Assembly (NCBI GenBank): GCA_029858305.1
Contig: JAOUFI010000014.1
Span: 1 to 40,958 of the forward strand
Reading direction: 5' to 3'
DNA: 40,958 nucleotides
Source: Candidatus Thorarchaeota archaeon
Lineage (GTDB): Archaea > Asgardarchaeota > Thorarchaeia > Thorarchaeales > Thorarchaeaceae
Part shown: positions 1-40,958 of the stretch, one piece after another
Layout: each line of letters begins with the position of its first letter
Numbering within the stretch: position 1 is the first letter of the stretch
Notes under the pieces: generated by a model
The model's database searches: none
Told to the model about the DNA's origin: nothing
Seen by the model: only the letters and a program-made list of their open reading frames with translations
Position numbers and translations under genes: made by a program

Positions 1-2
1 GA

Positions 3-347
3 GAGGCCTACGAAGCAGAGAAACGTCAAATTGCAGAGATGTTGATTCGACAACTTGAGATTCTATATCCTGGCATCACGTCTGAGATTGAGATGGTAGA
101 TGTAGCAACTCCGTACACAACATGGCGCTATACTCTGAATGATATGGGTTCACCTATGGGCTGGTTGATGACCAAGGATACGCTCATGACTCAACTTCCA
201 CGAACATTGCCTAATCTTGATAATTTCTATATGGCTGGACAGTGGGTTTTGCCTGGAGGCGGTGTCCCTGGTTGCATCTATAGTGGGAGAAATGTTATCC
301 AGATTCTCTGTAAAAGAGACAGGAAACAGTTCCGAACGGAGAATTGA
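3..347 (+). CDS. C-terminal fragment of a phytoene dehydrogenase-like (CrtI/CrtD-family) NAD(P)/FAD oxidoreductase, 5' end outside the window
   Basis: The frame is open from base 3 (EAYEAEKRQIAEM...). It carries the C-terminal motifs 'DVATPYTTWRYT' and 'LDNFYMAGQWVLPGGGVPGCIYSGR' typical of this family. Confidence 0.8.
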   Translation, partial: EAYEAEKRQIAEMLIRQLEILYPGITSEIEMVDVATPYTTWRYTLNDMGSPMGWLMTKDTLMTQLPRTLPNLDNFYMAGQWVLPGGGVPGCIYSGRNVIQILCKRDRKQFRTEN

Positions 348-392
348 ATCAATTCTAAGGTGCTGAAATTCTTCATATCTTTGGCTTGAATA

Positions 393-1670
393 CTAGGGAA
401 AGAACAAAGAGAGAATTCCAAAGTATACGACGATAATGACCAAATGCAACAAACCTAAAGGTATCACTGTCTTGTTGAATTCTGCCCAGCTTAATGGTTT
501 GAGATTCTTCTCTGATATCGAAACCACTACCATATTTGGTGCATCTCCAAAAGGCACAACATAGGATCCCGCATTTGTTCCAGCGATGAGGGATAGCGGA
601 ACCATTGGATTAATGGCTGTAAGGTCCTTTGCTGCTGGAGCCAATAAAATACCCACCGCCTTTGCATCCATTGGCGCCATTAATCCACCTGGTACCATCA
701 CCATTAAAACAATTGCAATCAAAACACTGGCTTCCGAAAGCCACTGAAGACCTGCAGCAAGACTTGCGATGATATCTGTAAGGACAAGGCCTTGCACGAT
801 TCCCATAATTCCCATCAAAAAGAATACTGTATCCCATGACAGGCGCCGCAAGAGTTCCTTTGCCCTATCTCTTGAAAACACCAGAAGAGCTCCAGCTATT
901 ATGAGCGCAAGCATTGCCGCTTGTTGGGGAAGAACAATGAGACCAATAATGAGGACAACCATACCAATTAAAGAAACTGCAAGGTCTTGTTTTGACCTAA
1001 TAGCTACATTTGGATTAATAGCGAAAAGGTCTGTCATATCTCGCTCTATGTTATCATCAAACTCGGTACTGAATTTCCTCAACATATACCACATTGTCAA
1101 TATAGTCAGAATAATGGTCAGTGGAAGCATAACAACAAACATGAGCGCAATGTTGATCTCCGCGAGGTAGACCATAACTAAGTTCGTCACAGATCCAATT
1201 GGTGTCGGCATTGAACCAATGCCTGCAATCACAGCTTCTGTCATTAGATAAGGCCGAAAGTCAACATCAATGGCATTACACACTTCTACGGTAAAAGCGC
1301 TGACAATCAGCATTGTTGGCAAAGGATCGAATAGAAGGGATATGAAGAACACTAGAACCATAAAATAGTTGAAGATTCGACGTGGATGTCCAAATGTTCT
1401 TAGTGCCAAAATTATTCCCAAGTACTGAAAGAGACCAGAAGATGCTACCACTGAAACGATAATCATCATCGCAGCAACAAAGAGTATCACATCCCAGCCA
1501 ATTCCTGCTGCATAGTCAACAAACTGTACTCCGTCTAAGAAATAGACTACTGTCGCTGCGACGCCAAAGGCCATTAGAGATGCAGCTGTATCATTGATCC
1601 GTTCACTCATTATCGCTAGGAGTGCAATCACGAAGATTGCCAGAACGATGAAACCAGCAACTAAACTCAT
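393..1670 (-). CDS. ArsB/NhaD/SLC13-type (ion transporter superfamily) permease
   Basis: Many hydrophobic helices, with repeated IT-family motifs 'WDVILF..MM', 'GSMPTPIGSVTN', 'WDTVFFLMG' and 'GSYVVPFGDAPN'. Start moved from the ORF-track 1787 to the ATG at 1670, where the hydrophobic sequence begins. Confidence 0.8.
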   Translation of the reverse strand: MSLVAGFIVLAIFVIALLAIMSERINDTAASLMAFGVAATVVYFLDGVQFVDYAAGIGWDVILFVAAMMIIVSVVASSGLFQYLGIILALRTFGHPRRIFNYFMVLVFFISLLFDPLPTMLIVSAFTVEVCNAIDVDFRPYLMTEAVIAGIGSMPTPIGSVTNLVMVYLAEINIALMFVVMLPLTIILTILTMWYMLRKFSTEFDDNIERDMTDLFAINPNVAIRSKQDLAVSLIGMVVLIIGLIVLPQQAAMLALIIAGALLVFSRDRAKELLRRLSWDTVFFLMGIMGIVQGLVLTDIIASLAAGLQWLSEASVLIAIVLMVMVPGGLMAPMDAKAVGILLAPAAKDLTAINPMVPLSLIAGTNAGSYVVPFGDAPNMVVVSISEKNLKPLSWAEFNKTVIPLGLLHLVIIVVYFGILSLFFP

Positions 1671-1807
1671 AAGCCTCGTTTTGTCAGGATAGCGATAGCT
1701 CCTATTTAGATGCATTGTTTTTTCATCGCAATGAGCGTGTGAATTTCTATCACACAAAAGCAAAATACTGCGTTGACCTAGCCTCAAACACTTTGTGAGG
1801 GAGAAAT

Positions 1808-2230
1808 ATGCGAAACCAAATGCCCTTTGCTCTTTGCATCATTGGAGGATTATTGCTTCTGGGAGCTGGATATACCAACGGAGCAAACACGATCTTTCTT
1901 CTGTATCTTTTCTTCCATTCAATTGTCGCACTTGCCCCCTTCTATCTCATTATCGATATAGTACTTCTTGTGTTATGGGTCATTGCTTGGTTAGGCGGTA
2001 TCGCGGTCATACTTGGCGGTTATCTATTAACCACATCGCATATCCGGACTGGTAAATTTATCATTGCAATCTCTGCTGGCTTTGGTCTAATCAGTCTGAT
2101 TTTAGTTGTCCTCTGGGTCATACTTACAATTGGCTGGGCAGGACTTCTCTTATTGACTTGGCTTATTCTGCATACCGCATGGGCTTTAGGATTAATATTG
2201 ACAGTAATAGCTAGAAGCACAGCTCATTGA
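1808..2230 (+). CDS. hypothetical membrane protein (~4 TM helices)
   Basis: A 140-aa, almost entirely hydrophobic ORF that fills the gap between its neighbours. Confidence 0.7.
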   Translation: MRNQMPFALCIIGGLLLLGAGYTNGANTIFLLYLFFHSIVALAPFYLIIDIVLLVLWVIAWLGGIAVILGGYLLTTSHIRTGKFIIAISAGFGLISLILVVLWVILTIGWAGLLLLTWLILHTAWALGLILTVIARSTAH

Positions 2231-2238
2231 GATGTCCT

Positions 2239-2994
2239 CTACATAAAGAGAGCTTTCAGGAGAGGCACTATTGAAAGCACAATTATAACAATTGAAAGTC
2301 CAATTTCTAATTTTCTCGGTTTAGTTCTTAATGAAACCATACTTCCTAGTCGTGAACCAATTCCTGATGTGGTCAGGACAACAAGTCCTTCTAACAACAG
2401 GAGCTGCTGCTGGCTCCAGTAGAGAAGTACTCCAACAAGAGCTGTGAAGATTGCTGCGAATAATGCTGTAGCGATTGCTCTATGCATATCAACATTAAGT
2501 GTGTGCAGAATCGGGACAAAAAGAGACCCCTCGCTCCCTCCTCTCATTCCTGTTAATGTATTAGCTGCGAGAGAACTCGAGAACAAAGCTGCAAATGAAG
2601 GTCTAAGACGTTCTGATGTTGTAGGGGCGATATGATTGAGATTCATTCCTATCACTGAAATAAGTGAAACGAGAATGAAAACGATTGCAAGAACGAGTGC
2701 GGATGTTGACATGGAAAATGCAATTAGTGTTCCTAAGACAGTACCAATAGATCCACCAAGAATCATAAACGCTCCAAGCTTTCGGTCTATGTTTTTCCTC
2801 TGAGATGCTGCTCCTATTAGACTTGAAACCGGAATTGCCATGAGATTCATTCCATATGCAGAAATTAAGGTGAAACCTACAAGGTTCAAAAGTGGTATTC
2901 GAATCGAGCCACCACCAATACCAAAAATTCCACTTCCAAGTCCTGCTACTAATCCTATTAGTCCTGCTAGAAACAACAACACATAATCCATCAT
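2239..2994 (-). CDS. TauE/SafE (DUF81) family permease
   Basis: N-terminal 'SGIFGIGGG' motif, an internal two-fold repeat (second copy 'TGMRGGSEG'), about 8 TM helices, 251 aa. Confidence 0.85.
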   Translation of the reverse strand: MMDYVLLFLAGLIGLVAGLGSGIFGIGGGSIRIPLLNLVGFTLISAYGMNLMAIPVSSLIGAASQRKNIDRKLGAFMILGGSIGTVLGTLIAFSMSTSALVLAIVFILVSLISVIGMNLNHIAPTTSERLRPSFAALFSSSLAANTLTGMRGGSEGSLFVPILHTLNVDMHRAIATALFAAIFTALVGVLLYWSQQQLLLLEGLVVLTTSGIGSRLGSMVSLRTKPRKLEIGLSIVIIVLSIVPLLKALFM

Positions 2995-3161
2995 TCAATT
3001 CTTCCTATTGTGACTCGAACATAGTTGAAGATTAGAACCACCGAATCTGTGTATTGTTTAAGGATTGCTATAGAACGACTTCTTGAACACGTCAAATGAG
3101 TCTAGAATTTTTATTCAGTACTTCGTATTTTGTCGATGTTATCCTTCATCAAGGCATCTGA

Positions 3162-3169
3162 TATATAAG
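3162..3169 (+). promoter_or_regulatory. probable TATA box of the padR operon
   Basis: TATATAAG about 40 nt upstream of the ATG at 3209, just before the inverted repeat. Confidence 0.55.
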
Positions 3170-3180
3170 TAGGAAGAAAG

Positions 3181-3206
3181 CAACTGAGTAGAAATCTACT
3201 TAGTTG
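3181..3206. promoter_or_regulatory. inverted repeat, candidate PadR operator
   Basis: CAACTGAGTAGA-AA-TCTACTTAGTTG, 11 of 12 positions complementary, lying between the TATA box and the start codon. Confidence 0.7.
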
Positions 3207-3208
3207 GA

Positions 3209-3757
3209 ATGATGATGAGTAAGAAGATCAAATTGTTCCTTCCTACACCAGCGAAGCTTACTCCCATCCAACTACTCATTATGATACAACTTCTTGAATC
3301 GCCAAAATATGGCTATGAAATCCTCAGTAGCCTCAGAAATGGATTCAAGGGGTCTTGGGAACCAAAAACTGGAACAATCTACCCCGCTTTACAATCTCTC
3401 GAGAAGAAAGCATTCATCACTTCAAATCTACAGGACAATAAAACTCACTATAGTCTCACGAAACAAGGAAAATCAATGATTGATGACATGAGCAATTATG
3501 TTGCAGAATATATCATGTTCAACACGAAGTTCATTGAGTCAACTGTTGCAAGTTTACCAGCTGACTTCACACAAGAGGTGTTCAGTAAGATTCACAATTC
3601 CGGTATTGATGAAATCATTCCTGAAGGAACAATCCTTGATGCAATAAGCAGATTGTCAAATACGATGCTAAAGCAGGCGTTTCTTCAGCAACGTCAAAGA
3701 ATTCTCAAGAGAAAGATGAAACTTGTGGAACATCATCTGAAGGCACTTGAAACATGA
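3209..3757 (+). CDS. PadR family transcriptional regulator
   Basis: Winged-helix signature 'PKYGYEIL...PKTGTIYPALQSLEKKAFI...YSLTKQG'. Confidence 0.92.
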   Translation: MMMSKKIKLFLPTPAKLTPIQLLIMIQLLESPKYGYEILSSLRNGFKGSWEPKTGTIYPALQSLEKKAFITSNLQDNKTHYSLTKQGKSMIDDMSNYVAEYIMFNTKFIESTVASLPADFTQEVFSKIHNSGIDEIIPEGTILDAISRLSNTMLKQAFLQQRQRILKRKMKLVEHHLKALET

Positions 3758-3766
3758 GGTGATATA

Positions 3767-5173
3767 ATGGAGAACTATGATGTGATAGTTGTTGGTGCTG
3801 GTCCTGGTGGATCCATTGCCGCTCGAGAGTCGGCAAAGAAAGGTTTGAAAACTATATTTTTCGAGCGTGGTCGAAAGCCTGGAGAAAAAAATTCCTCTGG
3901 ATGCGGTCTCGGACCAAGAATGTGGCGCGATTTCGATTTTATGACCGAATTGACACCTGAAGATTGCCCCTCACTGCGACCTGGTGCTGCAGCAAGGAAT
4001 TACTTGGTGAATAATGATGGGGAAGTATCAGGCTATCTAATGACAAAGCCAACTGACTCAGTGACATATGAACCAGCTAGAAGTTGGATTACTATGAATT
4101 GTTACAGGAGTGAATTTGATCCTTGGTTGGCTAAATATGCCACAGATGCTGGGGCGGTTTTGAAGACATCGACACTTGTCACTGGTCTCTTAAAAGAGAA
4201 TGGCAAGGTCTCCGGCGTTATTGATGAGAAGGGGAACAAATACAGCGGTTTGGTCATTGGGGCTGATGGCGCAATTTCTATGGTTGCTAGAGAAAGTGGT
4301 TTGCGACAAAGATGGGAGCAGGAACAGGTCACAATAGTTCCACAATATGACTTTGAATGTCCACCTTCAAAAATAGATGATGTCATGGGGGATGAGGCTC
4401 TTGCTGTCTGGTGGTCTGCAACATTTCCAGCAGCATATCAAGTATTCTTCAACGATGGTTTCCACATTGGTCTAGGTAACTGGATGACTTGGTGGGAGAA
4501 GAATCCCATGCACTATCTCAATCAAGTTGTCGCCTTGAAATATTTCCAGCGACAAATCCGAATACTTGAGGCGAAACCACGAGAATTCCAGGTTCATCTC
4601 CTACCATGGCAAGGTCAACCACATGACACACATGCCGATAATGTGATTCTCATTGGCGATGCTGGAGGATTTCCATGTCCACTCGAAGCCGAGGGAATCT
4701 ACCCTGCAATGGTTACCGCTAGAGCCGCAATTGAAACTGCTGTTGAGGCAATATCTGCTGCTGATGTTTCAAAGGAGTTCCTTAATCTTTATGACGCGAA
4801 ATGGAGGGCAACATCCGTCGGTGAGGAGTTCAAGACAGGTCCTGAATTAGCAAGCATCTGGAAAGCGCTTCCATTCAGTCCATTAAAGACGATGTCATGG
4901 TTTGTTCCAATGCTGATGGAAATAATTGGTGGTATCTTTGACTGGTCGGAGCCCCATGCTGTACGAGTCCGACAGATTGCACGCAGAGTCAAGCAGTATC
5001 TTCCTAATGCAATTCCTTTCATTATGAGAGAAGTCATACCATTGTTGACTGCAATTCTCGGAGAAGAGAATATGAATTTACTCACTGATCCTGAGAAACT
5101 CATCGCAGCAATGCCTGAACTCGAAGAAGCTATTGCCCGTTCATTTGTGGAGAATGATATGGAGGAGAAATGA
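3767..5173 (+). CDS. FixC / geranylgeranyl reductase-like FAD-dependent oxidoreductase
   Basis: GAGPGG dinucleotide motif, FixC-like 'ERGRKPGEKN', 'GADG' and 'IGDAGGFPCPLEAEGI'. A GAGGTG RBS lies upstream. Confidence 0.85.
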   Translation: MENYDVIVVGAGPGGSIAARESAKKGLKTIFFERGRKPGEKNSSGCGLGPRMWRDFDFMTELTPEDCPSLRPGAAARNYLVNNDGEVSGYLMTKPTDSVTYEPARSWITMNCYRSEFDPWLAKYATDAGAVLKTSTLVTGLLKENGKVSGVIDEKGNKYSGLVIGADGAISMVARESGLRQRWEQEQVTIVPQYDFECPPSKIDDVMGDEALAVWWSATFPAAYQVFFNDGFHIGLGNWMTWWEKNPMHYLNQVVALKYFQRQIRILEAKPREFQVHLLPWQGQPHDTHADNVILIGDAGGFPCPLEAEGIYPAMVTARAAIETAVEAISAADVSKEFLNLYDAKWRATSVGEEFKTGPELASIWKALPFSPLKTMSWFVPMLMEIIGGIFDWSEPHAVRVRQIARRVKQYLPNAIPFIMREVIPLLTAILGEENMNLLTDPEKLIAAMPELEEAIARSFVENDMEEK

Positions 5174-5445
5174 GTTTGAAGATAGACCATAAGAAACTGA
5201 TAATGCGAATTCCAGGAACAGGGAATTTTATCACGCTTGATAATGAGAAATGTACTCTGTGTGGTCGTTGCTTGATTATTTGTGTGATGAATCTTTGGAA
5301 AAAGAGTGATGACAGAGTGCATCTAGTCGATGACTATGCTTCTCATTGTCTTGAGTGCGGAGCATGTTATCAAGTGTGTGAATCTGGTGCAATTGATTTT
5401 AGATACCCCGCGGGCGGTACAGGAATCGTTTACGCAAAAGGCTAA
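5170..5445 (+). CDS. fixX: FixX-like 2x[4Fe-4S] ferredoxin
   Basis: CTLCGRCLIIC and CLECGACYQVC motifs, plus the C-terminal 'YPAGGTGIVYAKG' typical of FixX. ATGA overlap with the upstream gene. Confidence 0.8.
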   Translation: MSLKIDHKKLIMRIPGTGNFITLDNEKCTLCGRCLIICVMNLWKKSDDRVHLVDDYASHCLECGACYQVCESGAIDFRYPAGGTGIVYAKG

Positions 5446-5467
5446 CAAAATGGGTGAATAATTCAAT

Positions 5468-6913
5468 TTGACAGAAGACATGGTATCTATTATGACCGGT
5501 ATTGTTGGAAGGGACGATGTTTCTGATAACGATGACGTGTTGTCAAAATACTCAGGAAAAACTATACCTTCTCTTGTTGTTTGGCCAAAGACAACTGACG
5601 AAATTGCCCGGATTGTAAGATGGGCGAATTTGAAAAAGATTTCTCTTCTTGTTCGGAGTTCATCAGGACCGAGGCTGCGTGGAGACTGGTTTCCTAAGGT
5701 CGAGAATACTATTATTCTGGATCTAAGTAAGATGGACAGAATTCTACGCATCGACCCACTGAATAAAGTAGTGATGATTGAACCTGGTGTAACATACGGG
5801 AAGCTCTTGAAAGAATTGACAAGAAAGGGACTTCGACCTGCAATACCATTTATTCCTGAGGCTTCAAAGTCTGTTCTATCTGCATGTCTTGATAGAGAGC
5901 CTACGATCATGCCACGATTCCATTGGGATTCCTCAGATCCACTGCTCTGTACAGAAACAGTATTTGGTACCGGAGATGTTTTGCGGACTGGTGCAGCTGC
6001 AGGTCCAGGATCCCTCGAAGAACAATGGGCATCCGGTCAAGCGCAAAAAAATCCTCAAGGCCCATCACAATTTGATCCATTTAGATTGGTCCAAGGGGCT
6101 CAGGGTACTATTGGAATTGTCACATGGATCTCAATGAAATGCGAACAGCTGCCTGAGCACCATAAATTGTACCTTGCAGGTTCCGATAATTTGAACGATT
6201 TCATGGATTTCAACTATGCAGTCCTGCGGAGACGCCTCGCAGATGAACATTTCATGTTAAACAAAGTGAATTTTGAAGCGGCGATAGCAAGCGCTAATGA
6301 TATACCTGAATGGGTACTTGTTATCGGAGTATCTGGTCATGGTATGATAGCAGAAGAGGAGCTTGAATATCGAACTGGCGACATTATGGATATTGCTCGT
6401 GAAACTAATATTATCCTACATGATAGTCTTGGTAAGATTAAGGGAACAGATATCCTAACCCTCCTAAACAAACCTAGTGATGTCGCCTACTGGAAGCTTC
6501 AAGTATACGGTGAGTGTCATGAGATATTTTTCTTAACCACGCTGGATAGAGCGAAAGAATTCTATGAGGTATTTCAAAATACAGCTAACACTGTAGGATT
6601 TCCAATAGATCAGATAGGTGCATATATCCAACCCCTGGCTCAAGGTACGAATACTCATGTCGGATTAGACTTGTTCTATTCACCTGAAGATAAAGAACTA
6701 GTTGAAAAGATGATATCATTATCATCTATGGGTCAAGCTCAATTACTTAACAGAGGCGCATATTTCAGTAGACCTTATGGTTTCATTGTTGATGCAGTGT
6801 TCAAACATGCCTCATCATCCACATTGAGTGCAATGCGTCGTGTGAAGCAAATTTTTGATCCGAGCAACATTCTCAATCCCGGCGCTCTCTGCTTTAAGGA
6901 GGTGCTACAATGA
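5468..6913 (+). CDS. FAD-binding oxidoreductase (GlcD/VAO-PCMH family)
   Basis: 'LVVWPKTTDEI', 'LDLSKMDRIL', 'IEPGVTY', 'GAQGTIGIVT' and C-terminal 'FDPSNILNPG'. The start may instead be the ATG at 5480. Confidence 0.88.
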   Translation: MTEDMVSIMTGIVGRDDVSDNDDVLSKYSGKTIPSLVVWPKTTDEIARIVRWANLKKISLLVRSSSGPRLRGDWFPKVENTIILDLSKMDRILRIDPLNKVVMIEPGVTYGKLLKELTRKGLRPAIPFIPEASKSVLSACLDREPTIMPRFHWDSSDPLLCTETVFGTGDVLRTGAAAGPGSLEEQWASGQAQKNPQGPSQFDPFRLVQGAQGTIGIVTWISMKCEQLPEHHKLYLAGSDNLNDFMDFNYAVLRRRLADEHFMLNKVNFEAAIASANDIPEWVLVIGVSGHGMIAEEELEYRTGDIMDIARETNIILHDSLGKIKGTDILTLLNKPSDVAYWKLQVYGECHEIFFLTTLDRAKEFYEVFQNTANTVGFPIDQIGAYIQPLAQGTNTHVGLDLFYSPEDKELVEKMISLSSMGQAQLLNRGAYFSRPYGFIVDAVFKHASSSTLSAMRRVKQIFDPSNILNPGALCFKEVLQ

Positions 6914-8181
6914 CCCTCAGCGAATTCGAGGATATGATGGATAGTTGTGTTCGATGTTCAAAGTGTAAATTCATCCCACAACTTGTCATTCAGAGCAAAC
7001 GATTCTCGAGCGTTTGTCCTTCAGTCGATTTCTATAATTTTCATGCGTACTCTGGAGGGGGACGCATGATTATGGGAAATGCATACCAAAAGGGTCGCGT
7101 AGAATTCACACAAGAGATGCTAGATGTGCTTTATAGATGTACAAATTGTGGGGGCTGTGAGGTTTCATGCAAATGGGTCTACGACCTCGAACCTAATGAG
7201 GCAATTCATGCGCTCCGTGTTGCGGCTGTTGAAAATGGTGCAGGTCCTATGCCCAAGCACAGAAAGTACATTGAACTTGTTGAAAGAATGAAGAATCCGT
7301 ATGGCGAGAATCCTGCGCAACGAACCTCATGGTTGACTGATGATATTGAGATTGATGCATCTTCAGATACTCTCTATTTTGTTGGTTGCACTGCTGCTAG
7401 TAGACGAGAAGAGATAGCAATAGCTACGGCTAAAGTTCTGAATGCTGCGAAGGAAAAGTTTCGTATAATGGGTTCCGATGAACAATGTTGTGGCTCGCCT
7501 GTCTACAGAGTTGGAGATGAGAAACGTGCTATTCAGATCATGAAGGAAAATATTGCTAGCTTCGAGCAGGCTGGAATAAAGCGCATCATAACTAGCTGCT
7601 CAGGTTGTTATAACATGCTCAAAGTAGAGTATCCTCGATTTGTGGAACATGACATCGAAGTGGTTCATACTGCACAATTGATAGAATCCTTTCTCAAGGA
7701 AGGCAGACTCGAACTAGTAAAAGATGTACCATTGAAGGTAACATATCATGATCCATGTCATCTTGGAAGAATGGCTGAACCATATGAGAAGTGGGAAGGA
7801 GAAAAGATTGAGGTTCTCACTCTCGTGTATATCTATGATCCACCGAAACCTGAGCGTCGAGGCGCGAATGGCGTTTATGATGCTCCCAGAAATGTATTGA
7901 AACAAATTCCTGGTCTCGAGCTAGTGGAAATGGAGCGTATCCGAGAATACTCCTATTGTTGTGGAGCAGGCGGCGGGTGCAAATCTGCCTATCCGGATTT
8001 TGCTCTTACCACAGCAAATGAACGTTTAGAAGAAGCAGAAGCCACAGGAGCAAATACTCTCGTGTCAGCATGTCCCTTCTGTGGTACGAACTTTCTAGAT
8101 GGTATAGAAAACAGGAACTCATCTATGAAATACTATGACCTGATTCAGCTTGTACTACAAAGCATCGGAGGTGAAGAGTAG
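6910..8181 (+). CDS. Fe-S oxidoreductase with 4Fe-4S dicluster and two CCG domains (GlcF/HdrD-like)
   Basis: CVRCSKC, CTNCGGCEVSC, CCGSP, SCSGC, HDPCHLGR, CCGAGGG and ACPFC motifs. Confidence 0.9.
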   Translation: MTLSEFEDMMDSCVRCSKCKFIPQLVIQSKRFSSVCPSVDFYNFHAYSGGGRMIMGNAYQKGRVEFTQEMLDVLYRCTNCGGCEVSCKWVYDLEPNEAIHALRVAAVENGAGPMPKHRKYIELVERMKNPYGENPAQRTSWLTDDIEIDASSDTLYFVGCTAASRREEIAIATAKVLNAAKEKFRIMGSDEQCCGSPVYRVGDEKRAIQIMKENIASFEQAGIKRIITSCSGCYNMLKVEYPRFVEHDIEVVHTAQLIESFLKEGRLELVKDVPLKVTYHDPCHLGRMAEPYEKWEGEKIEVLTLVYIYDPPKPERRGANGVYDAPRNVLKQIPGLELVEMERIREYSYCCGAGGGCKSAYPDFALTTANERLEEAEATGANTLVSACPFCGTNFLDGIENRNSSMKYYDLIQLVLQSIGGEE

Positions 8182-9765
8182 ATGCTTGAGAAGAATGTCT
8201 ATGAGTCTTTCAAGAAAATCGTAGGTGATCAATTCATTTCACAAGATCCGGCAGTGATGGACACCTATGCTTTCCAGTGGTGTAATGAGATTGAGAGTGC
8301 ACAACGAGGAGAAGAGCCTCAGAGGTTCGGAGTTCGTCCTCTTGCTGTTCTTCTTCCTGCCTCGTTAGAGGAAGTCCAGGCCATCGTTAGGCTTTGTAAT
8401 GAACATGATGTCACATTCAAAGCTCACACAACAGGCATGGGTCCTTGGGCTGGTGTCAGTAATCTCCGATCTATCCAGATTGATCTTAGAAGGATGAATC
8501 GAATTCTTGAGATTGATGAGAAGAATATGTATGCAGTAATTGAACCATACGTCACGAATGCAGAACTCCAAAGTGAACTCTTCAGGTATGGACTCATGCA
8601 TCATGCACAGGGAGCAGGTCCTCAGACATCTCCGCTAGCTAGTCATACATCTTTTGTAGGACCTGGCTTTACTTCTCCATATACGGGCTTTAGCGGCAGG
8701 AACGTTCTTGGCGTTGAATGGGTTCTTCCCTCAGGTGACATCCTCCGACTTGGCTCCTATGATTATAATGGGAAATGGTTCTCGGGTGATGGTCCAGGCT
8801 TTAGTCTAAGGGGCATCATGAGAGGATGGCTTGGAGCCTATGGTGGTCTTGGCGTGTTCACAAAGGCTGCTATTCGACTCTTCTCTTGGCCAGCTCCGAA
8901 AGACTGGAAATGGAAGACTGGAGGTACAATTCCTAACTATGATTGGGAAGTTCCTCCATACTGGCAGCTATATGTTTTGAACTTTGAAGAATGGGAAGAG
9001 TACCAATCAGCAATGTATGAGTTGAATGATAGAGAGGTTTGTATGGTTGCCACAACATCTGCTCCTGAGGGTCTGGCAGCCTTGTTCACTAATACAAAGA
9101 CAGAGGCAATCGAGGCTATTTTTGCGGGTCTGCTTGCTAGGACAAGAAATTACATTGTCGTTCTAGTAGCAGCGCATACTAGGCGTGAATTCGAGTTTAG
9201 GGCAAAATTGGTGAAACTCATTCTGGAGAAATATGGCGGTAACGATCTCATTGAAGAAGGGGTGATAACTCCAAAACCAATGCATTATGGCGAAACCGTG
9301 CGCAACATGCTAGGTGCACATGCATTCCGCTTCTCCAATTGTTTCCAAAGCACTCACGGCGGAATGGATACTATTTCTATGGCAGTTAGACTTGCTCAAT
9401 TGAATCAGCCAGTGAAACAGAAGTATATCGAAAAAGGTGTAATTGGTGATGATAGAGGACTCGGTGTTTGGATAACGAGTTATGAATCCGGACACATGGC
9501 TCATATGGAGGTACCAACAGTCTACGATCCCACATCAGTGAAATCTTGCTTGGGCTATGCGGAATATCAAGATGAATGCAACAAAATGGACCTTGATCAA
9601 GCACTTGGCATGCCATTCTTCATAGTAGGTGATGAAGTTCACGAATTCTACGCAGAAAGAACTATGCATTATCCTGATTGGTTGAGAAAGATCAAAGCAT
9701 CTTTTGATCCAAAGGGTCTCTCTGATCCAAGTCACTATGTGAAAGGAGTGAAGAAAGATAAATGA
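8182..9765 (+). CDS. second FAD-binding oxidoreductase (GlcD/VAO-PCMH family)
   Basis: 'AVLLPASLEEVQAIVRLCN', 'IDLRRMNRILEID', 'GGLGVFTK' and 'KIKASFDP'. A GGAGGTG RBS lies upstream. Confidence 0.88.
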   Translation: MLEKNVYESFKKIVGDQFISQDPAVMDTYAFQWCNEIESAQRGEEPQRFGVRPLAVLLPASLEEVQAIVRLCNEHDVTFKAHTTGMGPWAGVSNLRSIQIDLRRMNRILEIDEKNMYAVIEPYVTNAELQSELFRYGLMHHAQGAGPQTSPLASHTSFVGPGFTSPYTGFSGRNVLGVEWVLPSGDILRLGSYDYNGKWFSGDGPGFSLRGIMRGWLGAYGGLGVFTKAAIRLFSWPAPKDWKWKTGGTIPNYDWEVPPYWQLYVLNFEEWEEYQSAMYELNDREVCMVATTSAPEGLAALFTNTKTEAIEAIFAGLLARTRNYIVVLVAAHTRREFEFRAKLVKLILEKYGGNDLIEEGVITPKPMHYGETVRNMLGAHAFRFSNCFQSTHGGMDTISMAVRLAQLNQPVKQKYIEKGVIGDDRGLGVWITSYESGHMAHMEVPTVYDPTSVKSCLGYAEYQDECNKMDLDQALGMPFFIVGDEVHEFYAERTMHYPDWLRKIKASFDPKGLSDPSHYVKGVKKDK

Positions 9766-10847
9766 AAGACAATATCAATCCAAACGTAAAAGAAGGGTGG
9801 ACGGGTCCTGGAAGAAGGGATGGGGTGATTCATCCTCTTAGACCTGAAGATGATGCGTTGCACATCGATGTAGGCAAGAAAAACCAATTCGAATGGTGGT
9901 ATTTCGATGCTCATCTCGATGGTGGCTACACTCTTGTTGCATTCTTCTACGCTGCAAATCCTAATCCCGGTTTGAACTCAGGCAAGACTGGCGTTGAGCT
10001 TGTTCTTCTACGTCCGGATGGTCGGAAGACACAGAGGTTCATCAAGTACAAAAAATCAGAATTCTCTGCATCACGTGAAAAAGCTGACGTGAAGATAGGC
10101 AAGAACTATCTCGAGGTTGATTACTCTCAAGGAGACCTTCCTATCTATCGAATTCATCTCGATGAGGAGGAACTTGCTTTTGATTTGACATACAAATCCC
10201 TAGTTGTTGGATGGAAACCTGGAACAGGCTTCTCACACTTTGCAGATCTTGGTTATTTCGCGTGGGTCGTTCCGTTTGCTAAAGCTGATGTGAGCGGTAT
10301 AGTTCGTGATGGCAATAAGACAATAAATGTCACGGGTGTTGGGTATCATGATCATAATTGGCTTAATTTCGCCTTCGCTACAATAATCGAGTACTGGATG
10401 TGGGGCAGGGTATACTCCGAGAATTTCACTCTCTCCTATGCATTCATACAGTGCAATCAGAAAGTTGACCGTCATGTAGTGAAGGTACTAATGCTAGCGA
10501 AAGGAAAAGATGTCATCCTGAGTTCTGGTGAGTTTGATTTCAGACAGGAGAATTTCGAATACAGCAAGGCGGCTGGTCATAGTTTTCCAAGAACAATTAT
10601 CATTACCAATCCAGAAAAAGGTGAAATCAAACTAGATGTTGCTAGAATCCTTGAGGCTGAGAGCATGCTTGCCAACTTCAATATAGCATTAAGATTCATA
10701 GCTAAAAACATACTTAGGATGAAACCCGGTTACTTTAGACTGAATTCAGATTTTGCACTAAGGATAACACATGATGGAAACACCTACACGGAGGTTGGTA
10801 ACACACTTCACGAGATTGTGACATTCAAGCAGTTAGGTCCAAGTTAG
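9762..10847 (+). CDS. CrtC/AttH (hydroxyneurosporene synthase / lipocalin-like double barrel) family protein
   Basis: Family motifs 'EWWYFDAHLD' and 'GVGYHDHNW...W.WGR'. ATGA overlap with the upstream gene. Confidence 0.75.
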   Translation: MKDNINPNVKEGWTGPGRRDGVIHPLRPEDDALHIDVGKKNQFEWWYFDAHLDGGYTLVAFFYAANPNPGLNSGKTGVELVLLRPDGRKTQRFIKYKKSEFSASREKADVKIGKNYLEVDYSQGDLPIYRIHLDEEELAFDLTYKSLVVGWKPGTGFSHFADLGYFAWVVPFAKADVSGIVRDGNKTINVTGVGYHDHNWLNFAFATIIEYWMWGRVYSENFTLSYAFIQCNQKVDRHVVKVLMLAKGKDVILSSGEFDFRQENFEYSKAAGHSFPRTIIITNPEKGEIKLDVARILEAESMLANFNIALRFIAKNILRMKPGYFRLNSDFALRITHDGNTYTEVGNTLHEIVTFKQLGPS

Positions 10848-10856
10848 ATGTAAGTA

Positions 10857-11255
10857 CTATTTCCTCTTTATCGATGTCAATGAATCTATACTTGTTTCAA
10901 CGTCATCAGGTGATAGTATCTCATCTGTGAGTAGTTGTCTCAGGATGCTAAGATGCTGGTCATCAAGCATGTAGTCTTCTGTTTCAAGTACATTTAGTGT
11001 GGCACTATGGTTCCACTCAGCATCTTCATCGTCTATTGTGTGCAAGGTGACTACATGATACGGACCTGCTCGGCCAACCATTAGGCGCATATTACTATAT
11101 GTTACTTCCTTCATTTCACTGCCTACAAATCTCCTGGCATAGGCCTGTATTGCGGCTATGAAAGAGCCAAAGAGATCAGGATCAACTCGAATATTTTCAA
11201 GACCAACTGATGCCTGATATAATCCTCCATCATCAAATACGATCATGCCCTTCAT
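10857..11255 (-). CDS. longin-like small protein (Asgard type)
   Basis: Pattern beta(GMIVFD)-beta(GLYQAS)-helix(DPDLFGSFIAAIQAYARRF)-beta-beta-beta-helix, with no leading helix. ATG at 11255; the ORF track uses the GTG at 11261. Confidence 0.65.
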   Translation of the reverse strand: MKGMIVFDDGGLYQASVGLENIRVDPDLFGSFIAAIQAYARRFVGSEMKEVTYSNMRLMVGRAGPYHVVTLHTIDDEDAEWNHSATLNVLETEDYMLDDQHLSILRQLLTDEILSPDDVETSIDSLTSIKRK

Positions 11256-11392
11256 GCGCACAACACCAATCTTTAGATGATTTTCTTTCTTATGAATCTT
11301 AAAACACTATTAATGCGTGTAATAGGCATTTTGTATAGTATTCTCTATAGAAATTTTGATACACAAAGAGATTTCAACTAATGTGTCATATC

Positions 11393-11779
11393 TTAACCGA
11401 GGAGTGCTCCTACTTCTCTGGCGTATTTTCGCATCTGAGTGACTGCAAGACCCATTGATGTCAAGTCCCGAGCAGAACCCATTAATAGGAATTCCCCTGC
11501 GTGCGAGAGAACCACAAAACCTTGCTTCCCTCGAACTACTACTTCATAGAGTTCATCAAGTCCGAGCTTTCCAGCTGCCATATCTCCTGTCATGAGGAGT
11601 GCAGCACTAACTGCAGCCATGAGATCTGGATCTGCATCCGAATCTTCTGTTGCGAAGTACGCAAGTTTTACGCCTTGCTTACTTACAACTGCGATTGCAT
11701 CTAGGTCTGCGTAGTTCGTGAGCCCCATTAAAAGCTCCACTAATTCCTTTTCCTTTGCTGGGTCTATATGTGATGACAT
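11393..11779 (-). CDS. roadblock/LC7 (MglB/LAMTOR-like) domain protein
   Basis: Roadblock pattern 'LDAIAVVSKQG..LA...DPDLMAAVSAALL...LYEVVVRG..GFVVL....MGLAVTQMRKYA'. GGAGTG RBS before the ATG at 11779. Confidence 0.9.
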   Translation of the reverse strand: MSSHIDPAKEKELVELLMGLTNYADLDAIAVVSKQGVKLAYFATEDSDADPDLMAAVSAALLMTGDMAAGKLGLDELYEVVVRGKQGFVVLSHAGEFLLMGSARDLTSMGLAVTQMRKYAREVGALLG

Positions 11780-11818
11780 TATTATCACTCCCTAATTGGA
11801 TTAGCATATCATTTGAAA

Positions 11819-12748
11819 TTACTTTGCTACAAGTTTCTTGCCCTTCTTGGTCTTTGAATCAGCTGGTGCTGCGCTACCATCTGTTTCAGATTTGAAGAAG
11901 GTTATCAAATCACTAAGGCGTTCTTTCATTTCCGCCTTTATAGGACTCAGTATTGCATCAGGTGTGCCTTTGAGAAGCTCGATGCCAAGAACTCTCCCAT
12001 CTTTTACGATGACTCTTGGAATAAAGCCTTCTGCCATAAATGTTCCCTCTGGGGGATCTCTGACTTTCTCAATTCGTCTTTCGATTTTTTCCTGACCAAA
12101 GACCGCAATTTTATGCTCTGCAACTGTGTAGAGATCGTTGTAAACAATTACGAGTTCTCTTTGGTACCCTTCTGGTGGGTCAACGGTTTCCAACTCTTTT
12201 AACATCTCAGCAATTTCTCCCTGAGAAACAGGAGTCTTTGGAGTAGTGATTGGAGGTGGGGAAGATGATGCACGGGCAGAAGATGCTGCAGGCTGAGATC
12301 TTGGCGGTAGATCTGTTTCATGCTTAGGTGTCATGGCCTGTTCTCTCCTAGCTATTTCATCAGTGGATCTTGGAGGTGGTGCTGACATAGTTGCGGCCGC
12401 AGGTTCCTTCTTTGGTTTTGGAGGTGCTGGCGGAGGCGCCTTATCTCCAGGTTTCATGATGCGAGTGGCAGCAGTTGTTCCATTCAACGCAGAGAAGAAT
12501 GTTGGCGGCTCCTCGCCCTCATCCAAAGGCCTTACCTTGAAGTGAAATCCATACTCAGTCCTGAGGTTAGTAGCAACTCTAGCTCCAATGAATTTCACTC
12601 TAACACCTGCTTGGCTTCCTTTCCAAAGATAGATACTCTTAGTTTCATCATCTACAACACAAACAACGAGATTTGAATCCAAATCATCCTTTGTGAGTTC
12701 TATCTCATTAAGGGTTCCATCTTCCTGGACCTCATAACCTACAACCAT
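11819..12748 (-). CDS. single gelsolin-domain protein with Pro-rich linker and C-terminal domain (1DGelX-like architecture)
   Basis: aa 1-90 'DLDSNLVVCVVD...IYLWKGSQA...DEGEEPPTFFSAL' match a gelsolin/villin repeat. A P/A/S-rich linker and a globular C-terminal segment follow. Confidence 0.8.
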   Translation of the reverse strand: MVVGYEVQEDGTLNEIELTKDDLDSNLVVCVVDDETKSIYLWKGSQAGVRVKFIGARVATNLRTEYGFHFKVRPLDEGEEPPTFFSALNGTTAATRIMKPGDKAPPPAPPKPKKEPAAATMSAPPPRSTDEIARREQAMTPKHETDLPPRSQPAASSARASSSPPPITTPKTPVSQGEIAEMLKELETVDPPEGYQRELVIVYNDLYTVAEHKIAVFGQEKIERRIEKVRDPPEGTFMAEGFIPRVIVKDGRVLGIELLKGTPDAILSPIKAEMKERLSDLITFFKSETDGSAAPADSKTKKGKKLVAK

Positions 12749-12985
12749 AATCTATCACTACGCCAATGTTGACCTTACCTGTTGCAGTGTGGCAACTCAA
12801 GACATATACCTTGTGTGTATTGCCAGTGTACAACATAAGCCTTCTTTGTGCTATATGATTGTTATTGTGTTAGATATGCCTCGGTATTGTATTGATTTTC
12901 CACTAAACTTCCCCCACATTTTCCAATTCATTAATGTGAAATACTCTTATGAGTGGAGTCGTACTATATGTTTTGGTTGGATGCG

Positions 12986-13999
12986 ATGCAAGAGCGACCT
13001 GATTCTATCCATATGCTAGCTCGAGGGCTCGATGAAACAGATAGATTGAGTAGGAAACAAATTCTCTTGGGATTATTAGGATCTACCGCTCTGATGATTG
13101 TTTCTACTTGGGGTGTTCTTTCTTTACTGAATTTTGTGCAAGTCTATCCTGTGGATCCAATTAAGATTCTACCATACACGTTATACATGCTTGCTGGTTC
13201 AGTACTTTCCACAGTCATCGCTTTCATTCTGTGCATAGTTGTGATTCGTTGGCCTCGGATTGTTAACATTCCTCTAAGGATACATCGCTATGCGAAAAAA
13301 GGTACAGGTGAGTATTTTCTTAGTCCTGAATTCACAGATCAAACATGGTCAGTTGTCCTTCGGCGGTCACTCTACGGATCGATTCTTGTAGTTGGGATTT
13401 CACTCACAATCCTTGGTTTCGATATGATGGTAGCATCCACTGATTTTCTTCTCATTAGTGGAACATACTTGATGTTCATCAGCATCATTATACTCCCATT
13501 CACTCTTCTTGAATTCTATTATGGGCCTTGGCTTGTGAAAGATTCCGGTTTATATCATCTTGATGAAAGGGACAGGTCGTTGAGTAATGTTGGTGACGAC
13601 CTCGAAGATATTTTGGAATTCTTTGCAGGCATTGATATTCTCTTCATACTTCTTGAGCTCACAATCAGCGTTGGTGGTACTGCTCCTTGGCTTCCAGTCT
13701 TCATAATCCTAATTCCACTCGGTCCGCTCTTCTCCATTGTTCTCAATTTCACACTCGTCTTCATGCTTTTCAAGAATAAAGCTACATCCTCTATGCTCAA
13801 ATTCCTAAATCATGATTGTGAAGTTCCTGATATGGTCTCAACGCCTGATTACATACGCAGTCGTGTTTTGGCATTAATAGATCGCGAGTTACTTGTGAAG
13901 CCATCAATAGAAGAACCTGATGTATTACCTCTTTCAGAAGTGAATGCTTCTGTTCTTATAGAAAATGACATTGAGCTAGTTATTGAGGATGACGACTGA
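12986..13999 (+). CDS. hypothetical polytopic membrane protein with acidic C-terminus
   Basis: About 6 hydrophobic segments. Start uncertain (12953 GTG to 13013 ATG). Its 3' end overlaps the convergent thiQ by 24 nt. Confidence 0.7.
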   Translation: MQERPDSIHMLARGLDETDRLSRKQILLGLLGSTALMIVSTWGVLSLLNFVQVYPVDPIKILPYTLYMLAGSVLSTVIAFILCIVVIRWPRIVNIPLRIHRYAKKGTGEYFLSPEFTDQTWSVVLRRSLYGSILVVGISLTILGFDMMVASTDFLLISGTYLMFISIIILPFTLLEFYYGPWLVKDSGLYHLDERDRSLSNVGDDLEDILEFFAGIDILFILLELTISVGGTAPWLPVFIILIPLGPLFSIVLNFTLVFMLFKNKATSSMLKFLNHDCEVPDMVSTPDYIRSRVLALIDRELLVKPSIEEPDVLPLSEVNASVLIENDIELVIEDDD

Positions 14000-15037
14000 G
14001 TCCGAGATGAATGAAAAGTATACAGCCCTTTCATCATTTTCTCTCAGTTTTGTTACCAAGGATTCATCATAGGTCAGAGCAATTATTTGTATGCCTTCAA
14101 AATCAATAGTGATCTTGAAAGAACCAACTTGGGGAATTATTGATATCACCTCTCCCCTTGCAGAATTCGAAGTATTTTCGGTAGATATTGTGATATCCTC
14201 TGGTTTGATACTGAGTTTCAATCGATCTCCAAGTTTCATATTTGCCCTGTTTGGAATTTCAACACCGCTGATGTTAATGACAGTTTTTCCCTGTTGACCC
14301 TCCTTGACAACACCTTCCAATACATTCCCACTGCCAAGAAATCTCGCTACAAACTCGTTTGCTGGGCAATCATAGATTTCTTCAGGAGTTCCTACTTGCA
14401 CAACTCTTCCATCTTGAATTATTGCCACACGATCAGATATTGCAAATGCCTCATCTTGGCTATGAGTGACATATATGGTTGTTATGCCAAGTTTCTTCTG
14501 GATTCTCCTGATTTCAGTTTGAAGTCGTTCTCTAAGCTGAGGATCTAATGCAGAGAGTGGTTCATCAAGCAATAATAACTCTGGCTGCTTTGCAAGAGCT
14601 CGGGCAAGAGCTACGCGTTGTGCTTCCCCGCCGCTTATCTCGTTGATTCTCCTCATTAACAATGGTCGAATGTCAAGTAAGTCTGCTAGTTCTTCAACTC
14701 GTGCGACTGTTCTTTCATGCGTCCATTCGGCCATATCTGGTCCGAAGGCGATATTTTGATAGACAGTCATGTTTGGGAAGAGTGCTACTGATTGGAAAAC
14801 CATACCAATATTTCTCTCACGTGTTGGAACTCTAACAACCTCTTCCGAATCAAAGAGTATACTGCCCTGATCCACTTCAATAAATCCCGCTATCATCCTA
14901 AGTGTCGTAGTCTTCCCAGAACCGCTTGGACCAAGAAGCGTTACTAATTCACCATCTTCTATACGAAGATCTATTGGACCGACTCTCGTTCCATCTGCAA
15001 ATACTCTTACAAGTCCTCTAAGTTCAACTGTTGCCAT
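13976..15037 (-). CDS. thiQ: ABC transporter ATP-binding subunit (thiamine, ThiQ/PotA-like with TOBE domain)
   Basis: Walker A GPSGSGKT, signature 'ISGGEAQR', Walker B 'LLLLDEP' and H-loop. Coupled to the permease gene. Confidence 0.88.
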   Translation of the reverse strand: MATVELRGLVRVFADGTRVGPIDLRIEDGELVTLLGPSGSGKTTTLRMIAGFIEVDQGSILFDSEEVVRVPTRERNIGMVFQSVALFPNMTVYQNIAFGPDMAEWTHERTVARVEELADLLDIRPLLMRRINEISGGEAQRVALARALAKQPELLLLDEPLSALDPQLRERLQTEIRRIQKKLGITTIYVTHSQDEAFAISDRVAIIQDGRVVQVGTPEEIYDCPANEFVARFLGSGNVLEGVVKEGQQGKTVINISGVEIPNRANMKLGDRLKLSIKPEDITISTENTSNSARGEVISIIPQVGSFKITIDFEGIQIIALTYDESLVTKLRENDERAVYFSFISDSVVILNN

Positions 15038-16677
15038 TAGAGTGCACCTCCAACACTTCCTTCAGAAACTTTATCCATTGCAAGAAAGGCCATTACGCAT
15101 ACTATTACAAGGATTAGAGCAGATGCTCCTGCTTCAACAAATTTTCTTACACCTAGATTGTCATATATCGCAACAGCAAGTGTGAAATTTTGAGGAAGGG
15201 CAATAAACAAGGTAGCTGACATCTCTCCTATTGCCATTGCAAATGCGAAAACTGCTCCAACGAGTATACCTGGAGCCAACAATGGCAATTCAACGAAAAA
15301 AAGCCTCTGAAGACTTGAAGCACCTAAAGAGTCTGATTGATCGATGAGATGAGAATCAATACTTCTTAGTGAAATTTCAATCGATCTAGTTGTAAATGGA
15401 AGACCTATGATAGTCTGCGCTAGCACAATAATTGGCCACGGATTAATATTGAGGCCTGTAGGAACTGCGATTGCTGTCATTAGACCATAAGCAATCGTGA
15501 TGGATGAGACACCAAGCGGTAGCAAAACCATCATTGATGCAAGAGAAGGAAGTATCTGCGTCTTTGATCTATGTGCATATGCCAAAGGAATTCCTAGTCC
15601 GACAGACAATAGAGTCGCAAGTCCGCTGTAAAAGAGAGAATTAACGAGTGGTCTGAATCCTCCTCCTGCATCAGTGTTGAATAGATAGAGGAAACCATCA
15701 AGGGTGTACATTTTAGATATGGGATCAAAAAACGCGGCTCTGATTATTGATGCAATGGGTCCTGCAACAAGGAATAGCATGAGTATGAAATAGAGAATAA
15801 TAAGGAAAATTTCTGACGACTTGTAACTACGAAGGGTCGTGGTCTTTATCGAAGAAGTAGGACTGGATCGCTCTCCCTCATTTCGTCCCAAACGGACATA
15901 TGTGAGAGCCAATGTAAGTGTGAAGAGGATCTGAACTATGACCAAGGAGCTTGCCTGTCCATAGTCTGCCCATCTGAATGCATTCCAGATCTGAACCTCA
16001 ATGGTTCTATAGGACCCGTGTCCAAAGGCAAGGACAATTGGAAATGACATGAAACAGAAGAGAAATGTAAGAATTGCTGATGCAATCAAGGATGGCATGA
16101 TGTGAGGGAGTGTGATGCGTCTGAAACGCTGCTTTGCGTCCGCTCCAAGCAAATCTGCTGCCTCTTCGATTTCTGGATTTATTCTCTCCATTGAAGCAGA
16201 AACAAGAAGAATGACAAGTGGTGCATTATAGAAAGTATGTGCAAGTATGATTCCCGGAATATCAGTTGCTAAATTGAGAACTGAATCTGATGACTGAAGA
16301 ATCCACATAAGTGCAGAATCGACTATACCATATTGACCAAACATCTGTAGAAAACCGACTACCACAACAATGGGTGGTAAAACAAAGGGGATGATAATTA
16401 GTGCACGAACTAGATTCTTCCCTGAAAATTTTAATCGCGCCAACAGAATAGCTCCGGGAAGGCCAATAATAAGTGCCAGGATAGTGCTTAAGACTGCTTG
16501 AAGAATTGTGAATTCTATATATGACCAGTTGTACGCGATGGACTCTGCGAATGGCATTCCAGTTTCAGATAGTAATCCCAGAACGGTCACTCTGATTACC
16601 GGATAGATGAGGAATGTTCCAAGTATGATTAGTGGTGTCGCTTGCGCAATGATGTTTACCTTATTGTATCCTGCCAC
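15037..16677 (-). CDS. thiP: ABC transporter permease, duplicated TM module (ThiP-like)
   Basis: 'PFVLPPIVVVVGF', 'IILAHTFYN' and two EAA-type loops ('EEAADLLGA', 'DQSDSLGA'). Confidence 0.85.
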   Translation of the reverse strand: MAGYNKVNIIAQATPLIILGTFLIYPVIRVTVLGLLSETGMPFAESIAYNWSYIEFTILQAVLSTILALIIGLPGAILLARLKFSGKNLVRALIIIPFVLPPIVVVVGFLQMFGQYGIVDSALMWILQSSDSVLNLATDIPGIILAHTFYNAPLVILLVSASMERINPEIEEAADLLGADAKQRFRRITLPHIMPSLIASAILTFLFCFMSFPIVLAFGHGSYRTIEVQIWNAFRWADYGQASSLVIVQILFTLTLALTYVRLGRNEGERSSPTSSIKTTTLRSYKSSEIFLIILYFILMLFLVAGPIASIIRAAFFDPISKMYTLDGFLYLFNTDAGGGFRPLVNSLFYSGLATLLSVGLGIPLAYAHRSKTQILPSLASMMVLLPLGVSSITIAYGLMTAIAVPTGLNINPWPIIVLAQTIIGLPFTTRSIEISLRSIDSHLIDQSDSLGASSLQRLFFVELPLLAPGILVGAVFAFAMAIGEMSATLFIALPQNFTLAVAIYDNLGVRKFVEAGASALILVIVCVMAFLAMDKVSEGSVGGAL

Positions 16678-16689
16678 AAATCGCCCCTC

Positions 16690-17829
16690 TCATCCTGGCG
16701 TCATCACAGTATCGTATTGCATAAGCCAATTCTGAAGATTGGATGCAATTTCGGTGCTGTTCAAAAGCGTATTTAATAGGCTTATCTCATCAGGATGTAT
16801 TGCGTATTGAAAAACGCTTGGAAGAGTGAGATCAGAGCGAACTGGAAACATCCACTGGTTCAAAGCAATCTCTTGTTGGACACTAGCATTGAGACAATAA
16901 TCGATGAAGGCTTTGCCTAGCTGTGGATTGGGACCATTTTTGACCAATCCCATTCCCTCTACTTGCATCCAAGCCCAGTGGTCACCATTGTAGTAGAATG
17001 GCGCTATTGCGGTATCTGGAGCAGTTCCTAAGTAGTGAGCTGAATATGCTGGATCAGTGCCGTAGCTTACTAACAGATGTTTTGTAGGGTCAGAAGACCA
17101 AGCTGACCAAGCTTCTGTCCACCCTTCTTCTACATCAACATCATTCTTAACAGTGTTCCACCATGCTGTCCAGTCTTCATGAAGAATTTTATCATATACA
17201 GCGATTTGAGATAGCAGGAATGAAAGACCGGGACTACTTAGATGTGGATCTTCAGTTACTAAGGCTGAAGAAAGTTCTGTACTAGCCAAGTCAGCAAAGG
17301 TTAGATTGGCTAATTGCGGGTGAGTGGTTGTGTTGATTGTATTCATTGAATAAATCAATGTGACCAATCCATAATCAAATGGAGTGAGGTAATGATCAGG
17401 ATCGAGCAAGTTCACAAGTGTTTCATTAATCTGTCCAAGATTAGATGAGGTGTATGGCTCAAGCACATTGCGTGCTGTTTCTTGAAGAATGAGTATATTA
17501 TCTATCCCAATTACTACATCGGCTATTGGATTTGCAGCCTCCGCATTCAATCTTGATACAATGAAGTTTGCATCTCCCTCAAGAATAACAAAATCGATGT
17601 CTATTCCATATTTCTCTTCAAACGAGGCAAAAGCTCGTTCAAGAACAACCTCTGCTCCATCATCCCCCCACTCCATAAAACTGCTGTAAGTGTAGATGAC
17701 AAAGCGTGGTTTCCACCAGGTAACCACTCCATACCAAGCAACGATGATGATTACAATTGTAACAGCTGCTCCGATGAGAATTTGTGGATTTCTTCGAACT
17801 GGATACTCTGCCACGCCAATGATCACCAT
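16690..17829 (-). CDS. thiB: thiamine ABC transporter substrate-binding protein (ThiB/TbpA), N-terminal membrane anchor
   Basis: 'IYTYSSF..WG', 'ADVVIGID', 'DP..SSPGLSFL', 'GWTEAW', 'VSYGTDPAY', 'QVEG' and 'QWMFPV'. The true start may be the GTG at 17814, which follows a GGTGA RBS. Confidence 0.9.
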   Translation of the reverse strand: MVIIGVAEYPVRRNPQILIGAAVTIVIIIVAWYGVVTWWKPRFVIYTYSSFMEWGDDGAEVVLERAFASFEEKYGIDIDFVILEGDANFIVSRLNAEAANPIADVVIGIDNILILQETARNVLEPYTSSNLGQINETLVNLLDPDHYLTPFDYGLVTLIYSMNTINTTTHPQLANLTFADLASTELSSALVTEDPHLSSPGLSFLLSQIAVYDKILHEDWTAWWNTVKNDVDVEEGWTEAWSAWSSDPTKHLLVSYGTDPAYSAHYLGTAPDTAIAPFYYNGDHWAWMQVEGMGLVKNGPNPQLGKAFIDYCLNASVQQEIALNQWMFPVRSDLTLPSVFQYAIHPDEISLLNTLLNSTEIASNLQNWLMQYDTVMTPG

Positions 17830-17849
17830 CTAAGGGGTGAAGCAAAACA

Positions 17850-17880
17850 TTCTTATAACAGTTCTTATAATGGTGTTATA
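17850..17880. promoter_or_regulatory. divergent promoter / candidate ThiR operator
   Basis: TTCTTATAA direct repeat at 12-nt spacing (TTATAA-N6-TTATAA) plus a third GTTATA half-site, lying between thiB and thiR. Confidence 0.55.
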
Positions 17881-17898
17881 TTTACTCGGGGACCAACC

Positions 17899-18831
17899 AT
17901 GAGACCACCATGTGAGATTGTCCAGAGAGAATTCCTTCCAGCTGTGAGAACTCAACTAGCACAATCACTTCAGAATAAAGGACTCTCCCAAATGGAGATA
18001 TCCTCAAGGCTTGGCGTCACTCAAGCTGCTGTCAGCAAGTATCTGAATCAATCATCGCCTCAAAGCGAATTGAGTGAAGAAATAGGAGAATTAGTTCAAA
18101 GACTGACAGATATGATTCAAAATCCTGAAACGAAGGCTGATGCCATTGTTAAGGAGTTATGTTCTGCGTGCATGTTCTCTAGACTTGGATCAACTTTGTG
18201 TAAGATGCACCAAAACAATGTTAACGCACTAAAAATAGAAAATTGTCAGATTTGTTCTCAACTTCTGGGTGGAAGTGATGATGATCTTTCCGAACGGGCT
18301 TTGGTCATAAGTGATATGCAAGATGCCTTACGAACCATAGTGAACTCTTCCTCCTTTGAGAGAATTGTGCCCCAAGTGCGTGCCAATCTTGTCGCATGCA
18401 CCTCGGATGCAGAAGGCATTGAAGATGTAGCTGGAGTACCTGGTCGGATTACAATAATCAGTGGTCGCGCTATAGCTCCTCTTGGACCTGAATTTGGAGC
18501 ATCACGGCATACTGCAGAGCTATTGCTGAATGCTCGTGACATATGGCCAAATGTCAGAGCATGTCTATGTGTAAGTGGAAGAGATGAGGTTGTTAAGGCA
18601 TCATCCAGGGTCGGATTCAGAGTCACGTCCCTGACAGAATCTGAGAGTGATGCATCCAAAATTTCTAACCGATTAAGAAGCATGAGGAAAAGTGTAGGTA
18701 AAGCTGTTAGATATCCTGCTATTCATGTCCCTGGAGGATTTGGAGTCGAGCCGATTCTATATCTTTTTGGGGCTTCTGCTACAGAACTCTCTCAACAATG
18801 TCTGAAGATTAGCGATTTGATTAATGCTTGA
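17899..18831 (+). CDS. thiR: ThiR-type regulator: HTH + Cys/His-rich linker + ThiN (thiamine phosphate synthase-like) domain
   Basis: 'MRPPCE', HTH 'LSQMEISSRLGVTQAAVSKYL', and ThiN motifs 'VPQVRANL', 'DVAGVPGRI', 'PEFGASRH', 'GGFGVEP'. Divergent from thiBPQ. Start moved from 17782. Confidence 0.85.
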   Translation: MRPPCEIVQREFLPAVRTQLAQSLQNKGLSQMEISSRLGVTQAAVSKYLNQSSPQSELSEEIGELVQRLTDMIQNPETKADAIVKELCSACMFSRLGSTLCKMHQNNVNALKIENCQICSQLLGGSDDDLSERALVISDMQDALRTIVNSSSFERIVPQVRANLVACTSDAEGIEDVAGVPGRITIISGRAIAPLGPEFGASRHTAELLLNARDIWPNVRACLCVSGRDEVVKASSRVGFRVTSLTESESDASKISNRLRSMRKSVGKAVRYPAIHVPGGFGVEPILYLFGASATELSQQCLKISDLINA

Positions 18832-18906
18832 TTCAGATAGTGTCTTACATCGTTTTATTTTTGATGCATCATAGAATACATCCTCGACTGCGCGAGGCGC
18901 TGAGTA

Positions 18907-19770
18907 ATGGTCACGATACGTCAAGGTATGATGAAGGATTGTACAGATTTACTAGAGGTCTATCAGGGAACTCGTTGGTTCTATAGGATGAAAGAAGGTG
19001 GCTACAAGACCGTTGAACAGGTAAAAGAAGAGCATCGGGGTGCTGCCTTCGAACGCTGGGGTTGGCTTGTTGCTGAAGATAAAGAACGAGTTGTTGGAGA
19101 AATTGTCTTTCGATCTGAGAAGACGCCATCGACTGGGAAAGTCGGCATCATCAGGAACCTTGATGTTGATGTAAGAAGCCAAAAATCAACTATCGGAACC
19201 AAGTTAACAAATGCTGCCGAAGCAGTATTACGGAAGAGGAAAGTAGTACGGGTGATTGCAACCACTCCCCCTGCATCCTATAATTATTGGATGAAAGTGA
19301 AATACTTTGCACGAGGGTCCATAATAAATCTAAAACTTTCACCAGACAAATTACAAGAAAAAAGTACAACAGCAGTAAGGACCGTAAAACTTGGGAAACA
19401 GCGCAAATTACCCACTACACTGAAATTCTCACACATTGCCTATCCCGGAGCTCTAGCTGAACTTGCGGGAGATGTTATTGACGAACGACTTGATGGAAAG
19501 CTCTTAGAGTACTATTCTAAGGATCGTCTGATAGGAGTAGGAGTTGTCGCAAAGCAGGATGCCAAAAGTGCCAGGTTTGTCGCAGATGTGACAAAAAGAG
19601 GGCTTGAGTATGTTGATGTCGTCATATCTAGGACAGCAAAGACTGCTGCTAGTTGGAAAGTAAAGACAGTTCAAACAACAATTTCAAAGGACCATCTGGC
19701 TTTGTATATGTCACTCAACAAATGGTCCTCTGAGTTGTCTACAGATATCCCTGTGACGAGATTGTTGTAG
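18907..19770 (+). CDS. GNAT-fold protein (N-terminal acetyltransferase-like domain), very basic
   Basis: 'IRQG...D', 'LVAEDKERVVG', 'IRNLDVD..SQKSTIGTKL' and 'YNYWMKVKY'. Confidence 0.7.
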   Translation: MVTIRQGMMKDCTDLLEVYQGTRWFYRMKEGGYKTVEQVKEEHRGAAFERWGWLVAEDKERVVGEIVFRSEKTPSTGKVGIIRNLDVDVRSQKSTIGTKLTNAAEAVLRKRKVVRVIATTPPASYNYWMKVKYFARGSIINLKLSPDKLQEKSTTAVRTVKLGKQRKLPTTLKFSHIAYPGALAELAGDVIDERLDGKLLEYYSKDRLIGVGVVAKQDAKSARFVADVTKRGLEYVDVVISRTAKTAASWKVKTVQTTISKDHLALYMSLNKWSSELSTDIPVTRLL

Positions 19771-19772
19771 TC

Positions 19773-21953
19773 CTACTCCTTGCCTGATTCTTCATGTAAG
19801 AGTGGAAGTGCCCAGTTAGCGAAGACGAATGTTCCACCTATTGCCCAGATACTTGCTAGATTTACATGCCACATCAAGAATGCAATAGTTGTAATTCCTA
19901 GAAACAGAAAAGCTGTTCCTATTACAAGTGCAAATACTACATCCAATATCAACACTGGTTTGAGTGAAGCTCCCTTTGTTTTTCTATATAGTGGGATAGC
20001 AATAGCTAATCCAAGCAATACGGCAAAGCTGACGATTTCCTCAATACGTATCGATGCAAAACCAAAGACACGCTCAATTTCTGCCACATCCCCTTCAGGT
20101 GTAATCATAACAACTCTAACTGTGTGTTCAGTCTTACTGTATAATCCCATATCAATGTAGAAGGTGAAAGCTCCAGATGTTACATCTTCAGTAATATTAT
20201 CATATAGCGGCAAGACTATATCATCAACATACACAGCGACTGTAAGATTATCCCAATCACTTTCAACACTTACTCTAAACGCCGCATTTCCGATTGTCAC
20301 TGCATTTGTTGTAAGAAACCGTAATGTCGGTGCTCCAAGGTTATCAATTACCCAAACCATTGTGAATTTCCACATATAATCAGGGCCAGCATATGCTCGC
20401 AATGTCACATTATGCTCTCCTTCACTAAATTGTGTTGAATCCAGACTAACAGCATTATAGCCAGGAAGTAAAGTTATGTTGTGAAATTCACTAGCTAGCT
20501 GATCATCCACATAAAGTGACAGAGTGACATTATCATAGGGAGTATGGACTCGAATTCCGAATTGAACTTCTCCGGAAACAACGTCATAGTTTGTTAAACC
20601 AGAAATCCATACCCTCACATAATCTAAGAAAATTAGGTTTAGAGTTTTAAGAACAGATGCTCCTTCTCCTGTATATGCGGTGATATTAATCACGTGGTCA
20701 CCGTTCTCATATCTTGAGGTATTGATTGAGTAGTTATATGCGCCAGCCAAAATTACTGTTCTATTGAATTCTTCAGTTATTTCACCATCTACCGTGACAT
20801 TCAGGTACAACTCCGGATGAGTGGAGGTGATGTTCAACCACAAATCAGTTAGACCTGTTACGATGGTATTCGGAGCAGGCGCCAAAATTACAAGAGAAGG
20901 CGCCATATGGTTGTTTATGACGAAGGTCAGATGGTACACTGCACGTGCGTTCTCACCAGTCACATTGTATTCAAAGAGTAGAGTGAAGTTGAGGGTTCCT
21001 TCAGGAAGTACTAAGCTATCAATAGATATGGTCTGCTCTTTGATTCCGATATGAGAGTTGTTGAAATAGGCATACTCTATCACACCATTCACAAATAGTG
21101 TAAAGTTCAGTGGGTCATATTCTGATCCTATAATCAATGTCAGGTTGAAGACTCCTGAAACCATTGTTTGATTGGCAGGACTCAAATGGTCGATAGTGAT
21201 CGGTACTCCATCATTATCAACTAAATACACAAGATGCAGTGCATATGCAAAGTGTGTTGCAAGCAAATCATATTGGAAGTACAATGTGAAATTATCATAT
21301 CCCTCCATGAGGGTGCTTGTATCAACAGCTACACCCAAAACTCCTGTACCTATCAGTGCTGGATTGTAAGATGAGAGGGGTTTACCCTCAACAAAAACAG
21401 TGAGATTGAGTTCGCTATAGTCAGATGTGACATTGATGTTGATATTAATGATCCCACTGATTTTTGTTCCATTTGCTGGTGAGATTAATGAAACATCAAA
21501 ATTCGGACCAGTATTATCAACGAAATAGAGGAGGTAGACTGACTCTTTCTCAGCAAGATACTCAAAGAGTATTGTGAAGTTTAACATTCCCTCAGCTAGA
21601 GTTGCCGAATTTACAGTAATAGTCTGGGTCCAACTAGGGCCTGCAGGAACATTTGTCTTATTATATGAAGGATATATTGCACCATCAACAAATAGAGTGA
21701 TGTTCACTGTAGCAAAATCTGAGGTCATATCTAAAATGATATTGAAAGTTCCTGATACTGGACTACCATTTACAGGACTCGAAAGAGACGCTGTGATATT
21801 TGGGGAATCAAAACCAGCTGTCCTCAGAATGTTGAGCGGAGCGCTCATTTTTTGCGTGTCTTGTGCATATGGCGATATTGTCTGGACTTGGGTACTGCCC
21901 ACAATCATGAATGCGACAAATATGAGCGCCAATAATCTACTTGTTCTTTTCAT
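19773..21953 (-). CDS. secreted, membrane-anchored protein with six Ig-like repeats
   Basis: N-terminal signal peptide, six ~98-aa beta-rich repeats, many N-X-S/T sequons and three C-terminal hydrophobic helices. Confidence 0.8.
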   Translation of the reverse strand: MKRTSRLLALIFVAFMIVGSTQVQTISPYAQDTQKMSAPLNILRTAGFDSPNITASLSSPVNGSPVSGTFNIILDMTSDFATVNITLFVDGAIYPSYNKTNVPAGPSWTQTITVNSATLAEGMLNFTILFEYLAEKESVYLLYFVDNTGPNFDVSLISPANGTKISGIINININVTSDYSELNLTVFVEGKPLSSYNPALIGTGVLGVAVDTSTLMEGYDNFTLYFQYDLLATHFAYALHLVYLVDNDGVPITIDHLSPANQTMVSGVFNLTLIIGSEYDPLNFTLFVNGVIEYAYFNNSHIGIKEQTISIDSLVLPEGTLNFTLLFEYNVTGENARAVYHLTFVINNHMAPSLVILAPAPNTIVTGLTDLWLNITSTHPELYLNVTVDGEITEEFNRTVILAGAYNYSINTSRYENGDHVINITAYTGEGASVLKTLNLIFLDYVRVWISGLTNYDVVSGEVQFGIRVHTPYDNVTLSLYVDDQLASEFHNITLLPGYNAVSLDSTQFSEGEHNVTLRAYAGPDYMWKFTMVWVIDNLGAPTLRFLTTNAVTIGNAAFRVSVESDWDNLTVAVYVDDIVLPLYDNITEDVTSGAFTFYIDMGLYSKTEHTVRVVMITPEGDVAEIERVFGFASIRIEEIVSFAVLLGLAIAIPLYRKTKGASLKPVLILDVVFALVIGTAFLFLGITTIAFLMWHVNLASIWAIGGTFVFANWALPLLHEESGKE
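20060..21800 (-). repeat. six degenerate protein-level tandem repeats (Ig-like); boundaries approximate
   Basis: Repeat starts SPVNGSPVSGTFNI / SPANGTKISGIINI / SPANQTMVSGVFNL / APAPNTIVTGLTDL / GLTNYDVVSGEVQF / TTNAVTIGNAAF. Each is followed by a V[DEN][GD] turn and a later 'xxEG/ENG/KTEH' turn. Confidence 0.75.
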
Positions 21954-22040
21954 TCTGGTGCCTTCCTAAAATCCAATAATCTCTTATCGGGCGGATGGAG
22001 GCAGAGAAATTGCACTGCTTTTAAGCGTAGCGCAAGTTGT

Positions 22041-22095
22041 AGTGTCGTACAAGAGACACTCCATTGATTTTTTTACATATTATAGGAATATGTAA
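22041..22095. promoter_or_regulatory. two inverted repeats upstream of the glycyl radical enzyme gene
   Basis: AGTGTC-N8-GACACT (22041-22060) and a perfect TTACATATT-ATAGG-AATATGTAA (22073-22095), immediately before a TTTTTTAAG TATA-like box. Confidence 0.65.
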
Positions 22096-22109
22096 TTTTT
22101 TAAGACAGA

Positions 22110-24551
22110 ATGCTCATGCCAAGGGTACTTCTCCATGGTGGTGTCTACACCTTGACCCTTGATGAGAACAGTATCCCCTTCATAAAAATCTGGGCACCTT
22201 CTGACAATCTATCTGAACGTGTTCAAAAGCTTAGGACGCACTTCTATTCATTTGCTAGTCGAAAAGAAACCAATGAACCATACTCATTTACAACTGGAGT
22301 CGACTGGGATGAAGTCTACTCCGTCCATGATTGGGCGAATGAACCAGCAATCTATCCTTTCTTTCCCTCAATTAATCAGACCTTGAAATCCATGGTAGTA
22401 AATGTAGATTTACCCGAAGATTATTGGAATCATACTCTGGCAAAAAGGAAAGCCATATTCTTTCATGAAGTCATGACCAAGTATATGCCAGTTATCATAA
22501 TTGATGGAGAGCTGATAGTTGGTTTCAATTTTAATACAGCCCTTTCCAGATCTTTGAACAAATCAGAGACCTCAGCACGGAATAAAGCGATGAAAAAGTA
22601 CTTCAAAGAAGCAACTCGTCTAAACGAAGTTGGCGTGGGTACTGCTTCTGCTGTACCCGGTCATCTTATCCCCAACTATGCAAAGGTCATGAGAATAGGG
22701 CTTCGAGGGATTGCTGAGGAATACGAGGCACTGCTGGAACGTGATTTATCAGCAGAACACCGTGAGTTTGTTGAAGCATTGATTTTGAGTTGTCTTACTG
22801 GAAGAGATGTTGGTCATCGCTATGCGAAGAAAGCGCGAGATCTAGCTTTGAGTGAAACGAATATTCAAAGAAAAGATGAGTTAATGAAGATCTCTGAAAT
22901 GTGCGAAAGAGTTCCTTGGGAGGCACCCACAACATTCTGGGAGGCTTTGCAGTCACTCTGGATAACTCATATGCTTGTGATGGCTGCCGAGTCGTACCCC
23001 GGAGCGGGTCTGTCTCACGGTCGTTGGGATCAATACATGTATCCCTTCTACAAGAAGGATCTTGAATCAGGCGAGATTACCCGTGAGCAAGCAAAAGAAA
23101 TCATGCAGTGTTATTGGATAAAGCACAACTACGTGTATGATTTCCAAGGACGCTTGGGTATTAATCAAGGGATAAATTCAAGCTTTGGTCAGTTGATGAC
23201 CTTAAGCGGTTGCGGACCGAATGGAGAAGACCTGACAAATGACCTAACCTGGTTGGCTCTTGAGGTGATTGATGAAATGAATCTCTTCGAACCAAAGCCA
23301 AATGTTAGACTGCATCGAAACACTCCACAAGATTTTCTTATGCGTGTTGCAGAGATGATATCGAAAGCACAAGGTTCCCCGTTCTTGATGAATTTTGATG
23401 AACACAGCATTGAGGGAATGGTCTGGCAAGGTGTTCCTCGTGAAGATGCGTGGGACTATGGTATTGTCGGATGTCTAGAAAACACGATGCAAGGTAACGA
23501 TCGATCTGATACTGTCGATGTCAACTTCAACCTGGCTAAAGCTGTTGAACTCGCACTAAACAACGGAAAAGACATGGCGACGGGAAAACAAATCGGCATC
23601 AAAACAGGAGACCCTCGTCGTTTTGAATCATATGACCAGTTTTTGGACGCAGTTAAGAAACAAATTGTTGAGCTAATCCGGTTGCTGACAGAATGTGGCA
23701 ACATGGCTGACACAGTGCGAGCGAAGTACCAGCCTACCCCATACCTCAGTGCTCTCATGGATGGATGTGCAGAACGAGGAAAGGATGTCAATGAAGGTGG
23801 TACTGATTGGAACTTTAATACACTTGAAGGCATGGGAATCGCTACTCTAACAGACTCTGTAGCTGCTGTCAAGAAAATGGTCTACGACGAGAAACGAGTA
23901 AGTATGTCAGAACTTCTAAAGGCAATTGAAGATAATTATGATGGGCATGAAGAGCTTCGACAACTTCTCCGTTCAAAGGCTCCTAAATTTGGCAACGATG
24001 ATGATGCTGTTGATAATATCGCCAAAGAACTTTCAATGTTCTGGGCGATGGAGGCTTTTAAACGCAATAATTCCTATACAGGTCGCAGATACCGAGCTGG
24101 GTACCTGTCATGGAACTATTTTATTCCCCTTGCACCACTCACCGCCGCTACACCTGATGGGAGAAGAAGAGGAGAGTTCTTGTCTGGTGGGGTTGGAGCT
24201 GTCCAGGGAATGGATGCAAAAGGTCCGACGGCTTCCATAAGGTCTGTTGGAAAACTTGGTCTTGAAACCGTTCCTAATGGGGCTAGTCACACTATCACTC
24301 TCAGTCCGTCAATGGTGAAGACTCCTGAACATGTCGAGAAGCTTGCTGCATTGCTAAGAGCATACAACGAAGTGGGAGGAACTGCCCTACAGATTAATAT
24401 CATTGACAGCCATACTCTACGCGACGCTCAAAAGAATCCTGATGCATACTCAAACCTAATGGTACGAGTGACTGGATATAATGCCTTTTTCACGCAGATA
24501 GGCAGAGAGTTACAGGAAGAAATCATAACACGTACGGAGCATATCCTCTGA
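22110..24551 (+). CDS. glycyl radical enzyme (PFL2/eliminase-like GRE), substrate unknown
   Basis: Single-Cys loop 'VGCLE', Gly loop 'VRVTGY', plus 'GRWDQY', 'PKFGNDDD' and 'ATPDGR'. The probable real start is the TTG at 22152, after a GGTGGTG RBS. Confidence 0.93.
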   Translation: MLMPRVLLHGGVYTLTLDENSIPFIKIWAPSDNLSERVQKLRTHFYSFASRKETNEPYSFTTGVDWDEVYSVHDWANEPAIYPFFPSINQTLKSMVVNVDLPEDYWNHTLAKRKAIFFHEVMTKYMPVIIIDGELIVGFNFNTALSRSLNKSETSARNKAMKKYFKEATRLNEVGVGTASAVPGHLIPNYAKVMRIGLRGIAEEYEALLERDLSAEHREFVEALILSCLTGRDVGHRYAKKARDLALSETNIQRKDELMKISEMCERVPWEAPTTFWEALQSLWITHMLVMAAESYPGAGLSHGRWDQYMYPFYKKDLESGEITREQAKEIMQCYWIKHNYVYDFQGRLGINQGINSSFGQLMTLSGCGPNGEDLTNDLTWLALEVIDEMNLFEPKPNVRLHRNTPQDFLMRVAEMISKAQGSPFLMNFDEHSIEGMVWQGVPREDAWDYGIVGCLENTMQGNDRSDTVDVNFNLAKAVELALNNGKDMATGKQIGIKTGDPRRFESYDQFLDAVKKQIVELIRLLTECGNMADTVRAKYQPTPYLSALMDGCAERGKDVNEGGTDWNFNTLEGMGIATLTDSVAAVKKMVYDEKRVSMSELLKAIEDNYDGHEELRQLLRSKAPKFGNDDDAVDNIAKELSMFWAMEAFKRNNSYTGRRYRAGYLSWNYFIPLAPLTAATPDGRRRGEFLSGGVGAVQGMDAKGPTASIRSVGKLGLETVPNGASHTITLSPSMVKTPEHVEKLAALLRAYNEVGGTALQINIIDSHTLRDAQKNPDAYSNLMVRVTGYNAFFTQIGRELQEEIITRTEHIL

Positions 24552-25528
24552 TGAGTACAACTGGTATTGTAACCAATATTCAACGGTGTTCAACTGAGGA
24601 TGGTCCAGGTATAAGGACGACTGTCTTCTTCAAAGGATGTCCAATGAAATGTCTCTGGTGTCACAATATTGAAACCATTGATCCAGATCCGACACTTGTT
24701 TGGTATGCAGTGAAGTGCATTGGTGATCAAGCCTGCGTTCGAGCATGTCCAGAGTCTGCTCTCGAATTAACTGCTGATGGCATGAGAATTGATAGAACCC
24801 TCTGCAAAGTATGTGGTTCTTGCGAAGATGCTTGCCCTACCGGAGCAATGAAAGTTATGGGAAAACTCTGGAGTGCAGAAGATCTTGTGGAAGAATTACT
24901 TCGAGACAAGGTGTTCTTCACAACATCAAATGGTGGGGTGACCCTCTCTGGAGGAGAGGCAACTTTCCAAGTTGAGTTTGCTATTCAAGTAGCATCTGGT
25001 CTGCAAAAGAATGGAGTGCATATTGCTTTGGACACTTGTGGTTATTGCAGTGAGGAGAGCTTCCAGAGAATTCTCTCACACGTCGATTTGGTACTATACG
25101 ACCTCAAAGTAATGGACTCTCAGCAGCATAAAGAATACACGGGAGTTCCAATTGAACGAGTATTATCGAATGCAAGGATTCTTGCACAGAGTGGAAAACC
25201 CGTTTGGATAAGAACCCCTGTGATTCCTGGGCATACTGATAGCGAGGAAAATATTCGTGCTATTGCAAAATTCATTGTTGAGAATATGCCAAATGTTGAA
25301 CGATATGATCTTCTCGCCTTCAATAGGATGTGTACGGAAAAGTACACATTATTTGATCTGGAGTATCCCCTGAAAGATACAGAACTAATGACTGACGAAA
25401 CCATGGAGCATTTGGCCGAGATTGCTCGAAAAGAGGGTGTGCCCCTCGTAGCATGGTCTGGAATGACAAGGAATTCTGCTAAAGGTATTTCGACAAAGGA
25501 ACCGGAGGTAAGCTCCTGTGGAAACTAA
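24551..25528 (+). CDS. glycyl radical enzyme activating enzyme (radical SAM) with ferredoxin-like insert
   Basis: 'DGPGIRTTVFFKGCPMKCLWCHN', insert CIGDQACVRAC / CKVCGSCEDAC, and 'GGVTLSGGE'. TGATG overlap with the GRE gene. Confidence 0.95.
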   Translation: MSTTGIVTNIQRCSTEDGPGIRTTVFFKGCPMKCLWCHNIETIDPDPTLVWYAVKCIGDQACVRACPESALELTADGMRIDRTLCKVCGSCEDACPTGAMKVMGKLWSAEDLVEELLRDKVFFTTSNGGVTLSGGEATFQVEFAIQVASGLQKNGVHIALDTCGYCSEESFQRILSHVDLVLYDLKVMDSQQHKEYTGVPIERVLSNARILAQSGKPVWIRTPVIPGHTDSEENIRAIAKFIVENMPNVERYDLLAFNRMCTEKYTLFDLEYPLKDTELMTDETMEHLAEIARKEGVPLVAWSGMTRNSAKGISTKEPEVSSCGN

Positions 25529-26345
25529 TATTCTAAATCAAGAACTCGTAGATGCAATACAAGTTTTCATGACTCCAAAGTTCATGGTAACAAAAGACTC
25601 GAATAACGAGCCAAATGTAGCCTTAGTTATGACTTGGACTATATATGACGAAAACAGACTTGTTTATGGCGACTTCATGACTGTAAAGAGTCGTGAAAAT
25701 CTCATTAATGGAAATCAGAAGATGTCCATTCTTGTCTTTACCTTAGGATTAGATAGCTGGTTGATAAGAGCTGAATTCGAATCGTTTCATCGTAATGATG
25801 ATGTCTATGAATTCATGGCACAAACTCCGTTATTCAAATACAACCAATATACGAACGCTAGAGCCGCTGGAATTGCTAAGGCGATTTCAGCAAGTCAGAA
25901 GTATAGCATCTCCAAACTCGCTGTGCTCTCATCTTTCATAAAGGCACAATTAGCTAAGCGCGGAGTACCCATTGAGGAAACATATGAAGGAAATATGCCC
26001 AAGAATATTTATGATGCATTCTCGAAGATGGCCGCGGTAAAGGTACTTGCGTTTATTGATGCGGATGGATATCCTGTGGCGTTTCCTGAGTTTGGAATGC
26101 TGCCTGTTTCTTCTAATACTATTGTAGTAAAGCGAAAAGAAGAGAAAAGACGAGGATTGCACCTTCATGAAGGCCAGAGAGTTGCAATCTCATTAGTAAC
26201 CCTTGAGCCTGCTGCATTTCAATTAAAAGGTGTATTCCATGAGATCAATGATTCAACTGGGTATATTTGCTTGGACAAAGTCTATGCTTGTTCTCTTCCC
26301 CGTCCTGGTGTACGTGTCGACATACCAATGCTGATTCCAGAATGA
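25518..26345 (+). CDS. tandem pyridoxamine 5'-phosphate oxidase-like (split beta-barrel, flavin-binding type) protein
   Basis: Two related starts, 'PKFMVTKDSNNEPNVA...KSRENL' and 'VKVLAFIDADGYPVA'. GTG start with a GGAGG RBS, overlapping the activase by 11 nt. Confidence 0.7.
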   Translation: METNILNQELVDAIQVFMTPKFMVTKDSNNEPNVALVMTWTIYDENRLVYGDFMTVKSRENLINGNQKMSILVFTLGLDSWLIRAEFESFHRNDDVYEFMAQTPLFKYNQYTNARAAGIAKAISASQKYSISKLAVLSSFIKAQLAKRGVPIEETYEGNMPKNIYDAFSKMAAVKVLAFIDADGYPVAFPEFGMLPVSSNTIVVKRKEEKRRGLHLHEGQRVAISLVTLEPAAFQLKGVFHEINDSTGYICLDKVYACSLPRPGVRVDIPMLIPE

Positions 26346-26416
26346 TAGTATTGAGTTTTGTCACACCACAACCCTTTTTGTACGCACATTACGTTACGCA
26401 AAATGGTGTACCCTAC

Positions 26417-26953
26417 TTGAAGACATGGGAGTATCTTTCGAAAGATGGTCGTCCGATTAAGGTACGTCCAGCTCAGCGCGGTGATGCTCAATACTTACAC
26501 GAAGGCTTCAAAGAAGTTGTTGATGAGGGACGATGGCTACCAACGTTTTCAGTGAATGCCAATATAACTGACTGGGTCCACTGGATTGAAAAAACAAACC
26601 ATAGTAGAGAAATACTCCTGATTGCGTTTCTTGATGATGATTACGCGGGTCATTTAACATTGCAGCCTGAAGAATGGAATGCTTCTCAACATGTGGCAAA
26701 GCTCGGCATTATTGTAAGAAAACCATGTAGGTATCTAGGTGTTGGTCGTTCCTTGATGCTAGCTTCTGAGGAAATTGGGTTGGAAAAGGACTACACAAAG
26801 ATTATCCTCAGTACATTTGAGGACAATACGATTGCTATTGATCTCTACAAACAATTAGGATATCGTCTCGTAGGTGTTCGAAAGAAACATTTCAATATGC
26901 CCAATGGATTTATAGATGAAGTACTTATGGAGAAGGAATTAATTGGACAGTAA
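26417..26953 (+). CDS. GNAT family N-acetyltransferase
   Basis: 'VRPAQRGDA', 'LGIIVRKPCRYLGVGRSLM' and 'N..AIDLYKQLGY'. TTG start after GGTG preferred over the ORF-track 26267. Confidence 0.88.
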   Translation: MKTWEYLSKDGRPIKVRPAQRGDAQYLHEGFKEVVDEGRWLPTFSVNANITDWVHWIEKTNHSREILLIAFLDDDYAGHLTLQPEEWNASQHVAKLGIIVRKPCRYLGVGRSLMLASEEIGLEKDYTKIILSTFEDNTIAIDLYKQLGYRLVGVRKKHFNMPNGFIDEVLMEKELIGQ

Positions 26954-26967
26954 GTAGAGTGCGCACC

Positions 26968-27477
26968 ATGTGGCGAAGAATTGTCGAATTCTTTAGAGAT
27001 TCTCCACAAAGGCTCAAGGTAGCTCAAGCAATTGTAAGCCATGGTTTTAGTGTGGATGGGCCCGGTGAGATCAAATGTGGCGAAATTCGAATTCCACTAC
27101 AATGTCTTGGAAATGCTCTCGGAATTGATAGGCGTACAGTTAGAGCAACTACAGAGGATATCTGCACACAGGATGATCTTTGCAGGTTCTTTAAAGAGCT
27201 CAGACCAGCTGGTCCCTCTCTCGAAGGTGTACGAAGAGTTCTAGGATATGGAGTTGTCACGATTTTTGTTGAATCTCCTGAGAATCCGGGGATACTCTCA
27301 GAAGTGACATCAATGATCGCAGGATACGGAATTCCAATACGACAGGTCATTGCTGAGGATGTGGCAATATATCCAGAGCCCTGCCTAAAAGTGATAACAC
27401 AGAATCCACTGCCTGGAAGAGTCATTGAAACTCTTGCAGCAATTAGGGGTGTTCGTAAGGTCATTATAGACAAGTAA
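26968..27477 (+). CDS. archaeal HTH + ACT domain regulator of amino acid metabolism (COG2150-like)
   Basis: 'MW..I...F...P.R..VA', 'ALGIDRRTV' and ACT-like 'PGILSEVTSMIA...I.IRQV'. Confidence 0.85.
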   Translation: MWRRIVEFFRDSPQRLKVAQAIVSHGFSVDGPGEIKCGEIRIPLQCLGNALGIDRRTVRATTEDICTQDDLCRFFKELRPAGPSLEGVRRVLGYGVVTIFVESPENPGILSEVTSMIAGYGIPIRQVIAEDVAIYPEPCLKVITQNPLPGRVIETLAAIRGVRKVIIDK

Positions 27478-27540
27478 ACAATGTCCTAATACCCAAACTT
27501 GAAAAGGATTTTCTTTGGCGAAGAGAAGAGTGTTTTTCAA

Positions 27541-28839
27541 ATGGAGTCAGAACCTGAAACAACGTCATGTGATAAGGCTATTGTAGACGTGGTGCCCGAA
27601 AGTAGTCATGGCGGTATGTACCAGGTTGTGATGTTGGCGATTTCTCTAAGCATCCTCCAGATAGGCTTTGGCTTCGTCACTCCTGTTTTTCCCGTTTACA
27701 TCACCGAGCTTGGTATGGGTGGAATTGAACTTGGAGTTCTAGCTGCTTCGTTTGCCCTCACACGAATTCTGCTTGCTGGTCCTCTCGGGGGTCTCTCAGA
27801 TAGAATAGGTCGCAAGCAAGTTCTCGTCTACTCCTTACTTGGCTTTGCCTTTGCTAATGTGATTTATGCCTTCGCGCAAGATGCTGTCGTTATGATAATA
27901 GCACGAGCATTGGAAGGGGCAGTGTCTGCTGGATTCTTCCCTGCAGCGAACGCCTTTGTTTCAGATATGACTACGCCTAAGAATCGAGGTGCCGCAATGG
28001 GGTATCTGAGCACTGGCAACATGGTTGGTTTTGTAGTAGGTCCGGTTGTTGGTGGAGTACTTGCAGAGTATCTTGGTATTCGTCTACCTTTCATCATAGC
28101 AGCTCTTGCATCACTTCTTACAATGCTACTCCTCTTTGTCCTAATTCAGGAACCAATAAGGAAGTCTACTGAGGATGATCGAAAGCGTCCTAGGATGTCG
28201 TTCAAAGAAGTGCTCTCTCGTGCCTATGTTGCATATGGTGCTCTCGGTGTAGCAATGTTTGCAAATATGTTTGCTATAGGTGTTCTAGAGGTTGCCTTTA
28301 TGCTTGATGCGGTAGCCAGATTCGGAATTGGTCCCCTAGAGATTGGTGGTTTCTTTGGAGTAATTGGCATCTTCATGATTGTCGGCAATATCGTTTTTGG
28401 AAAACTATCTGATATTAGGGGGAGGAAGTGGCTCATTGTGCTTGGAGCAATCATAGGTACTGTATCCATGCTAATGTTTGCTGCAGCAACAGACACGAAC
28501 GCATTCTATCTAGCTGGCGCGGTTCTTTCACTTGGAATGTCAATGCGTGGTCCTGCGATTCAAGCCATGATAGCTGATTTGACGGATCCAAAGGCGTACG
28601 GTAGTGTTATGGGTCTCTTTGGAGCGATTAGCAATAGCGCCTATGTTGTCAGTCCAACTATGAGTGGTTATCTCTTTGATCTTAATGGCGATGCAATTTC
28701 AAGCCTCTTTATAGCTGGAGGCGTTTCTCTTGCCGGTGGACTGGTGGCAGCTATTGGTCTTCCTGGAAATATGTCTCCCACTAGCGAAACAAAAACAGAA
28801 GATGTCTTGGAAACGATAGAAATCCAATTGGATGAGTAG
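27541..28839 (+). CDS. MFS transporter (DHA1/TetA-like)
   Basis: Motif A occurs twice ('GGLSDRIGRK', 'GKLSDIRGRK'), with 12 TM segments. Confidence 0.92.
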   Translation: MESEPETTSCDKAIVDVVPESSHGGMYQVVMLAISLSILQIGFGFVTPVFPVYITELGMGGIELGVLAASFALTRILLAGPLGGLSDRIGRKQVLVYSLLGFAFANVIYAFAQDAVVMIIARALEGAVSAGFFPAANAFVSDMTTPKNRGAAMGYLSTGNMVGFVVGPVVGGVLAEYLGIRLPFIIAALASLLTMLLLFVLIQEPIRKSTEDDRKRPRMSFKEVLSRAYVAYGALGVAMFANMFAIGVLEVAFMLDAVARFGIGPLEIGGFFGVIGIFMIVGNIVFGKLSDIRGRKWLIVLGAIIGTVSMLMFAAATDTNAFYLAGAVLSLGMSMRGPAIQAMIADLTDPKAYGSVMGLFGAISNSAYVVSPTMSGYLFDLNGDAISSLFIAGGVSLAGGLVAAIGLPGNMSPTSETKTEDVLETIEIQLDE

Positions 28840-28843
28840 ATGA

Positions 28844-29695
28844 TCAAACAATTGTAGCTGCTACATAAGCTACAACACTCTTGTTATCACCAGTGACATC
28901 TCCTGAGCTTGTATATTTCAGCAGGTTGAACCTAGTCGCACCACGTTCGTTTGCATATACCAGAGCAGCTGCAATAGGTCCAGCTCCACAAATACTAATA
29001 TGATGGCTCTGGACGAAGTTTAGGAATCCCTTAGGGTCTAGGTACTCAAGATACTCTATTGCCTGATTATCCTTCTTCTTCGCGCTCTCTGCAGTTTCAA
29101 AGTGTGTGAAATCTGAACTTGCAATGACAAGAATATCGTCTTGCTCGGCCAATCTAGCAATTGTCTTCCCTACTGATTCACATATAGCGTAGGATTGATC
29201 AGAAATGCAGATTGGAATGAAACTAACTTCAGGTCCGAAAACATATTGTAAGAAAGGTAATTGCACTTCAATAGAGTGTTCACTACTGTGGGCAATGCAA
29301 TCATAGGTTGCATAATCATTTTGTTCAACAATAGCTGCACCTAATCCACTATCATACTTAGCCTTTCCAAGTGGAGTTGCCCAGTCTTCATTGCAAACAG
29401 CAAGTCGCGCGCCCATGCCTGTGTGATTAGGTCCGAAAATTACGACATGTTCGGGTTTTCCATCCTCGTACAAGTTGAGGTAGGTATGAGCCGCAGGCAT
29501 TCCTGAGTACATATAGCCTGCATGTGGGGCAATGGCAGCTTTAATACTTCTAGTCTTGCCAGTAACTCCTTCAGGCAAGCGTCCAGGACCATGTTTGCCC
29601 ATAAAACAATTCTCAATCCGCTTTATGAGAAGGTCTTCTTTGCCTTCATAGAATCTTCCCGCAACAACAGGCATTCGCGTCATTGGCTCTCCCAT
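28844..29695 (-). CDS. amrB: MEMO1 family protein (AmmeMemoRadiSam protein B)
   Basis: 'R.P.VAGRFY', 'APHAGYMYSG', 'GPNHTG', 'EHSIEVQLPFLQ', 'ASSDFTH' and 'SICG.GP'. The start could be 29683. Confidence 0.95.
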   Translation of the reverse strand: MGEPMTRMPVVAGRFYEGKEDLLIKRIENCFMGKHGPGRLPEGVTGKTRSIKAAIAPHAGYMYSGMPAAHTYLNLYEDGKPEHVVIFGPNHTGMGARLAVCNEDWATPLGKAKYDSGLGAAIVEQNDYATYDCIAHSSEHSIEVQLPFLQYVFGPEVSFIPICISDQSYAICESVGKTIARLAEQDDILVIASSDFTHFETAESAKKKDNQAIEYLEYLDPKGFLNFVQSHHISICGAGPIAAALVYANERGATRFNLLKYTSSGDVTGDNKSVVAYVAATIV

Positions 29696-29744
29696 TGAGA
29701 ATAATAGTCACTCCACGAGAAAAGCCTTTGGTCTACTCTGGAAT

Positions 29745-31055
29745 TCAGGTTTTTAGAGCTTTTTTGATGAATTTTACTGAAGATGGTATCTTCACCTGTT
29801 GGGTGGATTTGTCAGTCATATTTCGAATACTGACCTCGCCCCTCTCAACATCTCGCTCTCCAATGATTACAATCAACTTAGCATTCTTAGCATCCGCTTG
29901 TTCAAGGGATTTCTTGAGAGACCTATCCATGATATCGACTTCGCATGTTATCCCCTCTTTTACTAAGTTTGCTTGAAGTGCCATTGCGTAACGGATTGTT
30001 TCGCGTTTCAATGGAGCAACATACACATCTAATTGGGGGGTTAGTTCTGCTCTAATTCCACGTGCCATCACTAACTCTATCATCCTTCCAATACCGAGGG
30101 AGATGCCAGTCGCAGGAGTAGGTGGTCCGCCAAACTTCTCGATCAGACGGTCATAACGGCCGCCACCAAGAATGGATCCCACATCAGGTTCTCCAAGAAA
30201 CCTTCCTTCGAATACTGGACCTGTATAGTAGTCAAGCCCTCTAGCCAGTGACATATCGAAGATTGTGACGTCTTTAACTCCCGCGTCTTCAAAGATTTCA
30301 GCCATTAGTGTGAGTTCATCGACTCCTTCTATACCAATTTTGGAGCCTGATAGTATCTCTCTAAATTCTTCCAAGGCATCCACGCCAGTGCCTTTGATTG
30401 CGATAGCATCAAGTAGAAAGTCACTTTCTTTTTTCCTAATGCCCCTTGACTTCAATTCATCTAGAACACCATCTCGACCAATCTTGTCAAGTTTGTCTAT
30501 TGCTCTAAAACACTCGAATGAAAGCGTTTCCGAAACTCCAGCCTTCTCAATTAGACCTTTCAGAACTTTACGATTATTTATTTTTATGACATAGTTCTTT
30601 TCGAATACCCTTCTCAAGAATTCTAGAGCAACTAATGTGACCTCGGCATCTGCTGCAGGATTTGCGGTACCGACAATATCCACATCAGCTTGCTCAAACT
30701 CACGATATCTGCCTGCCTGAGGTCTGTCGTATCTCCACGCCTTCCCGATGGCATATCGTTTGAAGGGCTTGGCGAGATGTGGATTCGAGGCTACAATCCT
30801 TGCTAGAGGTACTGTCAGATCGAACCTCAAGCCAACCTCACGGTCACCCTTATCGGTAAACTTGAAAGTTTCAGCCTCCACATCTTCTCCACCTTTTGCG
30901 GACAGCGTTTCCCACAATTCCATTGCAGGAGAGTCCAATGGTTCGTAACCAAATTTCTGGAAGACATCCACTGCAGTAGCGATAAGGTAGTCTCTGACTC
31001 TCATCTCAGTCCCGTAGAGGTCTCTCATACCTCGCACTGTTCTCATGTCACTCAT
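29745..31055 (-). CDS. hisS: histidine--tRNA ligase
   Basis: 'RGMRD', 'LRFDLTVPLAR', 'GRYREFEQ.D.D', 'LARGLDYYTG' and 'GGGRYD'. GGAGG RBS before the ATG at 31055. Confidence 0.97.
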   Translation of the reverse strand: MSDMRTVRGMRDLYGTEMRVRDYLIATAVDVFQKFGYEPLDSPAMELWETLSAKGGEDVEAETFKFTDKGDREVGLRFDLTVPLARIVASNPHLAKPFKRYAIGKAWRYDRPQAGRYREFEQADVDIVGTANPAADAEVTLVALEFLRRVFEKNYVIKINNRKVLKGLIEKAGVSETLSFECFRAIDKLDKIGRDGVLDELKSRGIRKKESDFLLDAIAIKGTGVDALEEFREILSGSKIGIEGVDELTLMAEIFEDAGVKDVTIFDMSLARGLDYYTGPVFEGRFLGEPDVGSILGGGRYDRLIEKFGGPPTPATGISLGIGRMIELVMARGIRAELTPQLDVYVAPLKRETIRYAMALQANLVKEGITCEVDIMDRSLKKSLEQADAKNAKLIVIIGERDVERGEVSIRNMTDKSTQQVKIPSSVKFIKKALKT

Positions 31056-31219
31056 TAATTGTCCTCCAAAACTCATTCCGGCAACAGATGCAGGTGGCGG
31101 GGATATCTCTTATTCTATTGATATTCCTGATGAACAAATCCACCAACTATCATGTTTGTCACCAAGCAATGAAACGAGTATGATGGGTTTAAGTGTTGTG
31201 CTAGATAATCTGCTACTCA

Positions 31220-32536
31220 TTAAATAAAACCTAGCATAAACAATACCAGGTACATTAGTATGAATGATGCGATGATTATCGAGTCTCTGGCGACGATTCT
31301 CACAAGTCTTGTTTGTCTATCTCCTAGATAGACATAGATCATTTTGTTGAGAACAGAGATGATAGTTGCAATGATTATCGCCATGGCTGCTTCAGGATAG
31401 AGAGCAGGATTAAGCATGAATACAGTAGCAGAGCTGGCTACGACTGCACCTGCTGACACAAGTCCTCCAATAATTGCAGCAACAATGAGACCAGTCCCAC
31501 TGTAGGTCTGAGTGAAGAGCAGTTGAATTAAGTATACACCTGAGAAGATTGCTCCAAATCGTAGGGCAGGTCCGAGCTCAAATGGTGATACAAGTTTGAG
31601 GTCATACAGAGCCTTACTAGGCTGTTCATGGTCTCTATTTTCTTGGAACATGCGGATCATGCTCATGATAATTAGAATGGCCATAACTCCAATGTACAAC
31701 CTAAAGAGCCAGAAGGTTCTATCAATAATCAGTAGCAGGAATCCGTTCCTCAGAGACATGGCTATATTTGCTAGATTGACCGATACTGCGATTTTTCCAG
31801 CTCCACGTCTCTCTTCCCTGACATAGAAATCAGTTAGGCTTGATACAGCCGCCTCGCTACTTGCTAGTCCACCAAAGATACCAAAGAAGTAAATCCCTCT
31901 GTCTCTGTACTTCTTTACTAGCAAATAGTTTGCGAATTTGATTGTCAGGAGAATCACAATCAGAACATAGATTTGAAATGCGGGAAACTCGATGATTCCA
32001 ATTTGAATTATCTGTGGGACTAGTGGCCATGCAAAGAGGATTACTACACCAAGTTCGACTGCACTGATCATCTCATCACGCGTGATAACCTCAACTGCGT
32101 GAGCAAGCTCTTCTTTGAAGCCCAGAATTAGAAACACCAAGAACGAAACAGCCATTGCAAATACCGAAAGCATACCAAAGAGTTGACCTGGACTCGGCGT
32201 ATCGAATCCGACAAGCACTCCCAAGACGAATGAAATGGAAAATACAAGTGGTGTTGTCAGACCTTTTCCCATGGTTCTGAAAAGTTTGTAATAGACTTGA
32301 GTCGCAACAAGGATGGTCGATATGACGATTCCATAGACAAGAATCACGGGATTGGATATGAGCTCTGACATGTAGGCGGTCATAGTTCCCAGTAGACTAT
32401 GTAGACCAAATGAGCGTACACCAGCAGTTCTACTTGCCTCTAATTTCTTTTGGCGTTCGAGACCTATTAGAGCTCCAACTACAAAACCTATGAGTGCTTT
32501 CACAATTAAATCCGCACTTGCTAGTAGCTCTTGCAA
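31220..32536 (-). CDS. MgtC/SapB N-terminal + DUF4010 membrane protein
   Basis: 'GALIGLER', 'AGVRSF', 'GLTT', 'GGLASSEA' and 'SPFELGPALRFG'. Confidence 0.88.
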   Translation of the reverse strand: MQELLASADLIVKALIGFVVGALIGLERQKKLEASRTAGVRSFGLHSLLGTMTAYMSELISNPVILVYGIVISTILVATQVYYKLFRTMGKGLTTPLVFSISFVLGVLVGFDTPSPGQLFGMLSVFAMAVSFLVFLILGFKEELAHAVEVITRDEMISAVELGVVILFAWPLVPQIIQIGIIEFPAFQIYVLIVILLTIKFANYLLVKKYRDRGIYFFGIFGGLASSEAAVSSLTDFYVREERRGAGKIAVSVNLANIAMSLRNGFLLLIIDRTFWLFRLYIGVMAILIIMSMIRMFQENRDHEQPSKALYDLKLVSPFELGPALRFGAIFSGVYLIQLLFTQTYSGTGLIVAAIIGGLVSAGAVVASSATVFMLNPALYPEAAMAIIIATIISVLNKMIYVYLGDRQTRLVRIVARDSIIIASFILMYLVLFMLGFI

Positions 32537-32638
32537 ACTCGTTCACCACTGAGACATAAACATCAGGTGTTTTCAACTTTTAAGGCAATGTATGATGAGA
32601 TTCATTTGAACGCAAAGAAAAACAGGAAGAGGCTGGAA

Positions 32639-33304
32639 TCAATCCAACCTCGTATTCTTTAGCAGCACAGAGAGAGGTACGTCATTATACTCTCCAGTGG
32701 GAAGTGATCTTCGGACAGTCATAGGTAATACTCCTGCACGAAGTTCTTCTTCAGCAAATCCAAATCTTCCCATTGGCGTATTACCCACTTCGATCATTAC
32801 CGGTGCTCCCATAGATATCTGAAGTGCACGAGCTCCGATGATTCGAGCCTTCTCGTACTTTGTTAGCCACTTGGGACCAATAGTCACTCCCAAAGCGGCC
32901 TTATCTTCATCATATCCAGTTACTAAGTTCTTTCTCTCTTTTGCGCGGGCTATCTCCTCAATTGGCTCAAGTTCATGTCTATCCGGTTCAGGCTCTGGAG
33001 CCTTCTTCCGTTTTGACTTTGACTTGCCGCTCAGATCAACGACTCCCGTCTCTATCTTTTCTAGAAGAGCAAGGGCTTCGACAATCACACCTTCAGCCTT
33101 TGATTCGCTGAGACCTGCTACTGCTTCTGCAAGCTTTTCTTTCTCAGCGTGAGCCACTTTCTCAATGGAATCATAACCGGCTTGTGCTAGCTTTTCAGCT
33201 GTTTTCGGTCCAACGCCACCGATATTACTAAGGAGAGAGGCTATCTCTTCCATAGTAAGTGACTCTTCAGTCTCACTTTCCTTGTTTTCGGGGTCATCTG
33301 ACAT
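32639..33304 (-). CDS. rpo6: RNA polymerase subunit Rpo6 (K/omega) fused to an N-terminal helix-hairpin-helix domain
   Basis: C-terminal 'LTKYEKARIIGARALQISMGAP...AEEELRAGVLPMTVRR' is Rpo6. N-terminal 'NIGGVGPKTAEKLAQAGYDSIEKVA...VAGLSESKA' is a double HhH. Confidence 0.92.
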   Translation of the reverse strand: MSDDPENKESETEESLTMEEIASLLSNIGGVGPKTAEKLAQAGYDSIEKVAHAEKEKLAEAVAGLSESKAEGVIVEALALLEKIETGVVDLSGKSKSKRKKAPEPEPDRHELEPIEEIARAKERKNLVTGYDEDKAALGVTIGPKWLTKYEKARIIGARALQISMGAPVMIEVGNTPMGRFGFAEEELRAGVLPMTVRRSLPTGEYNDVPLSVLLKNTRLD

Positions 33305-33340
33305 GAGCTACACCTGATTTTGTTTTACGTTTGACTCTTT

Positions 33341-34978
33341 CTATTCGTCGTCGCCGCCTTCATAATCGCCGCCGGGACCGCCACCCGCGCTGGGTGCGCC
33401 TTTTGAGCTGATTACGTCATCGATTTTTAGAATCATTTGAGCTGCTTCTGCTGCTGACATAACAATTTGCTTGTTAACTATTGCTGCTTCTACAACTCTG
33501 GCTTTCTTCATGTCATCGACTTTTCCTGAAATGAGGTTAATTCCATGGAAAGTATGGCCGTCTGTGTGGCTCTTCCTTAGATTAACTATCACATCGATTG
33601 GATCCAATCCTGCGTTTTCAGCGAGAGTGGTTGGTAGTGATTCGACTGCATCTGCAAATGCATTGACTGCATATTGCTCGCGACCCTCTAGGGTTGATGC
33701 ATAGTCTCTGAGTTGTTTGGAAATCTCTGAAGCCAATGCGCCACCACCATAGGTGACTTGTGGATGCATGACCACATCACGTACGACGTACAAAGCATCG
33801 TTGAGTGCACGATCAACCTCATCAACAATATGATCAGTTCCACCGCGAACAAGAAGGGTCACAACGCTTGACTTAGGAGTACCTTCGATGAAGAGCATCT
33901 TGTCATCGCCAACAGTTCTTTGTTCAACGAGCTTGGCTTTGCCTAGGTCTGCTGCAGTTACGTTCTGGATCTTTGATACAATCGCGGCACCAGTGGTCTC
34001 GTGGACTCTCTCGACATCAGATTTCTTAATTCGTCGCACAGCCATGATTCCCTTCTTTGCTAGAAAATGCTGAACAACGTCGTCTATTCCCTTCTGAGCG
34101 ATAACAACATTTGCGCCTGATTCAACAATCTTGTCGACCATATTCTTCAGCATGCGCTCTTCTTCTTGAAGGAAACTCTGCATGCCTGTTGGATCTGTGA
34201 TTGATATCTTTGCATCGAACTCAGTCTTGGTGATCTCAAGAGCTGCCTCTAGAAGGAGTATCTTTGCACTCTCTACCCTCTTTGGCATCCCTGCGTGAAC
34301 GACTTCTTTATCGAGAACGAGTCCCTTCACAAGTTCAGTCTTGTCAATTGACATTCCAACCTGCTTCTGTCGTGGAATGTTCTCAATATCAAGCTCCTCA
34401 TCTTTAGGAAGATCTTTTGCAATAGCAAGTACTGCGTCAACGACGATTTTAGCAAGTGAATCTCGTGAACTTGCAACAAACTTGCTTGACATAGCCGTCT
34501 TTGCTACATCATTAAGGATCTTTTTGTAATCGGATGCAGAAGGATCAACCTGTTCTGCAACAGAGTCAATGACCTCAAGCGCTTTGGTAGCTGCCTTTCT
34601 ATAACCACTTATGATGGTGGTAGGATGTATCTTCTGATCTAGCAGAGTCTCAGCCTGCTTCAGAAGGTCGCCTGTGAGCACAGCAGCTGTGGTTGTGCCA
34701 TCGCCAACCTCCGCATCTACAGTCTTTGCAACCTCAATAACCATCTTTGCAGCGGGATGAGCAACATCCATTTCCTTCAGAATAGTTGCACCATCATTGG
34801 TGACAGTCACATCACCGAAGCTATCGACCAGCATTTTGTCCATGCCTTTTGGTCCAAGAGCGCTCTTGACAGCCTCAGCAATGACAATCGCTGCCATGAT
34901 ATTGTTTCTCTGAGCATCACGACCGCGTGTTCTCTCGGTGTCTTCTCTTAATACAATCACCGGTACTTGTTGACTCAT
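33341..34978 (-). CDS. ths: thermosome (group II chaperonin) subunit
   Basis: '[10 protein letters not shown]', 'TNDGATIL', 'GDGTTT' and 'ILKIDD'. GGAGG RBS before the ATG at 34978. Confidence 0.97.
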
Positions 34979-35119
34979 ATTATTTCCTCCATTGACTGGG
35001 AAAGTAGCACTACGATTTCGCACTACTTTTACCAGTTCAAATAAAAGTGTACAAGCGCTTCGCGTTTTTTTTCTTTTTAAACGTTACTTTCAAGCAGTGT
35101 TTTGCCATCCTGTAAATCA

Positions 35120-36037
35120 TTAAGAGACTGGTCTTGGCTGTCGATACACGACATTGTCGCCTTTCTTTGCCATCACTGCTTGTGAGATGTGTGGACATTT
35201 AGCACGTGTGATGTAGTAAGTTTCAACATTTGTCCGTTTCTGGATTTCTGGGAAGGTTTCAATATTTGCTTGCCCTTTCGAAATCACAAGATCACTCTCA
35301 GCGGCAAGCTTTAGAAACTCATCACTCACGTAGTTTAGTGGAACGCCAATCGCCCAGGCCCCACTATCAGCGATTTCCGTAAGATTCTCAATTTCTGTCC
35401 CACGAATATCATCAACCGTTGCATCGTTGACCATTGCTTTGCCTTTCACAATGAAAGAGATTCTCCAGCCCATGCTTCGGATGAGTCGAAGAAGCGGAAT
35501 ATCAAGAATGACTTCTCCAGCATTATCTGCAAGGTAAAGCAATTTTCCCTTCTTCTTATTCAAAGTATTCCAAAGATGCTCTGAATCATTTACCGCAAAA
35601 CCAGCTCTAGAAATATCATCAAACGTTTCAGCTAATTTTTCTAAGTCTGGTTCGTGACCCGCAGTATTGAAATCTATCACATTACCCGTCACGGCTGCTG
35701 CAAGGCAAGCATGGAACCGTTCAATGTTGTCAAGGTCTTCAATTTTCTTTTCAATGAATGGCAACACTTTCAGAGCTGCCTCAGTACTCATCCGCTTTAT
35801 TGCATCATAGGGATCCTGTGCTCCTGCTCTACTATAGAGGTCTTTGTAGACCGCGATGGACACTTGAACCGGTTCTAGATGATTTGCATAACCTTCAGAT
35901 ACAATTCTAAATGCCGAGGCGAAGTACTCTGCCTGCTTTTTGAAATCAGTAGAAAGCAGAGGAATGAGAATCTTCAAACTGCTTACGATACAAGACGCAC
36001 ATTCAGGAACAAGTGGAACTTTGATTTGCTCACTCAT
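35120..36037 (-). CDS. DUF89/ARMT1-like damage-control metal-dependent phosphatase
   Basis: 'ECASC', 'DPY...K', 'GNVIDF', 'LADNAGE...D', 'NDAT', 'SKGQAN.ET' and 'AKC'. The ORF-track extension to 36226 overlaps ard1 and was rejected. Confidence 0.9.
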   Translation of the reverse strand: MSEQIKVPLVPECASCIVSSLKILIPLLSTDFKKQAEYFASAFRIVSEGYANHLEPVQVSIAVYKDLYSRAGAQDPYDAIKRMSTEAALKVLPFIEKKIEDLDNIERFHACLAAAVTGNVIDFNTAGHEPDLEKLAETFDDISRAGFAVNDSEHLWNTLNKKKGKLLYLADNAGEVILDIPLLRLIRSMGWRISFIVKGKAMVNDATVDDIRGTEIENLTEIADSGAWAIGVPLNYVSDEFLKLAAESDLVISKGQANIETFPEIQKRTNVETYYITRAKCPHISQAVMAKKGDNVVYRQPRPVS

Positions 36038-36536
36038 CATATGTTCCTTCCTTGGCAGCTGAGGCCGCTTTGGCAACCATGAGATAGGCATCTTCGCCAT
36101 CACGATAATAGCCTCTGAGGACACGACGGACCTCATAGCCAAGAGATTCATAAATAGAAACTGCCGCTTCGTTGCTCTTTCGTACTTCGAGGAAAAATTC
36201 CACCGCGCCATATTCTTCCATAGCACTCATCCCTGCTTTGATAATTGATGTACCAATACCCTTGTTTCTGTCCGAGGGAAGAACCGCTACTGAAACTATG
36301 TGCCCTTTCTTGACGGGCAGTCTTCCAAATGATGAGATACCTCGTTCAATCCTACACATGATATAGCCTACAATTCTATCATCCGATTCAGCTACTAGGA
36401 ATGCTTTGGGAGCATGATAATACAAACCTAAGAAAAACTGATCCGGATAATTCTCAGGAAGACATTCTTTGTTTATAAGGACTACATTTTGTATGTCCTC
36501 AGTGCTAAATTGTCGGATGCTATAAGCCTCGGTCAT
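36030..36536 (-). CDS. ard1: N-terminal acetyltransferase, Ard1/Naa10 (RimI-like) type
   Basis: 'CLPENY', 'VGYIMCRIE', 'GHIVSVAV', 'LEVRKSN..A..IY' and 'YY.DGEDAY.M'. Confidence 0.9.
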   Translation of the reverse strand: MTEAYSIRQFSTEDIQNVVLINKECLPENYPDQFFLGLYYHAPKAFLVAESDDRIVGYIMCRIERGISSFGRLPVKKGHIVSVAVLPSDRNKGIGTSIIKAGMSAMEEYGAVEFFLEVRKSNEAAVSIYESLGYEVRRVLRGYYRDGEDAYLMVAKAASAAKEGTYDE

Positions 36537-36674
36537 GCATCATACACTCGATTGTTTCTGCTCAAAAGGTGCATCTAATACTTCTTTTATCAGTTATGAA
36601 AGGTTTCAACTCTTTCAACTCTCGTTTTAGCTCCTGACCTAAAGCTTATCTTGGATTCATTTCGACGAAACATC

Positions 36675-37244
36675 ATGCCCGCGATAGTGATTGGTGGAAC
36701 ACCTGGAACTGGAAAAACAAAGGTTGCCAAGATAGTGGGAAGTCGGCTCACTGTAGAAACAATATCACTCGGTGACCTTGCAGAAAAAGAGGGGTGTATT
36801 TCCGCTCAGGACAAAGCAAGGGACACGGGTATCATCAACGAGGACTGTCTTGTTGAGGCAATTCTTGATATTGTAGATGATAAGAGTAAAAGAATCGTTA
36901 TTGAAGGTCATTATGTCGATCTTGTTCCCTACGGAACTGTCGAAATAGCTATTATTCTAAGAACTCACCCTGAAACACTAAGGGAACGACTGAAAGAGCG
37001 TGGATATTCAAAAGCGAAAGTAGACGAAAACGTTGAGGCGGAAGTGCTTGGAGTTTGTCAACTTGATGCTCTTGATGCCTTTGGTGAAGAGAAGGTATAT
37101 GAGATTGATACTACCAATCTATCTCCAACCGAAGTTGCATTGATGATTGAAGAACTACTAAAGACTGATACTACACCTATCCGAATAGATTGGATGGAAA
37201 CTTTGGAAGCCGAGGGTAGGTTGGACGAGTTTCTCAGTGACTAA
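36675..37244 (+). CDS. AK6/Fap7-type adenylate kinase
   Basis: 'GTPGTGKT', hhhEGH motif 'IVIEGH', and 'LRT.P..L..RL..RGY...KV.EN..AE'. Confidence 0.92.
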   Translation: MPAIVIGGTPGTGKTKVAKIVGSRLTVETISLGDLAEKEGCISAQDKARDTGIINEDCLVEAILDIVDDKSKRIVIEGHYVDLVPYGTVEIAIILRTHPETLRERLKERGYSKAKVDENVEAEVLGVCQLDALDAFGEEKVYEIDTTNLSPTEVALMIEELLKTDTTPIRIDWMETLEAEGRLDEFLSD

Positions 37245-37853
37245 CTATTCCTTCTCTCTCATATATACTGCAATTAGAGCTATACCACCCGCAATAAACA
37301 TTGAGAGTGGAACACCTGTTGCATAGATTCGTCCAGTTAGTTCAGGTTGGAATGATACTGCAAAGGTCACCAAGAAATATACTGAGCCCCCAGCCATAAA
37401 CAACATCAGAGCGGGTATGAGAGCTAACCAAGTTGCTTTTGGATTTGTATATGAAAAATAGCTCAGTATTATCATAAGCAATCCTGCAATGATTGGAAAT
37501 AGATAGATAACTCCGCCAGACAGCATAAACGCATCTATGAAAGTATTGAATCCCACTTCTGGAGGAACTCCCTCTAGTCGTGTCATCACTTGAAGAAAAT
37601 TACTCATGATTGCCAAAATTCCACTGAATATAAGCAGCGCTGCAGGCCAACGGTAGTTGAGGAGACCTAGACTTCTTCTTCGAAGTTGTTTTCGCAGTTC
37701 TTCAGCTTTCCTTTCTCTCTCTGACATCCTTTTTGATTCGATCTGACGTTCTCGTTGAGTGAGCCCATCTCTAACTTCATCCGGTCCTGCTTCTTCATCG
37801 ATTGCATCTATGAGCTCTCCAGCAATATCGGTGGATTCATTGTCTTCGTGCAT
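37245..37853 (-). CDS. hypothetical membrane protein with charged N-terminal helix
   Basis: An acidic then basic coiled-coil-like N-terminus followed by about 4 hydrophobic segments. Confidence 0.7.
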   Translation of the reverse strand: MHEDNESTDIAGELIDAIDEEAGPDEVRDGLTQRERQIESKRMSERERKAEELRKQLRRRSLGLLNYRWPAALLIFSGILAIMSNFLQVMTRLEGVPPEVGFNTFIDAFMLSGGVIYLFPIIAGLLMIILSYFSYTNPKATWLALIPALMLFMAGGSVYFLVTFAVSFQPELTGRIYATGVPLSMFIAGGIALIAVYMREKE

Positions 37854-37910
37854 TCTGGGTCCTGCTGAAAGATTCTCTCCTGCATATAAGCATCAGCATC
37901 TAAGAGACTT

Positions 37911-39803
37911 TCAGTCATGCACGCCTAAATGAGATTCAATCTTTCTTACTGTTGATTCGTTCATAATATCCTGAATCGCTGTTATAACATCTTCATTCTG
38001 TAAATGGTTGTTAATAGCTATCGGGTAGAATTTATTCTCATGTTCTTTTGAGAGTGTGCCCATTACTAAATCCTGTAATAGCTGATCATCACTAAAGTAG
38101 ATTTCATACACCATTGCATTTCCAAGATGTTCAAGGAACTGTCTAGATTCATTGAATTGCTGGTTGGTTGTTTCAGAATATAGTTGTGATATCATGTCAA
38201 ATAGAACGGCAAAGACATTAGAATTGATTGGCATCACGACAGGAAGGTCATTCATAATTCCTGTGTTGAGACAAGTTGTTAGCTGCGAGTAGTTGGTAAG
38301 ATATCTCTCACAAATATAGCGAATAAGACGCGAGTTGAGAATCAGACCTAGAGCTCTTATGTTGGCATTCTCGAAAAGTGGTGTTATCTTGACGATTCCA
38401 CCTCCGTGTATCATGCCCCGAGGTTTTATGACGCATCTTGGATATCTATAGTTCTTTGTTGCTACTAGTAGCTCGTTGTCAAATGATTCTCGCATTCGCT
38501 CATCGTGTGTGAACCAATCATCTGTATAGAATTGGTGCTGTACATTGATTTGATATCTTCTAACGCTTCTGCCGCTCGTTATGTAGGGTGTCTTGAAAAT
38601 ATTTGATTTTACTTCACGAACATGCTCCTTGGGAATATCCCTTCCTCGACTGGCAATGAGGAGATTACGTTTCCCTCTATTCAAGATTTTTTGATATACC
38701 GAATCATGATAGATTGAAAAGACTCGGCTTGATTTTAGGACATCCCACTCGACCCGATTTGATTGTTCATGTTCAGGTCTTCGAGACTCTACTTCGATGG
38801 GTGAAAATCGATTGCTTTTGGTGGCCTCGCAAAATATACTTACCATTTCGAGAGTAACACCATCAAATGGACTACCCTCATCAATAATCTTCCAAAGATG
38901 CATCTCATCTAACAAATAGTTACGAATTTTACTAAATTGGTGAACTCTGAGAATGCTGTTGGGTACAAGGAAGCCAAGCTGAGCTCCCTCTTTCATAACC
39001 ATTCTTGAACGCACAATAAAGTGAGCAGCACTATTCCAAGTACCTAGACGTCCGCCACCAACATTGAAAGGATATGTGTTTTGTATATGCCATCTTTCTC
39101 TGTCATTGAGTAGATTTCCATATGGAGGATTTCCTAGTATCACATCAAAGCCGGGATTGCTTCCCTGCATAATCTCCTTGAACTCGTCAAACCAATGGAA
39201 ATCATCAGTTTCAATTATATTCGAACCGTGATGCGATTCATGAAGTCTTGACCTAGTTAATGATTTCATCATTCCAGATTGATTAACCAATCCGACCAAA
39301 CTATTTCCAAACTTAATATTGGTAAGGTCTCGTTCTTTGAGAGCTTTTGAATCAATATCGTCCTGATAACTCCAAGCAATCAAGTTTCTCTTACATTCAG
39401 AAACAGCTTCGCTTGCTAGATCCACTCCATACAAAGAGGTATTGACAATATGAATTCGTCTTTGAAGTGGAGTCATACTGTCTCCTAAAGATTTCCTCAT
39501 TCTATTCAACCAATCTGCGGCCACGCAGAGGAACACGCCTGCCCCAACAGATGGATCCAAGACTCTGATTGTTTGAAGGTTTTTCAAAAGTTGTTTTTTG
39601 AGTGATTGGCTCAATTTATCAAGATTTGAAATATCGTTCTTACGTATTCGCCCCTGATTAATAATCCAGGCATCGAGTGTTTCTTCAGCGATTAGCTTAG
39701 CTAAATGTTGAGGTGTATAAAATGAGCCGATTTTTTTCTTTATCATTCTGGAATGTGCTGACTCACGATCAGCATTTTGAACTATGAATGTATCCCTTTT
39801 CAT
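37911..39803 (-). CDS. N6-adenine DNA methyltransferase (gamma class, Eco57I/TaqI-like) with C-terminal target recognition region
   Basis: 'GSFYTP', motif I 'VLDPSVGAGVFL', 'LYGVD', motif IV 'FDVILGNPPY' and 'ALGLILNS'. Confidence 0.9.
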   Translation of the reverse strand: MKRDTFIVQNADRESAHSRMIKKKIGSFYTPQHLAKLIAEETLDAWIINQGRIRKNDISNLDKLSQSLKKQLLKNLQTIRVLDPSVGAGVFLCVAADWLNRMRKSLGDSMTPLQRRIHIVNTSLYGVDLASEAVSECKRNLIAWSYQDDIDSKALKERDLTNIKFGNSLVGLVNQSGMMKSLTRSRLHESHHGSNIIETDDFHWFDEFKEIMQGSNPGFDVILGNPPYGNLLNDRERWHIQNTYPFNVGGGRLGTWNSAAHFIVRSRMVMKEGAQLGFLVPNSILRVHQFSKIRNYLLDEMHLWKIIDEGSPFDGVTLEMVSIFCEATKSNRFSPIEVESRRPEHEQSNRVEWDVLKSSRVFSIYHDSVYQKILNRGKRNLLIASRGRDIPKEHVREVKSNIFKTPYITSGRSVRRYQINVQHQFYTDDWFTHDERMRESFDNELLVATKNYRYPRCVIKPRGMIHGGGIVKITPLFENANIRALGLILNSRLIRYICERYLTNYSQLTTCLNTGIMNDLPVVMPINSNVFAVLFDMISQLYSETTNQQFNESRQFLEHLGNAMVYEIYFSDDQLLQDLVMGTLSKEHENKFYPIAINNHLQNEDVITAIQDIMNESTVRKIESHLGVHD

Positions 39804-39944
39804 CTAGCTATAGTTCCTTATCCAGATTGACCGTTAATAGTATCGCATGTTGCTCCATATAATAGAAACGGCTGAGGTTTATCCTCATATGAATCATAGC
39901 GCATATACCACCTCTTTTTTATGGGTCTGCTATTCTGAGGAAAT

Positions 39945-40958
39945 ATGCGTAAGCTGTGGATTATTTCAATTCTGTTTATTTTTGTATTCTCATTTCCAAA
40001 TGGAGTTTCATTCTCAGTGATGCAAAATGAACCACAGCTTGTTGATTCTATCTCCACATCGGAAAACCTTCAGAGAGTCTATGGGGTGAATCTCGCATCG
40101 GAAATTTATCGAGAGGTTTCTCAAGGAAATTATGAAGAGTATATTCAGGAGTTCTCTGAGATTGGTCCGCGTTATGTCATGACCTATGATGACAAACCGG
40201 GCAGCCCAAATGAACAGGCTCGCCTCTGGTTGGTCGACAAACTTGCGAATCTATCTAGTGGAAGACTAGAGATCGAACTTGTCGGTAACTATCAGAATAT
40301 TGTAGCTCGGCTTCCAGGATATTTGTCAGATGATTCCCTCCCTGTCTTCATAGTCAGTGCTCACTATGATACAGTAGCTAGTTGTCCCGGTGCTAATGAT
40401 GATGGGAGTGGTATTGCGACTGTCTTAGAGCTTGCACGCGTGATGTCACATTATGAGTGGCCTCTGGATATCTACTTTATAGCGTTCAATGGAGACCACG
40501 CTCTTGGAGGCATTCAGGGAGGAAAAGAAGTTGCTAATGCATTTCAGCAGGCAGAAATCAAGATTATGGCAATGTACAATATTGATACTGTACTCTATGT
40601 GAGTAGATATGCTCCTCGTAATGAACGAGTTCTTCTTGCACACGGTTCAGGAGATGAATCAGTCTATCATTTGGGTCAGTATTGGGCTGAACTAGCAAAG
40701 ACCCTATCAAATTTCTATGGTCGAGATGCTGTAGGAGTAGTTGCATCAAACGAATTCTCATATTGGGAGTCTTCCGACCATTATGAGTTCTTTCAGAGAG
40801 GTTACAGAGGTGCTCTCTGTGCTTTCGAATCTGGAAACGCATATGATTCATTCTATCGTACTTACAATGATGTATATGATCGTGATGAATATCGTTATTA
40901 TATAGGTGCTGAAACTACAGCTTTTGTTGGAGCAAGCATGGCTTTCACAATGGGGCGT
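39945..40958 (+). CDS. secreted M28 peptidase-fold protein, truncated by the window end (absent from the ORF track)
   Basis: My translation from the ATG at 39945 stays open to the window end. It shows signal peptide MRKLWIISILFIFVFSF, 'NIVARLPG', 'VSAHYD', 'GANDDGSG', 'YNID' and 'SDH'. Confidence 0.88.
   Translation, partial: MRKLWIISILFIFVFSFPNGVSFSVMQNEPQLVDSISTSENLQRVYGVNLASEIYREVSQGNYEEYIQEFSEIGPRYVMTYDDKPGSPNEQARLWLVDKLANLSSGRLEIELVGNYQNIVARLPGYLSDDSLPVFIVSAHYDTVASCPGANDDGSGIATVLELARVMSHYEWPLDIYFIAFNGDHALGGIQGGKEVANAFQQAEIKIMAMYNIDTVLYVSRYAPRNERVLLAHGSGDESVYHLGQYWAELAKTLSNFYGRDAVGVVASNEFSYWESSDHYEFFQRGYRGALCAFESGNAYDSFYRTYNDVYDRDEYRYYIGAETTAFVGASMAFTMGR

What the first reader, a model, noticed from the sequence alone, without database searches (positions are those of the whole stretch)
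10857..12748. Gelsolin - roadblock - longin cluster: actin regulator linked to GTPase-regulator folds
Seen: three consecutive minus-strand genes, with gelsolin about 40 nt from the roadblock start and the longin-like gene about 140 nt further on. Known: Asgard gelsolins regulate actin; roadblock (MglB, LAMTOR, dynein LC7) and longin domains act as GAP/GEF or adaptor scaffolds for small GTPases. Inference: a candidate primordial module connecting polarity/GTPase signalling to actin remodelling. I know of no description of this linkage.
Basis: partly seen in the sequence, partly recalled or inferred. Interest (0 to 1): 0.72.

Follow-up and report, generated by a model that had tools for sequence, protein, structure and literature searches.

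The report
Conserved gelsolin–roadblock gene pair in Asgard archaea
An actin-severing gelsolin of Asgard archaea is followed, in many distant lineages, by its own small roadblock gene, which suggests an unrecognised partner for actin control; the third, longin-like gene is a local addition.

Summary
The three minus-strand genes are real, with the stated spacing (39 nt and 137 nt). Gene 1 (309 aa) has the '1DGelX' architecture of Akil et al. 2020: a ProGel-like gelsolin domain, a proline-rich linker and an orphan 'domain X'. Gene 2 is a Roadblock/LC7 protein (Pfam 43 bits, cut-off 23). Gene 3 has no family hit. Weak profile evidence places it in the longin/roadblock superfamily.

The gelsolin→roadblock adjacency is strongly conserved. 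It holds in 75 of 98 sampled Asgard genomes with both genes, across 10 of 17 families, always co-directional with roadblock downstream. It also holds in 68 of 80 named loci (Thor, Odin, Hermod, Sif, Prometheo), where neighbouring genes differ. This roadblock is usually single-copy per genome.

The third gene sits there only in one Thor clade (20 of 61 named Thor-type loci). Its closest paralogue lies in a conserved small-GTPase cassette, and Heimdall-labelled loci put a related domain after the roadblock orthologue.

No GTPase gene lies on the window's contig. Binding and co-transcription could not be tested here. I found no description of the pairing in the texts searched. Verdict: observation confirmed, interpretation partly supported, a worthwhile lead.

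The parts
11819..12748 (-). GEL: 309-aa gelsolin-family protein with the 1DGelX architecture (gelsolin domain + Pro-rich linker + domain X + basic tail)
   Evidence: ORF. PDB sequence match. AF2 model. Full-length orthologues in most families of the phylum. The architecture is named in PMC7444086.
12482..12748 (-). Gelsolin/cofilin-type domain (residues 1-89)
12224..12481 (-). Proline/alanine/threonine-rich linker (residues 90-175), predicted disordered and variable in length between orthologues
   Evidence: pLDDT 37-64. Alignment A1 shows indels and low conservation here.
11876..12223 (-). Domain X (residues 176-291): compact helix, five strands, long helix; orphan fold so far
   Evidence: AF2 pLDDT about 85-95 with elements H176-188, E195-202, E205-216, E219-228, E242-249, E252-261, H263-291. 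R245 is invariant and P192, G194, G235, G251, E257 and L259 are nearly invariant in 25 orthologues. No Pfam hit at E up to 10. No profile similarity to ROBL, LNG or the gelsolin domain.
11784..11792 (-). Shine-Dalgarno-like GGGAGTGAT, 5-13 nt upstream of the ROBL ATG, inside the 39-nt GEL-ROBL spacer
   Evidence: Sequence. A GGAG/GAGG-type motif lies at the same place in 14 of 17 aligned loci; one of the 17 was not evaluable because its start differs. That it drives internal initiation on a shared mRNA is inferred.
11393..11779 (-). ROBL: 128-aa Roadblock/LC7 protein, usually a single-copy orthologue per genome
   Evidence: Pfam PF03259 43.1 bits. PDB 7f8m and 9jue. One match at E <= 1e-18 in most of the 117 genomes that have one. 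It is one of 10 PF03259 matches in this genome.
11256..11392 (-). 137-nt AT-rich spacer with a partly conserved block (about 11305-11326) and a GGT-rich motif before the LNG start; candidate separate promoter for LNG
   Evidence: Alignment of 16 same-genus spacers. Promoter function is inferred, not shown.
10857..11255 (-). LNG: 132-aa protein of a multi-copy Asgard family, probably of the longin/roadblock superfamily; lineage-specific neighbour
   Evidence: No Pfam, NCBIfam or PDB hit. 103 homologues, all unnamed or Thorarchaeota hypotheticals. A profile search found 33 representatives. hhalign to ROBL gave E 3.5e-4, probability 37%. Fuz_longin_1 matched 4 of 26 relatives, sub-threshold.

Best explanation
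The core of the finding is a conserved two-gene unit of Asgard archaea. It encodes a 1DGelX-type gelsolin, an actin-binding, nucleating and severing protein according to published work on a Thorarchaeota 1DGelX. Directly after it comes a dedicated roadblock/LC7 protein that is usually single-copy, preceded by a Shine-Dalgarno-like motif. The pair is most likely made from one transcript. I propose that the roadblock protein, as a dimer like its relatives, is a regulatory or adaptor subunit of 1DGelX. It would dock on the orphan domain X or the tail and so control where or when the gelsolin domain acts on actin filaments, possibly relaying the state of a small GTPase encoded elsewhere. The third gene is a later, clade-specific insertion of a paralogue from a longin/roadblock-like family that is otherwise tied to small-GTPase cassettes. 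It may pair with the roadblock protein as a heterodimeric platform. Shown here: gene identities, spacing, conservation and orientation of the pair, and the restricted range of the third gene. Inferred: co-transcription, binding, and any GTPase input.
For: Gelsolin identity. 1DGelX biochemistry: Kd 7.7 uM for rabbit actin, nucleation, Ca-independent severing, in PMC7444086, passages read. Roadblock identity.

Adjacency in G handles: 20 of 20 same-genus loci and 7 of 16 loci from 13 other-family genomes. In a sample of 151 genomes of the phylum, 98 had both a listed 1DGelX-length match and a ROBL match at E <= 1e-18. In 75 of these the two lie less than 600 nt apart, on the same strand, with ROBL downstream. 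By family: f1 25/25, f2 1/1, f3 4/4, f9 21/21, f10 1/1, f12 13/17, f15 4/4, f21 3/3, f24 2/2, f26 1/1.

Adjacency in named loci: GEL lies directly upstream of ROBL in 68 of 80. These are all 61 Thor-type loci plus Sifarchaeum, 2 Hermodarchaeota, 2 Odin and 2 Promethearchaeota loci.

Flanking genes differ between lineages: aminotransferase, HD-domain protein, phosphoglucomutase-like. Only the pair is kept. Spacers are short (2-107 nt in most lineages) and carry a GGAG/GAGG motif before the ROBL ATG in 14 of 17 aligned loci.

ROBL is specific: usually one match per genome at E <= 1e-18, although this genome has 10 PF03259 matches.

LNG family and GTPases: the closest paralogue (32% identity) lies in a GTPase / Zn-ribbon / LNG-like / membrane-protein cassette found in 10 of 10 further Thor loci. 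Heimdall-labelled loci place an LNG-like domain gene 24-31 nt after the ROBL orthologue in 5 loci.
Against: Neither gene needs the other. In 23 of the 98 genomes with both genes they lie apart: all examined genomes of f5 (2), f6 (1), f13 (3), f14 (3), f16 (5), f22 (4) and f25 (1), plus 4 of f12. Families f7 and f19 have the gelsolin but no ROBL match at E <= 1e-18. Heimdall-labelled loci have ROBL without GEL in 12 of 19 non-Thor named loci, two of which have too little upstream DNA to judge.

No fused GEL-ROBL protein was found among longer proteins, which is weak evidence. Domain X shows no profile similarity to roadblock or LNG, so pairing by shared fold is unsupported.

No Ras-family match lies on contig C98, while other roadblock paralogues of this genome do sit next to GTPases. 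The GTPase step is therefore pure analogy.

In the Loki-like family f9 the spacer is 100-320 nt, so co-transcription is less certain there. Related genomes are not independent counts.
Confidence: 0.55

Rival explanations
1. Co-expression without contact. The roadblock protein works with a small GTPase encoded elsewhere, as MglB-type proteins do. It is merely co-regulated with 1DGelX because both act in the same process (cell shape, protrusions), and the two proteins never bind each other.
For: Roadblock proteins are annotated and known as regulators of Ras-like GTPases (source names; PMC10933270 passages). That paper states that MK-D1 GTPases are not generally in operons with roadblock genes, so a distant GTPase partner is normal. 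The genome has 22 Ras-family matches. Domain X has no detectable likeness to roadblock partners.
Against: Tight, co-directional adjacency with very short spacers is kept in 10 families while all other neighbours change. In prokaryotes that pattern most often marks subunits of one complex, which is general knowledge and not tested here. The family is usually single-copy per genome.
Confidence: 0.25
2. All three genes form one module. ROBL and LNG make a roadblock-longin heterodimer, a platform of the Ragulator or TRAPP kind, that recruits a small GTPase to 1DGelX.
For: LNG has the strand/helix order of a longin domain in a low-confidence model. It aligns to the ROBL core at hhalign E 3.5e-4. 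Relatives hit Fuz_longin_1 in 4 of 26, MAPKK1_Int in 3 and Intu_longin_1 in 2, all sub-threshold. The ESM Atlas neighbour cluster is named Roadblock/LAMTOR2 (score 0.93). The closest paralogue lies in a GTPase cassette. Heimdall-labelled loci place an LNG-like domain after the ROBL orthologue.
Against: LNG is next to ROBL only in one Thor clade: 20 of 61 named Thor-type loci, and none of the 16 loci from other families, apart from one distant family member 3.2 kb away in L027. The 137-nt spacer has its own partly conserved block. Other Thor genera keep their best LNG-family matches elsewhere in the genome. No GTPase lies in the window.
Confidence: 0.15
3. Neutral synteny. The adjacency is an inherited arrangement with no functional meaning.
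For: The pair is split in 7 families, and each gene occurs without the other in some lineages.
Against: Order, strand and short spacing are retained in 75 of 98 genomes across families whose ROBL proteins share only about 35-57% identity, while flanking genes are not retained.
Confidence: 0.05

Closest known systems
Thorarchaeota 1DGelX (Akil et al. 2020, PNAS, PMC7444086)
   Same: Same architecture: one gelsolin domain about 35% identical to ProGel, then a linker and 'domain X'. The window's organism is a Thorarchaeota relative, judging by the names of LNG and ROBL homologues and of the named loci.
   Different: In the passages I read, the paper treats the protein alone. The words operon, neighbor and roadblock do not occur in its main text. 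It modelled domain X as a coiled coil. AF2 here gives a compact helix / five strands / helix domain at pLDDT about 85-95. Its SI was not visible to me.
MglA-MglB polarity module of bacteria, and archaeal GTPase-roadblock pairs
   Same: The roadblock/LC7 fold family. In this same genome other roadblock paralogues do sit beside Ras-like GTPases (C186 and C129).
   Different: The conserved neighbour of this roadblock is an actin-severing protein, not a GTPase. No Ras-family match lies on the contig.
Dynein light chain LC7/roadblock and Ragulator (LAMTOR) roadblock dimers of eukaryotes
   Same: Small roadblock dimers that act as adaptors on a cytoskeletal machine or as platforms for GTPases. This is established knowledge recalled by me, plus PMC10933270 passages.
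   Different: No dynein or Rag context here. The partnership with a gelsolin is not known for these proteins to my knowledge, which is recall and not a search result.
Asgard conserved ESP neighbourhoods described by Liu et al. (bioRxiv 10.1101/2020.10.19.343400)
   Same: That work reports a conserved operon of a LAMTOR1-like roadblock protein, a Rab-like GTPase and a DENN protein. It also reports three roadblock/longin families among Asgard core genes (passages read).
   Different: No gelsolin-roadblock neighbourhood is mentioned in the passages read. Its supplementary tables, which may list neighbourhoods, could not be opened.

Membership tests
Gelsolin/cofilin-fold, Asgard 1DGelX architecture | A gelsolin-type domain | tested here: met
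Gelsolin/cofilin-fold, Asgard 1DGelX architecture | A single gelsolin domain followed by a non-gelsolin C-terminal domain X | tested here: met
   AF2 model: one gelsolin domain, a disordered linker and a separate folded domain at 176-291. Domain X has no profile similarity to the gelsolin domain. The paper's definition was read.
Gelsolin/cofilin-fold, Asgard 1DGelX architecture | Binds and severs actin filaments, independent of calcium | not testable with these tools
   Published for a Thor 1DGelX with rabbit actin. Not measured for this protein.
Roadblock/LC7 (PF03259) | Match to the family model above its curated cut-off | tested here: met
   43.1 bits against 23. Whole-genome scan 43.1 bits at C98:11480-11737.
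Roadblock/LC7 (PF03259) | Forms homo- or heterodimers | not tested
Solved relatives 7f8m and 9jue match by sequence only.
MglB-type GTPase regulator module | Encoded beside its small GTPase | tested here: not met
   None of the 22 PF00071 matches in the genome is on contig C98. No GTPase was seen among the neighbours in 16 loci of other families (ORF maps; these neighbours were not all scanned against Pfam).
Longin domain | Significant match to a longin family model | tested here: inconclusive
   The window protein has 0 Pfam families. Of 26 family members, 4 hit Fuz_longin_1 (best E 0.0021) and 2 hit Intu_longin_1 (best 0.021), all below cut-off.
Longin domain | Strand-strand-helix-strand-strand-strand-helix(-helix) order, without the N-terminal helix of roadblock | tested here: inconclusive
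   The AF2 model shows E15-18, H26-44, E56-63, E66-74, E83-90, H99-108 and H116-131, but the mean pLDDT is only 50. hhalign aligns LNG 1-75 with ROBL 26-96, which is the shared core without ROBL's first helix.
Longin domain | Structural match to solved longin domains | tested here: inconclusive

The most novel reading that the evidence does not exclude
The dedicated roadblock dimer binds domain X of 1DGelX and switches its severing and nucleating activity on or off in response to a small GTPase. In some lineages a longin-like partner (LNG, or the Heimdall 424-aa protein) would help. That would be an archaeal forerunner of GTPase-controlled actin remodelling, and of roadblock adaptors on cytoskeletal machines, already present before eukaryotes.
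Probability: 0.15. Interest if true: 0.85.

Novelty: new variant of a known kind. Interest (0 to 1): 0.6.

Why it matters
How Asgard archaea control their actin cytoskeleton, and whether their many small GTPases and roadblock/longin proteins connect to it, is an open question for the origin of eukaryotic cell organisation. 1DGelX is the most active Thor gelsolin in vitro, yet its domain X has no known function or partner. A conserved, dedicated roadblock gene right behind it gives a concrete, cheap-to-test candidate partner: both proteins are small, and relatives of both have already been purified by one laboratory. If the pair binds, it would give the first operon-level link between an actin regulator and the roadblock superfamily in archaea. 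If it does not, the conserved pair still marks genes that are probably co-regulated in Asgard cell-shape biology.

Tried and rejected
Complex prediction: domain X (residues 170-309, alignment A1) with ROBL (alignment A4) scored 0.11 and 0.04 against a mark of 0.32. The tool's verdict was 'no answer'. This is no evidence either way.

RNA evidence: no RNA holder was listed for window 10800-12800, so read laying was not used and co-transcription stays untested.

Fused forms: a 'longer' search with ROBL found none at E <= 1e-5. The tool itself calls this weak evidence.

The bacterial promoter/terminator scan is not applicable to archaea and was ignored.

The genes after ROBL in other lineages (aminotransferase, HD-domain protein, phosphoglucomutase-like) were judged by their first residues only and dismissed as unrelated housekeeping genes.

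Taxon names for G handles were not sought. Names come only from the titles of loci and from source names. The latter suggest that family f9 is Loki/Promethearchaeia-like, which is a lead only.

Rows dropped: I left out 16 listed short matches (query 1 to about 100, ProGel-type) from the 150 GEL rows. Another 36 GEL matches were never listed by the tool, so some genomes counted as 'no GEL listed' may have one. Supplementary files of PMC7444086 and of the Liu et al. preprint could not be seen and may bear on novelty.
Full report
OBSERVATION.
- GEL is 12748..11819 (309 aa).
- ROBL is 11779..11393. It is 128 aa from the ATG that all orthologues share (they begin Met-Ser-Ser); the mechanical ORF starts at a GTG at 11788.
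- LNG is 11255..10857 (132 aa).
- The GEL stop lies 39 nt before the ROBL ATG, and the ROBL stop lies 137 nt before the LNG ATG.
- The cluster is bounded by a divergent gene for a 348-aa protein with hydrophobic stretches (read) and no Pfam hit (12953..13999, +). On the other side is a convergent CrtC-like lipocalin gene (9762..10847, +).

WHAT THE GENES ARE: GEL. Residues 1-88 match the solved Thorarchaeota ProGel chain 7c2f_B (E 6.3e-13), other Asgard gelsolins, and eukaryotic gelsolins more weakly. An AF2 model built on 25 orthologues gives three parts:
- a gelsolin domain at pLDDT above 90;
- a disordered proline-rich linker (residues 90-175);
- a second compact domain at residues 176-291, with pLDDT about 85-95, made of a helix, five strands and a long helix, followed by a lysine-rich tail.

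Domain X has no detectable relatives outside 1DGelX orthologues:
- no Pfam hit at E up to 10;
- no profile similarity to the roadblock protein, to LNG or to the gelsolin domain;
- nothing informative in the ESM Atlas;
- it could not be searched alone by structure.

WHAT THE GENES ARE: ROBL. It is a plain Roadblock/LC7 protein (Pfam 43.1 bits against 23; solved chains 7f8m and 9jue at E about 7e-7).

WHAT THE GENES ARE: LNG. It has no hit in Pfam, NCBIfam or PDB sequences. Its close homologues are all unnamed or 'hypothetical protein' of Thorarchaeota (103 proteins). A profile search of 1.8 billion representatives found 33 at E <= 0.001.

Several weak signals point the same way:
- The AF2 secondary-structure order is strand-(strand)-helix-strand-strand-strand-helix-helix, but in a poor model (pLDDT 50).
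- hhalign aligns LNG 1-75 to ROBL 26-96 at E 3.5e-4, probability 37%.
- Of 26 family members, 4 hit Fuz_longin_1 (best E 0.0021), 3 hit MAPKK1_Int, 2 hit Intu_longin_1 and 1 hit Robl_LC7, all under the cut-offs.
- The second-nearest ESM Atlas cluster is named Roadblock/LAMTOR2, with Fuz_longin_1 on 22% of members (score 0.93).
- On a second local HMM iteration the ROBL proteins themselves begin to score (E about 1e-3).

Fold searches with the poor model gave nothing. So 'longin/roadblock superfamily' is probable but not shown, and 'longin' proper is inconclusive.

IS THE LINKAGE CONSERVED? G handles. The 1DGelX orthologue is followed by the ROBL orthologue in 20 of 20 same-genus loci. LNG follows in 18 of those 20; one contig ends too soon, and one locus has other ORFs there.

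In 16 loci from 13 genomes of other families, ROBL lies directly downstream and co-directional in 6. The spacers are 2-30 nt in five of them and 225 nt in one. In one further locus a weaker roadblock paralogue is convergent 4 nt away. In another, a weaker roadblock gene is divergent about 1 kb away. ROBL was absent from the remaining eight loci.

IS THE LINKAGE CONSERVED? Phylum sample. I searched a sample of 151 genomes of the phylum with GEL (E <= 1e-15) and with ROBL (E <= 1e-18). ROBL gave one match in most of the 117 genomes that had one, although this genome alone has 10 PF03259 matches. So this is a distinct, usually single-copy roadblock family.

I parsed the listed places by script, after dropping 16 short ProGel-type rows; 36 GEL matches were never listed by the tool. 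98 genomes had both genes, and in 75 they lie less than 600 nt apart. In all 75 they are on the same strand with ROBL downstream.

| Family | Adjacent / genomes with both |
|---|---|
| f1 | 25/25 |
| f2 | 1/1 |
| f3 | 4/4 |
| f9 | 21/21 |
| f10 | 1/1 |
| f12 | 13/17 |
| f15 | 4/4 |
| f21 | 3/3 |
| f24 | 2/2 |
| f26 | 1/1 |
| f5 | 0/2 |
| f6 | 0/1 |
| f13 | 0/3 |
| f14 | 0/3 |
| f16 | 0/5 |
| f22 | 0/4 |
| f25 | 0/1 |

Families f7 and f19 have the gelsolin but no ROBL match at that threshold.

IS THE LINKAGE CONSERVED? Named loci. A scan of named genome records with a five-sequence ROBL alignment gave 80 loci. Its pattern excludes the Loki-type variant of the motif. GEL lies directly upstream of ROBL in 68 of them:
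- all 61 Thor-type loci (L037-L097);
- Candidatus Sifarchaeum;
- two Hermodarchaeota loci;
- two Odin loci;
- two Promethearchaeota loci.

The 12 loci without GEL are labelled Heimdallarchaeota (8), Promethearchaeati (2), 'Bathyarchaeia' (1) and 'archaeon' (1). Two of them have too little upstream DNA to judge.

The close relatives of the f9-type ROBL are mostly named Promethearchaeota or Lokiarchaeota by their sources. This suggests the pair is in Loki-like genomes too; it is a lead only.

IS THE LINKAGE CONSERVED? What else is kept. Genes beyond the pair are not conserved between lineages. In 20 Thor loci outside the LNG clade the next gene looks like a roughly 400-aa aminotransferase. In Hermod and Prometheo loci it looks like an HD-domain protein, and in Odin a convergent phosphoglucomutase-like gene (judged from N-terminal sequence only). 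The short GEL-ROBL spacer carries a GGAG/GAGG motif 5-12 nt before the ROBL ATG in 14 of 17 aligned loci. This fits internal initiation on a shared mRNA, which is inferred.

THE THIRD GENE. LNG is adjacent to ROBL only in one Thor clade (20 of 61 named Thor-type loci). It was never adjacent in the 16 other-family loci; a distant family member lies 3.2 kb upstream in L027. The LNG family is multi-copy in Thor genomes, with 2-13 matches per genome at E <= 1e-5. It occurs both as small proteins and as the N-terminal domain of proteins of about 300, 440 and 620-700 aa. In other Thor genera the best matches lie elsewhere in the genome.

The 137-nt ROBL-LNG spacer has a partly conserved AT-rich block and a GGT-rich motif before a start codon that varies between ATG, GTG and TTG. 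LNG may therefore have its own promoter (inferred).

- First, the closest paralogue in this genome (G000:C160:2339-2773, 32% identity) lies in a four-gene set. The set is a Ras-like GTPase, a 93-aa zinc-ribbon protein, the LNG-like protein and a 472-aa membrane protein. It recurs in 10 of 10 further Thor loci that I fetched around high-scoring LNG-family matches.
- Second, in five Heimdall-labelled or related loci the ROBL orthologue is followed at 24-31 nt by a protein whose first 100 residues or so belong to the LNG family. It is 424 aa in four of them and cut by the contig end in the fifth. The support is hhalign probability 78% and E 1.8e-5, a local HMM domain E of about 1e-26 after one iteration, and a winged-helix region in that protein.

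So a roadblock plus LNG-type pairing has arisen at least twice, and the LNG family is GTPase-linked by context.

THE GTPASE QUESTION. None of the 22 Ras-family matches of this genome lies on the window's contig. Other roadblock paralogues of the same genome are next to Ras-like GTPases (C186:1040-1546 with 1630-1881; C129:31004-31234 with 31427-31912). The roadblock of this finding is therefore the odd one: its conserved partner gene is an actin regulator. Any GTPase input is analogy with the family. PMC10933270 notes that Asgard GTPases are generally not in operons with roadblock or longin genes, so a missing GTPase neighbour does not exclude one.

MECHANISM.
- Best-supported reading (0.55): a two-gene unit in which the roadblock protein is a dedicated subunit or regulator of 1DGelX. 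It probably acts through domain X or the basic tail, and LNG is a clade-specific add-on.
- Rival 1 (0.25): co-expression without contact.
- Rival 2 (0.15): a true three-part roadblock-longin-gelsolin module.
- Rival 3 (0.05): neutral synteny.

Points against obligate partnership: the pair is split in 23 of 98 genomes, each gene occurs without the other in some lineages, and no fused protein was found (weak).

PRIOR KNOWLEDGE. I ran five full-text searches:
- Asgard + gelsolin + roadblock;
- 1DGelX;
- Asgard + roadblock + small GTPase + TRAPPC3;
- gelsolin + roadblock + archaea + operon;
- gelsolin + MglB.

I also read passages in PMC7444086, PMC10933270, PMC9433394, PMC11914678, PMC12962969, PMC4917890 and the Liu et al. 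preprint. None showed a mention of a gelsolin-roadblock neighbourhood. Liu et al. describe other conserved neighbourhoods (ESCRT; LAMTOR1-like + Rab-like GTPase + DENN). The parts are known; the conserved pairing appears to be undescribed.

VERDICT. Novelty: a new variant of known kinds. Interest 0.6.

Noticed in passing
G000:C160:908-3834 (own genome, not in the window); loci L117-L126: A four-gene cassette is conserved: Ras-like GTPase, a 93-aa zinc-ribbon protein, the closest paralogue of the window's third gene, and a 472-aa membrane protein. It is present in 10 of 10 further Thorarchaeota loci fetched, with the GTPase at either end. The zinc-ribbon protein and many LNG-family members end in a similar Trp-x-x-(Lys/Ser)-x-Phe tail, which the window's LNG lacks.
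   Followed up: partly
L099, L101, L103, L104, L105 (for example L104:2483-4204); L102 is cut by the contig end: In Heimdall-labelled and related loci the orthologue of this roadblock gene has no gelsolin upstream. Instead it is followed at 24-31 nt by a 424-aa protein with an LNG-like N-terminal domain and a winged-helix region (HTH_45, best E 1.3e-5).
   Followed up: partly
window 11876-12223 (domain X of the gelsolin protein): AF2 predicts a compact domain of a helix, five strands and a long helix at pLDDT about 85-95. The 2020 paper that named domain X modelled it as a coiled coil. Its fold class is still unidentified.
   Followed up: partly
G000:C186:1040-1881 and G000:C129:31004-31912: Two other roadblock paralogues of the same genome lie directly beside Ras-like GTPase genes. 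One pair is co-directional and one divergent, in contrast to the roadblock gene of this finding.
   Followed up: no
G001:C2:167626-168810; G015:C33:10166-11371; G041:C19:16562-17761 and others: Thorarchaeota genomes carry adjacent genes of about 300 aa and about 440 aa that both begin with an LNG-like domain. This may be a heterodimeric pair of longin-like multi-domain proteins.
   Followed up: no
window 6910-10847 (+ strand): Three tightly packed genes, with start and stop codons touching or overlapping: a Cys-rich Fe-S protein (423 aa), an FAD-oxidase-like protein (527 aa) and a CrtC-like lipocalin-domain protein (361 aa; Pfam CrtC E 1.1e-4). This looks like an operon unrelated to the finding. 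The first two were named from their sequence only, and no family search was run on them.
   Followed up: no
L053-L096 (20 named Thor loci), about 30-140 nt after the roadblock gene; also L104:4245-5339: Outside the LNG-bearing clade the gene after the roadblock gene looks like a roughly 400-aa aminotransferase. A similar gene lies convergent after the Heimdall 424-aa gene. This may be a remnant of older synteny around the roadblock gene.
   Followed up: no
G000:C16:1967-2224 and G000:C127:16604-16867: The genome also holds two short single-domain (ProGel-type) gelsolin genes elsewhere (49% and 34% identity to residues 1-90 of GEL). Their neighbourhoods were not examined.
   Followed up: no

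Follow-up and report, generated by a model that had tools for sequence, protein, structure and literature searches.

A candidate two-component glycyl radical enzyme with a tandem split-barrel partner in Asgard archaea and anaerobic bacteria

In a Candidatus Thorarchaeota archaeon (NCBI GenBank assembly GCA_029858305.1, contig JAOUFI010000014.1; the window analysed is the whole stretch of 40,958 nt), three adjoining genes specify an oxygen-sensitive glycyl radical enzyme (GRE), the activase that serves it and a protein made of two split barrels. What kind of reaction does such a GRE catalyse, and what does the third protein do beside it? No description of this combination was found in the searched literature, and papers on Asgard archaea label their GREs either as pyruvate formate-lyase (PFL) or as alkyl- or benzylsuccinate synthase (Ass/Bss), neither of which fits the closest kin of this GRE, the eliminases. 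We read the locus, with somewhat more confidence than doubt, as a two-component GRE of an uncharacterised family, in which a tandem split-barrel beta subunit docks on a catalytic alpha subunit served by a dedicated activase.

A coupled gene trio

All three genes lie on the forward strand: the GRE (alpha) gene at 22110-24551 (813 aa; orthologues begin mostly 2-14 codons further in), the activase gene at 24551-25528 (325 aa), and the third gene, for the proposed beta subunit, at 25518-26345 (275 aa, GTG start). A single base is common to the stop codon of the GRE gene and the start codon of the activase gene (TGATG); the third gene overlaps the activase by 11 nt and has GGAGGT 8 nt upstream of its GTG. 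The AT-rich region between the GRE gene and a divergent 726-aa gene (21954-22109), with TATA-like boxes 20-35 nt 5' of the ATG, is the probable promoter. Bacteria and remote Asgard families show the same gene order, a recurrence far beyond chance, and the preliminary description of three genuine, coupled genes is confirmed. It had also seen no small accessory-subunit genes nearby, and neither the ORF list nor the flanking sequence holds such an ORF that would fit between or beside the three.

The activase combines Pfam domains Radical_SAM and Fer4; its cysteine motif is C30-x3-C34-x2-C37, and a two-cluster, ferredoxin-like insert spans about residues 55-101. It scores 326.1 against TIGR02494 (cut-off 174.35) and, as the only match above that cut-off, is the sole GRE activase found in this genome.

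Placement and signature of the GRE

The GRE matches the Pfam PFL-like (510.6 bits) and Gly_radical (93.8 bits) domains, and its model, predicted alone, has a pLDDT of 86.7, residues 349-358 being of low confidence. Its single thiyl-radical Cys lies in G-C455-L-E457 (GCLE, residues 454-457; 23469-23480), with the Glu two residues on, and the clade alignment puts the glycyl radical loop R-V-T-G789-Y (RVTGY, residues 786-790) at 24465-24479, both just as previously described. The view that it belongs to no characterised family also stands: it falls far below the cut-offs of all NCBIfam equivalog models, including those for HypD (506.9 against 1100), sulfopropanediol dehydratases (469 and 420, each against 1000), CutC (431 against 1050), indoleacetate decarboxylase (IAD; 350.6 against 1100), hydroxyphenylacetate decarboxylase (HPAD; 296.4 against 1150) and PFL (TIGR01255; 121.5 against 994.2), and below that of the PFL2-3 subfamily model TIGR01774 (544.9 against 678.2). 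It does not cluster with any characterised GRE whose full active-site set it shares. Two other GREs in the same genome are 33-35% identical to it, and the genome has a HypD equivalog apart from this GRE (1251.2, cut-off 1100).

The best solved relatives are glycerol dehydratase (GDH, 1r8w), HypD (6vxc), propanediol dehydratase (PD, 5i2a), AfPFL2 (2f3o) and CutC, eliminases being the nearest structures by both sequence and fold (27-30% identity, TM 0.78-0.80). The closest solved kin of the GRE are the Cys-x-Glu 1,2-eliminases, that is glycerol and propanediol dehydratases, HypD and CutC. Across 41 clade sequences C455, H185, Y296, Y343, D344, Q361, S667, W668, N669, Y670 and G789 are invariant, and E457 occurs in 40, with Asp in the other one. 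His185, in a PGH(L/I)IP(N/D)Y loop (22656-22679), aligns with the GDH, PD and HypD His in HMMER alignments. From these three conserved catalytic residues and the overall similarity we infer an eliminase. The suggestion of new radical chemistry gains no support from this, the Cys-x-Glu and His set being that of known 1,2-eliminases.

Against the eliminase assignment, the substrate-binding residues of GDH (H281/S282) are replaced here, and Cys-x-Glu is also a feature of GRE decarboxylases. Three segments singled out earlier as unusual are indeed so, and prove to be clade signature motifs found in Asgard archaea and many anaerobic bacteria. AAESYPGAGLS (residues 292-302; 22983-23015) carries the signature ESYPG(A/P)G.S where diol dehydratases have G-H-S; the YDFQGRLG loop (residues 343-350; 23136-23159), at the predicted interface described below, has invariant Y343, D344 and G350; and in GYLSWNYF (residues 664-671; 24099-24122) L666, S667, W668, N669 and Y670 are invariant, with residues 672-676 at the predicted interface. 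The N-terminus is aromatic-rich, as had been noted (14.5% over residues 1-110, 8.7% elsewhere), most of all in a clade-specific insert (20.4%; residues 43-96, helix 79-94; 22236-22397) on which the third protein is predicted to dock; the insert was present in 21 of 21 aligned clade members and is missing from both paralogous GREs of the same genome. The alpha chain thus belongs to a separate clade that these motifs mark.

FadR-subfamily GntR regulators flank many bacterial copies, 20 by count. Together with an invariant pocket of polar and aromatic residues (Y296, Y343, D344, Q361, N458, T459, T468, N472, S667, W668, N669 and Y670), these regulators point to a small, polar candidate substrate, for instance a polyol, a hydroxy acid or a derivative of a sugar. 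In the reaction that we propose, the activase would generate the radical on Gly789, which would pass to Cys455 as a thiyl radical; this would take a hydrogen from the carbon carrying an OH (or NH), Glu457 and His185 would act as base and acid in a 1,2-elimination of the adjacent leaving group, and the hydrogen would be handed back, in the manner of GDH, PD, HypD or CutC. The beta subunit may gate or complete the alpha active site.

The third protein and its linkage to the GRE

The third protein is modelled as two tandem split beta-barrels (pLDDT 94.7, pTM 0.92), with which Foldseek concurs, the N barrel at about residues 8-125 and the C barrel at about residues 162-257; among 87 sequences the conserved motifs are (R/K)Y-x-x-Y at 107-111 and Y-x3-PP at 256-261. 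By Foldseek, either half resembles HupZ, the D. vulgaris FMN-binding protein and PNPOx-like proteins. The protein had been described as a dedicated flavin-type partner. Dedicated it is, since its gene is kept beside the GRE; its flavin type is not upheld by Pfam, where PNPOx_N scores 25.9, under the cut-off of 28.1, and the N barrel alone matched no family.

The preliminary description had made its case depend in part on whether the third gene is conserved alongside the GRE. Among 80 loci picked by the Gly-loop DNA pattern VRVTGYNA(Y/F)F, regardless of the third gene, 79 carry a clade GRE; the third gene is present in 67 of these and lacking in four, and eight end too early to judge, which makes 67 of the 71 loci that could be assessed. 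In a listing of 150 clade GREs from 400 Asgard genomes, 101 are followed directly, on the same strand, by a third gene that is also listed (41 of 47 at identities of at least 72%, 19 of 25 at 51-57%, 41 of 78 at 45-49%). In Asgard archaea and bacteria alike the beta gene has stayed next to the alpha gene, and the system is widespread in Chloroflexota, Spirochaetota, Bacillota, Deltaproteobacteria/Myxococcota, Bacteroidales and others; what had been presented as a feature of an archaeon is a trio common in uncultured anaerobes. No further conserved enzyme accompanies it in the neighbourhoods of the fetched loci.

In the archaeon's own family the two genes tend to occur together: both are present in 47 of 85 genomes, the GRE only in three, the third gene only in two and neither in 33, although some of the GRE absences are soft because two GRE candidates per genome were scored. 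Other GREs occur in 30 of the 33 genomes with neither gene, and all five of those checked have a GRE activase. In four of the five, an activase (60-73% identical) sits in the same synteny slot (ThiN / GNAT-like / 726-aa / [activase] / GNAT / TrpY-like / MFS / Memo / HisRS) with neither GRE nor third gene beside it, and one of the four retains a remnant of the GRE C-terminus, 42 codons long, directly 5' of the activase (59.5% identity, E 4.6e-10). Because these four related genomes keep the activase but lack the other two genes, the third protein is probably a partner of the GRE, not of the activase. One Asgard family (f22), in which activase and third gene are often together while the GRE lies 2-13 kb off or on another contig, also fits a partner of the activase.

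A predicted complex

Prediction of the GRE with the third protein gave a median ipSAE of 0.63 (runs 0.63, 0.55 and 0.71), as against 0.00 for the best of three controls; of 157 solved complexes 116 had attained the mark set for the tool, as had 2 of 215 mismatched pairs, a benchmark that applies only roughly here because our own, unpaired alignments were used. The runs have at least 77% of contacts in common and a partner pLDDT of at least 85; the GRE was modelled from residue 31 to 766, which leaves out the Gly loop. The partner is predicted to bind alpha through its most conserved residues: its interface (residues 53-54, 108-112 and 255-265) holds six of the 14 most conserved positions (F53, Y108, Y111, Y256, P260 and P261). 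On alpha, the predicted contact surface consists of the clade-specific insert (residues 56-57, 65, 78, 80-81, 84 and 86-96) and loops 345-350 and 672-676, which carry or adjoin the signature motifs. We take the insert and both loops, by reference to GRE structures, to line the mouth of the active site. The prediction supports binding, short of showing it.

Alternative readings

Could the third protein instead be a coupled redox enzyme rather than merely structural, a flavin or deazaflavin split-barrel reductase or oxidase that converts a reactive carbonyl or enone made by the GRE or readies the substrate for it, perhaps when bound to the GRE? Known GRE eliminases yield aldehydes or ketones that require a follow-up enzyme, and the trio has no other conserved enzyme alongside. 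The matches of each barrel include the prFMN maturase PhdC and an F420 reductase besides FMN-binding and PNPOx-like proteins; PNPOx_N is matched (E<=0.01) by 47 of 65 members of the family, and the N barrel holds a stretch, K-(S/T)-x-x-N-L, that is at least 70% conserved. We nevertheless think this unlikely, given the sub-threshold Pfam score of the protein itself, the haem-binding HupZ among its structural neighbours, and the location of residues at least 90% conserved at the predicted protein-protein interface, with no recognisable flavin motif. A low-potential electron donor to the activase iron-sulfur cluster, in place of flavodoxin, is rather more doubtful. The third protein does share its fold with small FMN proteins of electron transfer, activase and third gene adjoin despite the displaced GRE in f22 (L033, L035-L038, L040 and L042), and at one Asgard locus (L030) the third gene is missing and a flavodoxin gene lies some 1 kb from the GRE. 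Yet the five checked genomes have other GREs, and therefore still need activation, while four of them keep the orthologous activase and have lost the third gene along with the GRE; conversely, GRE and third gene are adjacent without an activase at three fetched Asgard and five pattern-found loci. The conserved partner residues are, moreover, placed on the GRE, in a prediction that covered this pair.

Readings that would change the chemistry fare worse. Given the Cys-x-Glu of GRE decarboxylases, a decarboxylase of the arylacetate type with an aromatic acid as substrate, akin to HPAD, IAD or PhdB and with the partner in place of the small subunit, would suit the aromatic-rich lining segments, the FadR-subfamily regulators beside the bacterial copies, whose known relatives sense carboxylates, and the TrpY-family regulator (156.5 bits, below the cut-off of 180) and MFS transporter downstream of the trio in the archaeon's own family. 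Both of these genes stay in place where the GRE is deleted, however, and are thus unlinked to it, and the IAD and HPAD models score lower than those of the eliminases, as does Foldseek (E about 1e-36, against 1e-50); we regard this reading as very improbable. Hardly any credence attaches to an alkyl- or benzylsuccinate synthase. Such a name was given to GREs of Hermod- and Thorarchaeota by Zhang et al. (2021; PMC8163825), because of 29-33% identity to AssA/BssA and one conserved Cys, a naming adopted in PMC8072921 and compared here with our clade by description. The BSS (192.8 bits) and (1-methylalkyl)succinate synthase (MAS; 259.5 bits) structures are among the weakest solved matches, against 431.9 for GDH, with Foldseek E about 1e-36; the locus has no small beta or gamma subunit ORFs, and the GRE has the eliminase Glu in its Cys loop and the eliminase His. 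The single Cys, one of the two grounds for the label, is to our knowledge a trait of all non-PFL GREs. Least credible of all is a pyruvate or 2-oxoacid formate-lyase, the usual annotation in Asgard genome papers ('formate C-acetyltransferase' and similar labels in PMC8072921 and 10.1101/726976) and in the source names of homologues ('pyruvate formate lyase family protein', 'formate C-acetyltransferase'): the adjacent Cys-Cys is missing (G454-C455), the TIGR01255 score is far below its cut-off, and PFL structures are the weakest solved matches (110.6 bits).

Comparison with known systems

By sequence and fold the GRE is nearest to the B12-independent glycerol dehydratase DhaB1 of Clostridium butyricum (1r8w), with its activase DhaB2, and to PD (5i2a/5i2g), its best matches (431.9 and 402 bits; TM 0.80, about 30% identity). 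They have in common the ten-stranded barrel, Gly loop, G-C-x-E Cys loop and aligned His, and in both a two-cluster activase adjoins. The GRE differs in having ESYPGAG for the G-H-S segment, in an N-terminal 165 residues left unaligned by HMMER, and in gaining the 54-residue insert while two segments are missing; we know of no accessory protein for DhaB1 or the GRE propanediol dehydratase. At a similar distance, and with the same eliminase-type architecture, are HypD (trans-4-hydroxy-L-proline dehydratase; 418.5 bits, Foldseek rank 1), CutC (choline TMA-lyase; 397) and A. fulgidus PFL2 (401), although the HypD and CutC equivalog scores are under half the cut-offs.

For the third protein, the D. 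vulgaris FMN-binding protein (2e83 etc.), Swol_0183 (3in6) and HupZ (5esc/7kq2) superpose on each half (TMt 0.71-0.82, rmsd 2.3-3.3 A) at 14-20% identity. Among the PDB matches listed, single barrels superpose well, whereas full-length alignments have an rmsd of 14-20 A; unlike these single-barrel proteins, the third protein fuses two barrels in one chain.

The preliminary description recognised no GRE operon like this one; accessory subunits as such are, all the same, known from some GREs. The BSS alpha-beta-gamma complex (4pkf), MAS (9o8u) and HPAD with its small subunit (2y8n) likewise bear an extra small protein on the catalytic chain, a small Fe-S protein in each, which in BSS lies near the access route into the active site. 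Their catalytic chains are the most distant from this GRE among PFL2-type structures, and their subunits are unlike the 275-aa tandem split barrel. Of PNPOx-type proteins in GRE operons, the searched literature yielded LssP alone, described in PMC12583861 as a putative PNPOx-like protein of stated unclear function; it may be kin to the third protein, and accompanies a fumarate-adding GRE in the large limonene lss operon.

A three-gene glycyl radical enzyme system

Three overlapping genes on the forward strand of the window encode a glycyl radical enzyme (GRE; 22110–24551, as read from its ORF), a radical-SAM activase (24551–25528) that shares one base with the GRE gene (TGATG), and a tandem split-barrel protein (25518–26345) that begins at a GTG codon, overlaps the activase gene by 11 nt and has GGAGGT 8 nt upstream. 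The coupled arrangement proposed in the preliminary description is thus borne out. Likewise, the GRE carries every motif noted there, namely GCLE (454–457), RVTGY (786–790), AAESYPGAGLS (292–302), YDFQGRLG (343–350) and GYLSWNYF (664–671), together with the aromatic-rich N-terminus, and no ORF within or beside the trio fits the small accessory-subunit gene that it had reported to be absent.

Divergently transcribed from the GRE is a gene for a 726-aa protein (19773–21953, reverse strand) without any Pfam or NCBIfam match; four further members of the window's family keep it in the same synteny, at 44–54% identity, whether the GRE is present or absent. Elsewhere in the window (3767–9765, forward strand), a PadR regulator is followed by a series of flavin and Fe-S genes that all point the same way (FAD_binding_3, a small 2x[4Fe-4S] ferredoxin, FAD_binding_4, a CCG-domain Fe-S protein and a second FAD_binding_4), which resembles glycolate or D-lactate oxidase-type complexes.

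Placement of the enzyme among known GREs

Membership of the GRE superfamily is clear from the Pfam matches (PF02901, 510.6 bits; PF01228, 93.8 bits), a fold with TM of about 0.8 to solved GREs, and the invariance of RVTG789Y and C455 across 41 sequences. We placed the enzyme relative to characterized GREs by HMM cut-offs and comparison with PDB structures. It is not a pyruvate formate-lyase (PFL): G454-C455 provides a single Cys rather than the adjacent catalytic pair, and the scores against the PFL model TIGR01255 (121.5 bits, cut-off 994.2) and the PFL-type model NF007437 (400.7 bits, cut-off 1109) are low. The PFL2-3/glycerol dehydratase subfamily model TIGR01774 gives 544.9 bits, short of its 678.2-bit cut-off, aligning over profile positions 153–786 only, and is passed by the two other GREs of the same genome (736.5 and 698.6 bits). 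Indeed, every curated NCBIfam cut-off exceeds the score of the window GRE, including those for hydroxyproline dehydratase HypD (506.9 versus 1100), the sulfopropanediol dehydratases (469 and 420 versus 1000), CutC (431 versus 1050), and the decarboxylases IAD (NF033718, 350.6 versus 1100) and HPAD (NF033715, 296.4 versus 1150).

The catalytic residues point to the GRE 1,2-eliminases. In these enzymes (glycerol dehydratase, GDH; propanediol dehydratase, PD; HypD, CutC, IslA and HpsG) a conserved His is the general acid, and the window enzyme has both a Cys-x-Glu (C455 invariant; E457 in 40 of 41 clade sequences, with Asp in the other) and an invariant H185, aligned to the corresponding His in GDH, PD and HypD; for the aligned residues we assume the GDH numbering and catalytic roles. 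The nearest solved proteins are GDH, HypD, PD, A. fulgidus PFL2 and CutC (397–432 bits), and the GRE model (pLDDT 86.7) superposes on them with TM 0.78–0.80 at 27–30% identity, the succinate synthases and decarboxylases being clearly more distant. No equivalog model of the eliminase set (GDH, PD, HypD, CutC, IslA, HpsG) was matched, all scores falling below half of the cut-off.

The window's genome holds two other GREs, 33–35% identical to the one in the trio. One of these, at locus L002 (G000:C205:202706–205060, reverse strand), is a HypD equivalog (1251.2 bits, cut-off 1100) without an adjacent activase; its Cys loop, SGCVTIS, has Thr where C. difficile HypD carries the Glu of C-x-E.

Clade signature and distribution

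Across 41 orthologues, down to 45% identity, 17 residues are invariant (H185, Y296, Y343, D344, Q361, C455, N458, T459, T468, N472, R662, L666, S667, W668, N669, Y670 and G789). Because they are held throughout this alignment, the segments that the preliminary description had singled out as unusual are signatures of a clade rather than noise. Relative to the paralogues, the N-terminus has an additional aromatic-rich stretch (the insert at residues 43–96) and is missing two segments. Within the window's family, identity among the full-length orthologues listed is 72–86%.

A DNA pattern for the Gly loop matched at least 120 stretches in one-genome-per-species contigs, and 79 of the 80 loci that we fetched contain the clade GRE. 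Most of these loci are bacterial by record title, from Anaerolineae, Dehalococcoidia, Chloroflexia, Spirochaetes (including Treponema- and Leptospira-labelled MAGs), Deltaproteobacteria, Myxococcota, Bacillota, Bacteroidales, Actinomycetota and Hydrogenedentota; the Asgard loci carry Thor-, Hod-, Heimdall-, Sigyn-, Jord- and Promethearchaeota labels. In a FastTree topology of 94 clade members and two paralogues, read without regard to support values, the clade stands apart from the paralogues of the window's genome, and its archaeal and bacterial members are interleaved.

Linkage of the third gene

Relatives of the third gene were found in 174 of 400 sampled Asgard genomes. Among the best 150 GRE matches in the 400 genomes (45–100% identity), 101 are followed directly, on the same strand, by a listed third gene, separated by an activase-sized gap in 94 cases and immediately adjacent in seven; most of the remainder have no third gene among the matches listed, which can be explained by contig ends, unlisted matches and the weakness of a single-sequence search. 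The clearest measure of linkage comes from the Gly-loop loci, which were chosen independently of the third gene. There, the dedicated partner gene inferred from the sequence is present in 67 of the 79 loci with the clade GRE, in the order GRE–activase–third gene in 61, GRE–third gene in five and another order in one. The other 12 comprise eight loci that end too early to judge and four that do not have the gene.

The split-barrel protein and its predicted contacts

The partner, modelled from an alignment of 65 relatives (pLDDT 94.7), consists of two tandem split beta-barrels. Taken as single barrels, these match known split barrels with Foldseek probability 1.0 and TMt 0.71–0.82, resembling HupZ, the D. 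vulgaris FMN-binding protein, PNPOx-like proteins, PhdC and F420 reductase at 11–20% identity. The window protein itself falls just below the Pfam gathering cut-off for PNPOx_N (25.9 versus 28.1 bits), a domain matched by 47 of the 65 relatives at E ≤ 0.01; searched separately, the C-terminal half matches PNPOx_N with 18.9 bits and the N-terminal half has no Pfam match. Among 1.84 billion representatives, 158 partner clusters were found, most of them full-length at 20–34% identity and one labelled Nezhaarchaeales.

We predicted the complex of GRE residues 31–766 (omitting the Gly-loop end) with partner residues 7–270, each with its own alignment. The median docking score was 0.63 (runs of 0.63, 0.55 and 0.71), against 0.00 for the best of three controls; among solved complexes 116 of 157 attain the mark used for docking, as do two of 215 mismatched pairs, counts that are a rough guide here. 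At least 77% of the contacts are common to the runs, with partner pLDDT of at least 85. On the GRE, the predicted contacts fall in the clade-specific insert (56–57, 65, 78, 80–81, 84 and 86–96), in the YDFQGRLG loop (345–346 and 348–350) and just past LSWNYF (672–676); on the partner they comprise residues 53–54, 108–112 and 255–265. The best-conserved residues of the partner (at least 90% among 87 family members) map to this predicted interface: F53, Y108, Y111, Y256, P260 and P261 account for six of the 14 such positions. GRE loop 349–358 has low confidence in the model of the GRE alone, as expected of a segment that becomes ordered when the partner binds. The predicted contacts are coherent.

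A further idea is that the partner would hold a flavin, deazaflavin or other redox cofactor directly over the GRE substrate channel, with the substrate radical being reduced or oxidized in turnover. We regard this as unlikely. To our knowledge, the known PFL-type GREs catalyse redox-neutral eliminations, additions or cleavages, and if the idea were true, this would be the first with a net redox reaction and a built-in redox subunit.

The activase, and the probable partner of the third protein

The second gene encodes a GRE-activating radical-SAM protein (TIGR02494, 326.1 bits, cut-off 174.35) with the CX3CX2C motif (C30-x3-C34-x2-C37) and a Fer4 domain at residues 55–101; it scores below the cut-offs of all substrate-specific activase equivalog models in NCBIfam. 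The window's genome (88.9% complete) has three PFL-type GREs and one activase above the cut-off, and only the window GRE has an activase adjacent to it. Thus the window activase probably serves all three. Sharing of this kind would explain why the activase survives in relatives without the clade GRE. Among the 85 genomes of the window's family, 47 have both the clade GRE and the third gene, three the GRE alone, two the third gene alone and 33 neither. Other GREs occur in 30 of these 33, and a GRE activase is present in all five of the well-assembled ones checked, where it presumably serves those other enzymes.

In four of these five genomes, the activase (60–73% identical) sits in the exact synteny of the window (ThiN, GNAT-like, 726-aa protein, activase, GNAT, TrpY-like, MFS, Memo, HisRS), with the GRE and the third gene missing on its two sides. 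One genome of the window's own genus, lacking both GRE and partner, still has a 42-codon piece of the GRE C-terminus immediately upstream of its intact activase gene (L164, G356:C16, 8223–8348; 59.5% identity, E = 4.6e-10); directly downstream of this activase is an 11-residue match to the partner C-terminus that is weak and, by itself, not significant (E = 1.4). The enzyme and partner were therefore lost by two deletions while the activase was kept. The GNAT, TrpY-like and MFS genes are ruled out as members of the system, being in place where GRE and partner are gone.

One pattern, taken alone, would also suit a partner of the activase rather than of the enzyme. In one Asgard family (f22), the activase and third genes are often paired while the GRE lies 2–13 kb away or on another contig. 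All three genes are clearly linked there, and the correlated loss of GRE and third gene around a retained activase in four of the five genomes argues for a partner of the enzyme. This joint loss makes a new kind of accessory subunit a testable hypothesis. One f22 genus (L041, G149:C1, 8685–9047) has the GRE gene first, then that of the partner, an SCP2 sterol/lipid-carrier-like gene and the activase gene.

Gene neighbourhoods and the likely reaction

Comparison of trio neighbourhoods across Asgard and bacterial loci revealed no consistent pathway. Twenty bacterial copies lie beside FadR-subfamily GntR regulators; the eight of these GntR/FCD regulators that were run against NCBIfam are all generic members of the subfamily, far below the cut-offs of the NanR, LldR, FadR, GlcC and PdhR models, and the effector cannot be read from them. 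Acyl-CoA-type genes (ECH three times, CoA-transferase, ACAD and AMP-binding) adjoin the trio at some bacterial loci, alongside scattered hydrolases, and at some f22 loci MFS_2, Amidohydro_3, GH4, GH127, GH2 and sulfatase genes lie between the GRE and the activase–partner pair. As clues to the substrate, neither the sugar nor the acyl-CoA context is consistent enough, and both were dropped. Just downstream of one trio (L016, G116:C31, 11311–12444), an IS605 OrfB/TnpB-type gene is broken into three ORFs, with HTH_OrfB_IS605, OrfB_IS605 and Cas12f1-like TNB domains.

In f22 the trio is set among DUF447, archaeal DHNA (PF04038), Pterin_bind+DUF4346, DUF1464, GHMP-like and AIRS-like genes, and for 40 of the 67 listed third genes, in seven genera, the DUF447 gene, which is single-copy, is no more than 3 kb downstream. 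At five f22 loci (L024, L025, L027, L028 and L040), a cluster resembling methanopterin biosynthesis, also with a QueC-like gene, directly adjoins the activase–partner pair. Tetrahydromethanopterin synthesis was rejected as a general function: such genes are absent beside the trio in other Asgard families, the window and the bacterial loci, and in one genus none of 17 copies is linked. Nor is the partner akin to DUF447 (hhalign probability 0.1). Most simply, the f22 neighbourhood is synteny inherited within one family.

The most economical reading of the enzyme, based on residue conservation and similarity ranking, would be a Cys/Glu/His 1,2-elimination of a small polar substrate, in which the partner forms a cap over the entrance to the active site.

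Significance and comparison with known systems

GREs are responsible for central reactions of anaerobic metabolism, and with every family assigned so far a new pathway has come to light, as in the conversion of choline to trimethylamine, hydroxyproline breakdown, sulfonate cleavage and hydrocarbon activation. The family described here is common (third-gene relatives in 174 of 400 Asgard genomes; at least 120 pattern stretches) and its GRE is strongly conserved, yet has no assigned substrate. In three accounts of Asgard metabolism (Zhang et al., 2021, PMC8163825; Firrincieli et al., 2021, PMC8072921; the MK-D1 preprint, 10.1101/726976), Asgard GREs are variously labelled Ass/Bss, pfl or 2-oxoacid formate-lyases; if these labels cover the window's clade, claims of formate transfer or alkane degradation need revision. 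A full-text literature search found no paper joining a glycyl radical enzyme with a split barrel, and literature on GREs in Asgard archaea, or with SSN or flavin, gave no description by titles and the beginnings of abstracts. The trio is a real variant among GRE systems, strongly conserved and apparently undescribed.

The X-succinate synthases have small beta and gamma genes beside that of the alpha subunit, whereas in the window no small ORF lies between or beside the overlapping genes, and the matches to these enzymes are weak (4pkc, 192.8 bits; 9o8u, 259.5 bits) compared with GDH (431.9). GDH and PD in turn have a G-H-S segment where the window GRE has G-A-G. The one PNPOx-like protein found in a GRE operon is LssP of a limonene-activating system (PMC12583861), where its function is described as unclear. 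Set against these systems, the novelty of the trio is a separate catalytic clade combined with a new kind of accessory protein.

Follow-up and report, generated by a model that had tools for sequence, protein, structure and literature searches.

Rpo6 of a Thorarchaeota-labelled family carries an N-terminal double helix-hairpin-helix domain of RadA/Rad51 type, as assigned from sequence and predicted structure

In a family of genomes labelled Thorarchaeota, Rpo6 (RpoK), which in the source genome is the sole copy of this RNA polymerase subunit, carries an N-terminal extension with a folded domain that, by sequence comparison and structure prediction, is an (HhH)2 domain of the type found as the N-terminal domain (NTD) of RadA/Rad51. 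The whole 221-aa protein is a conserved product under selection. To judge from the sections on Rpo6 in the paper concerned, the fusion itself is already in print for the same protein family (Shematorova & Shpakovski 2026, PMC13257274); those sections contain no account of its distribution in Thorarchaeota, no RadA/Rad51-NTD assignment, no linker analysis and no experiment, nor do they mention a C-terminal fusion or the related cassettes of eL32 and Top6A. Here, we describe the gene, the kinship of its parts and its most likely role, starting from a contig of 40,958 nucleotides of Candidatus Thorarchaeota archaeon (JAOUFI010000014.1, assembly GCA_029858305.1), taken in full and hereafter called the window. 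The relevant features are as follows.

31220..32536, minus strand: downstream neighbour, MgtC/DUF4010 membrane protein (Pfam); downstream of rpoK in 29 of 29 loci
32619..32651, minus strand: terminator-like hairpin of 9 pairs, followed by TTCCTGTTTT; overlaps the end of the ORF; called by consensus scan only
32639..33304, minus strand: rpoK/rpo6, complete; ATG start, 221 codons plus a stop at 32639-32641
32642..32887, minus strand: Rpo6/Rpb6 core, aa 140-221, including a eukaryote-like C-terminal beta-finger
32888..32953, minus strand: two pre-core helices (model), aa 118-139, aligning with the N-terminal part of crenarchaeal RpoK
32954..33001, minus strand: Pro/acidic stretch APEPEPDRHELEPIEE, aa 102-117; net charge -6; predicted unstructured, conserved
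33002..33049, minus strand: basic stretch ending in KSKSKRKK, aa 86-101; net charge +5; predicted unstructured, nearly invariant
33050..33253, minus strand: (HhH)2 domain, aa 18-85; five helices; net charge -6; Pfam HHH_5
33254..33304, minus strand: acidic disordered N-terminal tail, aa 1-17; net charge -6; pLDDT below 50
33311..33314, minus strand: GGTG Shine-Dalgarno-like motif, 7 nt 5' of the ATG, inside the conserved AATCAGGTGTAGCTC-ATG
33341..35023, minus strand: upstream neighbour, thermosome subunit (Pfam Cpn60_TCP1, E 7.6e-178), 36 nt from the rpoK ATG

The reading frame at 32639..33304 on the minus strand is uninterrupted, and both of its parts exceed curated cut-offs: HHH_5 (PF14520) matches aa 24-77 (E 8.2e-12, 45.9 bits, cut-off 27), PF01192 (RNA_pol_Rpb6) matches aa 144-194 (E 2.5e-7, 31 bits, cut-off 26), and the NCBIfam RpoK equivalog NF002207 matches aa 138-220 (E 4.3e-26, 91 bits, cut-off 71). 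PF01192 has one match only in the source genome (3.04 Mb, 88.9% complete, 205 contigs). The scan on which the terminator call wholly depends found 4 such hairpins against 2.3 expected; an RNA-library contig continues beyond the hairpin, to 32577.

In the AlphaFold2 model, helices at aa 18-25, 33-42, 47-51, 55-61 and 67-86 form the (HhH)2 fold, aa 1-15 and approximately 87-115 are without structure, and the core is confident (pLDDT 85-90). About 30 residues between the HhH domain and the first core-associated helix are thus predicted to be unstructured; they hold the linker motifs KSKSKRKK (aa 94-101) and PEPEP (aa 103-107). The hairpins G30-V31-G32 and G64-L65-S66, together with K38 and K69, are invariant in 28 aligned sequences. 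By Foldseek the core matches solved chains (7oq4_K, E 2.2e-4; 4ayb_K, 50% identity; 36-50% identity to solved RpoK/Rpb6 chains overall) and superposes on Pol II chain F with an rmsd of 3.8-4.2 A, and a fold search aligned the pre-core helices plus core with 7oq4_K/7ok0_K over 103 columns; no polymerase structure from an Asgard archaeon stood among the matches. Pfam, NCBIfam and the models thereby bear out the anatomy given in a first-pass annotation of this DNA, namely an acidic tail, an (HhH)2 domain, a KSKSKRKK/PEPEP linker and an intact Rpo6 core.

The kinship of the 68-aa domain was sought by sequence and by fold. Its best sequence matches in the PDB are a topoisomerase V HhH repeat (2.6e-9), the Pyrococcus furiosus Rad51 NTD (1.5e-7) and the human RAD51 NTD (3.9e-5). 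By fold, the RadA NTD, NusA AR1/AR2 and domain 5 of Hel308/PolQ tie among the matches listed, which also include topoisomerase V solved with DNA (8df9); the RadA NTD matches have an rmsd of 1.1-1.2 A overall, and 8xbw, the RAD51 NTD with the H4 tail, has an rmsd of 1.8 A at 36% identity. The invariant K69 aligns with RAD51 Lys70, and Ala63 with RAD51 Lys64. According to the portions of PMC10990931 on this domain, the K70A substitution in RAD51 impairs binding of nucleosomal DNA, and the NTD also binds a basic histone tail, that of H4; the same fold can therefore act as a peptide binder. HHH_5 recurs on other proteins of the source genome: Top6A has two copies, eL32 one and RadA one. Rpo6 HhH is 37% identical to the domain on the source genome's eL32 (E 9e-10) and matches Haloarcula marismortui L32e with an E-value of 2e-5. 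Loki-labelled L32e proteins have two to four HhH copies, and a literature search on L32e and helix-hairpin-helix gave no paper.

Of 85 further genomes in the source genome's GTDB family, 79 have the fusion, with gene order retained; five of the six exceptions were checked (G380 being left out) and have no Rpo6 at all above the cut-off. Homologues with an E-value of at most 1e-3 number 285, and query coverage is 89-100% in the 120 listed, so the protein is not a singleton. The thermosome gene lies upstream of rpoK in 27 of 29 loci, the remaining two ending at a contig edge, and the sister family and one further family share this upstream neighbour. In the sister family, where gene and gene order are the same, Rpo6 has an acidic/basic tail of 78 aa that lacks an HhH domain; the HhH-Rpo6 form was found neither there nor among the matches listed for 313 other Asgard genomes. 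Purifying selection on the extension is as strong as on the core: in the three closest pairs pN/pS is 0.03-0.13 for the HhH domain and 0.06-0.14 for the core, with 0.08-0.21 for aa 86-113 and 0.36-0.55 for the acidic tail, the part under the weakest constraint. That tail is 16 to 69 aa long in relatives, and the net charge of its region ranges up to +6 in the 28-sequence alignment. Predicted fold, purifying selection and clade-wide retention together support the earlier proposal of a domain flexibly tethered to the polymerase.

Two explanations would remove the fusion altogether, and the gene itself bears on both. It might be that the working Rpo6 is a short protein translated from an internal start near codons 138-140, in which case the HhH part would be made separately or in minor amounts, or would be carried along neutrally. 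The window has TTG at codon 138 (32891-32893) and GTG at codon 140 (32885-32887), codon 138 is ATG in 18 of 27 loci, and a few database gene calls of 82-110 aa are 68-83% identical to the core. Against this, 5 of the 27 loci, the two closest relatives among them, have CTG, CTT or CTC at codon 138, and codon 140 is ATT, ATC or ATA in 25 of the 27 (these counts cover 27 of 30 loci, L018-L020 with Ile at 138 being left out), so that no internal start is conserved. Synonymous sites upstream of both codons vary among loci, the N-terminal 139 codons have a pN/pS of 0.06-0.16, and a Shine-Dalgarno-like motif stands at -16 to -3 before the first ATG in 29 of 30 loci. Among the seven short entries, P0338 (82 aa) corresponds to the last 82 residues of P0030 (224 aa), an Ile having been read as Met; the two carry the same organism label, which makes P0338 an alternative gene call. 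Of the others, four come from contigs of 551-929 bp and a fifth from one of 1878 bp; the seventh, P0344 (82 aa), is on an 11.6-kb contig labelled TA06 bacterium. A split or unfused Rpo6 in the family was rejected, on the strength of the entries other than P0344. One RNA-library contig bridges aa 86-174; such contigs together span aa 12-174 in two pieces and also take in the 3' end, are blind to transcript ends and strand, may include DNA carry-over, and lend no meaning to stretches left uncovered. In view of codon variation, selection, the Shine-Dalgarno-like motif and P0338, codons 138/140 were rejected as the start of the main product, and the explanation as a whole is very improbable; some species may make an extra short isoform. 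The other explanation, an assembly or binning artefact or two genes joined by a frameshift, could appeal to the fragmentation of the source assembly (205 contigs) and to database fragments frameshifted in the A-rich linker, such as P0129. It is next to negligible: the uninterrupted frame and its gene order recur in 29 other, independently assembled genomes, a 1283-nt DNA contig from another study covers the entire gene, and the window's linker has no long homopolymer. The objections that the first-pass annotation had raised against itself (an internal start such as GTG at Val140, an artefact of assembly, a singleton) thus all fall.

Extended Rpo6 proteins are found beyond this family. The earlier statement that Rpo6 in archaea normally stays below about 100 aa is only roughly right and passes over the charged N-terminal tails, Lys-rich ones among them, that occur in several Asgard families; Heimdall-labelled genomes that were inspected have a short Rpo6. 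The survey behind this drew on 21 other Asgard Rpo6 loci and gave 20 rows (L141 lacks a core-motif match), and its tail lengths are rough because starts were set at the first ATG only. A second short copy in G327 is truncated by the contig end and is uninformative for that reason. In a set without taxonomy, an acidic N-terminal tail was the commonest type among Rpo6/Rpb6 extensions of at least 50 aa (39 of 68). Six protein clusters from a Heimdall-like lineage have the opposite polarity, Rpo6 being followed by one or two C-terminal HHH_5 domains, and their closest kin have a Lys-rich PAKKAAKK tail in place of HHH_5. One such protein, P0138, reaches 32.4 bits for PF03118 over the whole protein, with no single stretch passing. 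A search of genome contigs with P0277 found no relative, and a profile search of genome contigs with the alignment of this form (A2) gave core matches only; the C-terminal-HhH form is therefore absent from the species-representative genomes listed.

Comparison of these forms suggests that the ancestral Rpo6 already had a charged N-terminal tail, into which a RadA/Rad51-NTD-type (HhH)2 cassette would have been inserted within the Thorarchaeota-labelled family; in the source genome, eL32, Top6A and RadA likewise have N-terminal cassettes of this type. As to role, the best candidate is a tethered DNA-contact module, a reading that leads the field while falling short of probable. The Rpo6 core would hold the subunit in place next to Rpo5, at the clamp base, and the (HhH)2 domain and the invariant KSKSKRKK patch would swing on their tether and contact the phosphate backbone of nearby duplex DNA whatever its sequence. 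Downstream DNA at the Rpo5 jaw would be the likeliest target; such contacts would raise DNA affinity in promoter loading or elongation, and the acidic tail may modulate them. In favour of this reading are the kinship of the domain with DNA-binding HhH domains, its two invariant hairpins, the alignment of K69 with RAD51 Lys70, the HHH_5 copies on other nucleic-acid machines of the source genome, the C-terminal fusions and Lys-rich tails of other lineages, and the reach of the yeast Rpb6 tail into the active-centre cleft. The placement of the Rpo6 N-terminus relative to DNA comes from eukaryotic structures, as reported in parts of the literature on them. Ala63 at the position of RAD51 Lys64, and the capacity of the same fold to bind peptide, speak against DNA contact, as does the strong conservation of the 'linker', which a passive tether does not explain. 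Possible, though doubtful, is a wider reading in which Asgard archaea have repeatedly used Rpo6 to attach appendages that contact DNA or chromatin (the N-terminal RAD51-NLD-like (HhH)2, the independent C-terminal (HhH)2 and the Lys-rich tails); the module would then keep the polymerase on duplex DNA, which may carry histones, at the Rpo5 jaw.

When Rpo6 aa 1-117 and the source genome's Rpo5 were predicted as a complex, the score was 0.47, against 0.22 for the best control, with contacts agreeing by at least 76% between runs and a partner pLDDT of at least 66. The mark used passes 116 of 157 solved complexes and lets through 2 of 215 mismatches; scores up to 0.60 comprise only 18 of the 157 solved complexes and both passing mismatches, and a pass as weak as this one is more often wrong than right unless the contact was likely beforehand. 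The prediction thus lends weak support to a contact between the extension and Rpo5.

That result also belongs to the chief competitor of the DNA-contact reading, in which the acidic (HhH)2 domain, the linker motif or both would bind protein, be it Rpo5/Rpo1, a transcription factor or the basic tail of a chromatin protein. NusA AR2, which binds the alpha-CTD, is a precedent, and NusA AR1/AR2 stand among the top fold matches listed. All 28 sequences compared have a domain of net negative charge, and the KSKSKRKKAPEPEPDRHEL stretch is near-invariant, in the manner of a short linear motif. The match to 8xbw supplies another precedent, the RAD51 NTD with the H4 tail described in the pertinent portions of PMC10990931, and 35 of the 40 family genomes sampled encode a histone (histone PF00808 was not found in the source genome, which is 88.9% complete). 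Contacts of Rpo6 with Rpo5 and with RID in Thorarchaeota have been modelled with AlphaFold3, as given in the Rpo6 sections of PMC13257274. On the other side, the sequence resembles HhH domains that bind DNA (RadA NTD, topoisomerase V) more closely than it does NusA (E about 0.1), Lys-rich tails occupy the equivalent place in other lineages, which points to nucleic acid, and the partners are candidates only, with a weak pass for Rpo5. Protein binding is on balance unlikely, if a serious contender. An autoinhibitory or DNA-mimicking role is improbable; here the acidic tail and HhH domain would fill the cleft of the free polymerase or mask the basic patch, and be displaced on DNA loading, as parts of PMC9935396 describe for the yeast Rpb6 N-terminal tail. 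It would suit the alternating charge blocks along the extension (-6 / -6 / +5 / -6) and the prevalence of acidic tails among the long extensions counted above; a charge mimic, however, needs no folded 68-aa domain with invariant hairpins, and the acidic tail is the least constrained part, with a net charge that can reach the positive values noted above.

It is rare for a core subunit of a cellular RNA polymerase to acquire a folded domain. On Rpo6, an (HhH)2 that is kept throughout a clade and is under selection would be a built-in extra contact that is missing from model polymerases, and the opposite-polarity fusion and the Lys-rich tails on Rpo6 are in line with this. Were the contact with DNA, the protein would be a simple example of how polymerases may adjust their affinity for DNA, or deal with chromatin, without additional factors, and the tails of Asgard Rpo6 would be functional rather than filler; if the appendage reading is true, the module would be an archaeal functional counterpart of the bacterial alpha-CTD made from a recombinase-type domain.

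By its C-terminal 84-100 residues, which score above curated cut-offs, the Thorarchaeota protein belongs fully to archaeal Rpo6/RpoK (Rpb6 in eukaryotes, omega in bacteria), whereas about 117 extra N-terminal residues with a folded (HhH)2 set it apart; in the other Asgard families inspected, Rpo6 tails are short or just charged. The eukaryotic Rpb6 tail is likewise an N-terminal extension that begins acidic and is disordered, a likeness of composition only, and it has no HhH domain; portions of PMC8754651 report that it binds the TFIIH p62 PH domain, and portions of PMC9935396 that the yeast tail can reach the active-centre cleft. The first-pass annotation had thought the HhH domain possibly relevant to the origin of the RPB6 extension, a suggestion that finds no support as far as the HhH itself goes: the domain is found in one GTDB family only, the sister family's tail lacks it and Rpo6 is short in the Heimdall-labelled genomes inspected. 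Being confined to one archaeal family, it is not the precursor of eukaryotic Rpb6 tails and, as a late, lineage-specific insertion, has no direct bearing on their origin.

The RadA/Rad51 NTD is the nearest relative by sequence identity and fold among the matches listed (1pzn, E 5e-8 to 1.5e-7; 3ntu, rmsd 1.1 A over 58 columns at 41% identity by Foldseek), but the Rpo6 domain sits on a polymerase subunit, not a recombinase ATPase, has Ala where RAD51 has Lys64, and is followed by a linker without the GFxxAxE polymerisation motif (named in PMC3950489). In eL32 of haloarchaea, Lokiarchaeota and the source genome, an N-terminal HhH2 followed by a Lys-rich stretch is likewise found on a core information-processing protein; the host protein is another one, and the eL32 domain is about neutral, as counted from sequence, whereas that of Rpo6 is acidic. 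NusA AR1/AR2 are among the top fold matches listed, but their sequence match is marginal, and they belong to a dissociable factor, not a core subunit. The bacterial alpha-CTD, which binds DNA and activators, is tethered to another subunit. No PF03118 (RNA_pol_A_CTD) match to Rpo6 appeared at an E-value of at most 1, among the 13 families that did match at that level, so that membership of the alpha-CTD family was rejected; no solved alpha-CTD chain stood among the best 50 matches listed by Foldseek or by VIA, an absence that says nothing for or against a likeness of fold. The earlier description of the extension as an alpha-CTD analogue holds as an analogy of architecture only, the nearest sequence relatives of the domain being in RadA/Rad51, topoisomerase V and eL32: in both, a small helical domain of HhH type is tethered by a flexible linker to an assembly subunit of the polymerase.

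The rpoK (rpo6) gene at 32639..33304 on the reverse strand of the window is one open reading frame of 221 codons with an ATG start. The first-pass annotation had read a single frame with an acidic start, an HhH domain, a linker containing KSKSKRKK and PEPEP, and an Rpo6 core; translation, Pfam, and NCBIfam bear out all of these:

aa 24–77, HHH_5 (Pfam, E 8.2e-12, 45.9 bits versus a cut-off of 27)
aa 94–101, KSKSKRKK of the Rpo6 linker
aa 103–107, PEPEP of the Rpo6 linker
aa 138–220, RpoK equivalog NF002207 (NCBIfam, 91 bits versus a cut-off of 71)
aa 144–194, RNA_pol_Rpb6 (Pfam, 31 bits versus a cut-off of 26)

Because it is the sole PF01192 match in the genome (3.04 Mb, 205 contigs, 88.9% complete), the fused protein is the organism's Rpo6 rather than an additional paralogue. 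A terminator-like hairpin and T-run at 32619–32651 (−) of the window overlap the rpoK stop codon, and an RNA-library contig reaches 32577, beyond the hairpin. The Rpo6–HhH fusion itself is already known, since it features in the accessible part of PMC13257274, where Thorarchaeota Rpo6 contacts with Rpo5 and Rpo1 are modelled, and in source databases, which name the fused proteins RpoK, Pfam hits included. Full-text literature searches found no other paper on the fusion; the source databases and that part of PMC13257274 contain no mention that we found of the family-level distribution, C-terminal fusion, tandem duplication, or shared cassette described here.

In the closest relatives, the HhH domain is constrained much as the core is:

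pN/pS (Nei–Gojobori) of rpoK regions, window versus its three closest relatives
Acidic tail: 0.36–0.55
HhH domain: 0.03, 0.12, 0.13
aa 86–113: 0.15, 0.21, 0.08
Rpo6 core: 0.06, 0.11, 0.14

An ATG opening ‘MS[DE]G...’ is found in 28/29 loci, mostly one codon past an in-frame stop; the 15 nt preceding it are conserved (AATCAGGTGTAGCTC), and an SD-like GGTG/GAGG precedes the ATG in 29/30 loci, including the window, the thirtieth being cut by a contig end. Translation from an internal start, which the first-pass annotation had named as fatal to its reading, could draw on codon 138, which reads ATG in 18 of 27 counted loci. However, this codon is TTG in the window and CTG, CTT, or CTC in five rows, the two closest relatives among these, and codon 140 is GTG in only two of the 27. 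With both codons unconserved, synonymous sites upstream of them variable, the SD-like motif and ATG conserved, and HhH pN/pS low, we regard an internal start, or an HhH domain that is a passenger, as very improbable. Short Rpo6 entries in the databases represent either fragments or alternative gene calls. Metatranscriptome contigs from two libraries lie over aa 12–114, aa 86–174, and the 3' end of rpoK, one of them bridging the linker–core junction, although such contigs prove neither transcription nor transcript ends. By these sequence comparisons, the gene product is the long protein; a short extra isoform is possible in species in which codon 138 is ATG.

From 5.8 billion proteins, a word-indexed search returned 285 homologues of the fused Rpo6 at E<=1e-3. 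The 120 listed are 197–325 aa long, match 89–100% of the query length, and have Pfam families of the HhH type; those with names are called ‘DNA-directed RNA polymerase subunit K’ and labelled Thorarchaeota by their sources, with one Promethearchaeota label. We also ran the survey of Asgard Rpo6 that had been suggested: across 400 genomes of the phylum, and among the matches listed, those spanning approximately residues 1–221 are confined to the window's own GTDB family (f1), where the fusion occurs in 79/85 other genomes and 15/16 genera. In five of the six exceptions (the sixth being G380, 62% complete), a PF01192 search found no Rpo6 above the cut-off, and rpoK is therefore missing from these assemblies rather than unfused. 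In the other 314 genomes, the listed matches start at query residue 87 or later, in open frames of 95–171 aa. A thermosome gene lies upstream of rpoK in 27/29 f1 loci, the other two being cut by a contig end, and a gene for an MgtC/DUF4010 membrane protein follows rpoK in 29/29; furthermore, a DNA contig of 1283 nt from a separate study covers the entire gene with 13 differences. This rules out a singleton and, given the gene order and independent contig, leaves an assembly artefact with next to no probability.

Three metagenomic HhH-only fragments of 122–158 aa are probably sequencing errors. P0129 and P0131 have a frameshift-like change within the KSKRKK-coding stretch; P0134 keeps KKSKRKK intact, diverges beyond it, and may stem from a chimeric contig. 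Another metagenomic protein, P0269 (553 aa), is a LarA-like lactate racemase (Lar_N and LarA_C) that ends in an Rpo6 core; this is an unusual fusion or else a gene call that was wrongly joined.

In a sister family of the same order (G311), thermosome, rpoK, and MgtC/DUF4010 genes stand in unchanged order, and Rpo6 (151–153 aa) has a 78-aa acidic–basic–acidic tail without HhH; an HhH cassette would therefore have been inserted into the pre-existing charged tail of a stationary gene. The thermosome–rpoK–MgtC/DUF4010 order occupies 31220–35023 (−) in the window, and its thermosome–rpoK pairing recurs in one further Asgard family (loci compared: L039 and L042). Two Thor-type Rpo6 clusters, P0011 (325 aa) and P0013 (320 aa), have the entire HhH2 and linker module tandemly duplicated.

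A second, independent fusion, a case of convergence, is found in six clusters (P0138, P0277, P0278, P0279, P0280, and P0150; 183–249 aa, 50–89% identity to P0138) that are known from short metagenomic contigs of 1.2–9 kb and have an N-terminal Rpo6 core followed by one or two HHH_5 (in P0138, Rpb6 at aa 13–66 and HHH_5 with E 3.6e-28). Their closest kin, P0281 and P0282, carry a PAKKAAKK-type Lys-rich tail where HHH_5 would sit, and the nearest species genomes, Heimdallarchaeota by source label, have a short Rpo6 without HhH (core identity 58–70%). PMC8754651 still describes most archaeal RpoK as having no N-terminal tail. By rough start calls, long Lys-rich N-tails occur in two other Asgard families (net +15 and +17 over ~70–80 aa) and a shorter basic one (net +6) in a third (loci L040, L041, L042, and L127).

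Compared by sequence with solved structures, the HhH domain scores best against the RadA/Rad51 N-terminal domain of P. furiosus (5e-8), a repeat of topoisomerase V (3e-7, or 2.6e-9 when nothing but the domain is searched), the NTD of human RAD51 (1e-5), and L32e of H. marismortui (2e-5); NusA reaches only ~0.1. The fold match to RadA NTD has an rmsd of 1.1–1.2 A over 57–58 columns at 40–41% identity. Within the window's genome (G000), the module's nearest paralogues are the N-termini of three proteins:

L033:1483–2379 (+), contig C44: eL32, 298 aa; HHH_5 at aa 6–61, ~110-aa Lys/Ala/Pro-rich linker, L32e
L125:754–2889 (−), contig C74, about 7753–9888: topoisomerase VI subunit A, 711 aa; Lys-rich stretch, two HHH_5 (E 3e-18) with an acidic stretch between, Lys-rich linker, TP6A_N, Toprim
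RadA, 366 aa: acidic tail, then HHH_5

In Loki-labelled sequences, eL32 has 2–4 HhH modules. As the same module sits on eL32, Top6A, and RadA, the Rpo6 extension is one instance of an HhH2 and charged linker cassette attached to several nucleic-acid machines.

Two AlphaFold2 models, of the whole protein (28-row alignment, pLDDT 71.9) and of aa 1–117 (33 rows, pLDDT 72.3), agree. Residues 1–15 are disordered, the HhH domain has five helices (18–25, 33–42, 47–51, 55–61, and 67–86), residues ~87 to 115 have no predicted structure, two helices at 116–138 line up with the N-terminal portion of crenarchaeal RpoK, and the core has a pLDDT of 85–90. Hairpins G30-V31-G32 and G64-L65-S66, together with K38 and K69, are invariant in 28 aligned sequences; the ‘linker’ is likewise not variable (K98, R99, K100, A102, P107, and L112 invariant; consensus KSKSKRKKAPEPEPDRHEL).

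Mean net charge of Rpo6 regions in 28 sequences
N-terminal tail: −5.9 (range −32 to +6)
HhH domain: −5.6 (range −7 to −3)
aa 86–101: +4.8
aa 102–117: −4.5
Rpo6 core: +4.8

Beyond its fold, tether, selection, distribution, and kinship, what the HhH domain does we infer: we tentatively propose that it would act as a tethered DNA contact. The nearest relatives of the domain bind DNA via hairpins (PMC3950489, in part), topoisomerase V repeats in a DNA-bound structure (8df9) are among the fold matches, and the invariant K69 aligns with RAD51 Lys70, which nucleosomal-DNA binding requires (PMC10990931, in part). The cassette's other hosts, which work on nucleic acids, and the Lys-rich tails that stand in for or parallel HhH on Rpo6 of other lineages favour the same reading, and an N-terminal appendage of Rpo6 could get to the DNA path, since the yeast Rpb6 N-terminal tail has been observed in the active-centre cleft (PMC9935396, in part). 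Several points speak against DNA contact: all 28 sequences have an acidic domain, as NusA AR1/AR2 are acidic; an Ala aligns with RAD51 Lys64; RAD51 NTD also binds a basic histone tail (PMC10990931, same portion); and the invariant linker resembles a binding motif. The alpha-CTD binds DNA and activators, and NusA AR2 binds the alpha-CTD. A protein adaptor is a somewhat less likely reading, and an autoinhibitory mimic a distinctly unlikely one. PF00808 histone was not found in the G000 assembly (88.9% complete); of 40 f1 relatives sampled, 35 have it, usually in a single copy, the frames being 79–128 aa long.

Complex prediction of Rpo6 aa 1–117 with G000 Rpo5 scored 0.47 (best control 0.22), with at least 76% contact agreement among runs and partner pLDDT of at least 66. 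The tool's mark is reached by 116/157 solved complexes and 2/215 mismatches, and at scores of 0.60 or under by only 18/157 solved complexes and both passing mismatches; the predicted complex thus has weak support, not reliable on the tool's terms. It is compatible with a downstream-DNA jaw position and a purely protein-binding role alike, and it fits the AlphaFold3 contacts in the accessible part of PMC13257274. The partner is as follows:

L126:1177–1734 (+), contig C19: Rpo5 (RpoH), 185 aa; Rpb5_C at aa 109–181

N-terminal of Rpb5_C lies a restriction-endonuclease-like domain of ~105 aa with a weak Mrr_cat match (E 8.4e-5), and in this two-domain build the G000 Rpo5 recalls eukaryotic Rpb5.
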